Assembly (NCBI GenBank): GCA_964304625.1
Contig: OZ199839.1
Location: forward strand, 5,138,698-5,202,697
Length of the DNA: 64,000 nucleotides
Direction: 5' to 3'
Source of the DNA: Kudoa neothunni
Lineage: Eukaryota > Animalia > Cnidaria
Each line of letters begins with the position of its first letter. Within the stretch, counting starts at the first letter, position 1. The notes under the pieces are model-generated. The model was not told the origin of the DNA, searched no databases, and saw only the letters and a list, made by a program, of their open reading frames with translations. This document shows, in pieces, positions 1-64,000 of this stretch. A program made the translations under genes and the position numbers.

Positions 1-3000
1 TCTGCTTTATAATCAAGTTATTGATAATCTCTATGCTTCATTTTCGATATTTCAAATAGTGCCGGGACGGAATTTTAGAGGGAGCAACAGTATGCACGTT
101 TGAAGAGGCTAGTAAAGTAAGACATATTTGTTTTGAAGATTATCTATCTGTTTGTTAGTTTGCTGCCTATCAGTTTCAAATAGAACATGGAACTTTTAAT
201 GAAGAAAAATATAAAACGTCAAACTTTGAGTAATTTTCTGTAACTACAGAAGCGAGCTGTATACAAAATTTTTTCTACTCTCTAGCTTAAAAAACTACTA
301 TCCAAAAGAGTTTATTAAAACTAGACATGTCAAAGAAAATATGATAAAAGTGATAATGAAATTTATATTCGATTTTTAAGTATGATTCATAAAAGGAGCA
401 CAAAAAAATCACAGAAAAGGATCAAGTGATGTTGAAGCATCAATACACAAAGTTGTGTCAAAATTTGAAAACCTATGGCATCTCTATATTTCTTGTGAAA
501 GTAAATAATCATCACATTTATGTCATTTAATGCTGTTTCAGGAGAAAAAACAAGGGAAGAATAGATTATCGCCCATATTATTAGGCATATCCAAAGATAA
601 TATTATCAGAATGGATCAAAACACCAAAGAAGTATGGTTCTAATCTAATTATTAAATTGTGTGTCCAAAATTGATAAAATTTTTGTAGGTTGTACAAAAA
701 TGGCCACTTACTGTGATAAGACGATGGGCTGCTTCAAAAAATAGTTTCTCGCTTGATTTTGGAGACTTTGAGGATAACACTTATTCGGTGCTGACCTCCG
801 AATCGGAACACATTGCTCAACTTGTTTCTGGTTACATCGAGCTTATTATTAGCAAGGTTTTTTTATTGATGAGTTGCAACGTGGGTTTGAGATTAAATTT
901 CTATGTCTAGAAAACCAATCCCACTCTCAAAGGATATTCACCCCATGTGGATACAGTTTACACTGGAAAAACCAATAAATCTAGGGGGATCGTCAATCGT
1001 AGAACCAGACCTGCTGAGAGCAGAATGGAAGGGGGCTCCTTCAATGATGGTTACATCGAAATGCCCTCTTACTTCAACAGTGATTGCTATTATTTTTAAT
1101 ATAGTAAAATCTATTAGTGGGTGAGACGAATAAAGATTTTATCACAAAAAAACAAAGTGTTGTCGACATTAGAAATCTTCAGGGGGTAGATACCATATTT
1201 GTTTCCACTCGCTTCAATTAATCAAACACCATTTTGATGCTAGGGCGAAAACAACTTTTACAACGATTCCGTCATTACCAATCAAATGTTCGTACATGAA
1301 ATCAACGAACTCCAACAGGCTTGCTCCCAAATTAACCTGGTTGAACTTGAGTGCAAATCCATTGAGCCTATAAGTGAGCAAGACTATGAGAACCTCAAAC
1401 GAATTCTCAAAGACTATATGGCTCTGTTGGGTTCAGCTGCTATAAGACTATTGGAAATGCGTGGTATTTTAATTTTCGATTTTCCTCTTCTAAACTTAAT
1501 GTGCCATATCGATTTTGAGAGATAAAATCAAAATCATTAAACATACCTAGGGTGTATTTAATAGTTATGTGTATATTGGATATTTTCTAGTTAATTCTAC
1601 CGTTTAGACAAATATGAAGACCCCAAGTATGTGTTGGAGATCAAACAAATGTAAGAGAAATTTATATTCTGTTTATTTATCAAAATATTTCTCCAAAGGA
1701 ACACCACGTTGGTATCACTGATGGATAAAGTGAAGGAATATGCTTCATATCTAAATGATTCTGAAGCTACAGACGTACTAAATGCATGCCAAGATTTAAT
1801 GCGTTCTCTGGTAGCTTTTACCTGCTGTATCAAGGAGGAAGGTGACCGTATCATCGTATTTGCTTTCATATAGACTAAATGACTCATTCATTCAATGATC
1901 TTTTTAATTTTTAGGTTGATGTTGAGACAATGAAGAAACAATTCACAGCGCTTTGTTCAGCACTTCATAACCTAGGAACAGTAGCTAAAATCAGCGATAG
2001 TGAAAGCAAAATCGATGTAATTATTTTTCAATGTCGCATACTTGAAATATTCCACTAATATTTTATCTTTATCTGATTTAATGATAGAAATATTATATGA
2101 ATTTATTTTATTATTTATTATAAATTTAAACATTGAAGGACACGGTAATGAAAAATGGCAAATATTTGACACTTGAAATGAGAGGATTGGTCGAAAAAGC
2201 CAAATTTATAATGGCAGATAAATATTTATCGAAGGAGTTGAGAGAAGCTATTAGGGTTTGCTCCAGAGAAGTTACTGAAGCTGCAAGCAACCTTGTGTTG
2301 GCAGGAAGAGTATTGGCGTCCACCTACTCAAACCCCACCTCTAAAATGACCATTGAAAATTTCAAGTCGGTGCTTGCTGCCAAATTGAATCATTTATATA
2401 ATTTATGTTGTGTATGTTATTGCCAAGCGTGATTTTTGTTGGTACAAAAAACACTAATATTTTTATGTAGATGGGAGACACTGATTCATGTGAAGATCTT
2501 AAACAGTGTTGTTCGGATCTGTTGAATTCTCTTTCGAATGTTTTCATAACCGAAAAACAATCAAAAGATCAGAAGCTGCGAGAAATGAGCTATTCTTTGG
2601 AGAAAATACGTCAACAAGCTGATATCACTGAAGGTTTATGTATCATAAACAATCCATTAGCGGTCTCAGAATGTAAATTATTTTTGGAGGTATAATTGGA
2701 CTTTAAATCTGTAATGAACAATAATTGTTATCTACTTGCTTAGAATGCACACAGTCTCAGCGGACTTATTGAATCCTACAAATATATGTGCAGTAATGAT
2801 GATTTGAGAAAAAGTTTGGAAGATTTCCTGAAGGATTACCAATCAGCGTTATCAATACTGGTTGTATCAGTAAACGACAAGGATATCAACCAGATACGTC
2901 TACAAGTCGTCGAAGCTAAAAAGATGGCAGTAAAATATCTATCTGAATTTATCAAAAACTATAATACGTCTAGTTTGGAGGTAGTTTTGACATATCATAT

Positions 3001-6000
3001 TCAGACTATATTTTTCTTATAGGATGCTGCGATGAATGTCGTTTCGTCGTTGAACAACTTGGCGATTAACGTAGATGAAAACAAACAGGTGAATAATAAA
3101 AAATGACTGTATGAACTAATCGATATATAGTTGATTTATATCAAATCATCGCAACTGAATCAGGCAGTGAACAAATTCCAGGCTGAGCAAAATTCAAATC
3201 TGTTACTGGCTTCGCTGATCTCTTCTGCTCAAGACACCAGCGATTTCAGCAAAAGCATCATTGAAGAAGAACAGCGATGTTTGGATGATTATGACTCCAA
3301 AGCGATGTCAGCATTAGTTTTTAGAAAACTTCACATTCTTTCAGCTTCCGTCAATGCTCTTGACAACACTTTGAAACGATTTACAATAAGAGATGAGTTT
3401 GGAGATGAACTTGATTATTTGGATAAACTGCAAGAGGAATGCTCCAATATGGTTGCTACTCTTAAAAGCCTTGCAAATGATTGTTCTGATGGACCAGTTA
3501 TACCCAATAAACACACTCAGGTATATTGTCACATATTGTATTGCTTGATAATATTACCTGTGATAGATGGTGTTGTCAAAGTGTCTGCATTCGCTTATGA
3601 AAACTTATGAGGACTCTCGCGATCTCAACCACGCTGTGTTCAACGAAGACTATGCCACCTACGTTGAACGTTTTCAGTCCACTCAAAATAAAATGTGCGA
3701 TCTGTTGGAAAAAATAAAAAATACGATAGAAGACAAATGTGTTGATAAAAACGTAGCCAAACAACTGGCTAACAAGGCAGAAAATCTTGTGAAATGCTCC
3801 AACCAAGTTAAACAAGCCATACAACAAGCCCTTGGCAATAACTCCAAAGAAAACAACATCAAAGTCTTGGATGTAATTATAGTTCCATTTTAGGGCTATT
3901 AATATATTGATTTTGTTGCTAGAAATTGAATGATTTTGACGAAGAAATTTTATCAACTGCTGCACTCATTCCTGGAAGTAAAGTTCTTATTCAAACTATT
4001 ACAGCTTTTAAAGCACTCGTTAAAGAACTACAAGATAGCTATGTAATGAGATTTTATGAAACTAGATGGCATAATTTTTTGTAGATGTCTACAGGAAAAT
4101 TCAAGACCTCCGACTCTGAATCAGATTTAATGGACGAATTCCATCAAGATATTACTAAATTGTGCGGAATGTTGTTGGATTTCTATTCCAATGTGAGGGA
4201 TGGAACTCCTATCAGTAAAGAGCAACTGCAAACAATAACAGATCAAATTAATAAATGTCGTGAAACAGGAATGAAGCTCTCAACAAAATTGGTAACCAGA
4301 ATACAAAATAGTGTTTAAATGTCAATCGTCTTATTATTCACATAGAACCCCAATGTTAGACCTCATTTTATTTCGGTTCTCACCTCAATTCTAAACGGAT
4401 TGATTGTATCGCTTACCGAATGTTCCGCTAGAATCGCTGATAGTGAATATCCGTTCGACAGTGTTAGTTTGTTTGATTCAATCAAGTAATTGGTTATTGG
4501 TTCAATATTTGCGTGCTAAAATGTTGATAAGGGATGTCGTGGTTTCGTTGAGGAATTTAACCTCACCTGTGCTTAACTTTGTTCCAGGAAAAAGAGAAAT
4601 CTACAAATTGTATTATCTATGCAAGGTGATTTATTTGTTGTTAAATTTCTTTCCAAACCATTTGGGTTGTTTTAGTATCACAACGAAGTTTCATTACAAT
4701 CAGCTTCATATTCTGTCAATCATGAGACAAACTATTGGATGTGTGTTGATAACCTCGAGAGTATCAAAGCAATGTTGATCACATTGTTAACTCAATCGAT
4801 TCCTCCTACTGAACCCTCAAAATTGTCCCCAAAGATGATCAAAGTTTTTAATCAACTGATCAACTGTGTGAGAAATGTAGTCGAGGAAACACATCAAGTT
4901 ATTTTGACGATACCATTGGGACGGTGACGAGATTTTATTTAGGCCAACTATCTGATGATTTCTTCAAAAAAAGCAGTAAAACAACAATCCCATGCCAGCT
5001 ATATTGATTCTAATACTGCCAAAATTTTAAAAGAAAAACTTATCCAGCTATCCGCTAATATTATCCAAAATATGGACTCAAAAAAAGATTTGGCCGGTCT
5101 GCTAGAGGAATTTGAGGCCTTGGACCAAGAATTCCAACACATTTTTTACAAATATTTGAACGATCTCAGCCCCCTAAGTTCTGGTGACTTTATTGATGAT
5201 CTCAATTCATCCTATCAAGACCTTGTCACTTCGTCGGCTATCTACAGAGAAACAATTGAAGTATTTTTAAATAATAAATGATAATAATGAAAATTGTGTT
5301 CAATAACTATATCATTCTCAGAAAGGGACAAGAAACAAATTAAACAAGAATAAATTGCCAGAAGTTGCTGAAATGTATCAAGAAAATGTGGCTAAACTGA
5401 CCAAGCTAGCTTCCGACCCTAATACTTCCATCAAATTCATTAAAATGAACAATGAAGTTTAGAATAAAATAAAATATGTAATTTAATATTGAGTTAGAAA
5501 AAAAGTGCTCAAAAGCCCTCACTAGAGAAGGGAAAATTGTATCTACAAGGTTTCATTACCTACGCGGATGATTACAAAAATTATTTAACCGGTAAGTATT
5601 ATCACAGTGAAAGCTTATCGTAATAAAAATTTAATTAATTAAATAAAATTAATTAAATGTTAAATTATTGAATTTGACCAAAATATAGATGATAAATCAA
5701 ATGTAAATTATAAATAACATTCGTATAACTCTTAGGTTTAAGAATAAAAATTGATTGTTTCGTAGTTTGTCGTTTCCGACACGCAGAACAGGACCGAACT
5801 GTGCCTCACGTGCAAAATTTGTGAATTATCCATCACATTTTAACATATATATATTATAATATTCAGACCTACGAAATTTAGATAAATTAAGAATTTAAGT
5901 TTATGAGAAAAATTAAAAATAAAAGATTACAAATGTAAATAAAAACATATTTTACATTAATTATGACACACTTAATCAAACTAAAAGTTCTATAATATTA

Positions 6001-9000
6001 ATCTTGTAATATTTTCTGTTCAAGATTTCCTTAAAATAATTATCATGTATAGAATTCACTTAAAAATAAAAATCATTGCAAAATATTATTAACTAATTAT
6101 CCGACTTCAACCTCTGAGTAAAATAGTAATAAGGGTCCATTTGGACCCTAAACAAAATTGTGGTACACATTTCTCAAAAATCTGAAAGTTTCCGCAGTTT
6201 TCACACACTTTTACTTGATTGTGGTATATTAATCTATTCAGAATATACGTTAAGATATTTATGAATGATATTGGTATATTTTTATAATTAGAACATCAAT
6301 TAAAATATAAAATAGAGTCTAAATTGACCACAGATTTTTTTAATATTTTAAAGCAGCTTGATAAAAAATATTTAATTTTACAATTAAAGTATAATTGTAT
6401 AATTTTTAAATGCTGAAATTCAACAAACTTTTCTTTTCCGCGCACGCTTATATGCGGATATCTAATTTATTGCGCCTAGGATGGATTTTTATGCAATAAA
6501 GTGATATAAGCACTGGCGTAAATTACTAACATTTACTATATCATGTCTAACTCAGTAAATCTAACCATTATTTTTGTAATAACAACGCAACAATAATTGG
6601 TTCTGATGATTCACTCAGTGGTAAAAATAATTTCTGGAATTAGGGTAAATCAAGACATTTGCGAAAAATATGATTTATTTTCTCCAGGACACGACTGTTT
6701 ATATAGCGTAAGTACTTAATGATATAAAGATCGTATACATTTTTTCGTCCATTTTTACTATATTTACAGTTTAATTATTTTTATAATTAAAATAATATAT
6801 TTTGATATAAGATTTCGGTTAAATTTCTGAATATAGTATCAACTTTTACGAGGAACAATTATTTTGGGTTCGTAATTAAAGAATAGTTTTTCAATAATGA
6901 ATTTAAGATGATTTCATATGATGAGAGAAATGTGAATCATTCCGTTTATCTATTAAATATTTTGTAGGATATTTCATTTGATATATTCATCAGAGTAATA
7001 AAAAATATTTATTATTATTATCGTTGCAATTTTAAATGTTATCTGTTACACTTTAATGATATTTGACATTAGATAATCTAAATTAATTTGCGTATAATTA
7101 ATGATAAAGTCGTTTAATATTTACTCCAAAATTGTACGGACAGATAGAAAAATTGGGGTGTTCATATGGGCCTTAATTTTACTTTGAGAGGGGTCTTTGG
7201 TAACATTACTTAGTAATCTTTTATCCTTCATGTCATTTATCAAAAATATTCATAAAGTTAGCAAACAATTATTTTAGAACAAAACACTTTTTCATTAGCG
7301 CCAAAATAATATACATTATTATATATCTACTTAAATAATATCGCTCTATCATATTCTAATTACATGGATAAACTTTTAATGGTTTTTAGCATTTTAAACG
7401 TAACGCATAATTTCCTAATGCTCATACAAGAATTTGTTAGCACAATCTAAGCACATATATACGATAGGGGATAAATTGTTGTTTATAACAATAAAAATCC
7501 TCAATTCTTCCAACAACAATTGGAAACTATGCTTATTATTTTGTCGAGAATAGCTATTTAATTACTTTAAAATATTCATTAAAATAAAGTAATCAAAAAA
7601 TAACATATTTGAGGTAACAACAACAACAATAATTATTATTCAGTTCGTTAAATAATTACTGTGTGTTGTCCAAGATGCAACCATGGTCGGTTCACAGGGT
7701 AAACATAAAAAATTGGTTGTATTGTAATTCTCTCACAGTATTTTACACCCTTTTGGATACAATTGGAATTTGATCACCATCATGATTACAATTATGAAAA
7801 AACATATGACAGACATAATCTGAAATATGTTTATCAGAAATCATATTTTTTCGTAAAAAGACGTGTATTTTCTTCATCTTTAAATTAATCAACGTTTTTT
7901 AGTGGTGGGAGAGTCACCAAATATACTAATGCGTTTATGACAGATTTTTAAAGTATTGCTATGCCATTAACTTTTACAAATTTCTCTACATGCTTCAGCG
8001 GGGATTTAAATCGCTGTAAAGTTCCATATATCGAAATCGACACACTAGTATCGAGACATTATCACGTTATTTAATAATAGTTTTGGTCTTTTTTTCTTTT
8101 ATAGCATGTATAAATACATTGGTAATCTATCTATTATATAAAATACAAATTTCGGAATTGCCTGAAGATTGTGTGTTCCGAGAAACAGTGAAATTTCGAC
8201 AAAGTTATGGGTCTGTTAAAAGTCTAATCTATTAGGAATAGTATGATTCGTGTCTGAATAGAGATGATTAAAATTTCCAAAGAATAGAACAATTTTTAGT
8301 TGTATTTTTTAGCGTTTTAAGTTTTCATCGAAATCATCCTTCGGGTGACCGGGAAGATTAGAGCCACCTGGGGCGGAGGTTAGGGGCGATATATCTGTAT
8401 ATAGATGTTATATTTAAAATTTGTTTACTGAATTAGATATTCCCAATACCCCGAGCGTAGCCGGGTATTACGGCTAGTAAATACTAAAATTTTAACCAGA
8501 TTTTTGTCTGTTATTAAAATATTTTTAACTTTTGTGCATTAATGATCATTTGATTGAATGTAAGAGTAAAATAATTTTTTTAAGTACATATATAATAATG
8601 AATATAAATATTTGTTTAACTTTGTTTTTATAACTTCAATGAAAGTAATCTACCCAAAATATCGTATCGAAAATGATACTTGGACCTAACTGGGTTAATG
8701 TGCATGAAATATGTCCAGAAATTGTATTCTTTCTATTAAATAAACTATTTTATCGTTTATTAACTGATTGGTAGTAACTTTGTTGTACAATTTTTATCAT
8801 GTATGACTGTGACATTTGCTTTAGTGCTACAACCATCTCGAAATATTGATAAACAAATCACCAAAGATATCAATGCTATAATTGATGCGCTTGGCGGTTT
8901 GATCGATGAATTAAAGTCTTTGAAATATTCTATTGAATTTTCTAAAATAAAATTCGAATAGGAGATCTTCCCCAAATAATCCTGAAGTAACCAAGTTGAT

Positions 9001-12000
9001 TTCCATCCTCTTGGAAAAGCAAGACTGCCTGGCTCCGTATTTTATTGGCAGTGCTGATCAGGCTAAAAATACGGATGTAGAATATAAATGGGTGAATTTT
9101 GTTAATGAGAAATATGTTTAGATTGATGAGAACCAAATGACGGAGGAAATTGAATCTATAAAGGCGTATTGTGAGGAATTTTTCAAAATTCAACCTCCAA
9201 GAAAATCCTCAAAAGATTGTGTTACGACTGTATTTGATTAATTATTGTGTTTGAACGATTTTTTACAACACATTAGTTGATTAATCTAACTAAAAGTGTT
9301 TGTAACTTGTGTGACAATGCTGTTTTGATGAGTCTACAAATGAAAGACGGAGGGGAAATCAAAAACTCACAGAAGGATCGAGCCGAATTACTTAACAAAT
9401 GCAAAGAGTTGCTTACCAATTCCATTCTAATGGCCGATTCGTTAAATGAACACAAACAAGTATATAAGTGGTAACACTTGTTTACGTAATTTTTTTGTTG
9501 CAGTGTGTTCTACTTGACGCAATGCCAATAACGGCAAAAGCAGCCTCCGAAAAAACTAAAACGAGTGCCAAAGAACTAGGCACATTGGTCAATATATATA
9601 CCGAGAAGTATTTGTCGAAACAAAGCAGCGCCAAAAATCTTGAAAAGACACTCAAACGAGTATTTTGAGTTAATATTATCAATAAAAATACTCAGATGTC
9701 TCTATTTAATAGTTAGACGAATATATCAATAACAAAGGAGAACCGAGAGCTGTTACGGGTGGGGATGAATTGGTCAAATCAGAGCAAATTGTTGGTGAAA
9801 TCATCAATATAAATAAAAATATGGTATTTGCTGATTGTTATTGTAGTTGACATTATTTTTGCGATATAGGTCAAATGTACAGCTAGTAATATCGACGAAT
9901 TGCCCAATCTTCAGTGCCAGGCAACTTCATGTTTCGGTGATCTATGTCAAGAAATTGAAGAATTACAAATTGTACCTCATATCAACATGTAGAATATTAA
10001 CCAATTCACTATTAGAATAACGATGATATACTGGATAGCATATTTAAATTGGGTAACGCAACATTATGTATGGGCAATGTTATAGGTCAATATACAAATG
10101 ACCCTAAAAATCCCAACAACAGAAAACAATTTGCTCAAAATTCCAAGAATACTTTAGATTGTGTAATTTTGTTGAGACTGAAGTTATATTTCACTTTTAT
10201 TTTAGGCAGCAAACGTTATGAAAACACTTCAATCGACAAAAGGTGTTGAAGTTATATTTTCAAAATTCTGCAAAGAATTACAGACCCACATATCCGATGC
10301 GGAAGCTTCGCAATTATTTGCAGAAACTGGAACCCTTGACTTCTTGACTTCAGAATCTTTCGAGAGTAACGCGTATGTTCTTTATATAATTTATATTTCC
10401 ACATTCGTAATAAAAATACCGCTAAATAATATTTTAAATCTATATACAATTCTAACAAATTTTTTTCAGGAGTAAAGTAGAAGCAAAATGTGATGTAATT
10501 ATGAAATTGCTAAAAGATCTTGAGAACGCGGTGATCAACGGGACTGATTTCAACCCTTCGATTAATGAGCTTTCTGTGGCTTTGAAAGAGCTCGGAGAAA
10601 TTATTAATGAGACTGTTTCTTCGCTTGGAAGTGACGACAAAGATTCACAAGTATATCTTGCTTAGAAGTAGAAGCATGGTATTAAATGCATTTATATCTA
10701 AATAGGTTGATCTAATAAAAAATCACTATGAGTTTTTGTCAACTCTCAACAACACTCTAAGTGACTACAAATCTAAGGATCGCAATAGGTTTAGCACAAA
10801 AGATGCGGTCACAGCCCTACAACGCTCTAAGGAAGGTTTCACCTCTAGATCCCAGTCCCAAAACAATAGCCAGGCTGCTATTCAAGATCTCAAGCAGCAT
10901 GTGGACCAAAGATTCAAAAAGATATTATCGTCCAACTGTGACAATCTCTCAACCAGTGATGAACACATTGAACCCGAAAAATTGGTCCGCCTTTCCAAGA
11001 ATATCACGGAGACCTGCCAGAAATTGATGGGCGCTTACAACAACAAGAAAACTTCTGAGTATCCCACCCATTGCTCCAAAGGCAAGCAAAGTCTTGATGA
11101 ATTCCTCAACAACATGGAGAACTATCTATCCGAATGCAAATCGGATCCAGAATTTATGGCATCATCCAAAAATCTAGTTATGGATAGTCTTTCAAATATT
11201 TCTTGTTGTTTCACCACGCTACTTTCGTCTTTGCAAAAGTCGTTGACATCTACAGACGAAGCCAAACTGCAGGTCAATTCAGCATCGAGAGAAGTCACTC
11301 AAAGTTTGGTCAAATTCCTGAAAGTAATGTCCAAAATCAAGGGCAATGCATTTGTGGATCCAGATGATCCAAACATTCAAGCAGAAAAAGAACTATTCAG
11401 TGCTGCTGCCAAAATTGAAGCGGCTGCTAAGAAGTTATCCGAACTCAAACCCAGAAAAGTTAGTGAAACTGGTGAAGTCAATGAAAATCTCAATTTCGAG
11501 GAACAAATCATCGAAGCGGCTACATCCATTACTAATGCAGCAAAGTTGCTCGTGGCAGCCGCCACTCATGCTCAACGAGAATTAGTTTCCAGTGGTGTGT
11601 TCTTTTCCTCATCTTCCAACTCCAAAGAAGATGGGCAATGGTCTCAAGGACTGATTTCGGCGGCCCAACTTGTTGCTCAAGCAACCAGCGATCTTTGTGA
11701 AGCAGCCAACTCAGCTGTCAAAGGCGAGGCAAATGAGGAAAAAATTGTTGCGGCTGCCAACAGCATTTCTCATTCTACAATTCAATTAATTATGGCATGC
11801 AAAGTAAAGGCTGATCCTTTCAGCAAGGGTCAAAAACGACTTCAAGTATTTTATTCAGTCACTGAGCATGTTTATATTTAATCTTTATCGACTGTAGGCT
11901 TCTGGTAATGCAATCAAAAAAGCTACTAAGGCATTGGTTGAAGCTGTTCATAATTCCGGTGTGTTTAAACGTGAGGAAGATGTGGTTGTTCCGGAAACTC

Positions 12001-12122
12001 AGTTTGTCGGAAGTCGTAAACAAGAACTAAATATGATGGAAGAAATTCTTAGAAAAGAAAGGGAACTCAATGAAGCCAGAGAAAAATTGTTTCAGCTCCG
12101 AAAACACAAAAATGATGGTTGA
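1..12122 (+). CDS. TLN: Talin (multi-exon; 5' end upstream of window; ~3.2-kb TE-containing intron ~5592-8824)
   Basis: Spliced translation gives FERM F2/F3 segments (CRDGILEG..FAAYQFQIEHG; LKTYGISIFLVK|EKKQGKNRLSPILLGISKD; IRRWAASKNSFSLDFGDFEDNTYSVLTSESEHIAQLVSGYIELII). A long helical rod follows. The C-terminal I/LWEQ domain (NLNFEEQIIEAA..QRELV..DGQWSQGLISAA..ACKVKADP) and dimerisation helix end at TGA 12122. Confidence 0.96.
6110..7193. mobile_element. Possible old non-autonomous piggyBac-like element in talin intron
   Basis: CCTCTGAGTAAAATAGTAATAAGGGTCCATTTGGACCC (~6111) is loosely inverted to GGGGTGTTCATATGGGCCTTAATTTTACTTTGAGAGGGG (~7156-7193). No intact TTAA TSD. Confidence 0.3.
8126..8477 (+). 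mobile_element. Non-autonomous Helitron (~350 bp) in talin intron
   Basis: A|TCTATCTATTATATAAAA 5' end, 3' hairpin AATACCC-CGAGCGTAGCC-GGGTATT, then CTAG|T; no TSD. Confidence 0.8.
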
Positions 12123-12864
12123 AAAGTTGATATATTTGTCTCGTGAACTATTAACTACTATTAGTTTTATTTCATTACAATCTTTGATATTTGAAAATTT
12201 CACCTCCTAAATTTATTGCATCGCTTCGCTATCATTACACACTAACAAATCCAACATTGCTCACTCATTACTGTCAATAATAACTAGTTTATTTTGCTAT
12301 AAAATAATTTGTTTAAAAGATTTTAATCTTAATTTACAATTATTTTAACAAATTTTCATTTTAAAATTTAATCCCACTATAAAATCGAAATGATGCTTTT
12401 TTAAAGAAGCCGAAATACCCTTAAATATTCTCAGAAAAAATTATAAATTTACGTGAACTCGTATTTTTATAGTTTTTAAATGTTTAAAGGTTATATCATA
12501 TTATACGTCTATTAATTTTATAATTAATTGAGTAGAAAAACCTTTTTTAATGTTTTACACTCTCAACACATATTTTCCATTATAAAATGATTTCTCCCTT
12601 ATAAAAAATTCAATTTTGTAAATACTACATTATGTTTTTTATGTTTATAATGAACTCTGTCGATTTATGTAAAGTAATAGTGTCTGTATATTTATCTGAG
12701 TAAAAATCGTCTCCTCATAGAGACTTCTTTAACGCTCTCGTAAATCTAGCGCTTTTCTTTAAATTTTATGACATTTCCGCTATTCTGTTAAATAGATGAT
12801 ATATAATACTAAGAAAAGTTTTAAATAAAGATAACCATGAGTTGGCTGAGAACAAAAAAATTTG

Positions 12865-13165
12865 CTTTCTAACAAACTTTTGGATGAAAATAACCCCCGA
12901 TTTTTCTTTAATCTTCGTTTTTAAAAAATTTAATCAAGATGAATGTGAAGTTAAAAACAAATTCTAACGATGGGTTTTGGTTAAAAATGATAAGTATTAC
13001 AATAATTAATCTCTAATAATCTGATTTAATGAACTCATGGTATAATTAGCTGGGTTTCGATAAAAAATATTTTGTGCCTCAAAAATTCTTTTAAAATAAT
13101 TTGATTGAGATATTGGTTGAAAAAAAAAAACTGGGGTTATTTTCATCCCAAAGTTCGTCGGAGGG
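12865..13165. mobile_element. MITE with ~35-bp TIRs (Tc1/mariner-like)
   Basis: CTTTCTAACAAACTTTTGGATGAAAATAACCCC is inverted to GGGGTTATTTTCATCCCAAAGTTCGTCGGAGGG|TA; the left TA is degenerate. Confidence 0.65.
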
Positions 13166-13397
13166 TATTTGTTTTCGAATAACCATAGAGGATTTAAATT
13201 ATCAGAAGGGAGGTGTATTTGATGTTATTCTTTTAAAGGCATTAAATGCAGTTTTGCTAATTTATTTTTTATAAGTTGAAGACAAATCTTCAACTTTATA
13301 ACAAAGATTTCAGTTTTAAAAATGTTTAACTTTTATTCAAATATATCTAAGTAAATCATTTTTAAATTTAAATATATAATACAAAATCATTAAACGC

Positions 13398-13427
13398 TTC
13401 CAGGTAAAGCTGGAATTTTCGTGCTAG
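13398..13427 (+). mobile_element. Helitron 3' terminus (5' end not located)
   Basis: Hairpin TTCCAG-GTAAAG-CTGGAA followed by TTTTCGTG-CTAG|T, the same architecture as other Helitron ends here. Confidence 0.5.
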
Positions 13428-13819
13428 TTAATAAGTAAATTAATTAATTGGCTGCAAGATAAATAAATTTTTATTATTTATCTACTGGCATTAATATTTA
13501 AATTACAAATAAATACTTAAGATCATCTATTCAAAATATTTTATACATGAAATTTCCCTAACAATGAATTTAATTAATTTTGTCGGTTAGTCATAGTCAT
13601 AGATATTAGTTAATTAATGTAATTTATCTTTATTATTTCTACCGATAAAAGTTTCATCTCAATACGAAAATGTATGTAAAATTTTAGAATGATAGAAAAC
13701 TGCAGTAAATATTGATTTAATTATCTTAAAATAAACAATTACAAGGTGTGAGATATTCAGTGAACCATATGGACAAGAAGTAGATCACACTTTTAATTTC
13801 ATTAAATAACGGAGATTAC

Positions 13820-15660
13820 CCCTTGGAAGACGGAGCTCCAAAAACTAACGAGAGTGACAATGGGGGTACATTATGCACTCCAGAAAATTTTAATGATATT
13901 GCGCTTATGTGTCGAAACACGTCATTCCATATGCTTGGAAACTATTTTAACATTAAAAAACCACAAAAAAGTAAAAATAATTTAGCTATATAATAAGAAA
14001 CAGGCATTTAACTGATAATCATGATTCACGAAAGAAAGACGAATCAGCTATATATTCGACAGGAGTATATTTTGCAACATAATAAAACTCCGAATAAACT
14101 CTTAGAGGAGTCAACATTCAGCTTCAATATTTTTTCCCCAACTCCATCATACCACCAACAAACTCAGCGGCTGTAATCTACCGATTATTCTCATTAATCC
14201 CAGAGACTAATTTGGAAAGGATTATTTTTGTAATCAATAAATTATCTTTTAAATATAATTTTCAATTTAGTAATTGGAAAAGAACAAATATTCACGATTG
14301 AGATTCAGTGAAGGCAAAATGAAATAAATTTCGTGTGTATACATACACTTAACTGAACGATAGTAATAATTATTTTTGAGTTATTTGCATTATTACCTCT
14401 CACAACATTCTACGTTATTGTTGACTGTTGCCTTATTAGTTAAACTGAGCTTTTAACACAAAACAAAAAGTCTTCGAATAAATATGTCAATTACAAAATT
14501 TGTATATATTAGTTATCATAATTTTGAGTAAAATATAATTTTTTTCGCTTTGTAGATTTCGTTATATTCACAATATAAATGAATATCTTACATACATTGA
14601 ATGTTTACTCCCAAACTAGTCCATAATTTAAATAGAAATATTGAGGTTAAATTATTTTATGAACATGAGTTTGATTTCAAATTGCAATTGGGATATTCTA
14701 AATTCTTTTTTAATTTAAAGAGAACGAAATACAGTTTTTTTGAATATTCAGGACGAAATTCTGGTATCTTTGTCAATATTCCTTGAACAGTGAGTGTATC
14801 TTTACAACACTAAGATTAAAATTATTTCTTTAAAAATAGATGTTGGGTCGTCCCTGATGTATTTGTTGAATAATACAAATTTAATTTTAATTTGAGAATA
14901 ATGAATATTTCCTAAACTTTGACGAGTCAAAATATTTGATTTGATGAATTCCACTGCATATTCTCGAAGAAAATATTGTCACCGATTTCGATCACTTGTT
15001 CATCACTCTGGAAATGTTGATACATATATTATACAAGCGTTAAATGCTGGTACATGGGTAAGTTCCATACCTCCTGGAGTGTCATGTTCTCGATATAAAA
15101 ACACAACTGTATCGTTGCGCCATTCGATCACCACTGTCACACCCTTTTTGGTTTAATTATAATCGCTAATAATTTCAGAGTCGTTTTTGGATAATCGTTC
15201 AATAGCGCTATCATGGAAATCTGTTGACGATGGAAAAATATACGTACTTGCAAAACCCAAATAACAAAATTACCAATAGTGTGTACATTAAATTAATCCA
15301 AAATTAATCTCATCGCCCATTGGATTATGTCGGCTTAAGTTAAAAGTATGATTTCTTTAGGTCTTACAGATTTTATACCAATTTTATTGGGTGTTATTAA
15401 TTTGAAAATTAATTTTATATAGTAGAGTAATCATTGCGTACCTTTTTAATGATATTTCAAGTTGACGTTAGTCTTCTCTTTAAAAGAGTTATATGAAGTC
15501 AATTTCTTTCAAACTGAATATTCTGAATATTTTAAATAAAACAGTGAATTATATTGAGAGATTTCGCTGAGTATAATGTAAAGATTTAATTTTTCAATGG
15601 GGAAATTTTTAAAAATACAAAAGTTGGGGTGCATAATGCACCCCCTTCGTCCCGGGAGGG
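13820..15660 (-). mobile_element. Decayed, internally deleted piggyBac
   Basis: Ends TTAC|CCCTTGGAAGACG and CGTCCCGGGAGGG|TTAA with a shared subterminal GGGGGT(A/G)CATTATGCAC(T/C)CC motif. The minus-strand remnant STDFHDSAIE..EIISDYN*TKKGV resembles the C-terminus of the 19.4-kb piggyBac transposase. Confidence 0.75.
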
Positions 15661-17125
15661 TTAACTTGAGTACATTACTTTTATTCTCCAACATCTCCGA
15701 GGGCATATAAAACATAACAGCCAAAATTTGACGAATATTAATGAAGTTTAAAAAGTTCATTCAGGGACAGCTTATAATAATCTCAATATTTTAATTTGAA
15801 ATTATTTGACTTTTCCAAGAGCAAAGCATTTTGGAAACAAATATTTATTTTTACTTTAAATGGCCGATATATTTTGTAAATTATAAAATAACTATCTATT
15901 ATCTTTTTAAATTTAATGCACGATTTTAAATACCCAAAATATGTAACATAAAACAACCCACACCTTTAACAAAATTACCCTTTATTTTTCTGCTAGTCAA
16001 CTAATTAAATCGGCTTTTACTCTTGCTGATTATCTTAACATTTAACTGAACGTTGAGAAGATAATAATCTAACCAGAAAATAAATGATGTGATAAAATAA
16101 ACTTTAAACAAATTGTAGGAGTTAAAATTGAAAGCGATGTTTAGACGAATTTAGCCAGTATTATCAAATATTGTACTGTTATTTTAAATTATCCAAGAAA
16201 CATTCTTTAACGCGGTGTATAAAATAATTACATAATAACTACATCATCCTTGTAGAAATTTTGTTAGCGCCATAAGGAGATTATGTAGAGGATTAAGTTG
16301 AAATATTGTATATTTATTATAGTAATCTCATATTTTGATTTCTTGTATTTACATTATTATTTAAAAACAATAATGCTAAATTTAAATTAACATTAGTTTA
16401 AATTAACCTGTTTAAGGTAAGGAAGATTAAAGGTTTGAATATTCGGAATTCCGAGTTTTTGCGACCACTGGTACATTTTATTTGATGGCGTTCGTGCGTA
16501 AGTTGCGTCTTTTTAGTGAGAAAAAGTATTAAATACTTTTACATCTAGAATTAACTAATAATTTATTAGTATGCCGATAATAATGAAATACGGAGTTAGT
16601 ACGACGCTGCTGTTCATTTTTGTTTTTAACATTCCACCCGTCGCCAAGCTACTCGGAACTTCAAACAACTATCCACGACGCCCTTAAGTCTATAACGTTC
16701 TAGATTTATCTATAACCGCTGATCAAAAGTTTGAAATGCGTTTTTTAATGAATTGTTTTGTTTTTGGCATTTAAACAGAAAAATTGCTAACAAATGGTTT
16801 TTCTTAATTCTTTGATTCAAATTTATCATATTTTTTAAATCGGATTGCGTTTTAAGGGAAAATTATATTGAATTTGTGATATATACTGTCTTGGGTTTTG
16901 TGATTAATATAGTTATTTAATTAGAAACAGGCTGTTAAAAACCGGTCCGATTATAGTTGAGAAGAGCGATTTATTGCCTTCAGAAAGTTAATTTTTGGGT
17001 CTATAAAATATAGCTGGATTAGAGTCTATAACAACCCTAATTAATCTCTTGGATACATATGCTCATTTATTTTTGCCAAAAATAACTACAAAATTTTGAT
17101 TATGATAATTTAAAATCTAACACGT

Positions 17126-18591
17126 ATGGAAATTTATTTGGGTAGTGGCATGTATGAACAGGGGGTTATCAGGCGCAACGTGACCACGACAGTGAATGGC
17201 ACGATGAAGGTCGGTCCGAAGGAATTGGAGCAGTTTTTCTATCGCACATCTCAAATAGGGAATAAATTTGTTATTCCATGGAAAAACTATGGTTTACCAT
17301 CAAGGTTTCAAGCCTTCAAATGGATTTTCACACGAAAACGATTTGGATTTCCCACAAAAAATGTAACGTGCTTGAGTTGATATTCGAATTTTATTTGTCT
17401 AATGAGCATTAAATTTGATTCTATTTAGGATATAGAACGTCACCCTCTGTTGAATCCATATGTACATAATTCGGCCAATGACATGCTGTCGACAAATGAC
17501 AACAATCTGAAATACACGTGGATAACTCATTCTACAGTGTTGATTAGTTTTAATGGGTTTAATCTGTTGACGGATCCTTTCTTTTCTGGAGTTGTTGGTC
17601 CATTGTATGTGAGATTTTTGGCCAAGTTTAGCAACTGTAAATCTTACGGCGTTCTACCAATAAATGTACAATTTTAAACTTTTACTTTGACCATATTTTC
17701 ACATATGGATGTGCTGTTGTAATCAATAAAAGATCATTTTTTGTTATAGGTTGATCAACTACCCCACATTGATGCTGTTATGATAAGTCATGATCATTTT
17801 GATCATTTGGATGAGGTCTCAGTGGGACAACTCTATTCGAAATATGGGGATGATTTGATATGGTTCACTCCGCTCAACTACAAAAGTTGGTTTCGAAAAA
17901 AATTCAATATTGAAAATGTGGTAGAATTGGAATGGTGGCAAGAAGCTATATATAGGAAAAGTTTAAAGTGTGTGGTTTCAACATCACATGTTCCACATCG
18001 AACTCGCCTTCTGAATGAGAAAATTCAACTGCAATCCAGCGATACAGATTCAATAGTTTTATCACTTTGCCCCAGCCAACATTGGTGTAGCCGGAATTTT
18101 TTTTTGATTGATCATCGCTTATGGGGTAGTTGGATTGTGAGGAACGCCAACTTTAGTTTCTTTTTCGGTGGTGATACCGGCTATAACCCACACATTTTCA
18201 AAGCTATCGGGCACAGATATGGACCTTTGGATTTGAGTGCAATTCCTATAGGTGCATATGAACCTAGGTGATTTTTAATGTACGTGTGATGTTTTGATGA
18301 AGATTCCAATTGAAGGTATATCATGCGAAATGAGCATCTCTCACCTTGGGAAGCTGTTCAGGTTCATCTAGAGTTGAAATCGAGGAAATCTTTTGGTATC
18401 CATTGGGGCGCTTTTCATTTTAGTGACGAGGTAATGGGGTGATTGAATATTTGTTGGAACTGTTTTTTTTTTAATTTTAGGGATTTTTCGAACCTCCGAA
18501 TGATTTACACAAAGCTTCTCTTGCCGAAAAAATCCCACCTAACAGCTTTAATGCTGTGCGTATTGGTCAAACCTATTCAATTAATAAATAG
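17126..18591 (+). CDS. NAPEPLD: N-acyl-phosphatidylethanolamine-hydrolysing phospholipase D (metallo-beta-lactamase fold), at least 5 exons
   Basis: Motifs TWITHSTVL, LTDPFFS, ISHDHFDHLD (HxHxDH), ELEWW, PSQHW, LWGSW, FFGGDTGY, IPIGAYEPR, H..P.EAV..H, GIHWGAF; stop TAG 18589-18591. Start codon uncertain (17126 or 17150). Confidence 0.92.
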
Positions 18592-19390
18592 TTTTGTACC
18601 TTTGTATTTTATAAATGTAATAGTGTTAATTGTACCTTAAGAGATTTTTATTGAATAATTTATATATGAATGACTAGGAAATAAATGATCATTTTTATTT
18701 GATACTAGCGCTAATGCCCAGCTTTGCCTGACACTATGTGGTGGAAAATTTTAACTTTTAATTTTATTTTTGAATGGAGAAATTCTACGGAAGATTTAAT
18801 CTAATTAGCACATGTAAACCCTGTAAATTTCATTTTTCTATTAAATTATTGCATTTTAAAGCTTGTCATTATTTTTGCAATGTGTTGAGTTAATTAAACA
18901 AAATTATGCGCATATTTTCCGTTCAAATATAAATGGAGGTATCGAGAGAAATTAATGATTAAAAAAGTTTATCTTACAAATTAATGACCCAAAGTATGAC
19001 CTTAATTTTATGAGCAATTTAATTGACGTTTAAAGTTTATTTGTTTATTAAACAAAATCATTAAGCAACTTAAATAGGACCTTCAGTTCTTTTCAAAATC
19101 TTACGAGAAAAATTAATCTTTCTAGTTATAAAGTTTATTATTAGTCAATAAATGATGAACAAAATAAACCTAAGATGCGCCAGAAACAAAAATAATAATT
19201 GTTACTCATTTTTTGCGATTTAATAAAGGATGTTAATGAGGTTTTAATAATCTGTGAGTGGTAACTTACATATTCATTATTTTAACAAAAATACTTACTG
19301 GTTCAAAAATATACAAATTAAATTATCAAAATACTATTAAATCTAAAATATAAAGGTGTTTTTGGTTTGAAAAATTTCAATAATGCTTAA

Positions 19391-22300
19391 CCCTAGCGGG
19401 ACGGTGTGAGGTTCATGCGGACCCCAATTTTTGTATTTTCTCTTCATTTTATGAATGAAAAAAATTTTTAATCCCATGAATCCCAAAAGAAGGTATCAAT
19501 TTTTTTATGTTGCTTTTAAAGTTTTTTTATATTTAAAATTAATCGAAATAAACTTACTTCTTTCGTGTATGTTTTTGATAAAAGGATTATTTAGTTAGCC
19601 TTTTAATTGAGATTAATATATAAAATAAAATAATTAATGGAACTCTATTATATATGTGCTTTAATTATATTTGAAGTCAATATGCTTGTATTTCTATCAT
19701 TTTATATAATCGCCCGACAAATACCGATATATATATACCCATAGATTATTGAGGGATTAGAGGCTTAAATTTAAATCCACGTTGTTTATTTACATGTTAG
19801 TAAATTATTAGTTATTGTCTTTGAAACTAAAATCAAATAGAGCAATGCCAAAAGAATATTCTGATAATTTATTAAGTGATCCTGTTGAGAATGATGAAAT
19901 CGACAGTGATCTTGATTTTGAGGGACCGCTATCTGATATTTCAGATTGCGACGATATTGTAGAAACAATGGATTCCTCATCTTGCAATGAAGATAATGAT
20001 AATCTAGAGAATTTAGTGGAAATTTCTAACTCCAGAATTGGATTCAAATGGAGTTGCAGTGAAACAATGAAGAGGAAAAACCAAAGCCACAATCTAATCT
20101 TGCCAAAACCTGGACTTACAAAAGAGTCGAAAAATGTACAAACGATTATGGAAAAATTATCGCTATTTTTTTCGAGTATTGTGTTGGAAAAAATATTATA
20201 TCTTACTAATAAGTACTGCCTATTGAATGAAAAATGTAGCGATAAGGATACCATAACAATGGAAGAGCTGACAGCTTTTTTTAGAATCATGATCATATCT
20301 GGCAGATGTAATGGAACCAAATTATCACTCAAAAATCTTTGAGATTTTAATCCGTTGTTCGAACAGCATTTTTTCGGTGGCTCTATCGAGGGATCGTTTT
20401 TGCTAGATTACAGAACGATCCGTTTTGATGATCGACTCACGAGAGCATAAAGAATGAGAACACCTGGCGACAAATTTGAAGCAATGCAAGAAATCTTCGA
20501 CGATTTAAATTCCTCGCGCACACGGAACTATTCATCGGGTACACATATAACTATAGATGAGAGAATGGTTTCATTTAGCGGAAGGTGCCCTTTTCGTATT
20601 TACATGAAGAATAAACCCCATCGATTCGGGATGAAGTTGTGGGTGGCTTCAGATGCGGATACATCATACCTATTAAATACCCAACCTTACCTTGGTAAAG
20701 TTAACGGTATCAGAGAGAAAAGCCAAGGAGAACGAGTCGTCGTGATAAACGACTGACAACTTTTTTACATCCATTCCCCTAGCTTTATTTTTACTAAAAA
20801 TGATTTAACTCTGACTAGAACTATGCGAAAAAATAACCGATACATCCCAAAAAATAATCTTAGTGTGAAAGATCGTGATGAAAATTCCTCAATGTTTTGC
20901 TTCTCCGATGACTTAACCATAGTTTCATATGTTCTCAATAAAAACAAAAATGTCATTTTATTATCAACAGAATTCCATGATAGTGCCATCGAAAGAGGTG
21001 ATAAAAAAAGACATGAACTTATCGTTCATTACAATCACAGAAAATGGGCAGTTGACAATGAAGACCGGATGACCAAACTTGATGGTTGTTATAGAAGAAC
21101 CAATTGTTGGCCATTCTGTGTTTCCATGGATCTGATTGATATATCTGCGTTAAATGCACATATTATATGGACAACCAGATTTCTTGTTTGGCGTTCGAAT
21201 GATCGCAGTCGACGTCAAACCTTCTTTTGAGAATTAGGGATTCGATTGGTCATCTCTAACGTATTGCGTCGTTAAGAAACCTTTACCAGGTACCATTCAG
21301 ATTTACAATACGGATTCAAAATATTCAATAGCTTTATCTCCAATTCCAGCTCAAATATGCAAAATGATTCAACATCATCAAAAAAGGGACGATGCGCATG
21401 TTGCCCACACAACATGGATAGGAAAACCAAAAAAAATGTTTTTCTTGTTACAAGCCAATTCGCCCACTTTATAAAACCCAGAAAATTATAATCACTTGCC
21501 CAGACTGTCAGAATGATTTGAGTGCTTAGTTTATTGTTGAATTATTATCCTGTCTAACGACAGTTAGATTTATTTTATATTGGCTCATTCTTTTACTGCA
21601 TTATAAAAAAAATATTTTTAATTATATACGTATTTTAAAGAGATTTTTAAATTAGAAATAGTTTGTTCAGCATAACAACAATTTGAATTTTATATACGAT
21701 TTATTTGAAATTAAAATTTTAGCCAAATTTCTCATAATTATTCTAACATTCCTTGGTAAAAAACTAAAGCCAAACAGAAACCAAAATAAACACAAATTTT
21801 CACTATAACTTAGTGAAATAATCTTTCTAAATTTGAATATTTTTTAACCTAATAAATGTTTCGGTGACCAATATTTACTGCATATAATAATTTCAATTCC
21901 GAAATATTCACCGTCGTTTATGATTTTTTTTAAATTGACTTTTGAAGTAACTATCCAAAAAACGTCGAGCTAATATTACCTATTATTTTTTAATTTGAAA
22001 ATCACATAGAAATAAAAATGTCTTCTAAATGAAAAAATATTCAGATAGAATAAACGTATTATGTAGGTATGGATATCAATTTTTGAGGGCATTACATGCA
22101 TCGATGATTAATTTAAGCTTACAAGTTTAAAAATAAGTTCTTTATTTTATAGCGAATAAGTAATTCTATTATTGGTATGTGAAATAAAATCAATCTAATA
22201 TTTTATTAATAAACATATTATATTATGTGATCTCTATGTTTGTTAACAAATAACGATTTTGTTATAATTATAATCCTCTGCGCTGTAAGAAAATTAACGA

Positions 22301-22677
22301 GAGTTACTCGGAAAACGCGGCTTGGTGTGGCTAGCTGGTCCTTTAAATATTCTTGAATACAAACAATGCTACTGAATGTCTTAATAATTGCCACGGAAGA
22401 GCTATTTTATACTGCCTATCGGTGCCTTGCGAGAGTGTCACAGTCATTTTGTGAAGCTTTGCCTTCAATAGAAAATTCTGCTAATCTATCCATTTTTTAC
22501 AAAAATATATAAATAATTTTAACCAACTAATAATCTTTTCTATATATTTATAATATATTAATCATATAAATGGTAGTTATTATAAAAATTGCGTTTACAT
22601 AATGAAATAACCTCGGGGGTAGGCGCGGACCCCACACCGGAACATAGGTACATTTTCCGAACACCGTCCTGTAAGGG
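19391..22677 (+). mobile_element. piggyBac transposon with both ends
   Basis: TTAA TSDs at 19387-90 and 22678-81. 17-bp TIRs CCCTAGCGGGACGGTGT / ACACCGTCCTGTAAGGG (3 mismatches) with subterminal repeats. The empty site is present at ~33931-33954. Confidence 0.95.
19845..21520 (+). pseudogene. piggyBac transposase pseudogene
   Basis: Acidic N-terminus, TIDERMV..GRCPFRIYMKNKPHRFGMK, DNFFT, YNHRKWAVDNED, and Cys-rich C-terminus (GRCACCP..C..C); several stops and frameshifts. Confidence 0.92.
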
Positions 22678-24060
22678 TTAAATATCAACTGGTTTTATCG
22701 AAGCAGTACACCCTTTTGAAAATAAATGTACTATTTGATTGCCCTAAAAAATTTCTTTGTATTGAACTATTCTTAGATTAACGAAAACTGTGTGAAAATA
22801 TCGGTTAGGTCGAATAGACAAATAATTTCTTATTTAGTTACATGACATGTATTGAGAGGGGACTTTATTTTATGCAAAAGTAACCGTGGATATAAATTCA
22901 TAAACTGCATATAGAATGTGGTGTCGCATATTTTCATGCAGCTTTTATATCATAATGAGTTATTTTTAGCGAAAGGAAAATTATATATTGATTTGAATAT
23001 TAACCTTAAGGTCTGGGGGTAAGGAATAATCAGGTTACTAAGAATTTAAATATTATTTAAAAAATTATCTCGTCAAATAAAGAAACTTGTCGAATTAGTG
23101 ATGCCTGTTGTTTTTCAATGAAGTTTAGGAAAACCAAAAAATGAGTAAAAATTTATCGAAAAGACGAATATAATTTCAATCGATATATTTGATAAAAAGA
23201 AATTTTAACATCTCAGGAATTCCAATGGAGCGTAATTTTCATTAAGAAGTTATCACAAAAACTTGATTATTTGAAAACTCTACACGCATCTTACACCGTT
23301 ATTAGAATGCGTATAGAGACCCAAATTATTCAAACGTGGTAACAACTTGTAATCTCGAATTATGTGTTTTATTTAAAATGATCATAATCTTTTTCGCTTA
23401 ACAATATTTATAACGCTTGAAAAATGAAAATACATCCTAAATAGTTCAGTTATGCTTTAAATTTTAAGGGAAATGCTACATCTCTTGTAAATGTGACGTT
23501 AATAGTTTTATTTGTCTTAAAATTATTCCAAAAGGCATACTTAACATTTTTAAAACATTCTATATCATAATTAACAGATTTTCTGTGTGTATAGTGAGTA
23601 AAAGTTCATTCTAATTGACTATTGCTCTGAAGTGAACAAACATCAATATTATTCGGGTACCTTTAATCGGGTCGGGTAATTGATGCAAACAACCAGAAAA
23701 TTTTTTATTTCTGACTGCGGTATTAATTATATCTATACTTCTAAGTAAATGAACGATTTTTATTAATGGTATAATCTAATCAAATGCAAACTAAAAGCTG
23801 TATTTAAAAAAGTTTCTCCATGGCACATCCGTACTGCTGCAAACACGCACACTGACAGACATAAGAGCTTTATATATATAATAGATATTAATAAATAGAA
23901 AATATTAGATTGAACACGTAAATTAAATTTTCAGTAAAATTCATCAAATGGCTAGTTGCCCATCAGACTTATTTCAGCTTGGATTACGCACGAATCGCAC
24001 ATAATAATACATTTTCGAGAGGGATTCTGATCACTTAGAATCGATACATTACGTACAAAG

Positions 24061-24528
24061 ATTTTTTTCCAAGGTAACCCCCGCCCCGGTGCAACTTATT
24101 AGGTTGTGGAGTTATGGCTGGTTAGATCATCCTCATTAGAATAAACGCTGTAGACGCTGCAGGACGAGTAACACCTACCCTTGCTTTTCGGCGGTAGCGT
24201 GGGAGTTTAACCCATTTAACATCCTCGTTTCAGAGTAACCACCACACCAAACCCTATCCATAACGACTTTGACTCTATAGGGATTTCAGGCCCATTAGTG
24301 CTTCCCCGACGATCGAAAAGTCAAATTTAACCTCCTCTACTTGATCGAACTATATTTGCAGGTGAAAATACACGATGCTTATGGTGCAATAACACTCTAA
24401 CAACAGCTCCCATCACGGGATAGAGACACACTCGCTCGGAAACAATAGACTGATCAGTGGCGGGAGTCGAACCCAGTACTGTTGGGTATTGGGTTTAGAC
24501 ATCACACCACTAGGCTATGTGTCTACGG
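24061..24528 (-). mobile_element. tRNA-derived SINE (~470 bp)
   Basis: Perfect 14-bp TSD CATTACGTACAAAG (24047-60, 24529-42). Minus-strand head has Pol III A box TAGCCTAGTGG and B box GGTTCGACTCC; short A-rich tail. Confidence 0.85.
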
Positions 24529-24828
24529 CATTACGTACAAAGCATGCTCATCCGTGAAAATTTTTCATAGTCTCAAGATGAAGCTCGAGCCTCGGTTCAA
24601 CAAGATACGGTTTAATCTATCATTCCAAAGGTTTCTGGAACAGAAGTTACGCATATTAAAGAAATTCATTTCAATAAATAGCAACACACATGCTAGCATG
24701 GATAGCTTAAATTAGAATGTATATCCCTATACTTGGCTGCAGATAAAGCATGATTTTAATTACAGAATATAGAGAACTCTTAGTTCATAATTTTATTAAA
24801 GAGAAAGCAATGAATCTGATAGTTACTA

Positions 24829-25963
24829 TAGGGTTTTGCGCGACTATCAAATTCGGACATTTTGCGCAGCATAAAAACTAATGTTTAAAATGTAAAATTT
24901 TATGATTAATGCCACGTAGATAACTATTTACATATTTTAATCTCGCGCCACATCTTCCACCAAGTGGCATTTACCTAAAAAGGTTTCCGAATGTTCAAAA
25001 AATTTTATAATTTCACTTCCAGTGACCGAGGAAGCAGAACTATCCATTCTATCAATTAAATCATTTCTTCCTCTAATTGGGCCATTTCGTCTTACTCTTG
25101 ATTTAATTAAGGAGAATACCTCTTCGCAAGGGTTGAGAAATGGTGAATATCTCGGAAGATACTGTATTTCTCCAGAAAAAATGTCGTAAAACTCAACATT
25201 GGAATCTCACATTATCCATTGCAATAATAAAATTTCGTCAATCCATCGCTTCCTCTACCTTTTTTAAAAATGATTGAAAATTTTCCGTGTTCACTGAACC
25301 GAAAATAGCCTCGCAATAGATAAGACCTTTTCCGTTAATGACCAATATCATTGTGACATTATTTCCTCGGCTGTTCGGAACTACTGCATTAGGGGTGGTG
25401 TCTCTTAAGGACCCGCCGTGGCTTCTTAACATGCAGAGGGAAAAGGGACTTTCATCCACAAAAATAAGATTTTCGTATCTTGTGGTTATGGGAAGTTGAG
25501 TATACCATTCAGCAAACTTTTTTCTCTCTGACTTTACATCATAGGAATTTCTACTCAGCGGTACCGTTCTTACCATTTTAAATGTTATGTTCATGGATGT
25601 CAACCAGCTTGAGACAGTCGCGGGATTAACGTTTAATGATAATTTTTCAATCATCAACGCAAGAGTTAAGATGCAATCATCGTTAATCAAGTCCAACAAT
25701 TTCCTCTTGATTTCTCCGTTAAAAATAACTCTTCGTGCTCCACCTGGCGGCAAATTTTCAAAAGAATCTCTCGCTAGAAATCTTTGAACGATATCGTTCA
25801 CAGTTGATCTTGGAACATCTAGATTCTAGATCATCTGCAACCTCTTTTTGTGATCTTCCCTGTTTGATAACTAGTTTAATCACTCTTTTCCTTGTTTCAC
25901 TCGTGTGCTTTGCGTATCCAACCATTTTTGTTTTTACTGTTTACTAACGCGCGCAAAACCCGG
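24829..25963 (-). mobile_element. Tc1/IS630-type element with frameshifted transposase (24937-25925)
   Basis: TA-flanked short TIRs (TAGGGTTTTGCGCG / CGCGCAAAACCCGG). N-terminal HTH, then IFVDESPF, MDNVRF and YLPRYSPFLNPCEE. Confidence 0.9.
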
Positions 25964-26331
25964 TAACAATTTTGTGAATATGCCTTAATATCAAATAAAA
26001 TAATCCACGCAGCACTATTGGATAAATCCTAAGTCTCTGCCATGCTCACAACTTTAATAATACAACCAAAAGGAGTGAGATGAATCTTTACTCAAACTTT
26101 TGAATAGATATAATCACCTAAATGTTCGTTTATTAAAATGTTATTTGATCATGCACTTTAATTATGCTTAAAAATCATAAAGTATTATTAAATCCATAGA
26201 TGTATTATAAATAGTGTCAATGAATAGAATAATATAGCAAGGGCAAGTAGCAATTAGATACGCACGCGCAAATCCTAACGAATAAGTACGATCGTGTTGC
26301 TGAAGCGTGTACGTGGTTTGTTGGGTTCGGT

Positions 26332-27213
26332 ATGACGAGATCTAGAGTATGTTGTTGGTTAATTACATCGTTGGCAATTTTCCAGAACAAACACGACTAA
26401 CCTGATATATTCAAGGATATATCATCAGAGTCACCAAGGTCTAATGGAAAGAGATCACGTTCTGTGAGTGGTTCTAGTTCTCCTGGTCGTAGATCACCCC
26501 GTGATAGACGTCCAGATTTCAGATCACCCTCACCCTCAAGGTAACTGATTGTTTTGTTTGTGGTAGGATGGTTGATTTATGTATGTTTTGGTATAGATAT
26601 CGCGGTAAATATGTAAGTTTTTGAGAGCGTGCTATTACTGGCATCATCTAATTATCTAATCATTTTAATCCATGCATGTATAGGAGAATCCTGAGCCTTG
26701 TAAATGTTTGGGTGTTTTTGGATTAAGTCTACGCACCGATGAACGTGAATTGAAAGATATATTCCGAAAATGTGGTTCCATTGACAATGTGACTATTGTG
26801 TATGATCGTCGCTCTGGCAGATCACGTGGTTTTGGGTTTATTAAATTCCGACATCAAAGTGATGCTGACGAGGTAATTTCTATTTGATTAGCGGTTGGTG
26901 ATTAATATATGTGATTGTTGGCGCATGTACTAATAGGCAAGAAAAAGCATGAATGGTATGGACATTGACGGTCGTCGTATTAGAGTTGATTATTCGGTGA
27001 CTAAACGACCGCATTCACCAACTCCAGGTGTATATATGGGAAAAACGTAAACCAACCACACGATTGTTGTTATGATTTCTAACGATGTGTCATTGTTGTA
27101 GTGACGATCGTTACCGCAGATCGCCGTACGATGGAGGTAGAGATCATGAACGTAGAGGTTCATATAGACGTCGCTCACCATCGCGTTCAAGATCTTATGA
27201 ACGTCGTCGTTAA
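26332..27213 (+). CDS. TRA2: Transformer-2 (RS-RRM-RS splicing factor); exons 26332-26346, 26416-26540, 26597-26612, 26684-26872, 26937-27046, 27102-27213
   Basis: Spliced ORF: RS-rich N-terminus, [72 protein letters not shown], then an RS-rich C-terminus ending [14 protein letters not shown]. Confidence 0.96.
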
Positions 27214-27769
27214 CGTCCAAGCCACATCACTTGGATGCCGACCAAATAATCAATTATGAATTCCTATATGAATAATAATTGGATTGCTTATTATAAAAAA
27301 ATAATTGTAATGCAAATTGAACATTGAATTTTCTCAAAATCACACTCTCAAACCATCAAACACTGCGTGTTAGTTGTCTGTAATTAATCCATCGTGTTCG
27401 CCTCCACTTTTCAAAAAACACTGTCGTCGCAACAGTAGCAGCACATATTTTTTTTTCTTCTGTGCCACACTGTTGTTGGTAAAGATAGGGAAGTGAGCCA
27501 CACACGGTCGCTACTGCAATTCAAACATTGTACACAAACAATAAATAGGAACCGGCTCAATTCAATTTATCAAATACACACAGAATTCTCACATCAAAAC
27601 TTACATTTTCTTCAATTTCAAACTCCTAACATTATAATTACCGGATCTCATTTTGTACATATAACCTTAATCAATATCATTAATCGTATGTGCTATTGAT
27701 TGTATTGTGTTAATATATCTGTGTTGAAGCATAAACGAATTACGGGGTTAAATTAATGGATTAACTAAC

Positions 27770-27790
27770 GCAGGCAGGCAGGCAGGCAGA
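27770..27790. repeat. Short (GGCA)n microsatellite
   Basis: GCAGGCAGGCAGGCAGGCAGA. Confidence 0.7.
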
Positions 27791-28505
27791 CAGGTGATGA
27801 TTGGTTTATGCCTCATCGCTTTCATTCAAGGATTTTTAAGTCTGTGATTCCTTAGTCATGCATGAAGTTGACTTTTTTATGTTAGGCAGAAGCTCCAGCA
27901 ACTTTTGAGTACGTTTTTAACCCCTGGCGTATTGCGGCATTGCGTGCGAGGAAGTAACGCGCGTGCCAGAATGGAGCACTTGTCTTATCAAGTGGTAAAA
28001 TTGTATTATTGGCAGGCCTTTTATTACTTCAAACCCGTCGATATTAAAGGGAGTTGAACAAACTTAAGATCGGGAAGATTTAGGGGATTCCCTAATGTGT
28101 AGAATGTGGTTATTGGCTGACCAATAAGGTGAAGCCGTGTGAGTATAAGAGTAATGGTGATTATGTAGTCTGTAACTCCAGAAAATATCCCATTTGCGCA
28201 TTTTTATTCCCAAATTTTTTTCACGATTGTCTTTTTCGCTCAAATACTATCGGGATCAAAGATTTAACTAATGAAATCAATTTCTAAATTTGATTAAATT
28301 TCGATTCTTACTGATTTTCTCCGCGTGTTATCCCACTGTGTAAGGTAGGGACATGTGTTGATAGTTGATGTTTTATTGCAAATGTTATAATCCGTTTGTG
28401 GTTTATATTTTTTGTCGCCTTTTTATTTATTTTCGGGGTTTCCTAATTTTATGAGGAAAAATTATATTTTCGTACACAAACGGTAATGAAGTTTTTGCAG
28501 TTTAA

Positions 28506-30600
28506 CCCTTTAACGATCCAAAAAACGTATACCTCGAAAACTTTTGGAGTGTTTAAACACCTCACTTTTCTACCACATGATAGTACTTAGATCAATCGAA
28601 TGATCATAATTTTAGAATAATACAAAAATCGCCGGCAGAGAACAAAGGAAAATACGCGTTGGCTTTGAGCACTAAATCTTTTCGTAACAATATCGGCAAG
28701 TGTTCGCAAAATATCGTTGGATATTATCAGTCAACTTAATGTTTATAAATAGACTTTTTGTGAAAATAATTGACTCGAAACAAGTATTAATGAAAATATA
28801 GAAAAACAAACAAAAATATCTTTATTTATTGCGACTAAAACAAGTAATTGAGGAGTGATCTAAACAATAATATCTGTAACAACTCTGGGACCATTTATTA
28901 TTTTTTTATTTTAACTTCGCTCACAGTGCCCACATCTGGATTATTTGGAGATCATAGGTGGATTCTTTTTCGAATAGAGGATTTTCTTAGACGTTTTCTT
29001 GATGACTTTATTTTCGGACGAATTTTTTATCAATAAGGGATTATAAAGTTCTTCGGTCATCTGTTTCAAAAAATTATGCCTAATTGTTGTACCATCATTA
29101 AAATTATCCTTAAATGATGCAAATGCGTTGACTAGAGATAAATCCGCCACGTTAAAAAACACTATTAGAGGTCAGCTCCTTGTGAATCTGTGTACAGAAA
29201 ACGACGCTAACGCCCCAACGATGTTATCGACTCCCCTTTTGTTTCGTTATAATTTAGAATCACTTGAGGCTTACATTTAGTTGACTCATTGCTAATAGAA
29301 TCATCAGTAGTACCACTCGTCAATAGAATTACCGCTTTCGACTGATTACAAACATAAGACGTCAGCATGAATTTTTCGTAATACTTGGAAGTACTACTAT
29401 AGAGGGTTCTTTTTCTTGAGAGAAGACAAGGGGGAATAACGAAAAAAATTGTCTGCTACAACATTCCCATCTGAATAGAATAGTGGTGTTGACAGCGTAA
29501 GGACTACACTTTCACCGAATTTGCATTGTCGAATGGTTTTGTAGTTATTTCTTCCGAGGTATATGTTATGATCCCAAAGGACACCATTACGATAAAGTCC
29601 GTATGATCACACCCAAACAGCTGGGCGTGTTGACGTCTACCAACATTAATTAATCATCGTTATTATAATTGGGACGATAGTAGTAAAACTCCTATATTAA
29701 TACGTTCTCTATTATTTCCATTCAGCTAAACTATTGAGTTGCTATTCTCGCGCTATACTAACAGTATATATATATATATATATATGCGTATATACTGATG
29801 TTACAGATATAGTTTGCCACTGGATCAACTAATAGAAAAAATTTTAGGCCATACTTTGCCGGTTTCATCGACATGTAGTGTCGGAAAGGGCATATTCTCA
29901 TGAACAAAACAAGTTGCTCGTCTACGGTTGCATCATGATTCGGAAAAAAACATCTGAGTAAGAAATCAATCCATTGATTCCATACATCACGGACTCACGG
30001 AGTGGGAAAATTTTGTCAACTTTTTCTTGTTCCAATCGTGTATTAAAATTATCGAAATGGAGTGCTCGAGTGGTTCGAGTGAATTAACGAAGTGAAAAAG
30101 CCTTCTGTATATTCCCTTTCCTTCTTTTACACTGAAGAGATCACATAAAGGCTCTTGTCGGTCTTTATTAGTATCCATCAATACGAGAAGACCAAGGTAA
30201 CTTAAATTCCACACCGTCTGAATCCATCCAGTCTTCTTTAAAATGGTGTACTCCAAACATGTTGATAAATGAAATAATTTGATTGTAAATATCATTGTTG
30301 AAAAATAGAAGGAAGCAATCTAGCAAGCATGTTATCTTGGCCGTCACATTAGCTGTAGCTTCAGATAAAGAAATCATGTTTTCTTGGCATGTTTTAGTTT
30401 TAGGCAGCTTGGATAATCTCCATATAATTCTGCATTTACTTGTTAACGTGTTGCTGTGTGCTTCCGGAATTCCAGCTTCATCGTCAGTAATTTCATCCTC
30501 TTTTATAATTTGATCCTCGAATTCGCTACCAGATGAACATAAATCGTCACTATACTCACTAAGACCGCTCATTTCAGTATTACAGTAAGAAACCAATTAC
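28506..30600 (-). mobile_element. Decayed piggyBac (one end seen; transposase pseudogene ~28870-30572)
   Basis: TTAA|CCCTTTAACG terminus. Minus-strand motifs: acidic N-terminus, TVDEQLV, MKPAKYGLK, ADNFF, YNET..GVDN. The other end was not found. Confidence 0.85.
29564..29763. mobile_element. Solo-LTR-like insertion (200 bp) in piggyBac transposase
   Basis: TGTTA...TAACA termini with 5-bp TSD GTATA; it interrupts the transposase frame at NYICNISIY / IYLGR. Confidence 0.7.
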
Positions 30601-30649
30601 ACGTAATCCCGTCGGGGACAAGAAGAAAATGCGTCAGATAGATCACGTC

Positions 30650-31499
30650 CAGGGTGCCCAATGAGATTATCAGAAAAACCCCAAGATTCGGCAAAAATAC
30701 CAATTTCACAAGGGAAACAATAATAATATAATAAAATTTTTTATTTTAAACGTGTTTTCCAATTATTGTCGTCGATTGAATCGTCTTCACAACTTCACAA
30801 CCTCCAGCTAACAAGTAATATGTTTGATCTATTTTTCAAGCGTTCAAGGTATCGTCGGCTCGCGACACCGCTGCTCACATCATGTATTAGTTTATTTGTT
30901 GGATGCGATATCAAACACGTATTATTATTTCTTCTGATCAACTGCTCTGCTCTGCGAGAAGTTTACATTTTACAGTTTCAGCCTTTAATGAGTTGATTTA
31001 TTTAGTTTCTACTGTGTTAATTAATGAAAAATTCCGTTCAACATTTTCAGTAGCTGGAATTTCTGTCCTTAAGATCATGATTAAGCCAGTATTTAAATTC
31101 TACTTTTAACCAATCTTCATTGAAGCACATATTGTCCTACGCTCTCTTTGAGATCCATTTGAATTTTCACACATACTTTAAAATAATAATACGTCAATAA
31201 CTTCAAAATGTGTTACTAACAAAAACTAGAAAATTTTAAGACAGCGTTGAAATATAATCACGGGATAATAAGAACAATTGATTAAACAACAATTATATAA
31301 GGATCAGGAAACAGTGCGTTGTCGACGACTGTGATATCTTTTTAAAATTTCGAATAATTTAATCTCTCCATTGCTAAAACAATATATATGATTATTCTAC
31401 CTAATTCTAAAACTTACTATTTATAAATTGGTCTCAAAGAATTCAATAATCTACAAGTTTTGTAAATAAACAAAAAAAACCCAAGATTTGGACGCCCTG
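30650..31499 (-). mobile_element. Non-autonomous hAT remnant
   Basis: TIRs CAGGGTGCCCAA / TTGGACGCCCTG. Minus-strand ATENVERNFSLIN..NSLKAETVK resembles the hAT C-terminal dimerisation motif. The 8-bp flanks differ only by transitions. Confidence 0.6.
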
Positions 31500-31504
31500 G
31501 CCAT

Positions 31505-32442
31505 GCCCAATTTCATGCACGTGCGTGCACAATTTTTTCAGAAAAATTGACATTTAATATTAAGTTGCGTTTAAAAAGTCCAGTTAACTATATATTAATT
31601 TTTAAAAGATAATTAAAACTCGAAAAAACGTGTCAACAGCACAAACATATTTTTCAACGATCTATGAAATACTTCCCTTGTTGCTATCGATAGATTATGG
31701 CAGTTTCGTCTGCATTGTAAATAAAATTTTCAGAGTATCGTTTAAAAGATGTTCTGATTTGATTGATCTACTTCGAAGTAGTTTCTGGCGTAGCATTAAC
31801 GGACTAATTAATAAAATTTGATTTTTAAATGATGGACCTCTTTTAAAACGACGAAACACTCTCTGAATTGCACTTAAAGGTAAACCCTCTTCTCTGACTA
31901 ATTGATTTCTCTTGATGATTATCGTGACGACGTTTACTACAGTCTTTTTGCTTCGTGTCCACCCAATCCACTCATATACGTTTTCATCAACAGAATTAAA
32001 TTGTCCTGCATGTAAATATTTTCTATTTTTAGATTCTAAAAACATTTGTAGGTTTTGATTATTTTATTTTCCATCTCTAGTATGCCGTTAGGAGTCTACA
32101 TAATAGATATTTTAAAACGTGATACAGTGGCAGTTTTTGAGTCATAAGATTGGGGACTATCATAATAATAAGTAATATTGTACTTTCCGGAAGTTGGTAT
32201 AGTTATAGCATTTTTTGGCAATAAATATTGACTTAACTAAATAGTAAACAATAAGTACCCGAAAAAAGTGCGTGAAATTGGTCAATCACATGGCTTTTAG
32301 CCACGTTATTTAGCAACTTTTTAAATTAATTTTTGTAAAAATTTGGATTGAAATGTTATAAGAAACATATTATATAAACAATGACCAATCAATATTCCAA
32401 CTAAATAGGTTTTTAAAAAATGCGTGAAATTGGTTATTTCTG
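31505..32442 (-). mobile_element. pogo/Tigger-like remnant
   Basis: ORF 31695-32045 (RKYLHAGQFNSVDENVYEW..RSKK..RVFRRFKR) resembles a CENP-B-type HTH. TGCGTGAAATTGGTTATTTCTG|TA end is matched by inverted CCAATTTCATGCA at ~31507. Confidence 0.65.
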
Positions 32443-32639
32443 TATCAAATATTTAGGGCGTGTACATCTATTATATTAGATAACTATGGCGCGAGCGAAT
32501 GTATTTTATTACTTTACGAATCTCAAGATTTTGGAATAACTACAGGTTTCATGTCACTACTATTGCACATACTTAATAAATATATTTATTTATATTTTGT
32601 TATAAGGTAGTTTTTATCTAAATTTTTATTTATTAGGAA

Positions 32640-35286
32640 TCTATATATATATATATATATAATCCTTTGCCTGTCCATGCGTCCACAAGTACGCATTTGC
32701 CAAGGAGAAACTTTTTTTAAATACAGCTTTTAGTTCGCATTTGAATAGATGATACCATTAATAAAAATCATTCATTTACTTATACGTACAAATATAATCA
32801 ATATCGTTATCAGAAGTAAGGAATTTTTTGGCTGTTTTCATCAATTACTAGATTAAAAGGTACCTGAATAATATTGATGTTTGTTTACTTCAGAGTGATA
32901 CTCAATTAGAAAAAAACTTTTACCTACTGCATACAAAGACAATCTGCTCATTGTGATTTATAATGTTTCAAAAATATTACATATGCCTGCTGGGAGTAAT
33001 TTTAAGACATAAAACCATTAACACTACATTTACAATAGTTGTTGCATTCTCTTTAAAATTTGAAGAATAACCGGATTATTTAGCATGTATTTTCATTTTT
33101 CAAGCGTTATAGATGTAGTTAAGAGAAAAAAATTATGCTTATTTTAAATAAAACACATAATTCGAGAATAAAGTTGTTGTCATGTCGGAGTAATTTGGAT
33201 CTCTATATGCATTCTAAAAACGATGTAAGAAGTGAGTAGAGTTTTCAAATAATTAAATTTTTGTGATACCTGTTAAGAGTGCTGATAAAAGAGACTATAT
33301 TTCAAACAAACGCACTACTATCGATAACTAACTAGTCGTTGTTGCCGCGCGTGCGCCACACACATAACAATACCTTCTTAAACGAAAATTATACTTCATT
33401 GGAATTCCTGAGATGTGAAAATTTCTTTTAATCAAACATATCGATTGAGATTGAAACAATATTTGTCTTTCGATAAGTTTTTACTCATTTTTTGGTTTTG
33501 CCAAACTTTCTTGAAAGATAGCTGGAATCACTAACTCGATAAGTTTCTATATTTGATGAGACAATTTTTAAATAGTGTTTAAATTCTTAATAACCTAATT
33601 ATTCCTTACCCCAAATCTTAAGGTTAATATTCAAACCAATATATAATTTTCTATTCGTTAAAAATAATTCATTATGATATAAAAATTGCATGAAAGTATG
33701 CGGCACCTCATTCTATATGTAGTTTAAGAACTTATATTCACGATTATTTTTGCGAAGAATACGGTCCGCTCTCAATACGTGTCACTTAAGTTAATAATAA
33801 ATTATTGTTCGTTCGATCTAACCGATATTTTCACAAAGTTTTTGTTAAACTAAGAATAGATCAATGCGAAGAAATTTTTGTAGACCAATTAAACAGTACG
33901 TTTATTTTTAAAGGGTGCATACCTTTGAGAAAACCAGTTGATATTTAAGCATTACTGTAATTTTTCAAACCAGAAACACTTTTACATTTTAGATTTAATC
34001 GTATTTTGATGATTAAATTTGTATATTTTTGAATCAGTTTGTATTTTTGTCAAAAAGGAAGGTTTTCTTTATTTGAAAATTGGGAAATTATGTTAAAATA
34101 GTGAATACGTAAGTTACCACTCACAGATTATTAAAACCTCATTAACATCCTTTATATATATAAAGGAGGACTGTCGGTATGTTTGTGTGTGTATGCCCTT
34201 AATTACGCATGTGGGGATAATTTTTTCCTTATAGAAAGCCATATGTAAAATTTTTATGAATTTGTGATATTTAAAAAAATCGTTTAATTGTTTTCGGACC
34301 ATTAAAGTTTCCAAAACGTATTTATGAAATAGAGATTTTGTCGATTTAAAAGTGTTTATCGGATTACATGAGTTCAGCTATAGGGTTAGCGCTTGCTTAT
34401 GTCATGGTGGTGGCCGGCTGAAGTTAACTATCTCCCTTATATACTCTATCATATGTTAATTGAACGATGTCGTCTGTCTTTACGTATAAGATTTGTGCGT
34501 TTATTTTGTTGTTTGCTCAAAAAATTCTTTATATCGGGAGTTTTAATGTAATTGACTTGATAAACACATTTTGAAGGCTCTATTAGTGGATTTAGATACG
34601 AAAAAATGTCAATATTTGCATTATTATTTAGTTGGTTATGCGTGTTATAATCATATAGGTTGAAGCATTATAACACAAGTACCGTGTCCGTAGATTTCAT
34701 TGAAACCGTCTGTTATGATGATTTTTCAGTGATTCAACTCAGTGCAGATGGTTGTATGGTTACTTCATCCGATTATTTAAATTATTTGTTAGGAAAAGCG
34801 CATTAAAGTTTTCGCGGACCAAAGGATATTAATTTTAGCAATATCAATTAATTTTCATACGTTTTCCTCTATCTCGATTACTTTTTCTGTTTTTTTGTCC
34901 TTTCGAAGGTTAGTCATGCACATATTTTCCGAGCTGAGCCAGAATTCGACTTTAAAAATCTTCCGGACCAAAAAATAACATATCATAATACACTTTAAGA
35001 GAGTTTAAATAGTTAAGGAACGAAAATAAATGAGATACTGACCTTATATTTGCTACCGTTGGTGGGGGGACGAGAAATTATTAATTAAAAACCGGGATTG
35101 ATACACTCCTGCACAGAAATGATCATGATTTAAGTTTCGAATTCAACATCGACAAAGTATGATGCTTTAAAAAAATTAGTTTGACTGCTTCTATAAATCA
35201 GTTTGTAACATAATATTTTTTGGATGTTATTAAAAAATTTTTCTATGCGAAATCTTCCCCAAGCAACGCTGGGAAGTTCGCGCTAG
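32640..35286 (+). mobile_element. Composite non-autonomous Helitron (module 32640-34147 plus unit 34148-35286)
   Basis: A|TCTATATATA start, second TCCTTTATATATATAAAG start at 34148, 3' hairpin CTTCCC-CAAGCAACGCT-GGGAAG and CTAG|T. Homologous to 19231-23885 (inverted) and to 55931-56770. Confidence 0.8.
33271..33369. mobile_element. 99-bp solo-LTR-like insertion
   Basis: TGTTA...TAACA with 5-bp TSD ATACC; absent from the paralogous Helitron copy at ~23250. Confidence 0.65.
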
Positions 35287-35299
35287 TTGATTATATTAG

Positions 35300-35370
35300 A
35301 GAACTTTTGGGGTTCCGCGGGACCCCACGCCGGGACGATTGTGATTTTTTGGCGTACAGTCTCGGGAGGG
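35300..35370. mobile_element. Isolated piggyBac terminus
   Basis: GGGGTTCCGCGGGACCCC subterminal motif and GTCTCGGGAGGG|TTAA, similar to the end at 15660. Confidence 0.65.
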
Positions 35371-35374
35371 TTAA

Positions 35375-36680
35375 TGATGCTGTGAATATCTAGGATGAGT
35401 CTCTTTTCATGTTCACCAAGAAGCGCTACGAATCTTTCGTTTTCTCCATCATGCACGGAGCACAACCATTACATTCCGAAAAAAGTTTGTCCATCGATAG
35501 GTTTTTTCTTTAGGAAACTTAGTGAAGGGTGAATAAATTCTCCCCTTTGTTATCCCTGTTATGTATTAGAGAAAGGACACGTATCCAAACCAACAAATAA
35601 TACTAATCACTAATAAGGTCCCATGTTCACGTTCGGACACCGCCATGTCTAATAAGGAAATATAACAAACACTTTGTTCGTCATATTCCCCTTACAACAG
35701 TCCCATGAACAGAAAAATTTCATGCGTTTCCTCTGTAATGTCTCATCGGCAACGTAACTTACAAACACGCTGAATTGGTATAATTTACGTCCGTTAACTT
35801 TTCCAAAGAGAGAGAAAAAACGGTGTGGCATTTATATTCTTCATTTGCATTGTCTCAATTTGATTTGATATCATGAAGGCGAAATCGTGAACGGTTCTTG
35901 CTGGCAGAGGTATGTTTTTTATTCGTCGAATTAACTTTGCTTTATCCGAGAAGTGGTATAATAATTCATTGGAAACATTAAGCCTAAATGCTTTAGCATA
36001 CTCCCTATCTGTGAATGACTCTCCAATCGCTCACAACTGCTAAAGCATCATCAAAGTTAGTTGAATTCCAGTCATCTTGTTAAGTCCAAACACGGAATGA
36101 CTGTTGACTAGTTTGCATTCCTTATATGCTTTTCCCCTGTAGGATATATTGCTGTAAATGTAATATAACATGTGTCGAAGTGCCGATTTGTATTTAACCG
36201 TGTCGTAGATTAAATTTTTTCGTTGCAAATAGACACACTGTATAATTTGCTCTCCCCACAAAGGCAAATTCTTCTGTTTATTCCTGTTAAAAATTACAAT
36301 AATACTCGTCAACTTTACTTTTAATCATCTTCTCAACAAAATTTTTAAAATTAATTAGCTGACAACGCGATAAAAAAGAGGAAAGTTTACTCTCTCATCT
36401 CACGAAAAGATGTTGTGCGAACTTTATTGCATATACACACATCTGCTCGTATTTTCGAGAACAAAATACGGCAACTCCACTTGAATAATGTCTCTGCCTT
36501 GCTTAAATCCTTGATAGATAGACGCAACATATATTTTTGCCATTTAATCATTGAAATTATTGCTGGCTGGCTTTCTAGTCTAGTCTAGGCTAGTTACCGT
36601 ATGGCATACGCGCAAGGAGTATAACGAAATATATTTTTTAATTGAAAATTTTTCTGCGAGCCATAGGTTCTTGACCCCTG
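35375..36680 (-). mobile_element. hAT (Buster/GTF2IRD2-like) transposase remnant with one TIR
   Basis: GGTTCTTGACCCCTG end at 36680. Minus-strand ESFTDREYAK, IPLPARTV..FFSLSLEKLTDV, CAPCM.G..FVALL..IHSII; truncated at the TTAA of the piggyBac end. Confidence 0.75.
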
Positions 36681-36894
36681 CTCTATTAGAGTTGTATTTA
36701 ATGCACAAGATTTTTTCATATTGACATTTCGACATAGGCGTTTAGTCAATTGACTTTTAATCGCATATCTTTAACGTTTATTAAATATATTTATTTTTAT
36801 AATAAAGAGAGATGTTCAAATATTTGCTATATGAGAAATAAGATATTTTCTTTAATATTATAAAAGCAACATGCTAAATTAATTGGATTTCCTT

Positions 36895-37590
36895 TCAGAG
36901 ATTATTGATGAACCTTCGTGGGTATGTGTATCTTCTTATCAAAAGGTACGATAACATAACAACTAGTGAAATAATAATAGCAAGAATCAATAGTCCAGCT
37001 ATTATCTTAAAACAATTCTTGTATCCTTTTGGTATTTTTAGGTCGCTTTCAGCGAACCTTAATGCAATAGTTGATGTAGATATAGTAGATTCGTCGGTAA
37101 TGTCCGTTTTAGTCAAGCTGTCCCACTCTTTCGAATGTATTATTGATATTTCCGAATTTATTGTTGTCATGGATATGGCGATAATTTTTGATGGTGTAAT
37201 ATCAGTCACTGATAAGTGTATCGATGTAGTTTTAATGTCAGATTCTTGAGTAAAGGTAGTTCCCATCGAATCCTCGTAGCTTTCGAGAGGTGATAATTTA
37301 GTTGTTTCAGTTCTAACATAAGTTTAATACGTTATTATAAAATTGTTTGAACCTAATTATTTCTTGATCTAGGGGAGCTATTGAACCAAAGGCTGGGTCG
37401 ATAAATATGTAATGGTAGTGTTTAAAAATTGGGGTGTATGTTCTAGATAAAGAAAATTATTGATATCAATAACACAGTTACATCCTTATAAAATTTATTA
37501 ATAATTGTTCATTTTTGGATGAGATTTCATTTAGCAGTGTATATATAATAATAAAATGAAAACATCTGGAGAACGATTTGGTCCTCCTCT
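36895..37590 (-). CDS. Unassigned single-pass membrane protein with Ser/Thr-rich stalk (5' structure unresolved, may be partly decayed)
   Basis: Three exons splice in frame through GT-AG introns into ORF 36895-37266. Thr/Ser-rich region, TM segment IIAGLLILAIIISLVVMLSYLLI, basic tail RRYTYPRR. Confidence 0.55.
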
Positions 37591-38943
37591 AAATAAACAT
37601 GAAGTAAGAAAATGATGTGTTCATTTTATCGGAAAGGGGGGGGGGTATGTCATCTAGATTATGTTGTAGTAAAATTCATTGCGCGTATATGAAAAATCAA
37701 TAACGTATGTAAACACACAACTACTATTATGCAAGCCCCCACTATCTAACGTGTATATATTTCGTGTGCTTATAGGTATTTTCATTTATGGGATAACTAT
37801 TATTCCACATATGATGTGCGGCCTTCAACAGATTATAATTAGGGATAGTAGTTTTCGACATTTATTTTGATTGATTCAGTAACGCGCAAGCGTGAATGTT
37901 TAAACACTTTTAAATTAAAAAAATTTGGAACCAGCTCCCCCACACGACTTTTTCATCAAATAAAGATAGCAGGAGAGCATCGAGAATAATAATAGAAACT
38001 AAAATTTTCACAATTTTGTCCTTTTTTTCTCTCTAAAAAAATAACCGGCAGAGAGAGTAGTGCCTTGAAACGCTTTTTAACGATGTTTCATTTAATGTAT
38101 TTGCTTGCAAATTCTACTTTGTTGTGGAGATAATTTCATATTTAAATATTTAGAGGGTTACTCATTTTCCACCATCGCTATATCGATCCATTCAACAAAA
38201 AATATCATTTTCTCTCCAGTTATCACTCCTTTTGAGTTATTCGGAAGATTCCTAATTTTACCGGAAAACAAACGGGGGGGGGCTTTTTTAAAAATTCGAT
38301 TATTAAAATCGATTTTTATCGAAAACTACGATCCCCAATTATAATCTTATACATGAGGATCACATTTGTTAGATTTAGGAAAGATATAATTAAAAAAAGT
38401 TGTATAGAAATATTTTAATACTTGGAATCGACTTAAAAGTTTTTTTATTAAATGAAATTATAATTTCTAATCTTACTAATAAATTGTTAAAATAATACAA
38501 CTTAAAAAAATACAACCATATTATCTTTCAACTAGAGATAAAAAATATATTTATTTCATAATTTTAATTATAACGAATTTTTTTATTCATTCAAAATATT
38601 TCTAATCATTATTTAAAGTTATTATGTAAAATTTGTTAGGTAATTATTAAATTTTTTCTTCATTTATGTTTATTATTGATTCAAATAAAATACAAACATT
38701 AGAAAAATTTTCTGACGAAAAATTCATCATAAAATAAGAAAACATGAAATTTAAATTAATCTCTCAAGTGTACATACGAAACAACGTTGTGAAAATTCTA
38801 CTGATTCCAAACTTGTAATTTTCAATACACAATTAATCTTTCCATTTTATCGTTAAAATCACTACGAATTTTATTGGTAAATACAAAAGTTAAAATATAA
38901 TTTGTATATAATAAGCATCAAAAAGAAAAGACAATTAAATAAA

Positions 38944-41900
38944 GACAGTGGCTATTCTCATGGTAATGAATATCTCCATAATTAACAAAGCTATCTATGT
39001 TTGATTCCATAAACGTATATAACTAATTTTTATCTAATTTTATATGACCAAATATTTTAATTGTTCCTATACATAATTATATAGCTTCATTCACCCACGT
39101 AACGTTGTTTAACATTACAGGTGACAAGTTTTCTACGTGTATAACTTTATATCAAAAACTTTTTCATGTAACGTAACAGCATTATTGGTGCATCTTATTA
39201 AAAAAACTATGCATTTTCTTATTTCGCAGATTCACTTTTGAATTTAACAACGTCGAAAATCGATGTATTTTTGAGATAATAAATATAAACCTAATAACTT
39301 ATGCTCCGATGATAATCCATATGTAACAGAGATTGTTTTTATTTCCATTTTTCTCCAATATTCGGAAATATCGCTTCAAACCTATATATATACAACATCT
39401 TCATGTATGAGGATGTACACATCAACCCCTTGGATTCCAGTATATACTTAAATATACATAATAGTAATTGGGGTTTCAAAAACGCTCTGTTCCGAATAGT
39501 CCTTTTGAAATAGTTAAAAAGGATTATAATTACTTTGATTCTTATTGTATTAAAATTTTAATTAATTTCAATAAACTTAAAAAAACTATATTATTCAAAA
39601 GTTTTTAAATCATTCTATGTTTTAAAGTAGGAGAATCAATCCAGAATTTTTTCGAAAGTTTGTAAATTTGCGTTTATGATAAAAGTATTAATGTATAATA
39701 ATGACCAATTAAAAATATTTGTGGTATTATTTACGACAAAATACAAAATTTAATCTAGAAAAGGATGCAAACTTTTTTTATACTTAAATATACATATTAA
39801 AATCACAAATAATTATGATTCAACAATTATTATTTTGGGATTTTACTTTATATTTTTGGATTCAAACACATATTTAAATATATAATTTTTTATTCGTAAG
39901 CTAAAAGTATTTGGACTCGAAAGTGTTAAAAACATAATATTCAATACATTTGTCTTTTAAAAAGAAAGCAGAGTTTACATAATAATTTAAGAGAAGATTT
40001 CGAAAAATTTATGTTGAAATGAATTCTTAAGTGCTTTGATATAGTCCGCGCACACGAAGCAAAAATGGCTGGTGAAAACGGTGATTTCTTCTTTGTTGGA
40101 ATGAAATTCGGTTCACACGAAATGATCAAAATCAAAATGAAAGAGTACGAAGAGGCCAATTACTGTAATTTAAAAATGAAAATTTCTAGAACTATTATTA
40201 ATGCACAACATCGGCTAAACCGCATTTTAAATCCCAATCACATTTATTATGAAATTGGATGCATTTGTTTTTTCAGTAAGATAAATACAAGCAAAAGTAA
40301 AGGTCTTCGAAACAAATCATCTTTCAAGAATGGTTTCCCCTTTAGTATTACTCTTAGGGCTAGCTCTTGTGGGAATTTCCCCTAGGTAAAATCCGTATGT
40401 TTGGCACACAATCATGAAAATGATGTGATCATCTACAAAAATTTACCTGACCAGAGGAAAATTAACCTCTCAGATTCTTTCATGTTGGAATTAATATCAT
40501 TGCGCGCCAACAAAAAACTTATTCAGTCGAGGTTGAATGATGAAACAGGGAAAAATATTTCCCTTAAATCCCTCCATAACATTGAAAAATTTCCTCCTAT
40601 CAAAGCGGACAACATTAATTCGATTGTGAAACTACTCAAAGAAGACTACAATTGTGAGGTGAAAATATTGGCCAATGAAAACTCTGTAACTGGAATATTT
40701 TTTAAGGACGAGGGAATGAAGAGAGTGCTTGAATTATTCCCCGAATAGATGTTTATCGATGCGACCTATAAACTGCTAGATTCCTGATATCTAAAAATTA
40801 TGTCTGCTGTCAATTATATGTACATTTGTAGAGCACTTATATATATCTTTCAGCTGTACAAGATTCATTTAAACAGACCCATCTTACGAGCAGATGTATT
40901 CTCTACGAAGAGACTGAAGAGGCCATTAGGTGGTACTTAAACGACTTGGTTGTTGTCGCTCCATGGTTTAAAATAAAGGTATCCACTATTGTTACAGACA
41001 AAGATAAATGCTTGAGAAAATGTTTCAAAATGACATTTACCAATGCATTACTTCACTGTGCAGATTTCATGCGCATCAAATTTTTCAAAGGGAGGTAACG
41101 GTGCAAAAACAGAAGTAAATTCGACAGCTTGTATGATGAGCTTTGTCAACAGAGCCCCTCAGCGTTTATTGATTATTTTGATAAAGATTGGAAGCCTATA
41201 GTGGACGAATGGATTGTTGGCGTAAGCAATGTTAAAAGCTTTTACGATAGTGCATCGAACAACAGTCTTGAGACAATAAATAATAAAATAAAATCAGTTA
41301 CCAACAAGTTTTCAACTCTTGATGAATTTTTCGCAAAGTTTTTGTCTTTTTTGAAATCAACGAGGATTGAACGAATTAATGCCATTGTATCTAAGCTTTT
41401 AAGGTCCTCCGACCCTAATATCAGCAATCAATCCTACAAAGATTGTTTGGATTTTCTCACTCCTTATGCAGTTAATTTAGTTTCATTGGAGTTATTGAAA
41501 GTAACGAATGCAAAAAATCGACAAGGATCAGACGTTGCCACTTGCGATTGTTTGTTTGTTTCAAAGGTCATTTAATCTCCCATGCAGACATAGTTTATAC
41601 GAAAGGGAAATCACGCAAATATGCATGTTTGACAAATCATTATGCGATCCTCGTTGGGCAAGAAAACATATATATAGTTATTTAAAAAACACTAACTACA
41701 GTAATGCCTCAAAAAATTCGAAGGAAATTATTAAAATCAAACCTAATGATTCTATTGGGACTTCCTCACAAAGACTGAAACTGTCATCTGTTTATTGCAA
41801 AAAGTTGGCGACAACCTCTGCAGAATTTTGTGGAATCTTCTATAAGACATGCATCAAAAGTTTTAAAACTCTAGAGGTTATCATTAAAAACCACGAGGAA

Positions 41901-43409
41901 AAAAAGCTATCAACCATTATTGAACTAAGTTGTTTATTGTGTTTGCATTGTTAATAAAAATTTTAGTGCAAGCTGATCTATCCACAATCAAGTTAATGCG
42001 CTCAACTATAAATTCGGAATCTGAAGATGAAATAATTAGCGTAGGTATGGATGTTAGGTTTTAATTCTGTTGTTATTGATATTTTTAGATGAGCCCGAAC
42101 CTATTGTCGAAGATAATACAAGTCTCAAATTTTTTCAATGTTGTGATGTATATATTCATATCTCTAGGTGAAACAACACATAACGAGCCTGAGTCCAACC
42201 AAACACATTATCCCTAAAGGATTACCATAGGTGATGAATTAAAAAGTATAAATGTAAAATTTTGATTAATTTACTTATGATCTAACTATCCCACCAAAAA
42301 TAAAATCCACTAGTCGACCCAAGGGTAGTAGAACAACCGCTATTGGACTTAAAAAACAAAGAAAAAGAAAAAACTAATATAATAATTATATTTACGTATT
42401 ATTTCTGAGTAAATTCATGTTTACGCTCTTATTCAGCAATAATTTAATAGTCACGCAATATTTACCAATGTATTTATTTGGTTATTTTTATGAACACCTC
42501 AACAGAGGTGTTAAGATAGATCATTCTCATAGCTTTAAAACGGATGAAAAACTTTTGAATATTAAAACCGAGAATGAATAGAATTATTATTTTAAGTTAC
42601 CTCTAGTATTGCTTCCAAAATAACCCTCGTAATTTTGTTTAATAAACTTAATATAAATAATAACAAATTAATGAATTATCAAAGACTGCGTAGGGAAAAT
42701 TCGGTCCGCAGAGTTTTGCGTTAAATTTAAATTTTGATACGTATTGATTTAATAAGTATCATATTGAAAGTTTCTGCCGGCAGTTTACATCTTACTACAA
42801 TAAAATTATAGAAAATGATTCTGAAGATTTTCTCGTGTTTATTTTTGTTTCGCTATATTATTATTTCCTTACGTAATATTATGGATTACCTATAGGTTTT
42901 ATAACTACGGCTCTTGGGAAATTCGAAGCACTGATGTGACACTGGCAACATGCAAGTGTGCCGCCCAACATTGAACAAATATCACAATAAAATAACCTAG
43001 GTTTATATACAATGAATTAAATTTAGTTGATTTTTTTTATTGCTAAAATATTCTAAAATTTCAACAGTTAGAGCTGTGACTGACGGCTGTAATCAATGAT
43101 AGATTCCTTTACTGTAATACGCGTTTTTAAAATATAAGAATCCTTGCTCTTTTTAAAAAATGCACCAATAATGTTGTTATGTTGCATGAAAAAGTTTCCT
43201 ATATGAAGTTAGACGTGTAGAAAACTTGTCATCTGTAATGTTAAATAACGTTAAGTGGGCGAATGGAGCAATATAATTATATGTATGGAAAGTAAAATAA
43301 TTTGTCATAGATAATTAGATAAAAATTAGTTGTATACGTTTATGAAATCAAACATTAGATAGTTTTGTTAATTATGAAGATATTCATTACCATGAGAATA
43401 GCCATTGCC
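38944..43409 (+). mobile_element. Mutator-like element (MULE) with SWIM-type transposase pseudogene (~40065-42377)
   Basis: ~260-bp imperfect TIRs (38944-39200 vs 43150-43409) and 9-bp TSD TTAAATAAA/TTAGATAAA. Motifs FIDATYKL, IVTDKD, C.FH, NNSLETINNKIK and SWIM CDC..LPCRH, with stops and frameshifts. Confidence 0.93.
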
Positions 43410-43477
43410 TTAGATAAATTTTTGCAATTATACATTGAATTTATCAAATTAAAACCGAGAATGACATACACCAATTT

Positions 43478-45829
43478 TTATCTTAGAGTATTAAATACAC
43501 AATGAGTTTTTTCGAACTTCAAGAATTTTCGCGTCAACTCACCGATAAATAGACCATTCCACTTGAAACCTAAATTATAAACCTAAATAAAAATATGAAT
43601 ATTTGATTACGTTCAATCCATACTGTAATTTCTTTAGTATCTCTTAGGAGAAGCTTATTTTTTAGGCCCGACAAGTTACAGAGTTTGTTATTTCCACAAA
43701 TTCTACTATCATAAGCGACAGATTTGATTATATCGACGCAAGCTTCCAAGTTATATTTTCCGACAAATTTATTACTAAAATTAATTAATGATTTTGCTAT
43801 GCAGTCCCAGTCCTGAACAATTTTTTCGTCATCAACATATTCCGATACATCATCAGGAATACAAGGATGATGGACTACTTCATCTTTGGAATAAGTATTC
43901 GACCTTATTATCTCCTATATAGTAAAACCATTTATTACACATCAACCTTCAATTGAACTACTTTTATCAAGTGATAATAGGTTGCGTGTAAAATTTTATG
44001 GGAACCCAAACAATAAAAGCTGTTCACCGCTGCGGTATATTTTTGATTTCGTATGGAAAATTCTTGGACAATCCATTTGTCAAACAGACCGGGATTGTCT
44101 GTGAATATTCCCACAGAAAATTTATTGCCTGTCAAAATAATAAATGATTTCTTCTCCAAAATCTACAAGTTAATATTAAAAGTGGTAAGACTTGAAAATT
44201 ACTGAATTTTCAAAGTCGTAATTTTTTTTCAACAATTCCAAAATGCCATCTATAGTTTCTTCAGGCTTCACCTGAATTGTTGAAACTAGTTCAAAACGTT
44301 TCAATTGGGTTATATCGTTAATGTCCTGTTTAAGTATGGTTCGAAACTCTCTTTCTGTGTGCCTTAAAATTTAAAATTATAAAAGTACATAAATTTAATT
44401 TACTTATATTTGATATTCAGCGCGTAGATAAAGTGTAAAAAAATGGTCGGATTCTTTATATTGCTCCAATTACATTGATCAATTATTGCTTTTTCGCATT
44501 TATTTACGTGAGAATAATCTATTAAATTTTTTTTATATTGTAAAAAAATAATAAAAACCAACATTCTTTATATTTAACATTTGTTATGTTGATTTTATTA
44601 AATTACAAATTTTACAATAATGTTGCGCCTTAAATTTAAAATTATTGTTATACTCATCCAAAGTGTTAATTTCACAATAATTATAATCCATTTTGGATTA
44701 ACTCATTTAATAACTGTATAAAACTCTTTTTAATTAATAAAATTATTATTTTTTGGTATTTTCTTTAAAAATTTTATTTTGAACTCTCTGACAAGTGTAA
44801 ACAGTAATCGATTGGAAGCATAGCGTATATTGGAACCCATGAATGCGACGGATAGTTAAATAAACAATTCATTTATATTTTAGCTTGAATATTTTATGGT
44901 AGCTGTACTTAAATTAGAGATTTGTGAGGGATTTTTTAATGATAAAAAACACCAGGTGCTGATTTAACCTAAATGTTATACATATACCCTATCTGAGAAA
45001 GGAGTTTTTTTAATTTTTGCGTATTTTTAACTGTGGGAAAATAAAATAAAAAAAAGATATATTAAATGATAAAAAGTTATATTTTGTATAGTTTGGGTGT
45101 AAAATATTAACGGAAAAAAAGTTTTCTTTAAAAATTTCGAAAATGTACATTTTAAACCTACGTCGTGTCCTACATATACCAAAGATAATTTTATTACATA
45201 TTTTTATTTTCTTTCTCAATTTGCCATGCCACATAACACTTTATTGTTTAAAATATTTTTATTCAAATGTTTTAATGCCTTTATTCGCTAATTAAAATAA
45301 TTGTGATTAAATAGTCCAATATGTTTAGAAAAAAAACATGAAGATACAACTCTGATTAGAACTGCTTATGCAAATAAACTAATCAAACAAATACAGTTGT
45401 AATAAAAAAATTTTTTAGTTTTTTTTATAATGTCAAAATTAATACCGGAATCTAAATATACTTTTGAAAACTATAACATAACTCATTCAAATCAATAAAT
45501 ATGAATATTTAAACCAAGAAATAGTCAGCTATGGGAATATTATACGTTTATGCGAAAATGACCATTGGTTTATAAATTAAATACCTGCACATGATCCGCC
45601 TTTAACGTTGAGTTTTTTAAACCATGATTTTTCGTCGTCAGGCAAATACATTCGGTCATAACAGTAGAACCAAACATACTCAGCACTTTTGTGTATCACT
45701 ATTCCATACTTGGAAAAGTATTAGATAAATTTATCAAATAATATTTACATGTTGGCCTAAGACATTGAATAGCGGGAAATTTATAAAAAACATTGTTAGA
45801 AAAATAAATTTTGTGATAGAAAGCATCAT
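43478..45829 (-). CDS. Divergent CD39/E-NTPDase (GDA1_CD39) family protein with degenerate apyrase conserved regions
   Basis: Exons 45829-45749, 45708-45585, 44518-44404, 44362-44203, 44162-43962, 43914-43624 and 43582-~43480 splice into one open frame. It reads signal peptide, YGIVIHKSAEY (ACR1 position), QEFSIRNQKYTAAVNSFYCLG, HHPC..WDC..GKYNLEAC..ICGNNKLCNLSG, matching the CD39 cysteine pattern as recalled. Confidence 0.8.
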
Positions 45830-46883
45830 ATCGATTCTATTGTGATTAGCAACCTTACGAAATGGAAAATACCCGAACTAATTTGGAATAAATAAATACA
45901 ACGTAACGACCATATATCAAAAATTAAAACGGAAAATTTCAATTTATATAAATTCAAAAGTTTTTCTATCAGTACTTTAATACAAAAGATAAAGAAATTT
46001 CAAAGTTTTAACTAATTTACGTTAGTTTCGAAAAATCTATACTAATTATAATGTTTAGTTACTACTAACAAACTCCGATAAAATTTTTTAATTTAAATTT
46101 ATCGCCACCATTTAATTACAGTTTTTATTATATAATTTTAAAATTAATGAAAGACTAATTCTTTGAGTGACATAAGTAAAAATGAAAAATAATTTTTACA
46201 TAAACATTGACATACACAATAATAGTAATTTGTTTATTTAATTAATTAATTTAATTTTTATGATATTATAAAGTTATCTTCAAATTTTCGTTTGAATAAA
46301 AAAAATTCTTTTAACACAAATTTGTTAAATATGCGTATGATAAACAAGTTAATAAAAAAAATTAATGGGGTTTATAATACAGATATTTTTTTTCACTATA
46401 TTAGATATTTGGTTTCAAATCGCTATTATACCAATTATATTAAAATCGAATATTTATATAGATTGAACGCATTTACAATGAAAAATGATTTTTTATCTTC
46501 CTCATATTATTTTATCGCCTAATTTTTAATTTATCCTCTTAAAACATTTAGATATTTAGGTAAAAATGTAACATAGTGGTCATAATCCAAATCTGCGACA
46601 GCGTACAAAAAACCCGTTGAATATCTTATAATGAATTTTTATCAATGTTGTGTTATCAGTAGGTTACTTTCAGCAACTGCAATTTGTCATCACAATAGCA
46701 TTTGTTGTAATCTATTAACGCAGAGAACTCCTAACCCTCGCGATTATTGCATCACGTTATACTACCAATTAAGCTGTTTCACGTAAAACATGCTTTGTGT
46801 GTTGTACAATTTAAGTCGGACAACTTTAGTTATGTTGGATTGTCATATTTCATCCTTAGCGATTGCCTATTGTTAAAAATCTA

Positions 46884-49800
46884 GGCATTGGCTATTGCTA
46901 CGAGAGAGAATAACTCCAAATCTGAGAACCCAGTCAAAATTTGAAATTCATACTTGTAATTGGTGAGTTTTCTCCTTACATAATTAATTGTTTTGGAGAA
47001 TATTTGAGCTATTGAAATTTCTAATATTGTGACTATAAATTTCGTGTTTTATGTTTTGTTATGAGTAATGTTAAATAAATATTTTAATTTTCCACTAAGA
47101 AAGGTTTCTTTAACTAAACAACCAAATATCAGACATTGTGTTTTATGTACAAAAACGTCCACCCTATTTCCTCTGATTGTACCTAATATGTTTAATCTAG
47201 CTCAGCTAATGTAATCTATTAAAATATGCTTAACTATGATTTTATAAAATGAAATAGTTGTATTTTATATATATATATATTTGATTTATAGATTATGTTT
47301 ATATCTCTATTATTACATATCTACAAAGTATATTAAGTACTACCGCTATTCACGTAAAACGATTAGAGCAGTGTTTCCCGACTTGAGGTCATATGCCCCA
47401 CATATGGGCCATGACAAATTTTTGTTTGGTTGTGTGGGTCACGAAAATTTTTTTGATTAATTTGGATGGCGCAAGAAAACGCGGAACCATGCCGTGTAGG
47501 AAACCCTCTGGATAGAAAATTTAATTTTATCTTTTGGACTGGATTTATGTTGATTTAGTATAAAAATTATATTGAATTAAGTTACATGTTGTTGTTTTAT
47601 AAGTAATATATCACATTTCAAGATGGGAAGCGGTAAAAACTTAACTCATCATGCGACCTGATATGATCAGCACGTGTTCCGATCAGACAATGCTCACTCT
47701 TTCGTTCGTTTGTTTTTGGTGCCAGCGAAAAGTTCTTTAAGTTGAAAATATACTAAAGATGAGGGTTAATTTTTCTATCCAGTAAGTTTTAGACACATAA
47801 CTATTCATGTATTTCTTGGACTCGTTTAATTTCATGACACCTGGCGGGTTGACTTCATAGTTTTTTCTACTTTTAATTAATTAAAACTTAAATAAGATTA
47901 TTCATAAAATATTTAAGTGGAACAAGCATGTTTAGGAGTACACTTTATATTTAATTTAGCTATTAAAACTTGAAGGTATTTTCAAACATTTCAGTTCACC
48001 CGCCAATTTAATGACCCAAATCTAGACATTTGAAAGCATTATTCGCCCGGAATTCTCATACAGAAAGAGATTTATTAAGTGATATTATCAATTTATATGA
48101 GATTAAAGATTTTTATTTTAAAAAATAATGTGCTTGTAGACATTTCATGAAAATTTAATCTGCATATCCTAACTATATTTTTGTATTATCCTTATATGCC
48201 AATCGTATTATTTATAGTCAACGAAATACATTTTTTAAATAGTTTATTTAACAGAACAGAAAATCAATCTAGAAATAAATTTAGTTAATAAAACATTTAA
48301 TAAAAAAGACATTTTATTATGACATCAAAATCTAATAAAGTAATAAAATATATATTTTTTTAACCAAAAAAAGTTGTCATTGAATAGTTTTTATTAACTT
48401 GGAATTGCACATAAATTTTTATTCGCATGTTTTAAACATGTTTTTGATTTTGCATAACGTGTTTAATTAAGAAAATTATAAACCAAAATAAATTAATGTA
48501 GTAATAATGTTTGTCTCATTTAAAAATTTTTATAAACAAAAATTTTTTAACTGCTGTTATATATAACACTGGTGTGGATATTATATTTGACTTTATTCCT
48601 GAATTAAATGATTAATTCTCTTATATTTAGGTTGATTATTTTAAAAAGTATAATTTTCTTATTATATTTGTTAAAAATAAATAAAAATATTTTGTGTTTA
48701 AATGTTTGTTTTTATATTAAAGCAAACAATAATAAACTACATAATTAATGTTATATTCAAATAGATCTCTATCAAACAATGCTACACCAAACTGGTGTGT
48801 TATTTATTAATATGATTACTCATACCTTCATCAAATAGATATAAGTATTACATTAATAATTTTTACTTGTTTATATTGGTTTTATTAAAGATTAGGTTGA
48901 ACATCGCAAACGAAAATCTTTAAACATTGATTTTTCTATTTAATCAACATACAATGATATATTTGAATCTTTTACCATTAATTTTTTAAAATTAAAAGCA
49001 AAAAAATTCCTTATCTAAATAAATTTTGTTTTAAATGCCATAATGTATTGATATTAAGTAATGACCAGTTAGATTCGAATGAATTTGGTATACATTTGGA
49101 TTTATTGAATTTACAAGAAAATATTCTATAGTTGTCTTCGTAATTTTGTAAATAGAAAGAAGTTATATGTAAAAAAATTGTGTTGGTCGCATTGAATATT
49201 AAAGCGAAAGATTATTATCTGCTACTAGTTTGTAACTTTATAGATGATATCATTGGGCCTGAAAAACCAAAAATAATCATTAATAATGAAATATATTTAA
49301 AACATTAATTCGAATATAATGAACTGGCGGAGGTAATTAAAAAGCAAGAGTAATAAGTCGACACAAGACAAGCTTGGCGGTTTAATAATATTAATTAAGA
49401 AAACAATATTCAAGCTTGAAAAGCCCGATTAAAATTAAAGCTAGATAAAATTTTTAGATTAATAAATTAAAAATAATTATTATAAGCGTATATGGTTTCA
49501 ATAATTATAATATTTTCATTATGTATAATATCGGATATAAATATTATTAAAACATTAAAATTGTCAACGTTAAATTCGATTATACATTTACGATATTAGC
49601 GTGGGTCGCGGGATATTTTTTTTAAAAAATATGGATCACGGCTAAAAAAGGTTTGGAAACAGTGGATTAAAGCATTCTATGTAGTGAATTCAATAAATCT
49701 TTAAAGTATATATACTTACAGCAATGTTTAATTGTATAGTTAAAATCAATATAAAAGCTTACTGTTTGCATTTAAATAGTGGTGAGCATAATTCTATCTT

Positions 49801-51704
49801 CTTAAATGTTATTGCGGCAAATATAGATAAACTGTTAATTTTAATAATGTAAAAATTAAAAAAACTTAAATTTTACTCTAATGCGTTATCTGAAATTAAT
49901 GTCCACAATAGAAGGAAACAAGTTTTGTATTCTTGATTACAGTAACCTGTGCGGGAATCTAAGTTTTCACTGTAGCGTCATTTGTATGATGGAATCCTCT
50001 CCGGATTGAAAGTTGACTTACATAACTCATTAAAAAGTCATATTAATCGTTATGGACCCCTTTTTATCTGCGATTTAAAACGAAAGAATTGCGAAAAATA
50101 CAAAATTCCTAGTCTAAAATTCTAAAATATTTTAATAAAGCTTTAGTTTACTACAAAATAACGTTTGTATTCTTTTCGACTCTCTATAAAAAAGAACTCT
50201 TAAAGGTAACAAAAATCATCAACATAGAGAGGTAACTGCCGCTTTAGCATTACTTTTTGAGCTAGTAATGACATGGAAAATTTTTCATAATCATATTCTT
50301 AAATGAGATACATGATCATCTTGGTAATATTTCAATATACAAGTCTCTGCCTCATCGAAAGAGTCTATTTCTCAGATAATCATATCTTTGGATTAATATC
50401 ATTTGGATCTAATAAAAAGCGTATACAAAAATTGTTATGATATGAAACGAGTAAAAATATCACAGTTAAATCTCTACACAATGTAAAAACAAGAGGAATA
50501 ATCAACATGGATGTATTTAAGGTTATCAATGTGTTAACTCATGATGTTAATTGTGATGTTAAAATTATAAAAATGACAATAATGTTGTTACTTGATCATT
50601 TTTGGTTGATCCCCAATGCGACTAACTCTTCAATTTTGTTGAAAATTTGTGCCGATGGAGGCAATAAATAGAATTTTTGAAGTTGCGTTGATTGTAAATT
50701 CAAATATTTTTGGGAAATTCCACAATTTTTATTCTTATTAGTGCTCCCTTGTATTTAACTGCTGCTAACGATCCTATTTGAGAATTTCGCGTAACTTATG
50801 CATACATTATGTATGAAAAAATTCAAACAGACATTGATGGCTCCTTGAAACAAATTTTAGAATGCTTCTCTGTTCTGAATGAAAAATTACGTATCGTTGT
50901 TACGGTTGAGAACATAAAGTATGGGAATTTTTGAGAATTGTCTCTTCAAATATCCATTTTTTACCTGTAAACATTGTGTAATACAAATATTTCAAAGAAA
51001 GTTAGCAAAATAATACGAAATAACAACTGATATTGAAATAAAATCATTAAAATATTAACAAATATTAGTTAGAGTTATCATTCCCATCGAAAGTGAAAGC
51101 AATTGGACGAGCTAAAGAACCTGTGCTAACAGTCATTGCTTTTTCTAGAAAAAAATAATATACTATCTATTTAAAATACTAACTGGTTATTAAAAAAAAG
51201 TTTTATTTGAGCACGAAAATAATATCATAATCAGTCTAATACAATATTTCTAACTCGCTCGCTTAAGAATTTTCATAAAATAATAATTCACTTCATAACT
51301 GTTTTAACTTTTCAAATTATATAAGTATGCCGCCCCTTTAAAATAAGTGAGCAGTTGCCACAAAATTAAAAACGTTTCTTGGCGCACACTCATGTTAATA
51401 GAAGTCAAAATTGTTTATTTCATTGGAGTATTCTCCTTATTAACTAATCTTTCGCACACAATTTTGAATAATAATTTTATTAGATGTTAAAACCGTGAAC
51501 TAAGGCTATTTTGTAACCCAAAACTCCTTAAAAATATTGTTTTATTTTTCTTTAAAATTGTTAATTATGTTAGGCCCACAATAATTAATTACAAATAAAA
51601 ATTTCAAATTTTATGTCAGTTTATAGATTTGGAATTATTCCCTTCCGTAGCAATAGACAACCCCCGTGTGCGAATTATACGAATCGGTAGCAATAGCCAC
51701 TGCC
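46884..51704. mobile_element. Pair of MULE-like inverted termini
   Basis: GGCATTGGCTATTGCTAC.. (46884) and ..GTAGCAATAGCCACTGCC (51704), with roughly 130 bp of diverged inverted homology. Termini resemble the 38.9-kb MULE; flanks AAAAATCTA/TTAAGTCTA match only 6/9. Confidence 0.5.
47369..49664. mobile_element. Non-autonomous hAT (Buster/Charlie-type)
   Basis: TIRs CAGTGTTTCCCGAC / GTTTGGAAACAGTG, 8-bp TSD GATTAGAG/GATTAAAG with central TA, subterminal GTGGGTC(A/G)CG repeats. Confidence 0.8.
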
Positions 51705-52830
51705 TTAAGTCTATGTCCATAAGAAAAAGAAATTCCTATTTTATGCGAGCATTAGGTGTTCAATTGTAGCAAATGCATAACCATAGTATTAAAAATAATT
51801 TATTGTATGAGATTAAGTCAATCCCGTCAGAAATTATATAAATATAACAATGATTTGGCTTTGAAAATATAAAAAATTTATAATCTAACTAATCATAATC
51901 TTTAATCTGAAAATACGGCCATTATGCTGCAATTTAACCGCTATTTATTTAAATTATACGCAAATCGCCACTCATGTTTAAAAAAAAACAATCTAAAACA
52001 TTATACTAAAATATACGTTGTTTTTTAAACTCCAACTTAAAATCTATCCGGATATAATCTTTTCTATTGAAAATTTCTAAATATTTCACTAAAATCGATC
52101 TCTTTAATTAACTAAGTTTATTAAAATGAAGCCAATATACGTTTATTATGTGGCTTTATTCAAAATTCCGTGTTTCATCAAAAATACTATTAAGCGGAAT
52201 AATATTCGCTTAACCAACTTTCCAAGCATTTATAAATGTTCACATGATGTTAATACTATTTATTACCATTATTATTTTATTTTTACAGAATAAAATTTCC
52301 CATTAAAAAACCTCAAATACAATAATTATCGTTTAAAAATTATTATCTCAAATTTTGTACGATAAGAAAAATAAAGGATTGGATTTTTTTAAGTTCTCTA
52401 TATTACAAATTGGAATTTAAAAAATGATATCATAAAAAACGAAATTATAATTTAATTTTTGAATAAATTAAATTAAAAATATGCCAATTAAATATACTTT
52501 ATGGTAAATGAAGCAATATAACAAATAAATAAATTTTCTTCAAAATAAATTATTATCTATTATTTGAAGTAGGTTGAGAGTTGTTAATCTCAGTTCAAAA
52601 TTAAGTCGCTTCCATGTATGCGCAAAAATTTCTATTTAATCTCCTGTGCACATGCGTCAATTTCTCTCAATCTTTATTTTTATATTGAACATACCACTTA
52701 TATTCTCAGAATCCAATAAAGTAAATTACTTCACACTCTTTGTTATTTTTACAAGATTCAATAACAATAAACTACATTAAAAATTAAACACAAGGGATTA
52801 AATGGAGCTACACCTCAACAGTGGAAATTT
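49900..52830 (-). pseudogene. Probable decayed paralogue of the NTPDase-like gene
   Basis: Broken frames IPCV*..KEC..EIDACAQEIK (~52.6-52.8 kb) and FEETILKNSHTLCSQP*..EKHSKICF (~50.8-50.96 kb) resemble CD39 PC..C..C and FCAQPW..YCF segments. Confidence 0.35.
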
Positions 52831-53375
52831 TATTTTTTTAAAATTTTCTTTAAAAAGTTTTTGTTTGTTATTTTAAACGATTTAAGCTAAAATGAAAAAA
52901 GATTAATGATTTTTTTGGTGTGATTGAACTAGTACTCAATCAACAAATAAATAAACATAACAAAAATTCGATTATGTTCTTTTTTCGTTATAACCATTTA
53001 AAAATGATTGTAGGGTTTATACGCTTTATAAAAATACAATAAATGTGCAACATTTGTAATGACAAATAGATTAAATAAAATGGTGAAAAACGAACTAACT
53101 TCGTGTAAAAATTATTTTAATATTTTTTTATCTAAAATTTTCCTCGGAAAATAATAATCATTTTACTAAAAATTCATCCATATTTTTATTTTGTATTCGT
53201 GCGCAAGCGCTTGTATTATTTTTAACAAGCCATAAAATATAAAAATATTGAATTATAAACTTCTCCAAATTAAAAAAACATATTGAATACAAAAATATTT
53301 TATTCAGAAAATTTAATCGAAAATTAACAACGAAATTTTGAGTTTATAACAAACATGCGCTGACAACTTTTACCA

Positions 53376-56300
53376 ATGAGTACCGTTATTTATGAGTTGG
53401 AGCCGGTAGGAAGGTTCAGAGTTAACAACAATCGAGTATTTGTGTTTCAATCTGACTCTATTTTCAACTGTATAAAGGACAATGTGGAAGTTATTGTGAA
53501 AACGTACTTTAGATGGTTTAGAAATTGTAAGTCGGCTGTATGTCGGTGTGTTTTAAGTTTATCAATTTAATTTTAGATTTGTAACTACTATAAAATTAAT
53601 GCAATCGTTTGGTTGAATTTAATATTTGTAGCAATAATTGCGATGACCAAGACGACGACAAACTTCCACACATTGAAAATTCCACATTTCAAAAAAGCAT
53701 GGTTTATTTGGATTGCTCACCGTATGTGCTTTATTGAAATAATCACGTAATCTATAATAATGCCAAAGATGCAACAGATATTTGGCAATTGGTGTTTATG
53801 GCGTTGTCTTGATCTAGTATAATGTCGTTGATTTAAATGTTTTATTGATTAAAAACAAATAGCGATGTATATGCCGATAAATACGATCGACCGATGAAAC
53901 ATACCTGTAGATATTTTGTTGTTTTATTTTGTTTATCATTGTCAAATTATAAACAGTCGAGAGAGAAGAGATTCAATTAGACCTACCTAAACAACTTTGC
54001 TGGAGTAATGACAGTTCAATCGTGGCTCTGTTTTCCAAGTAATATGCTCATTTTTAAATCTAAGCTGTAAATAGTTGTAAAGAGCTAACCTTAAGATTAT
54101 AATCCTTTCCACCGGCGTTTCTCCCCCGATTTATAACAAAGAAGACAATTTATCGGAAACTATGGTTACTTTCCATCCTTAACCATTTTTATAATATGTG
54201 TTTAATGAATGTAGTGTGTGTTGTCGATGGAATTATTTGTTGAGGAATTTCAAATGCAAATCAAGCTTATTAGTTTTCATTTCATTGATCGATACGCTTT
54301 CGCACTGTTTGAAAATGGTGTTGCTTACTTGTTTAAAGTAGAATGTTTTAAGAGATATGCTGAGTAATTTGTTAACGCCGTATTTAAAAATTACATTGGC
54401 GCTATTAGAGATGGGAAGCTAGACCACATTAGTTTTTCTAAACAATTGATTTGTGAGTGTGGTGTTCAGTTCAATGCCGATGTTGTACACAACTACCACA
54501 ACAACAAATTCTACCTCTTCAACTATTCGAAAAGTTACTCGATGAGTTGTTGTAGCAGTAACAACTGCTTCAGGTGTTGTTATAATATGAAATGCAGCGA
54601 AATTGTTATTACGGAAGATAATTCGTTGGGTCCAACTGTGGAGTTGATAGCTTGCGGCCAGCAATCTACAACTCATAATGTACTACACTAAAGTTACATT
54701 AATCGTAGTAACTCATTCTTTCGGTAGACCTATCAAGGAATGAAACTCTACACCAAAACTTTTAAGGAATTCCTTACCGGCAGCAATAATAACAATCGAC
54801 AAGTTTTTAAATTCATTAATACTTTCTGTTGTAATTCAGCTAAAAGAAACATATTCACACAATCAAATATCATCCATTCAATGCGGAAAAATGTATCATT
54901 CTATATACCAACAACACATTGCAATGTATTGATATTATAACACTAACTGTGGAATATACTCTCGATCTCAACGATCGTAACTATCAATCAAGCAACACCA
55001 AAAGTAACGCCGCATTAAACTACCAAAGTTATTACTTTATTAGAAATTCGCTTTATCAGTGTCACATGGAGTGACCATGGGGTAATTAGAGCGTTTCTTA
55101 AACTCTATTAAATTAAATAAATTAGAGTTTGGTTCTTTGTGACATGGATGGCGGTGTTCATTTGTTACGTTTGGCTAACAGGTAATTTCGAATGAGGCTT
55201 TATTCACAATCAAATTTGTTGTTAAAAAACATTTCTCTTCGCCCGCATTAATATATTCTAGCTTGGACAGCTAGAACTTGTAAATTTTAATTTTGGAGCT
55301 TTCTGTTTTAGATTGATTAATTTTTCAATATTCGTAAAAATATACGATTACAACGCTTATGAGATTCAATAAAAAATATTTTATTAATAAAATTATTATT
55401 ATATTTTCTAACTTAATCATCAAATATGTCTTTACAAATATTATTTGAGCGTTTGTGGTACGTTGTTTATTCATCCATCTATTTATTTTTTGTTCATGAA
55501 GATTGTATCATCCCTGTTGTAAATTTTTTACGATCTTCTCGTAACTGTTTTTAAAACAATTTCTAATACGACTTCTGTCTAAATGTGAATGAACAGTTGT
55601 ATCGCCAATAAAGTGACCTAAAGAATTCTTCAAAATAATCTTTTATTTGATTTAATAAATCATTCACAAGTGAAATGATTAACATAGAGTATTATAACCG
55701 CAATTGTTCTCTATCTCTGTATTTTTTTGATTCTTATTATTTCTTAGGCGTTCCTTATGTGGTAAATTTTAAAAAATATTAATTCATGATAGTTTTTTAT
55801 TATAAATGATTAATTTTTGAACACTAATAGGTGAATTTGGATATTTTCGTGGTAAATAATATAAGATGTTAGTTTTTATTACATTTAATTATTTCAATCT
55901 GACCACCACTCTTAGAGGCCATAAATCATATCTTTATCTTTATATATAAAGCTGGCGTGTTTGAGTAAATACATTATTTATACCAGGGGTTTTAATGTAT
56001 TTTACTTAATAAGCGTACTTTGAACGTTCTATGGACGACATTAGATATAACAAAAAGTCTAGATTATTCTTAATTAATAGAGATGTATAATGCGTTTTAT
56101 AATCAGATAGATAGAAGATTAAGCTGTATAATACATGCACTCTGTCCGTAGATTTAATTAAAATTGTCTGTTATGTTGACATTGTAGTGATCATATTAAA
56201 TGCAGGCAATTGTACGTTTACTTCATCTAATTTGTTGAATTATTTATGCTAATATTGACGTGATTTGAAGCTTTTTGTGGGAAAGAGTGCATTAAATTCC

Positions 56301-59300
56301 ATCTCGAGCCAGAGGATACTTTGGGCAATAAAAAATAATGTTCTTAAGTTTTCTCCTATCTATATCTTTTTCTATTTTCCCCTTCTTTAAATAGTTTCGC
56401 ATAAGGTCCTGAGCCGGGTTAGAACTCGATTTTGAAGAATCCCAGGACCGAAAAAATAACGTTCCAAATAGCACTATGTGGGTATTTGAATGATTCGGGA
56501 ATGCCAACAAATAACGCTGATATTTAATTATTTAGCGTTAGTTGGGGGCCACAGAATTATTAGTTGAGTGCGGGGATTAGTACACCGTTGCCCAGAAATC
56601 ATCATGTTTATAATTTCTTTAATTACACTCATTAAAAGTATGCTGTCTCAAATTACCTTAATTTTGCTGTTTCTATGGATTAATTTGAAAAGTTAATATC
56701 GTTTTTTGAATGTTTTTAAAAATTTCTCCATGCATAATATTCCCAAACAACACTGGGAGGTTCACGCCAGTAATTGAATAAATCATATTCAATAAAATTA
56801 AATTAAATTTCGATTACGCGTGTGTCGATGCCATTAAGAATTAACCCTTAAAAGCTAACCTTGGGTTTCATGCACCCACCCCTTCGTTATTTAGTTGTGA
56901 GAATTGTTGTTTTGTGAAGTGTCGTATTTTTTCAAATAATTTTATTTCATCATTCGATTGTTAATATTTTTTTAAAAAATCTTTCAAAATTCTGGAGAAA
57001 TATAAAAAAATATATAATTTTAACAAAATTTATGAAAAAAATAATATTAAGCTGCATCTGTGGAATCCAAAGTTTGTTTTTTCCTGCAGAATTTACCATT
57101 TGTCGAATGCATTACTATTGTTGACCATTATAAACTTAACTGAATGTTTAGGCCTGAAAATTAATTTAATGACAAAAATGAAATAAAATACTAAATTTAA
57201 ACGCATTGCACGACACTCATTTGCATAATATTTAAATATATTCTTGTGGATAATCACTAACGACACAAATAGTTAAGCAAACTTAATAATAATTGTAAGG
57301 TAAACTTTAAATTACATGATATCGATATTTAAATATACATTATTACTTTTGAGTTATTTTGCTTTGTTTATCATTGTTATACCCTCAGATATAATTTAAT
57401 TATACATATTTCTAACCACAAATTTTTATTTTAATTTTCAAACCGTGTGTTTAATCCATTATATATTTTAAATTCTTACCAAAAATAACATTTTTATCAT
57501 TGTATATTAATAAATTATATGCACTGAATGTAAAAGATAAAAAATATTGATACCCGAATTTTGAAGAATTTATATTATTGCCAGTGAAAATAGCCCCAAT
57601 TTTTTTAATCTTTTGGAAACATCAACTTAATTAATTAATGCACATTTAGATTTTCTGACTAAAATTGCCACAACTTTTGTACATCTAGCTGATTTTGCAA
57701 CCACCAGTTTATTCCAGGATAGGTTTTTCTATCTTACGGTAGGTGATTCTATTTAATCTACTGACATCTAACTTACAATATCGGTATATAGGTGGATGAG
57801 AACTTACGCAGAGAATCCACTTCCAAGTATCATACTCATATGCATGTAATCAATATTTTATGTTTAATCTGTCACCAGCAATGGAAACAACAGTCCCTCA
57901 TCGTTATGTCGATTGTATGTGATGAGACCACAAACAATTCAGGAGTATTACCATCAAAAAGTAGATTCTATAACATTCCCTGAAAATTTTACTATGGCAA
58001 TAATAAAAAATCTGCATAGATATTAAATCAAGAATTTGAACAAGCGGAAAGTTTGGCAACTGAACACGCATTGGACAAGAGTTTCATCTACAAAGAGAAA
58101 TGGTTGATTTCCGAGAAAAACATTGACGATATAAACGCTTTATTTGTAACTTGATGTAAAGTAGTTTCCATATAATAGAGATATTGTAGGAAAAATTGTG
58201 GACCAATGATAACATTGATTGGGTTATGAATCAGTGCGTAGATTTCAGCTCTAACAAAGGTGAAAACTACTGCAGAATCTACGATTTAGCGTTAAAATGC
58301 TGTTGTGATTATTCGCCGTCATCTCCTAAACTAGTCTATTTTTATCGTCTGATGATAATCTATCGTTACAGACTGGAATTCTATTTGGCATGTGTTAGGT
58401 TGAAAAATCTCCCTTTTAGCAGTCGATATTTTGATCGTTTCAAATCAATCGACATTTTTTGAGTATGTTTGCAATTTGTGCGAAAGTGGAAGAGATATTG
58501 AAGTTGTAAAATTGTTCTTCAACTATTTCTACTTTGACATCCAACAATATCATCTTATTTGTATGGCAATGTTCCCACCATGCTTGGATGTTTCTCTTTA
58601 TGAGGATTTGTTGTTACCATGCGATTGTGGGAAATTCACAGTGAATACGAGGGAATTTTGTGAATCTGTTCCATCAAATTCCTATCTCAATCCATCTACT
58701 ATTTTGTTTGATCATACTAACAAATCATCACAGCCAATGCCTTATCCATCTCATCTCTCTCAATTTAAGTTCGTTTTAATAATCAATTTAAGCTAGGATG
58801 TATTTTATTTGGTTAGATTGGAAAAATTCGAACCAATTCCTTGATACCGTTACTATCGAAACTGTCGTAGTCGACTGGTACAAATGGATGATCAAATACA
58901 TAGACACTTCAACTGGTCTTTTTGCGAATGATTATAGATTGTGTTGCTATGGGTTTCATCAGAAAAATTTATCCAAACTTGAGAAGATACACAATGATCT
59001 AAGCGTTCTAAATGTTATTGTTCATAAGGTGTGTTATTACAATTAGTCGAGAAAATTTTATAAATTAATAGTACAAATGTGTGAGGATGAATCTGGATCA
59101 GCTGTATCGAATAAACTGAGCGATTTATTACGCCAGATTGTTCAAATTGAAGAATTTGGATATTTTTTCCGAGATTATTCTAGTAAATTTTATCAGAGAT
59201 AATTATGTTTTTTCGAAAGAAGACACACTTAAAAGTATCAGATAATTCCAATACGGAAATAATATTTTTAAACTGACGAATAATATAAAAATTAATTTAA

Positions 59301-62300
59301 AATAGATATAAAAAAATATCAGAGCGTATTTTTGAAGAGTGTTGTTGAATTGAGTGAATATAATTTGGAGTTTCTGTCGACATTTGTGGATAAAACCGAA
59401 CATCTTATTTCTGAAGTTTGTTATCATTAGATCTATTTTGGTTTATTTTAAATCTAGGTTCATTCTGTTTTCAACTCAAGATTCGTGACCGTTTTGATTG
59501 CGGTTGTACTTAGAAATACTCAATGGTAATTTTATGTGTGGTTATTCTTTATCACATTGGGATAGCTTTTATCACGCGGTCCCAAAAAATATTGTTGATC
59601 ATATGAAAAAAATTTCATCTAATAAAAATCAACCTGCTCAAGTCAATACAAGCGAAACCGACTCAAATTCTAAATATTTGAGTGGTGTTGCTGATTTTGA
59701 ATTTTTCTTGAAGTAATTTACTTGTAACAATGTGACTCAACGCCTTTTTATATTTTTCAGATTTTGCCAACTTATCAGTTTTTATTTTTTTGACATTCCC
59801 TCCAACATAATACTTCATCACAAAGTATTTTAATAATTTTCGATTGATATGGAAACGTTGTTTAGGATAATCCAACTATAAAACTGTACAAAACTATAAT
59901 CTACGAGTTTGTTAGAGTGTCTCAGAATTTCGACGTAGAATTCAAAACCAAATTTTGGGTGGTTTTTATTCAGTTTTTGACCAATGATTTTGTGGATACA
60001 ATGGAAGATGTGTCCAACGTTGAGTTGATTCAAAAATTTAAGTCTGCCACTTTTCAAGTATTACTACAGATAGATTTAATTAGAAATTATTTTATTTTAC
60101 AGACATGCATGTCTGTGCTGCTCGACAATAATGAGGATATAAATCAAATGTGGCCGTTTTTGGAAAAATTTTGTCAACTTCAACCTCATTATTCTCCATC
60201 CGATAATTTACCGAATTTACTGGAGTACTGTTTGGTGAGAGGTTTGATTGGTGAGCATGTTCAAAAACTTTTAACACTGTCCAACGACACAGTCAGTTAT
60301 TCTCTTATCTATCCGCAGTTATTGTATATAGAGCAGTTGATTATTTTTGAAGTTAATTTTATTAATTTCCTTAGCAAATTTATCGAGTATTCAAATGAAA
60401 ATCACTATTTTGAGGATGTGGAACTCTTTTCTAAGTTAAAGCTAGCGATACAGGCTTGTAATTTGGTCAAAAAAATTGATCCTTCCTATTTGATCACTCC
60501 TGCAGAATGTATTTGCTTGAATTGTGAACGTTATTCAACGAATAATTCTATTGCTAGTGGTATTTTTGGATAACTTGGAAGAATGGGCCCGTAATTTTCT
60601 CTGCCAACATCCTCATAGCGATAGAGATTCCCTGGATCAGGTAAACTCGAAATCTATAAAATATGTCAATTTTTTTTATTGCGAAGATTATGGATTTGTT
60701 CCTAATGTTGTTGCCCAACTCCAACCCCAATGATGTTCGTATCAATGTTTATGAGACCTTGGTTGCTCATTTCTATCGGTCGAATAACTACATAGAAGCT
60801 GACTATTTTTGTCAATTGGCTATAAATCAAGGCAGTGTCTCAATTTGGAAATACTGTAAATTGCTATCTTCCAATGCTACAGAGATTTCTACTGAAAATA
60901 AGTATCGATGTTTAATTCTAATTAATTCACTCATTCATTTTAAATATTTAGATCGTTTCTTTTGAACTATGCTTTAAAAGTATGCCCAAAAGAAGAAATT
61001 TTGCCAATTTTAGATTCGCTTGATTCTTTTGAAAGTTCCACTGAAAATTTATCGTTTAATGTTTGTTCATCGTACGTGAAAATTGATATTAGTTCATATG
61101 TTTTTAGGCGCCACCTCATCATGATCCGTTGCATTTTTATAACCTAACAAAAATTTCCAACTTGGCTTCTTTTGAAAAATTCACCCCTGATAACTTGGAT
61201 GCTTTTGAAGAATGTAACTAATAAATTTAATTCTTATAAAAGAGAATAAAATTGGTTTATATATCAACGAAGATTAACTAATTTTTGTATATTAATAAAA
61301 TATATAAAAATTCGCTTTATTTATTAAACTATGCTTAAAAATAAATATAACTCAAAAATTCATTTATTCAGTGCTCACGCGAAAAATAGAATGAACGTTT
61401 TAATTGAAAAAATTCATCAGTTAATAAGAGAATAGATTATTTTCACGAATTTTAATTTCTTTTTATAAATTATAAATTTTGATTTGTAATGTTAATTACT
61501 ATAGAAAAATTCTAATATTTTTTTATTGATTTAATTATTAAATAAATGTATTTTGATTATTTAGGGTTTAAAAAATATTTCCCAATTACCGCCAAATACG
61601 CCAACCAACCCTGCATACTATCGTTTCTACTCTTGGCCATCGATTACAATGTAAAAATAATTAACCCATCTATTTAATAAGCATATTTTAGTTGATTGAG
61701 AAAGAGGAGATCCTCCGAGTGTGCTTAAATCAAACAATAAATTTGTTTTGCGCAGTTATGATTTATGTATCATTCAAATTAACGCCTTCAATCTGCTGCT
61801 CGTTCGAAGTAGTGAAAACCTCCCCTTTTGAACTGCTGCTTTCGAATGTATCAAAAATAAACCAACTTAACGTTGAAAATCATCAAAGATTTATGAAACT
61901 CGTCAGTAGCACTTGTTTTTACACTTTTTATGAGTGTTATCAACTCAAGTTAATTTCCTTACACACTGGATTGATGATTGATACCGAAAACTTCATCCTC
62001 AATACCATCTACCAACAGAATATTCTTAAACAACTAGTCAAGTAAATTACCTATGGTTATTTTTTAAAATATTTTATATTAATCTCTCCTGTTTATTAAT
62101 AGAAACAACTACCACATCTTTCTTGAGATATCTTCATTTCATCAATACCTTTCATCGCTATTTAAGCATTTTTCTACATCAGCCGAGTTAGACAAATTCA
62201 CAATCAGTTGCCTATCAAACAACAACGATATGTTGATTGAAAGATGTGTTGGTATTGTGAAAAATTCTGTATTGACTATCGACGAAATGAATGATCAGTT

Positions 62301-64000
62301 TTTGGCTCTCAAACCCCAGTACAAACTACCATTAGATAATGAGAATGTTCAAAGTTTTTTGGATATTTGGACTGAATTGGATGCCAATCATTTGTTGTTG
62401 CTATTTCAGTGGATGCAACAGTTGTTTTCTAACAACACTCTTCTAATTGTAAATTAATATATGCTTTACATTCGTTGAATTTTTAAAATATTTTGTTAGA
62501 ATAACGGCTCCATAAGTGATCACATCAAATGGTTGAAACGCTTGAAGTCTAGTTGCCCAGGTATGTTTATGGACATTTACTATCACAACATTACTGCAGA
62601 TTTGATGTATACATTATTTTTATAGGAATAAAGTACCATGAGTTATGTTTGCTCGAGAATCCACTTCAAGGATCGCTTCGATATCAATTGAATAATGAGA
62701 ATCTGTTTATTCTGTGTCGAATTCTCACGACGCAATTTCCTTTTCTGTTGAAACCCCTCAATAAATGCATGATAATTTGTGCCTACGTCAGAGCTTGTAT
62801 CGAAAACAAAGTTGTTGAATACGAAAAGGAAGCTTACCACTCCGATGCCGACTTTATCAATGGCAGCTATGTTTTAGTTGATGATAAACTCAAACTCCTT
62901 CTAAAACAATACTCCGATCAACAGCATACTTGTGATTTGGTCCAAGAATTAATAACTGACACTGACAGATTCTCAATCGCTGTTCGTGTGTTGTTGTTGA
63001 AAACCTTCAACACGCTCATTAATGAGTATTATCATATTGAGCAGAAATTTATGTTTGAATTAGAGTTGTTGTTAAAACTTTTTCAACTGTACAACTATGA
63101 TGAGTCAAATGTACATTATAGGGTAATTTTCCATTCCCCACTCAAACTCAAATGTGTTGTTATTATAGTAGATTTTGTTTAAATTGATTTTTAGGAGTGT
63201 ATTAGAAACTTGGACACCAATCTACACCAAAAACAACATTCCATCAATCAACTCTGTGAAATGATGTTGATGGATGAGTTCAACGGCGACAATGGGTTTA
63301 TGTTTATCAATTGTATCCAAATTCTGGCTAGTAAATTTTCGCTCTCCGTTCCCACTATTATGGAATTGGTTTTGGAGGGTTGCCACAATTTTATTCTTTC
63401 CAACCCGTAATTAATTCGTATTATTAATTCATACTTTACTTTTCTACTACTTTCATATCTTATTAAATAGTTCAAAATATCGGATATTTTTAATTGGAAA
63501 TCAATTTGTAAAACTCTTTCTTATTCGAAGACAAATGGAAAATGAGCATTTCCACGATAAACTAGAAAATATTCTTCATCAAAATACATTCGTTGCGTTG
63601 TGCACCGCCACAGCAAACAATAGCGAATCCTTCGAGGATGCAGGCGATTTCGTTGTAAACTTATCCAATCTTTTAACTAGAAATCATCGTTACTTCCATC
63701 ATTATGATGATTTGGCTGTGTATTTCGCAATTCGGCAAGTTCTCGTACATTTCCCCGATTTTGGCCATCGCAATGTTTGTTACTTCCATTTTTAGTGTAT
63801 TTTTAAGCGAATGAATTTTGTTTTAGTACGCTATGGCAATTGAAAGAAAATCCGACCTCATGGAAACAATCTTTTTGGAGTTGTTAGATTGTTCTCAGAA
63901 TTTGATTCAAAAAACAACATTCTGCCAATTGTTTATCAAACTCGTCCCACACCTCTCACTTTGTTTGTCTAACAGATTTGAGTAGTTTACCGATTAATAA
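53376..64000 (+). CDS. NBAS: NBAS/Sec39 (NRZ tethering subunit), multi-exon, continues beyond window; large TE-containing intron ~55182-57650
   Basis: Collinear matches to NBAS segments as recalled: CWSNDSSIVALF; EFEQAESLATEHALDKSFIYKEKW..DWVMNQC; YRYRLEFY; FDRFKSIDIF..VVKLFFNYF..MFPPCLDVSLYEDLL.P; VVDWYKWMIKYIDTSTG..LEKIHNDLSVLNVIV. Confidence 0.85.
55931..56770 (+). mobile_element. Non-autonomous Helitron in NBAS intron
   Basis: A|TCTTTATCTTTATATATAAAG start, body homologous to ~34530-35286, 3' hairpin TCCCA-AACAACAC-TGGGA then CCAG|T (mutated CTAG). Confidence 0.75.
56845..56890. mobile_element. Possible isolated piggyBac terminus
   Basis: TTAA|CCCTTAAAAG followed by a GGGTTTCATGCACCC motif; no partner end found. 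Confidence 0.3.

What the first reader, a model, noticed from the sequence alone, without database searches (positions are those of the whole stretch)
43478..45829. Hidden CD39/NTPDase homologue that keeps its fold but has lost its catalytic motifs (candidate secreted pseudo-apyrase)
Seen: seven exons splice without stops, starting with a signal-peptide-like MMLSITKFIFLTMFFINFPLFNVLG-QH. Known: E-NTPDases need ACR1 DxG (CD39 D54), ACR2 ATAG, ACR3 Glu (E174) and ACR4 DxGG (D213). By eye, ACR1 YGIVLDAGSS becomes YGIVIHKSAE, ACR2 VYLGATAGMR becomes IFLHFIYALN and ACR4 ALDLGGAST becomes IILTGNKFS; only the ACR3 EE seems retained. Structural cysteines and intron phases (0,1,2,0,0,0) match CD39 as I recall them. 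Inference: the frame was maintained after catalytic loss, so it may be a non-catalytic host-interface protein, such as a nucleotide binder or decoy in purinergic signalling.
Basis: partly seen in the sequence, partly recalled or inferred. Interest (0 to 1): 0.85.

Follow-up and report, generated by a model that had tools for sequence, protein, structure and literature searches.

The report
Dead CD39-like membrane protein, Kudoa
This gene from a tuna-muscle parasite (very probably Kudoa neothunni) is one of about 36 copies descended from an ATP-degrading surface enzyme that kept its cysteine framework and gene layout but lost its nucleotide-binding loops, so it is probably a non-enzymatic surface protein.

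Summary
The seven exons, their phases (0,1,2,0,0,0), the signal-like start and the degenerate motifs are all present on the minus strand. The CD39/NTPDase ancestry is supported, but not by Pfam, which is blank exon by exon. Support comes from profile-profile alignment (exon 6: 88% probability, E 3e-6; six exons collinear). It also comes from an intact ten-cysteine ecto-NTPDase gene in the same genome with near-identical exon lengths and seven identical intron phases. A fold of exon 6 alone has rat NTPDase1/2 as its best PDB matches, though with weak scores.

- The stop at 43478 is probably intronic. A donor right after the exon-7 Cys codon, as in paralogues and the intact gene, joins three further open exons about 5.9 kb downstream, across a MULE transposon. 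That gives a ~561-aa protein with a Ser/Thr-rich stalk and a transmembrane anchor, not a secreted one.
- The "retained EE" lies 3-4 residues from the catalytic Glu position.

This is not a lone gene. At least 36 exon-6 copies exist in what is very probably Kudoa neothunni, and other first readers flagged other copies in this genome. Expression could not be tested. The spliced protein was never joined or searched whole.

The parts
45749..45829 (-). Exon 1: Met plus hydrophobic signal-like peptide (27 codons), phase-0 donor
   Evidence: Kyte-Doolittle 15-residue maximum is 2.0, and paralogues have equivalent 28-31-codon first exons 41-62 nt upstream of exon 2.
45585..45708 (-). Exon 2: begins YGIVIHKSAEY, the degenerate ACR1 (phosphate loop 1); Cys16 and Cys40; ends in phase 1
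   Evidence: hhalign to NTPDase profile columns 59-75, E 0.037, opposite YGVVVDAGSSG. The intact gene's exon 2 starts FGFIFDAGSTGTR at the same exon boundary.
44404..44518 (-). Exon 3: ...EKAIIDQC... then IFLHFIYALNIKY, the degenerate ACR2; ends in phase 2
   Evidence: Cognate exon of the intact gene reads ...AKTAIDQC...IWMKFIGTGGLRNL, same phases. hhalign e3-c3 is exceeded by 1 of 60 shuffles.
44203..44362 (-). Exon 4: ACR3 region ...VKPEETIDGILELLKKNY; Asp-38 aligns with the catalytic Glu
   Evidence: hhalign to NTPDase profile columns 155-202, E 0.09, ungapped.
43947..44162 (-). Exon 5: degenerate ACR4 (SFIILTGNKFSVG) and the FYC cysteine; phase 0 at both ends
   Evidence: End-to-end register with the intact gene's exon 5 (VVDIGGSSLQVG ... 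NFKCGG). 23 six-frame matches in the genome at E<=10, about 15 of them strong (E<1e-9).
43624..43914 (-). Exon 6: cysteine-rich lobe, HPC...C...GKY...C...C...CNLS, 97 codons
   Evidence: hhalign against NTPDase4/7 profile: E 1.8e-5, 78%; E 3.2e-6, 88%. Against the intact gene's exon 6: score 25, 0 of 60 shuffles reach it. AF2 fragment has NTPDase1/2 as top PDB matches.
43499..43582 (-). Exon 7 as re-modelled: 28 codons ending in the conserved Cys codon, donor TGT|GTATTT, phase 0
   Evidence: Same donor position in paralogues L024, L029, L026 and in the intact gene (TGC|GTAAGA).
43478..43498 (-). It would be the stop of a truncated product if the intron is retained.
   Evidence: It lies between the donor and the transposon end at 43420.
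38933..43420 (+). MULE/ZSWIM-type DNA transposon inside intron 7, with ~290-nt terminal inverted repeats and broken transposase ORFs at 40065-41954
   Evidence: Inverted repeats I1-I3, 78-89% complementary. ZSWIM3_N domain E 3.6e-6. Dozens of diverged copies in the genome.
37482..37588 (-). Exon 8: RRTKSFSRCFHFIIIYTLLNE..., counterpart of the NTPDase QCFKSAW helix
   Evidence: hhalign to NTPDase profile columns 430-457, E 0.007. Against the intact gene's exon 8, 0 of 60 shuffles reach the score.
37353..37442 (-). Exon 9: ...YIFIDPAFGSIAPLD, the family-conserved FxDPxFGSI motif at the expected place of ACR5
   Evidence: No significant alignment to NTPDase ACR5.
36895..37312 (-). Exon 10: Ser/Thr-rich stalk (36% S+T over 95 residues), TM helix LLILAIIISLVVMLSYLLI, basic tail RRYTYPRRFINNL, stop TGA

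Best explanation
The locus encodes one member of a Kudoa-lineage family of type I membrane glycoproteins, with at least 36 exon-6 copies in this genome. The family arose by duplication of a ten-cysteine ecto-NTPDase (CD39-type) gene. The ectodomain keeps the disulfide framework, an invariant N-x-S sequon, the exon-intron layout and probably the two-lobed fold of the parent enzyme. The two phosphate-binding loops (ACR1 DxGS, ACR4 DxGG), ACR2 and the catalytic Glu position have been replaced in every copy examined. It is therefore a pseudoenzyme that most likely neither hydrolyses nor canonically binds nucleotides.

The complete gene has ten exons (45829 to 36895, about 561 codons): signal peptide, dead CD39-like domain, mucin-like stalk, transmembrane helix, short basic tail. 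Intron 7 was expanded from roughly 40-150 nt to 5.9 kb by a MULE transposon.

Shown: the homology, the motif loss, the family size, the gene architecture and purifying selection on the family.

Inferred: that intron 7 is spliced, that the protein sits on the parasite surface, and that it works as a binding or coat scaffold at the host interface rather than as an enzyme.
For: Homology:
- The exon-6 family profile aligns to a profile of 33 NTPDases with E 1.8e-5 and 3.2e-6, 88%.
- Best hits of e2, e4, e5, e6, e8 and e10 fall at profile columns 59-75, 155-202, 249-273, 304-378, 430-457 and 511-538, strictly collinear. Reversed controls scatter.
- An intact ecto-NTPDase gene in the same genome (DAGSTGTR, GTGGLR, DIGGSS, WTLG, C-terminal TM) has exon lengths 99/142/148/166/204/285/99 against 81/124/115/160/216/291/84 here, with seven identical intron phases.
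- Four Cys and one Gly are invariant across the family plus the intact gene in exon 6.
- The AF2 model of exon 6 has NTPDase2/NTPDase1 as 10 of its top 11 Foldseek hits. NTPDase1 residues 271-410 give the longest VIA alignment.

Motif loss in all copies.

Ten-exon, TM-anchored model.

Family and selection: 36 exon-6 matches, nearly all open. dN/dS is 0.29-0.38 in the closest pairs, and pN is far below saturated pS for this copy. A foreign metagenome contig shows the same exon order and the same dead ACR4.

Organism: assembly statistics match Kudoa neothunni, and the mitochondrial code is table 4.
Against: - No RNA evidence at all. The only RNA runs (host-fish metatranscriptomes) laid no reads, so neither expression nor the 5.9-kb splice is shown.
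- Pfam GDA1_CD39 is not detected in any single exon, PDB HMM searches are blank, and the ESM Atlas gave nothing.
- Exons 3, 7 and 9 give no signal against the NTPDase4/7 profile, and exons 2, 7 and 9 give none against the intact gene.
- Fold-search scores are individually weak (E about 1, Z 2.5), from a fragment model with pLDDT 64.
- The whole spliced protein was never searched or folded, so the two-lobe fold is inferred.
- Surface location and any binding function are untested.
Confidence: 0.7

Rival explanations
1. One reading: a 363-aa secreted, C-terminally truncated pseudo-apyrase that ends at the TAA at 43478. This would happen if intron 7 is retained or the transposon has abolished splicing to exon 8.
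For: The frame does run 18 nt past the donor into a stop. Intron 7 is about 100 times the median intron length for this genome (49 bp). [quoted passage not shown] No RNA data exclude it.
Against: The product would lack the last lobe-closing segments (exons 8-9) that every paralogue and the intact enzyme keep. Exons 8-10 (202 in-frame codons) remain open with good splice sites, even though the transposon's inverted repeats have diverged to 78-89%. The donor after the Cys codon is the ancestral one.
Confidence: 0.15
2. A recently inactivated copy: the transposon insertion split the gene, and both halves are decaying relics that have not yet acquired stops.
For: There is a 4.5-kb MULE plus further repeats in intron 7. 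No expression evidence exists. dS against all paralogues is saturated, so recent relaxation cannot be seen.
Against: All 10 exons are open and all splice sites are GT-AG. Every family-invariant residue is kept (G18 W30 F35 F49 C51 V68 in exon 5; H16 P17 C18 C38 G52 C59 C73 C79 N80 S82 in exon 6). The insertion is not young, judged by repeat divergence.
Confidence: 0.1
3. Not a CD39 relative at all: a lineage-specific cysteine-rich membrane protein family whose resemblance to NTPDases is chance or convergence.
For: No Pfam, PDB-sequence or Atlas hit. Most single-exon hhalign E-values are only 0.01-0.1. Fold-search scores are weak.
Against: Exon 6 alone reaches E 3e-6. Six hits are collinear. 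Seven intron phases are identical and exon lengths are near-identical with a bona fide NTPDase gene in the same genome. The ten cysteines correspond one to one. A blind Foldseek search ranks NTPDase1/2 first among 350,542 chains.
Confidence: 0.04
4. Still a nucleotide-handling protein: an enzyme or nucleotide-binding decoy that uses non-canonical residues.
For: This copy has Asp at the position of the catalytic Glu, and a family-conserved Glu lies three residues upstream. Parasite ecto-NTPDases are known to modulate host purinergic signalling (review PMC8630654, listed; abstract only read).
Against: Both DxG phosphate loops, which hold the phosphates in all ASKHA phosphotransferases (established knowledge), are replaced by unrelated and non-conserved residues in every copy. 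The genome keeps a separate intact ecto-NTPDase for that job.
Confidence: 0.03

Closest known systems
Cell-surface ecto-NTPDases of the CD39 type (NTPDase1/2/3/8; rat NTPDase1 PDB 3zx3, rat NTPDase2 PDB 3cj1)
   Same: Extracellular domain with a ten-cysteine framework and a membrane anchor after the last conserved region. They are the best structural matches for the exon-6 model. Profile alignment is collinear along the domain.
   Different: All five apyrase conserved regions are degenerate. A cleavable-looking signal peptide replaces the N-terminal TM helix. A Ser/Thr-rich stalk is inserted before the C-terminal TM. There are two extra cysteines. Pfam does not detect it.
The intact ecto-NTPDase gene of the same genome (G000 C1, about 884-886 kb; L044)
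   Same: Same exon-intron layout for the first seven introns (phases 0,1,2,0,0,0,0) and near-identical exon lengths. Cysteines at the same exon positions, and shared local strings (AIDQC; C-KSLI; RCF). C-terminal TM.
   Different: The intact gene keeps DAGSTGTR, GTGGLR, DIGGSS and WTLG and has no stalk. It is single-copy as far as seen, whereas the dead family has at least 36 exon-6 copies.
Intracellular NTPDase4/7 (mig-23/ntp-1 type), including this genome's copy at C2:7278745 (L001)
   Same: Same superfamily. This is the profile against which exon 6 scores E 3e-6.
   Different: Different gene structure: ACR2 to ACR4 lie in one exon in L001. It has two TM helices and intact motifs.
Pseudoenzyme surface families of parasites in general; ENTPD5/mt-PCPH as the only 'catalytically inactive' CD39-family protein found in the literature search (PMC3829800; title and abstract only)
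   Same: An enzyme fold retained without catalysis.
   Different: mt-PCPH is a mutated oncogenic form of one mammalian gene, not a natural expanded family. No paper in the searched library links pseudoenzymes with NTPDases or describes a CD39-like family in Myxozoa.

Membership tests
GDA1/CD39 nucleoside phosphatase family (Pfam PF01150) | Match to the Pfam model above the gathering score (24.9 bits) | tested here: not met
   No exon matches at E<=10. The six-frame genome scan does not flag the locus. The joined protein was not searched because it has no reference. Even the motif-intact Kudoa gene only reaches 19.9 and 11.3 bits per exon.
GDA1/CD39 nucleoside phosphatase family (Pfam PF01150) | ACR1 phosphate-binding loop DxG(S/T) | tested here: not met
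   YGIVIHKSAEY lies opposite YGVVVDAGSSG. None of the five e2 copies found has DxG.
GDA1/CD39 nucleoside phosphatase family (Pfam PF01150) | ACR2 (A/G)T(A/G)G(M/L)R | tested here: not met
   FIYALNIKY lies at the exon-3 end where the intact gene has FIGTGGLRNL. The register comes from shared exon boundaries and the AIDQC string, not from a significant alignment of the motif itself.
GDA1/CD39 nucleoside phosphatase family (Pfam PF01150) | ACR3 catalytic Glu (GxxEGxYxW..NY) | tested here: inconclusive
   The ungapped alignment (E 0.09) puts Asp-38 of exon 4 at the Glu position, with Ser/Thr/Ile/Ala/Gly in paralogues. A family-conserved Glu sits 3 residues upstream. G and NY are kept.
GDA1/CD39 nucleoside phosphatase family (Pfam PF01150) | ACR4 phosphate-binding loop DxGG | tested here: not met
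   FIILTGNKFSVG lies opposite VVDIGGSSLQVG of the intact gene. None of the 10 aligned or 13 HMM-collected exon-5 copies has DxGG, nor does the foreign contig.
GDA1/CD39 nucleoside phosphatase family (Pfam PF01150) | ACR5 (G..WTLG) | tested here: not met
   Exon 9 has FIDPAFGSI where the intact gene has NAPNWTLGKM. There is no significant alignment.
GDA1/CD39 nucleoside phosphatase family (Pfam PF01150) | Common descent from a bona fide member (shared gene structure, cysteine framework, profile similarity) | tested here: met
   Seven identical intron phases and matching exon lengths. Invariant Cys/Gly in exon 6. hhalign E 3e-6 and collinearity.
GDA1/CD39 nucleoside phosphatase family (Pfam PF01150) | Two-lobe ASKHA fold | tested here: inconclusive
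   Only exon 6 could be folded by reference (pLDDT 64). Its best PDB matches are NTPDase1/2, but at E about 1 and Z 2.5. The whole-protein fold was not made.
Pseudoenzyme (homologue of an enzyme lacking catalytic residues, maintained by selection) | Homology to an enzyme, loss of essential catalytic or binding residues, and evidence of constraint | tested here: met
   Homology and motif loss as above. Frames are open in nearly all of 36 exon-6 copies. dN/dS is 0.29-0.38 in the closest pairs. Lack of activity itself cannot be tested with these tools.
Type I membrane protein | N-terminal signal peptide, single C-terminal TM helix, positive-inside tail | tested here: met
   By hydropathy only: exon 1 KD maximum 2.0; exon 10 has a 19-residue segment at KD 3.07 followed by RRYTYPRR. 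This depends on exon 7-8 splicing, which is not shown. No dedicated signal-peptide predictor was available.

The most novel reading that the evidence does not exclude
The dead-CD39 family is the main variable surface coat of Kudoa plasmodia or spores. In this reading a nucleotide-hydrolysing ectoenzyme was converted into a glycosylated, stalk-mounted binding or shielding scaffold, then diversified to 30-55% identity among about 36 copies to interact with host muscle-cell components or evade them. This would be a previously unrecognised parasite surface-antigen family built on the ASKHA fold.
Probability: 0.25. Interest if true: 0.8.

Novelty: new variant of a known kind. Interest (0 to 1): 0.62.

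Why it matters
Myxozoans are drastically reduced cnidarian parasites with about 5,300 predicted genes, and almost nothing is known about their surface molecules. A family with at least 36 exon-6 copies that standard annotation cannot name stands out in so small a genome. Pfam is blank, and there is one fragment among 1.84 billion public proteins.

The family shows a route by which an ectoenzyme becomes a non-catalytic membrane scaffold. It is a natural pseudoenzyme branch of the CD39 family, which I could not find described. It also supplies candidate surface antigens or markers for Kudoa, which spoils tuna and other fish flesh.

The same genome keeps an intact parent-like enzyme. That makes a clean paired experiment possible, with active and dead ectodomains assayed side by side.

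Tried and rejected
- Pfam on each of the seven exons: nothing.
- Six-frame PF01150 scan of the genome: locus not flagged.
- HMM search of PDB sequences with exon-5 and exon-6 profiles: no NTPDase.
- Exhaustive representative search with the exon-6 profile: one true hit, a 91-aa metagenome fragment, and no NTPDase.
- ESM Atlas on exons 5 and 6: no usable hit.
- RNA-seq: the only RNA runs carry the same coded species label as the DNA runs (presumably the host fish) and laid zero reads, so this is no test of expression or junctions.
- hhalign gave no signal for exons 3, 7 and 9 against the NTPDase4/7 profile, nor for exons 2, 7 and 9 against the intact gene.
- I looked for paralogues with several exons in one natural open frame, to fold more than one exon by reference. 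Only e4+e5 read-throughs with intron-encoded linkers and e8+e9 exist, so these were not used.
- Naming the species by a COX1 protein search was dropped. TGA codons break the frame under table 11, and the length filter would exclude full COX1. The organism was identified from assembly statistics in PMC12239612 instead.
- An early guess of an insect or nematode genome was rejected by the mitochondrial code: AGR codes Arg at conserved sites.
- Left out by rule: joining the exons into one protein for Pfam, HHpred-type or AlphaFold analysis.
Full report
**What is at the coordinates**

The feature is a gene on the minus strand. An ATG at 45829 opens a 27-codon hydrophobic exon, followed by six more GT-AG exons that read without stops to a TAA at 43480-43478. 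The exons are 45829-45749, 45708-45585, 44518-44404, 44362-44203, 44162-43947, 43914-43624 and 43582-43478. Introns are 40, 1066, 41, 40, 32 and 41 nt, with phases 0,1,2,0,0,0.

**The organism**

- The assembly has three contigs of 17.15, 12.04 and 11.05 Mb plus an 18.2-kb contig.
- The small contig carries a very divergent COX1 with eight in-frame TGA codons. At three universally conserved arginine sites it uses AGR codons. That is mitochondrial code 4, so the organism is not a bilaterian.
- ARAGORN found no tRNA gene in the first 10 kb.
- A G3 2025 paper (PMC12239612) reports a Kudoa neothunni genome recovered from yellowfin-tuna reads. Its figures are 40.2 Mb, scaffold N50 12.0 Mb, three chromosomes plus a circular mitochondrion, 30.41% GC, median intron 49 bp and 5,316 predicted proteins. 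It also reports almost no parasite RNA reads.
- These figures match this assembly (40,260,978 bp; C2 is 12,040,071 bp; window GC about 30%).
- I take the genome to be K. neothunni, a myxozoan (parasitic cnidarian) of tuna muscle. The identification rests on matching statistics, not on sequence identity.

**It is a family, not a lone gene**

- Exons 5 and 6 each have about 23 six-frame matches. A profile of exon 6 finds 36 matches at E<=0.001, nearly all with open frames, on all three chromosomes and often in tandem.
- Fourteen paralogue loci were fetched. They share the exon order and the short introns.
- In 1.84 billion public representative proteins, the exon-6 profile finds only one true relative. 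This is a 91-aa fragment on a 901-bp ENA metagenome contig.
- That contig (30% GC) carries exons 4 to 8 of a family member in the same order, with the same dead ACR4. It is at most 45% identical to any copy here, so it comes from another species.
- Other first-stage readers flagged other members in this genome as 'pseudo-apyrases'. Those notes are unverified and come from the same kind of reader. I used them only as leads.

**The real 3' end**

- Paralogues have three more conserved exons after exon 7: a '...ECFHLNIIYTLL...' exon, a '...YIFxDPxFGSI...' exon, and a Ser/Thr-rich stalk with a transmembrane helix and a short basic tail.
- In the window these lie on the same strand at 37588-37482, 37442-37353 and 37312-36895. 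They are open and have good splice sites.
- Exon 7 has a GT donor directly after its conserved Cys codon (43499|43498, phase 0). Paralogues L024, L029 and L026 splice at that point, and so does the intact NTPDase gene described below.
- That intron is 5,910 nt instead of the usual ~40-150 nt because a MULE/ZSWIM-type transposon sits in it, at 38933-43420.
- The transposon has ~290-nt inverted ends that are 78-89% complementary, broken transposase ORFs and many diverged copies elsewhere.
- The full model is ten exons and about 561 codons: signal peptide, ectodomain, stalk (36% Ser+Thr), TM helix, tail.
- Whether the 5.9-kb intron is actually spliced is not shown.

**Is it a CD39/NTPDase homologue?**

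Direct sequence searches say nothing. Four other lines agree that it is.

1. *Profile-profile comparison.*
   - An alignment of 33 genuine NTPDases (A3) was compared with the exon-6 family profile. The results were 78% probability, E 1.8e-5, and 88%, E 3.2e-6 with 14 paralogues.
   - The match pairs 'HPC...GKY..C...C...CN' with 'DPCLP...GTG..C...C...C'.
   - The best hits of exons 2, 4, 5, 6, 8 and 10 fall at profile columns 59-75, 155-202, 249-273, 304-378, 430-457 and 511-538. They are in order and at the right spacing.
   - Reversed-sequence controls give scattered hits at E 0.1-0.8.
2. *A bridge gene.*
   - The genome has an intact ecto-NTPDase at C1, about 884-886 kb. It has ACR1 DAGSTGTR, ACR2 GTGGLR, ACR4 DIGGSS, ACR5 WTLG, ten cysteines and a C-terminal TM helix.
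   - Its exons are 99/142/148/166/204/285/99 nt, against 81/124/115/160/216/291/84 nt here.
   - The first seven intron phases are identical (0,1,2,0,0,0,0).
   - In both genes exon 2 starts exactly at the (Y/F)G of ACR1, and exon 7 ends on a Cys codon.
   - Local strings also correspond: EKAIIDQC with AKTAIDQC, FYCLG with FKCGG, and SRCF with ERCF.
   - Family profile against the cognate exon beats all 60 composition-matched shuffles for exons 6 and 8, and 59 of 60 for exons 3 and 5.
   - In a plain MAFFT alignment of exon 6, four Cys and one Gly are invariant across the family and the intact enzyme.
3. *Structure.*
   - Only single exons have a reference, so I folded exon 6 alone with a 16-row alignment. 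The result was pLDDT 63.7, with the core at 76-90.
   - Foldseek against 350,542 PDB chains gives no significant E-value. Even so, 10 of the top 11 hits are rat NTPDase2 and NTPDase1/CD39: probability 0.33-0.54, rmsd 2.9-3.6 A over 49-61 columns.
   - The Foldseek-independent aligner lists NTPDase1 residues 271-410 on model residues 8-96. This is the longest alignment in its table, but Z is only 2.5.
   - This evidence is supportive but weak.
4. *Pfam barely sees the intact gene either.* Per exon it reaches 19.9 and 11.3 bits. Its silence on the dead copies therefore carries little weight.

Together I put the homology at about 0.9.

**Catalytic motifs**

- Opposite ACR1 (YGVVVDAGSSG) this gene has YGIVIHKSAEY.
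- Opposite ACR4 (VVDIGGSSLQVG) it has FIILTGNKFSVG.
- At the exon-3 end, where the intact gene has FIGTGGLRNL, it has FIYALNIKY.
- At the ACR5 place it has FIDPAFGSI instead of NWTLGKM.
- None of the paralogues examined has a DxG in either loop, and neither does the foreign contig.
- For ACR3, the ungapped register anchored on the conserved G and NY puts Asp-38 of exon 4 at the catalytic Glu position, with Ser/Thr/Ile/Ala/Gly in paralogues. The intact Kudoa gene supports this register.
The second of those Glu residues is conserved in 11 of 13 copies.
- A three-residue indel could make that Glu the homologue of the catalytic one. This cannot be settled without a structure.
- The two DxG loops hold the phosphates in this fold (established knowledge of ASKHA phosphotransferases). 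I therefore think canonical nucleotide binding is lost, not only hydrolysis, which weakens the 'nucleotide decoy' idea.

**Constraint**

- All ten exons are open and every family-invariant residue is kept in this copy.
- For the closest paralogue pairs, dN/dS is 0.38 and 0.29 (Nei-Gojobori, counted per exon and pooled).
- For this copy, synonymous differences are saturated against every paralogue (pS 0.70-0.81) while pN is 0.36-0.45.
- That shows long-term purifying selection on the family. It cannot exclude recent inactivation of this copy.

**What could not be done**

- Expression and junctions: the single reads call laid nothing, because the RNA libraries appear to be of the host fish.
- Everything was done exon by exon, by reference.
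- The comparison with human CD39 intron phases was not testable.

**Literature**

- No paper in the searchable library links Myxozoa with CD39 or apyrase families. The only mention is a canonical ENTPD4 in Thelohanellus kitauei.
- No paper pairs 'pseudoenzyme' with NTPDase.
- The nearest case is the truncated, catalytically inactive ENTPD5/mt-PCPH oncoprotein (abstract only).

**Verdict**

The gene is longer than described and is probably membrane-anchored. It is one member of a large family, so its interest lies at the family level. I class it as a new variant of a known kind: a pseudoenzyme offshoot of ecto-NTPDases, expanded as stalked type I membrane proteins in a myxozoan.

Noticed in passing
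G000:C1 about 884,000-886,000, minus strand (L044:2588-4350): An apparently intact nine-exon ecto-NTPDase gene with DAGSTGTR, GTGGLR, DIGGSS, WTLG, ten cysteines and a C-terminal TM helix. Pfam barely detects it exon by exon. It is the likely parent type of the dead family and a natural positive control.
   Followed up: yes
window 38933-43420: A MULE/ZSWIM1-3-type DNA transposon with ~290-nt terminal inverted repeats (78-89% complementary) and broken transposase ORFs at 40065-41954 on the plus strand. Dozens of 64-78% identical pieces lie elsewhere in the genome.
   Followed up: partly
window 37830-38347: A 29-nt inverted-repeat pair (93% complementary) 460 nt apart, also inside intron 7. It is possibly a small MITE-like insertion.
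   Followed up: no
G000:C4 (18,219 bp; L039-L041): The mitochondrial contig is 43% GC in its first 10 kb (the nucleus is about 30% GC). COX1 is very divergent, with TGA=Trp and AGR=Arg (code 4). ARAGORN found no tRNA genes and Rfam found no families in the first 10 kb. The second half was fetched but not analysed.
   Followed up: partly
G000:C2:11538548-11539070 and C2:11577933-11578455 (L010/L011, L015/L016): Two family members about 39 kb apart give identical scores and alignments for every exon. This is either a very recent segmental duplication or an assembly duplication.
   Followed up: no
G000:C2:7278507-7279569 (L001): The canonical intracellular NTPDase4/7 (mig-23-like) gene of this genome, with ACR2 to ACR4 in one long exon. 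Its best named relatives are only 35% identical (Trichuris, Helobdella), which shows how fast this lineage evolves. A run of N (withheld or gap) lies about 1 kb downstream.
   Followed up: partly
window 10736-11878, plus strand: A 381-codon open exon with an I/LWEQ actin-binding domain (talin/Hip1R/Sla2 type; E 1.6e-24).
   Followed up: no
window 25238-25798, minus strand: An open frame with a DDE_3 (Tc1/mariner-like) transposase fragment (E 8e-8).
   Followed up: no
L038 (ENA metagenome assembly ERZ28624939, 901-bp contig): A 30%-GC contig carrying exons 4-8 of a family member from a different species. This shows that relatives of this parasite family occur unrecognised in a public metagenome.
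   Followed up: partly
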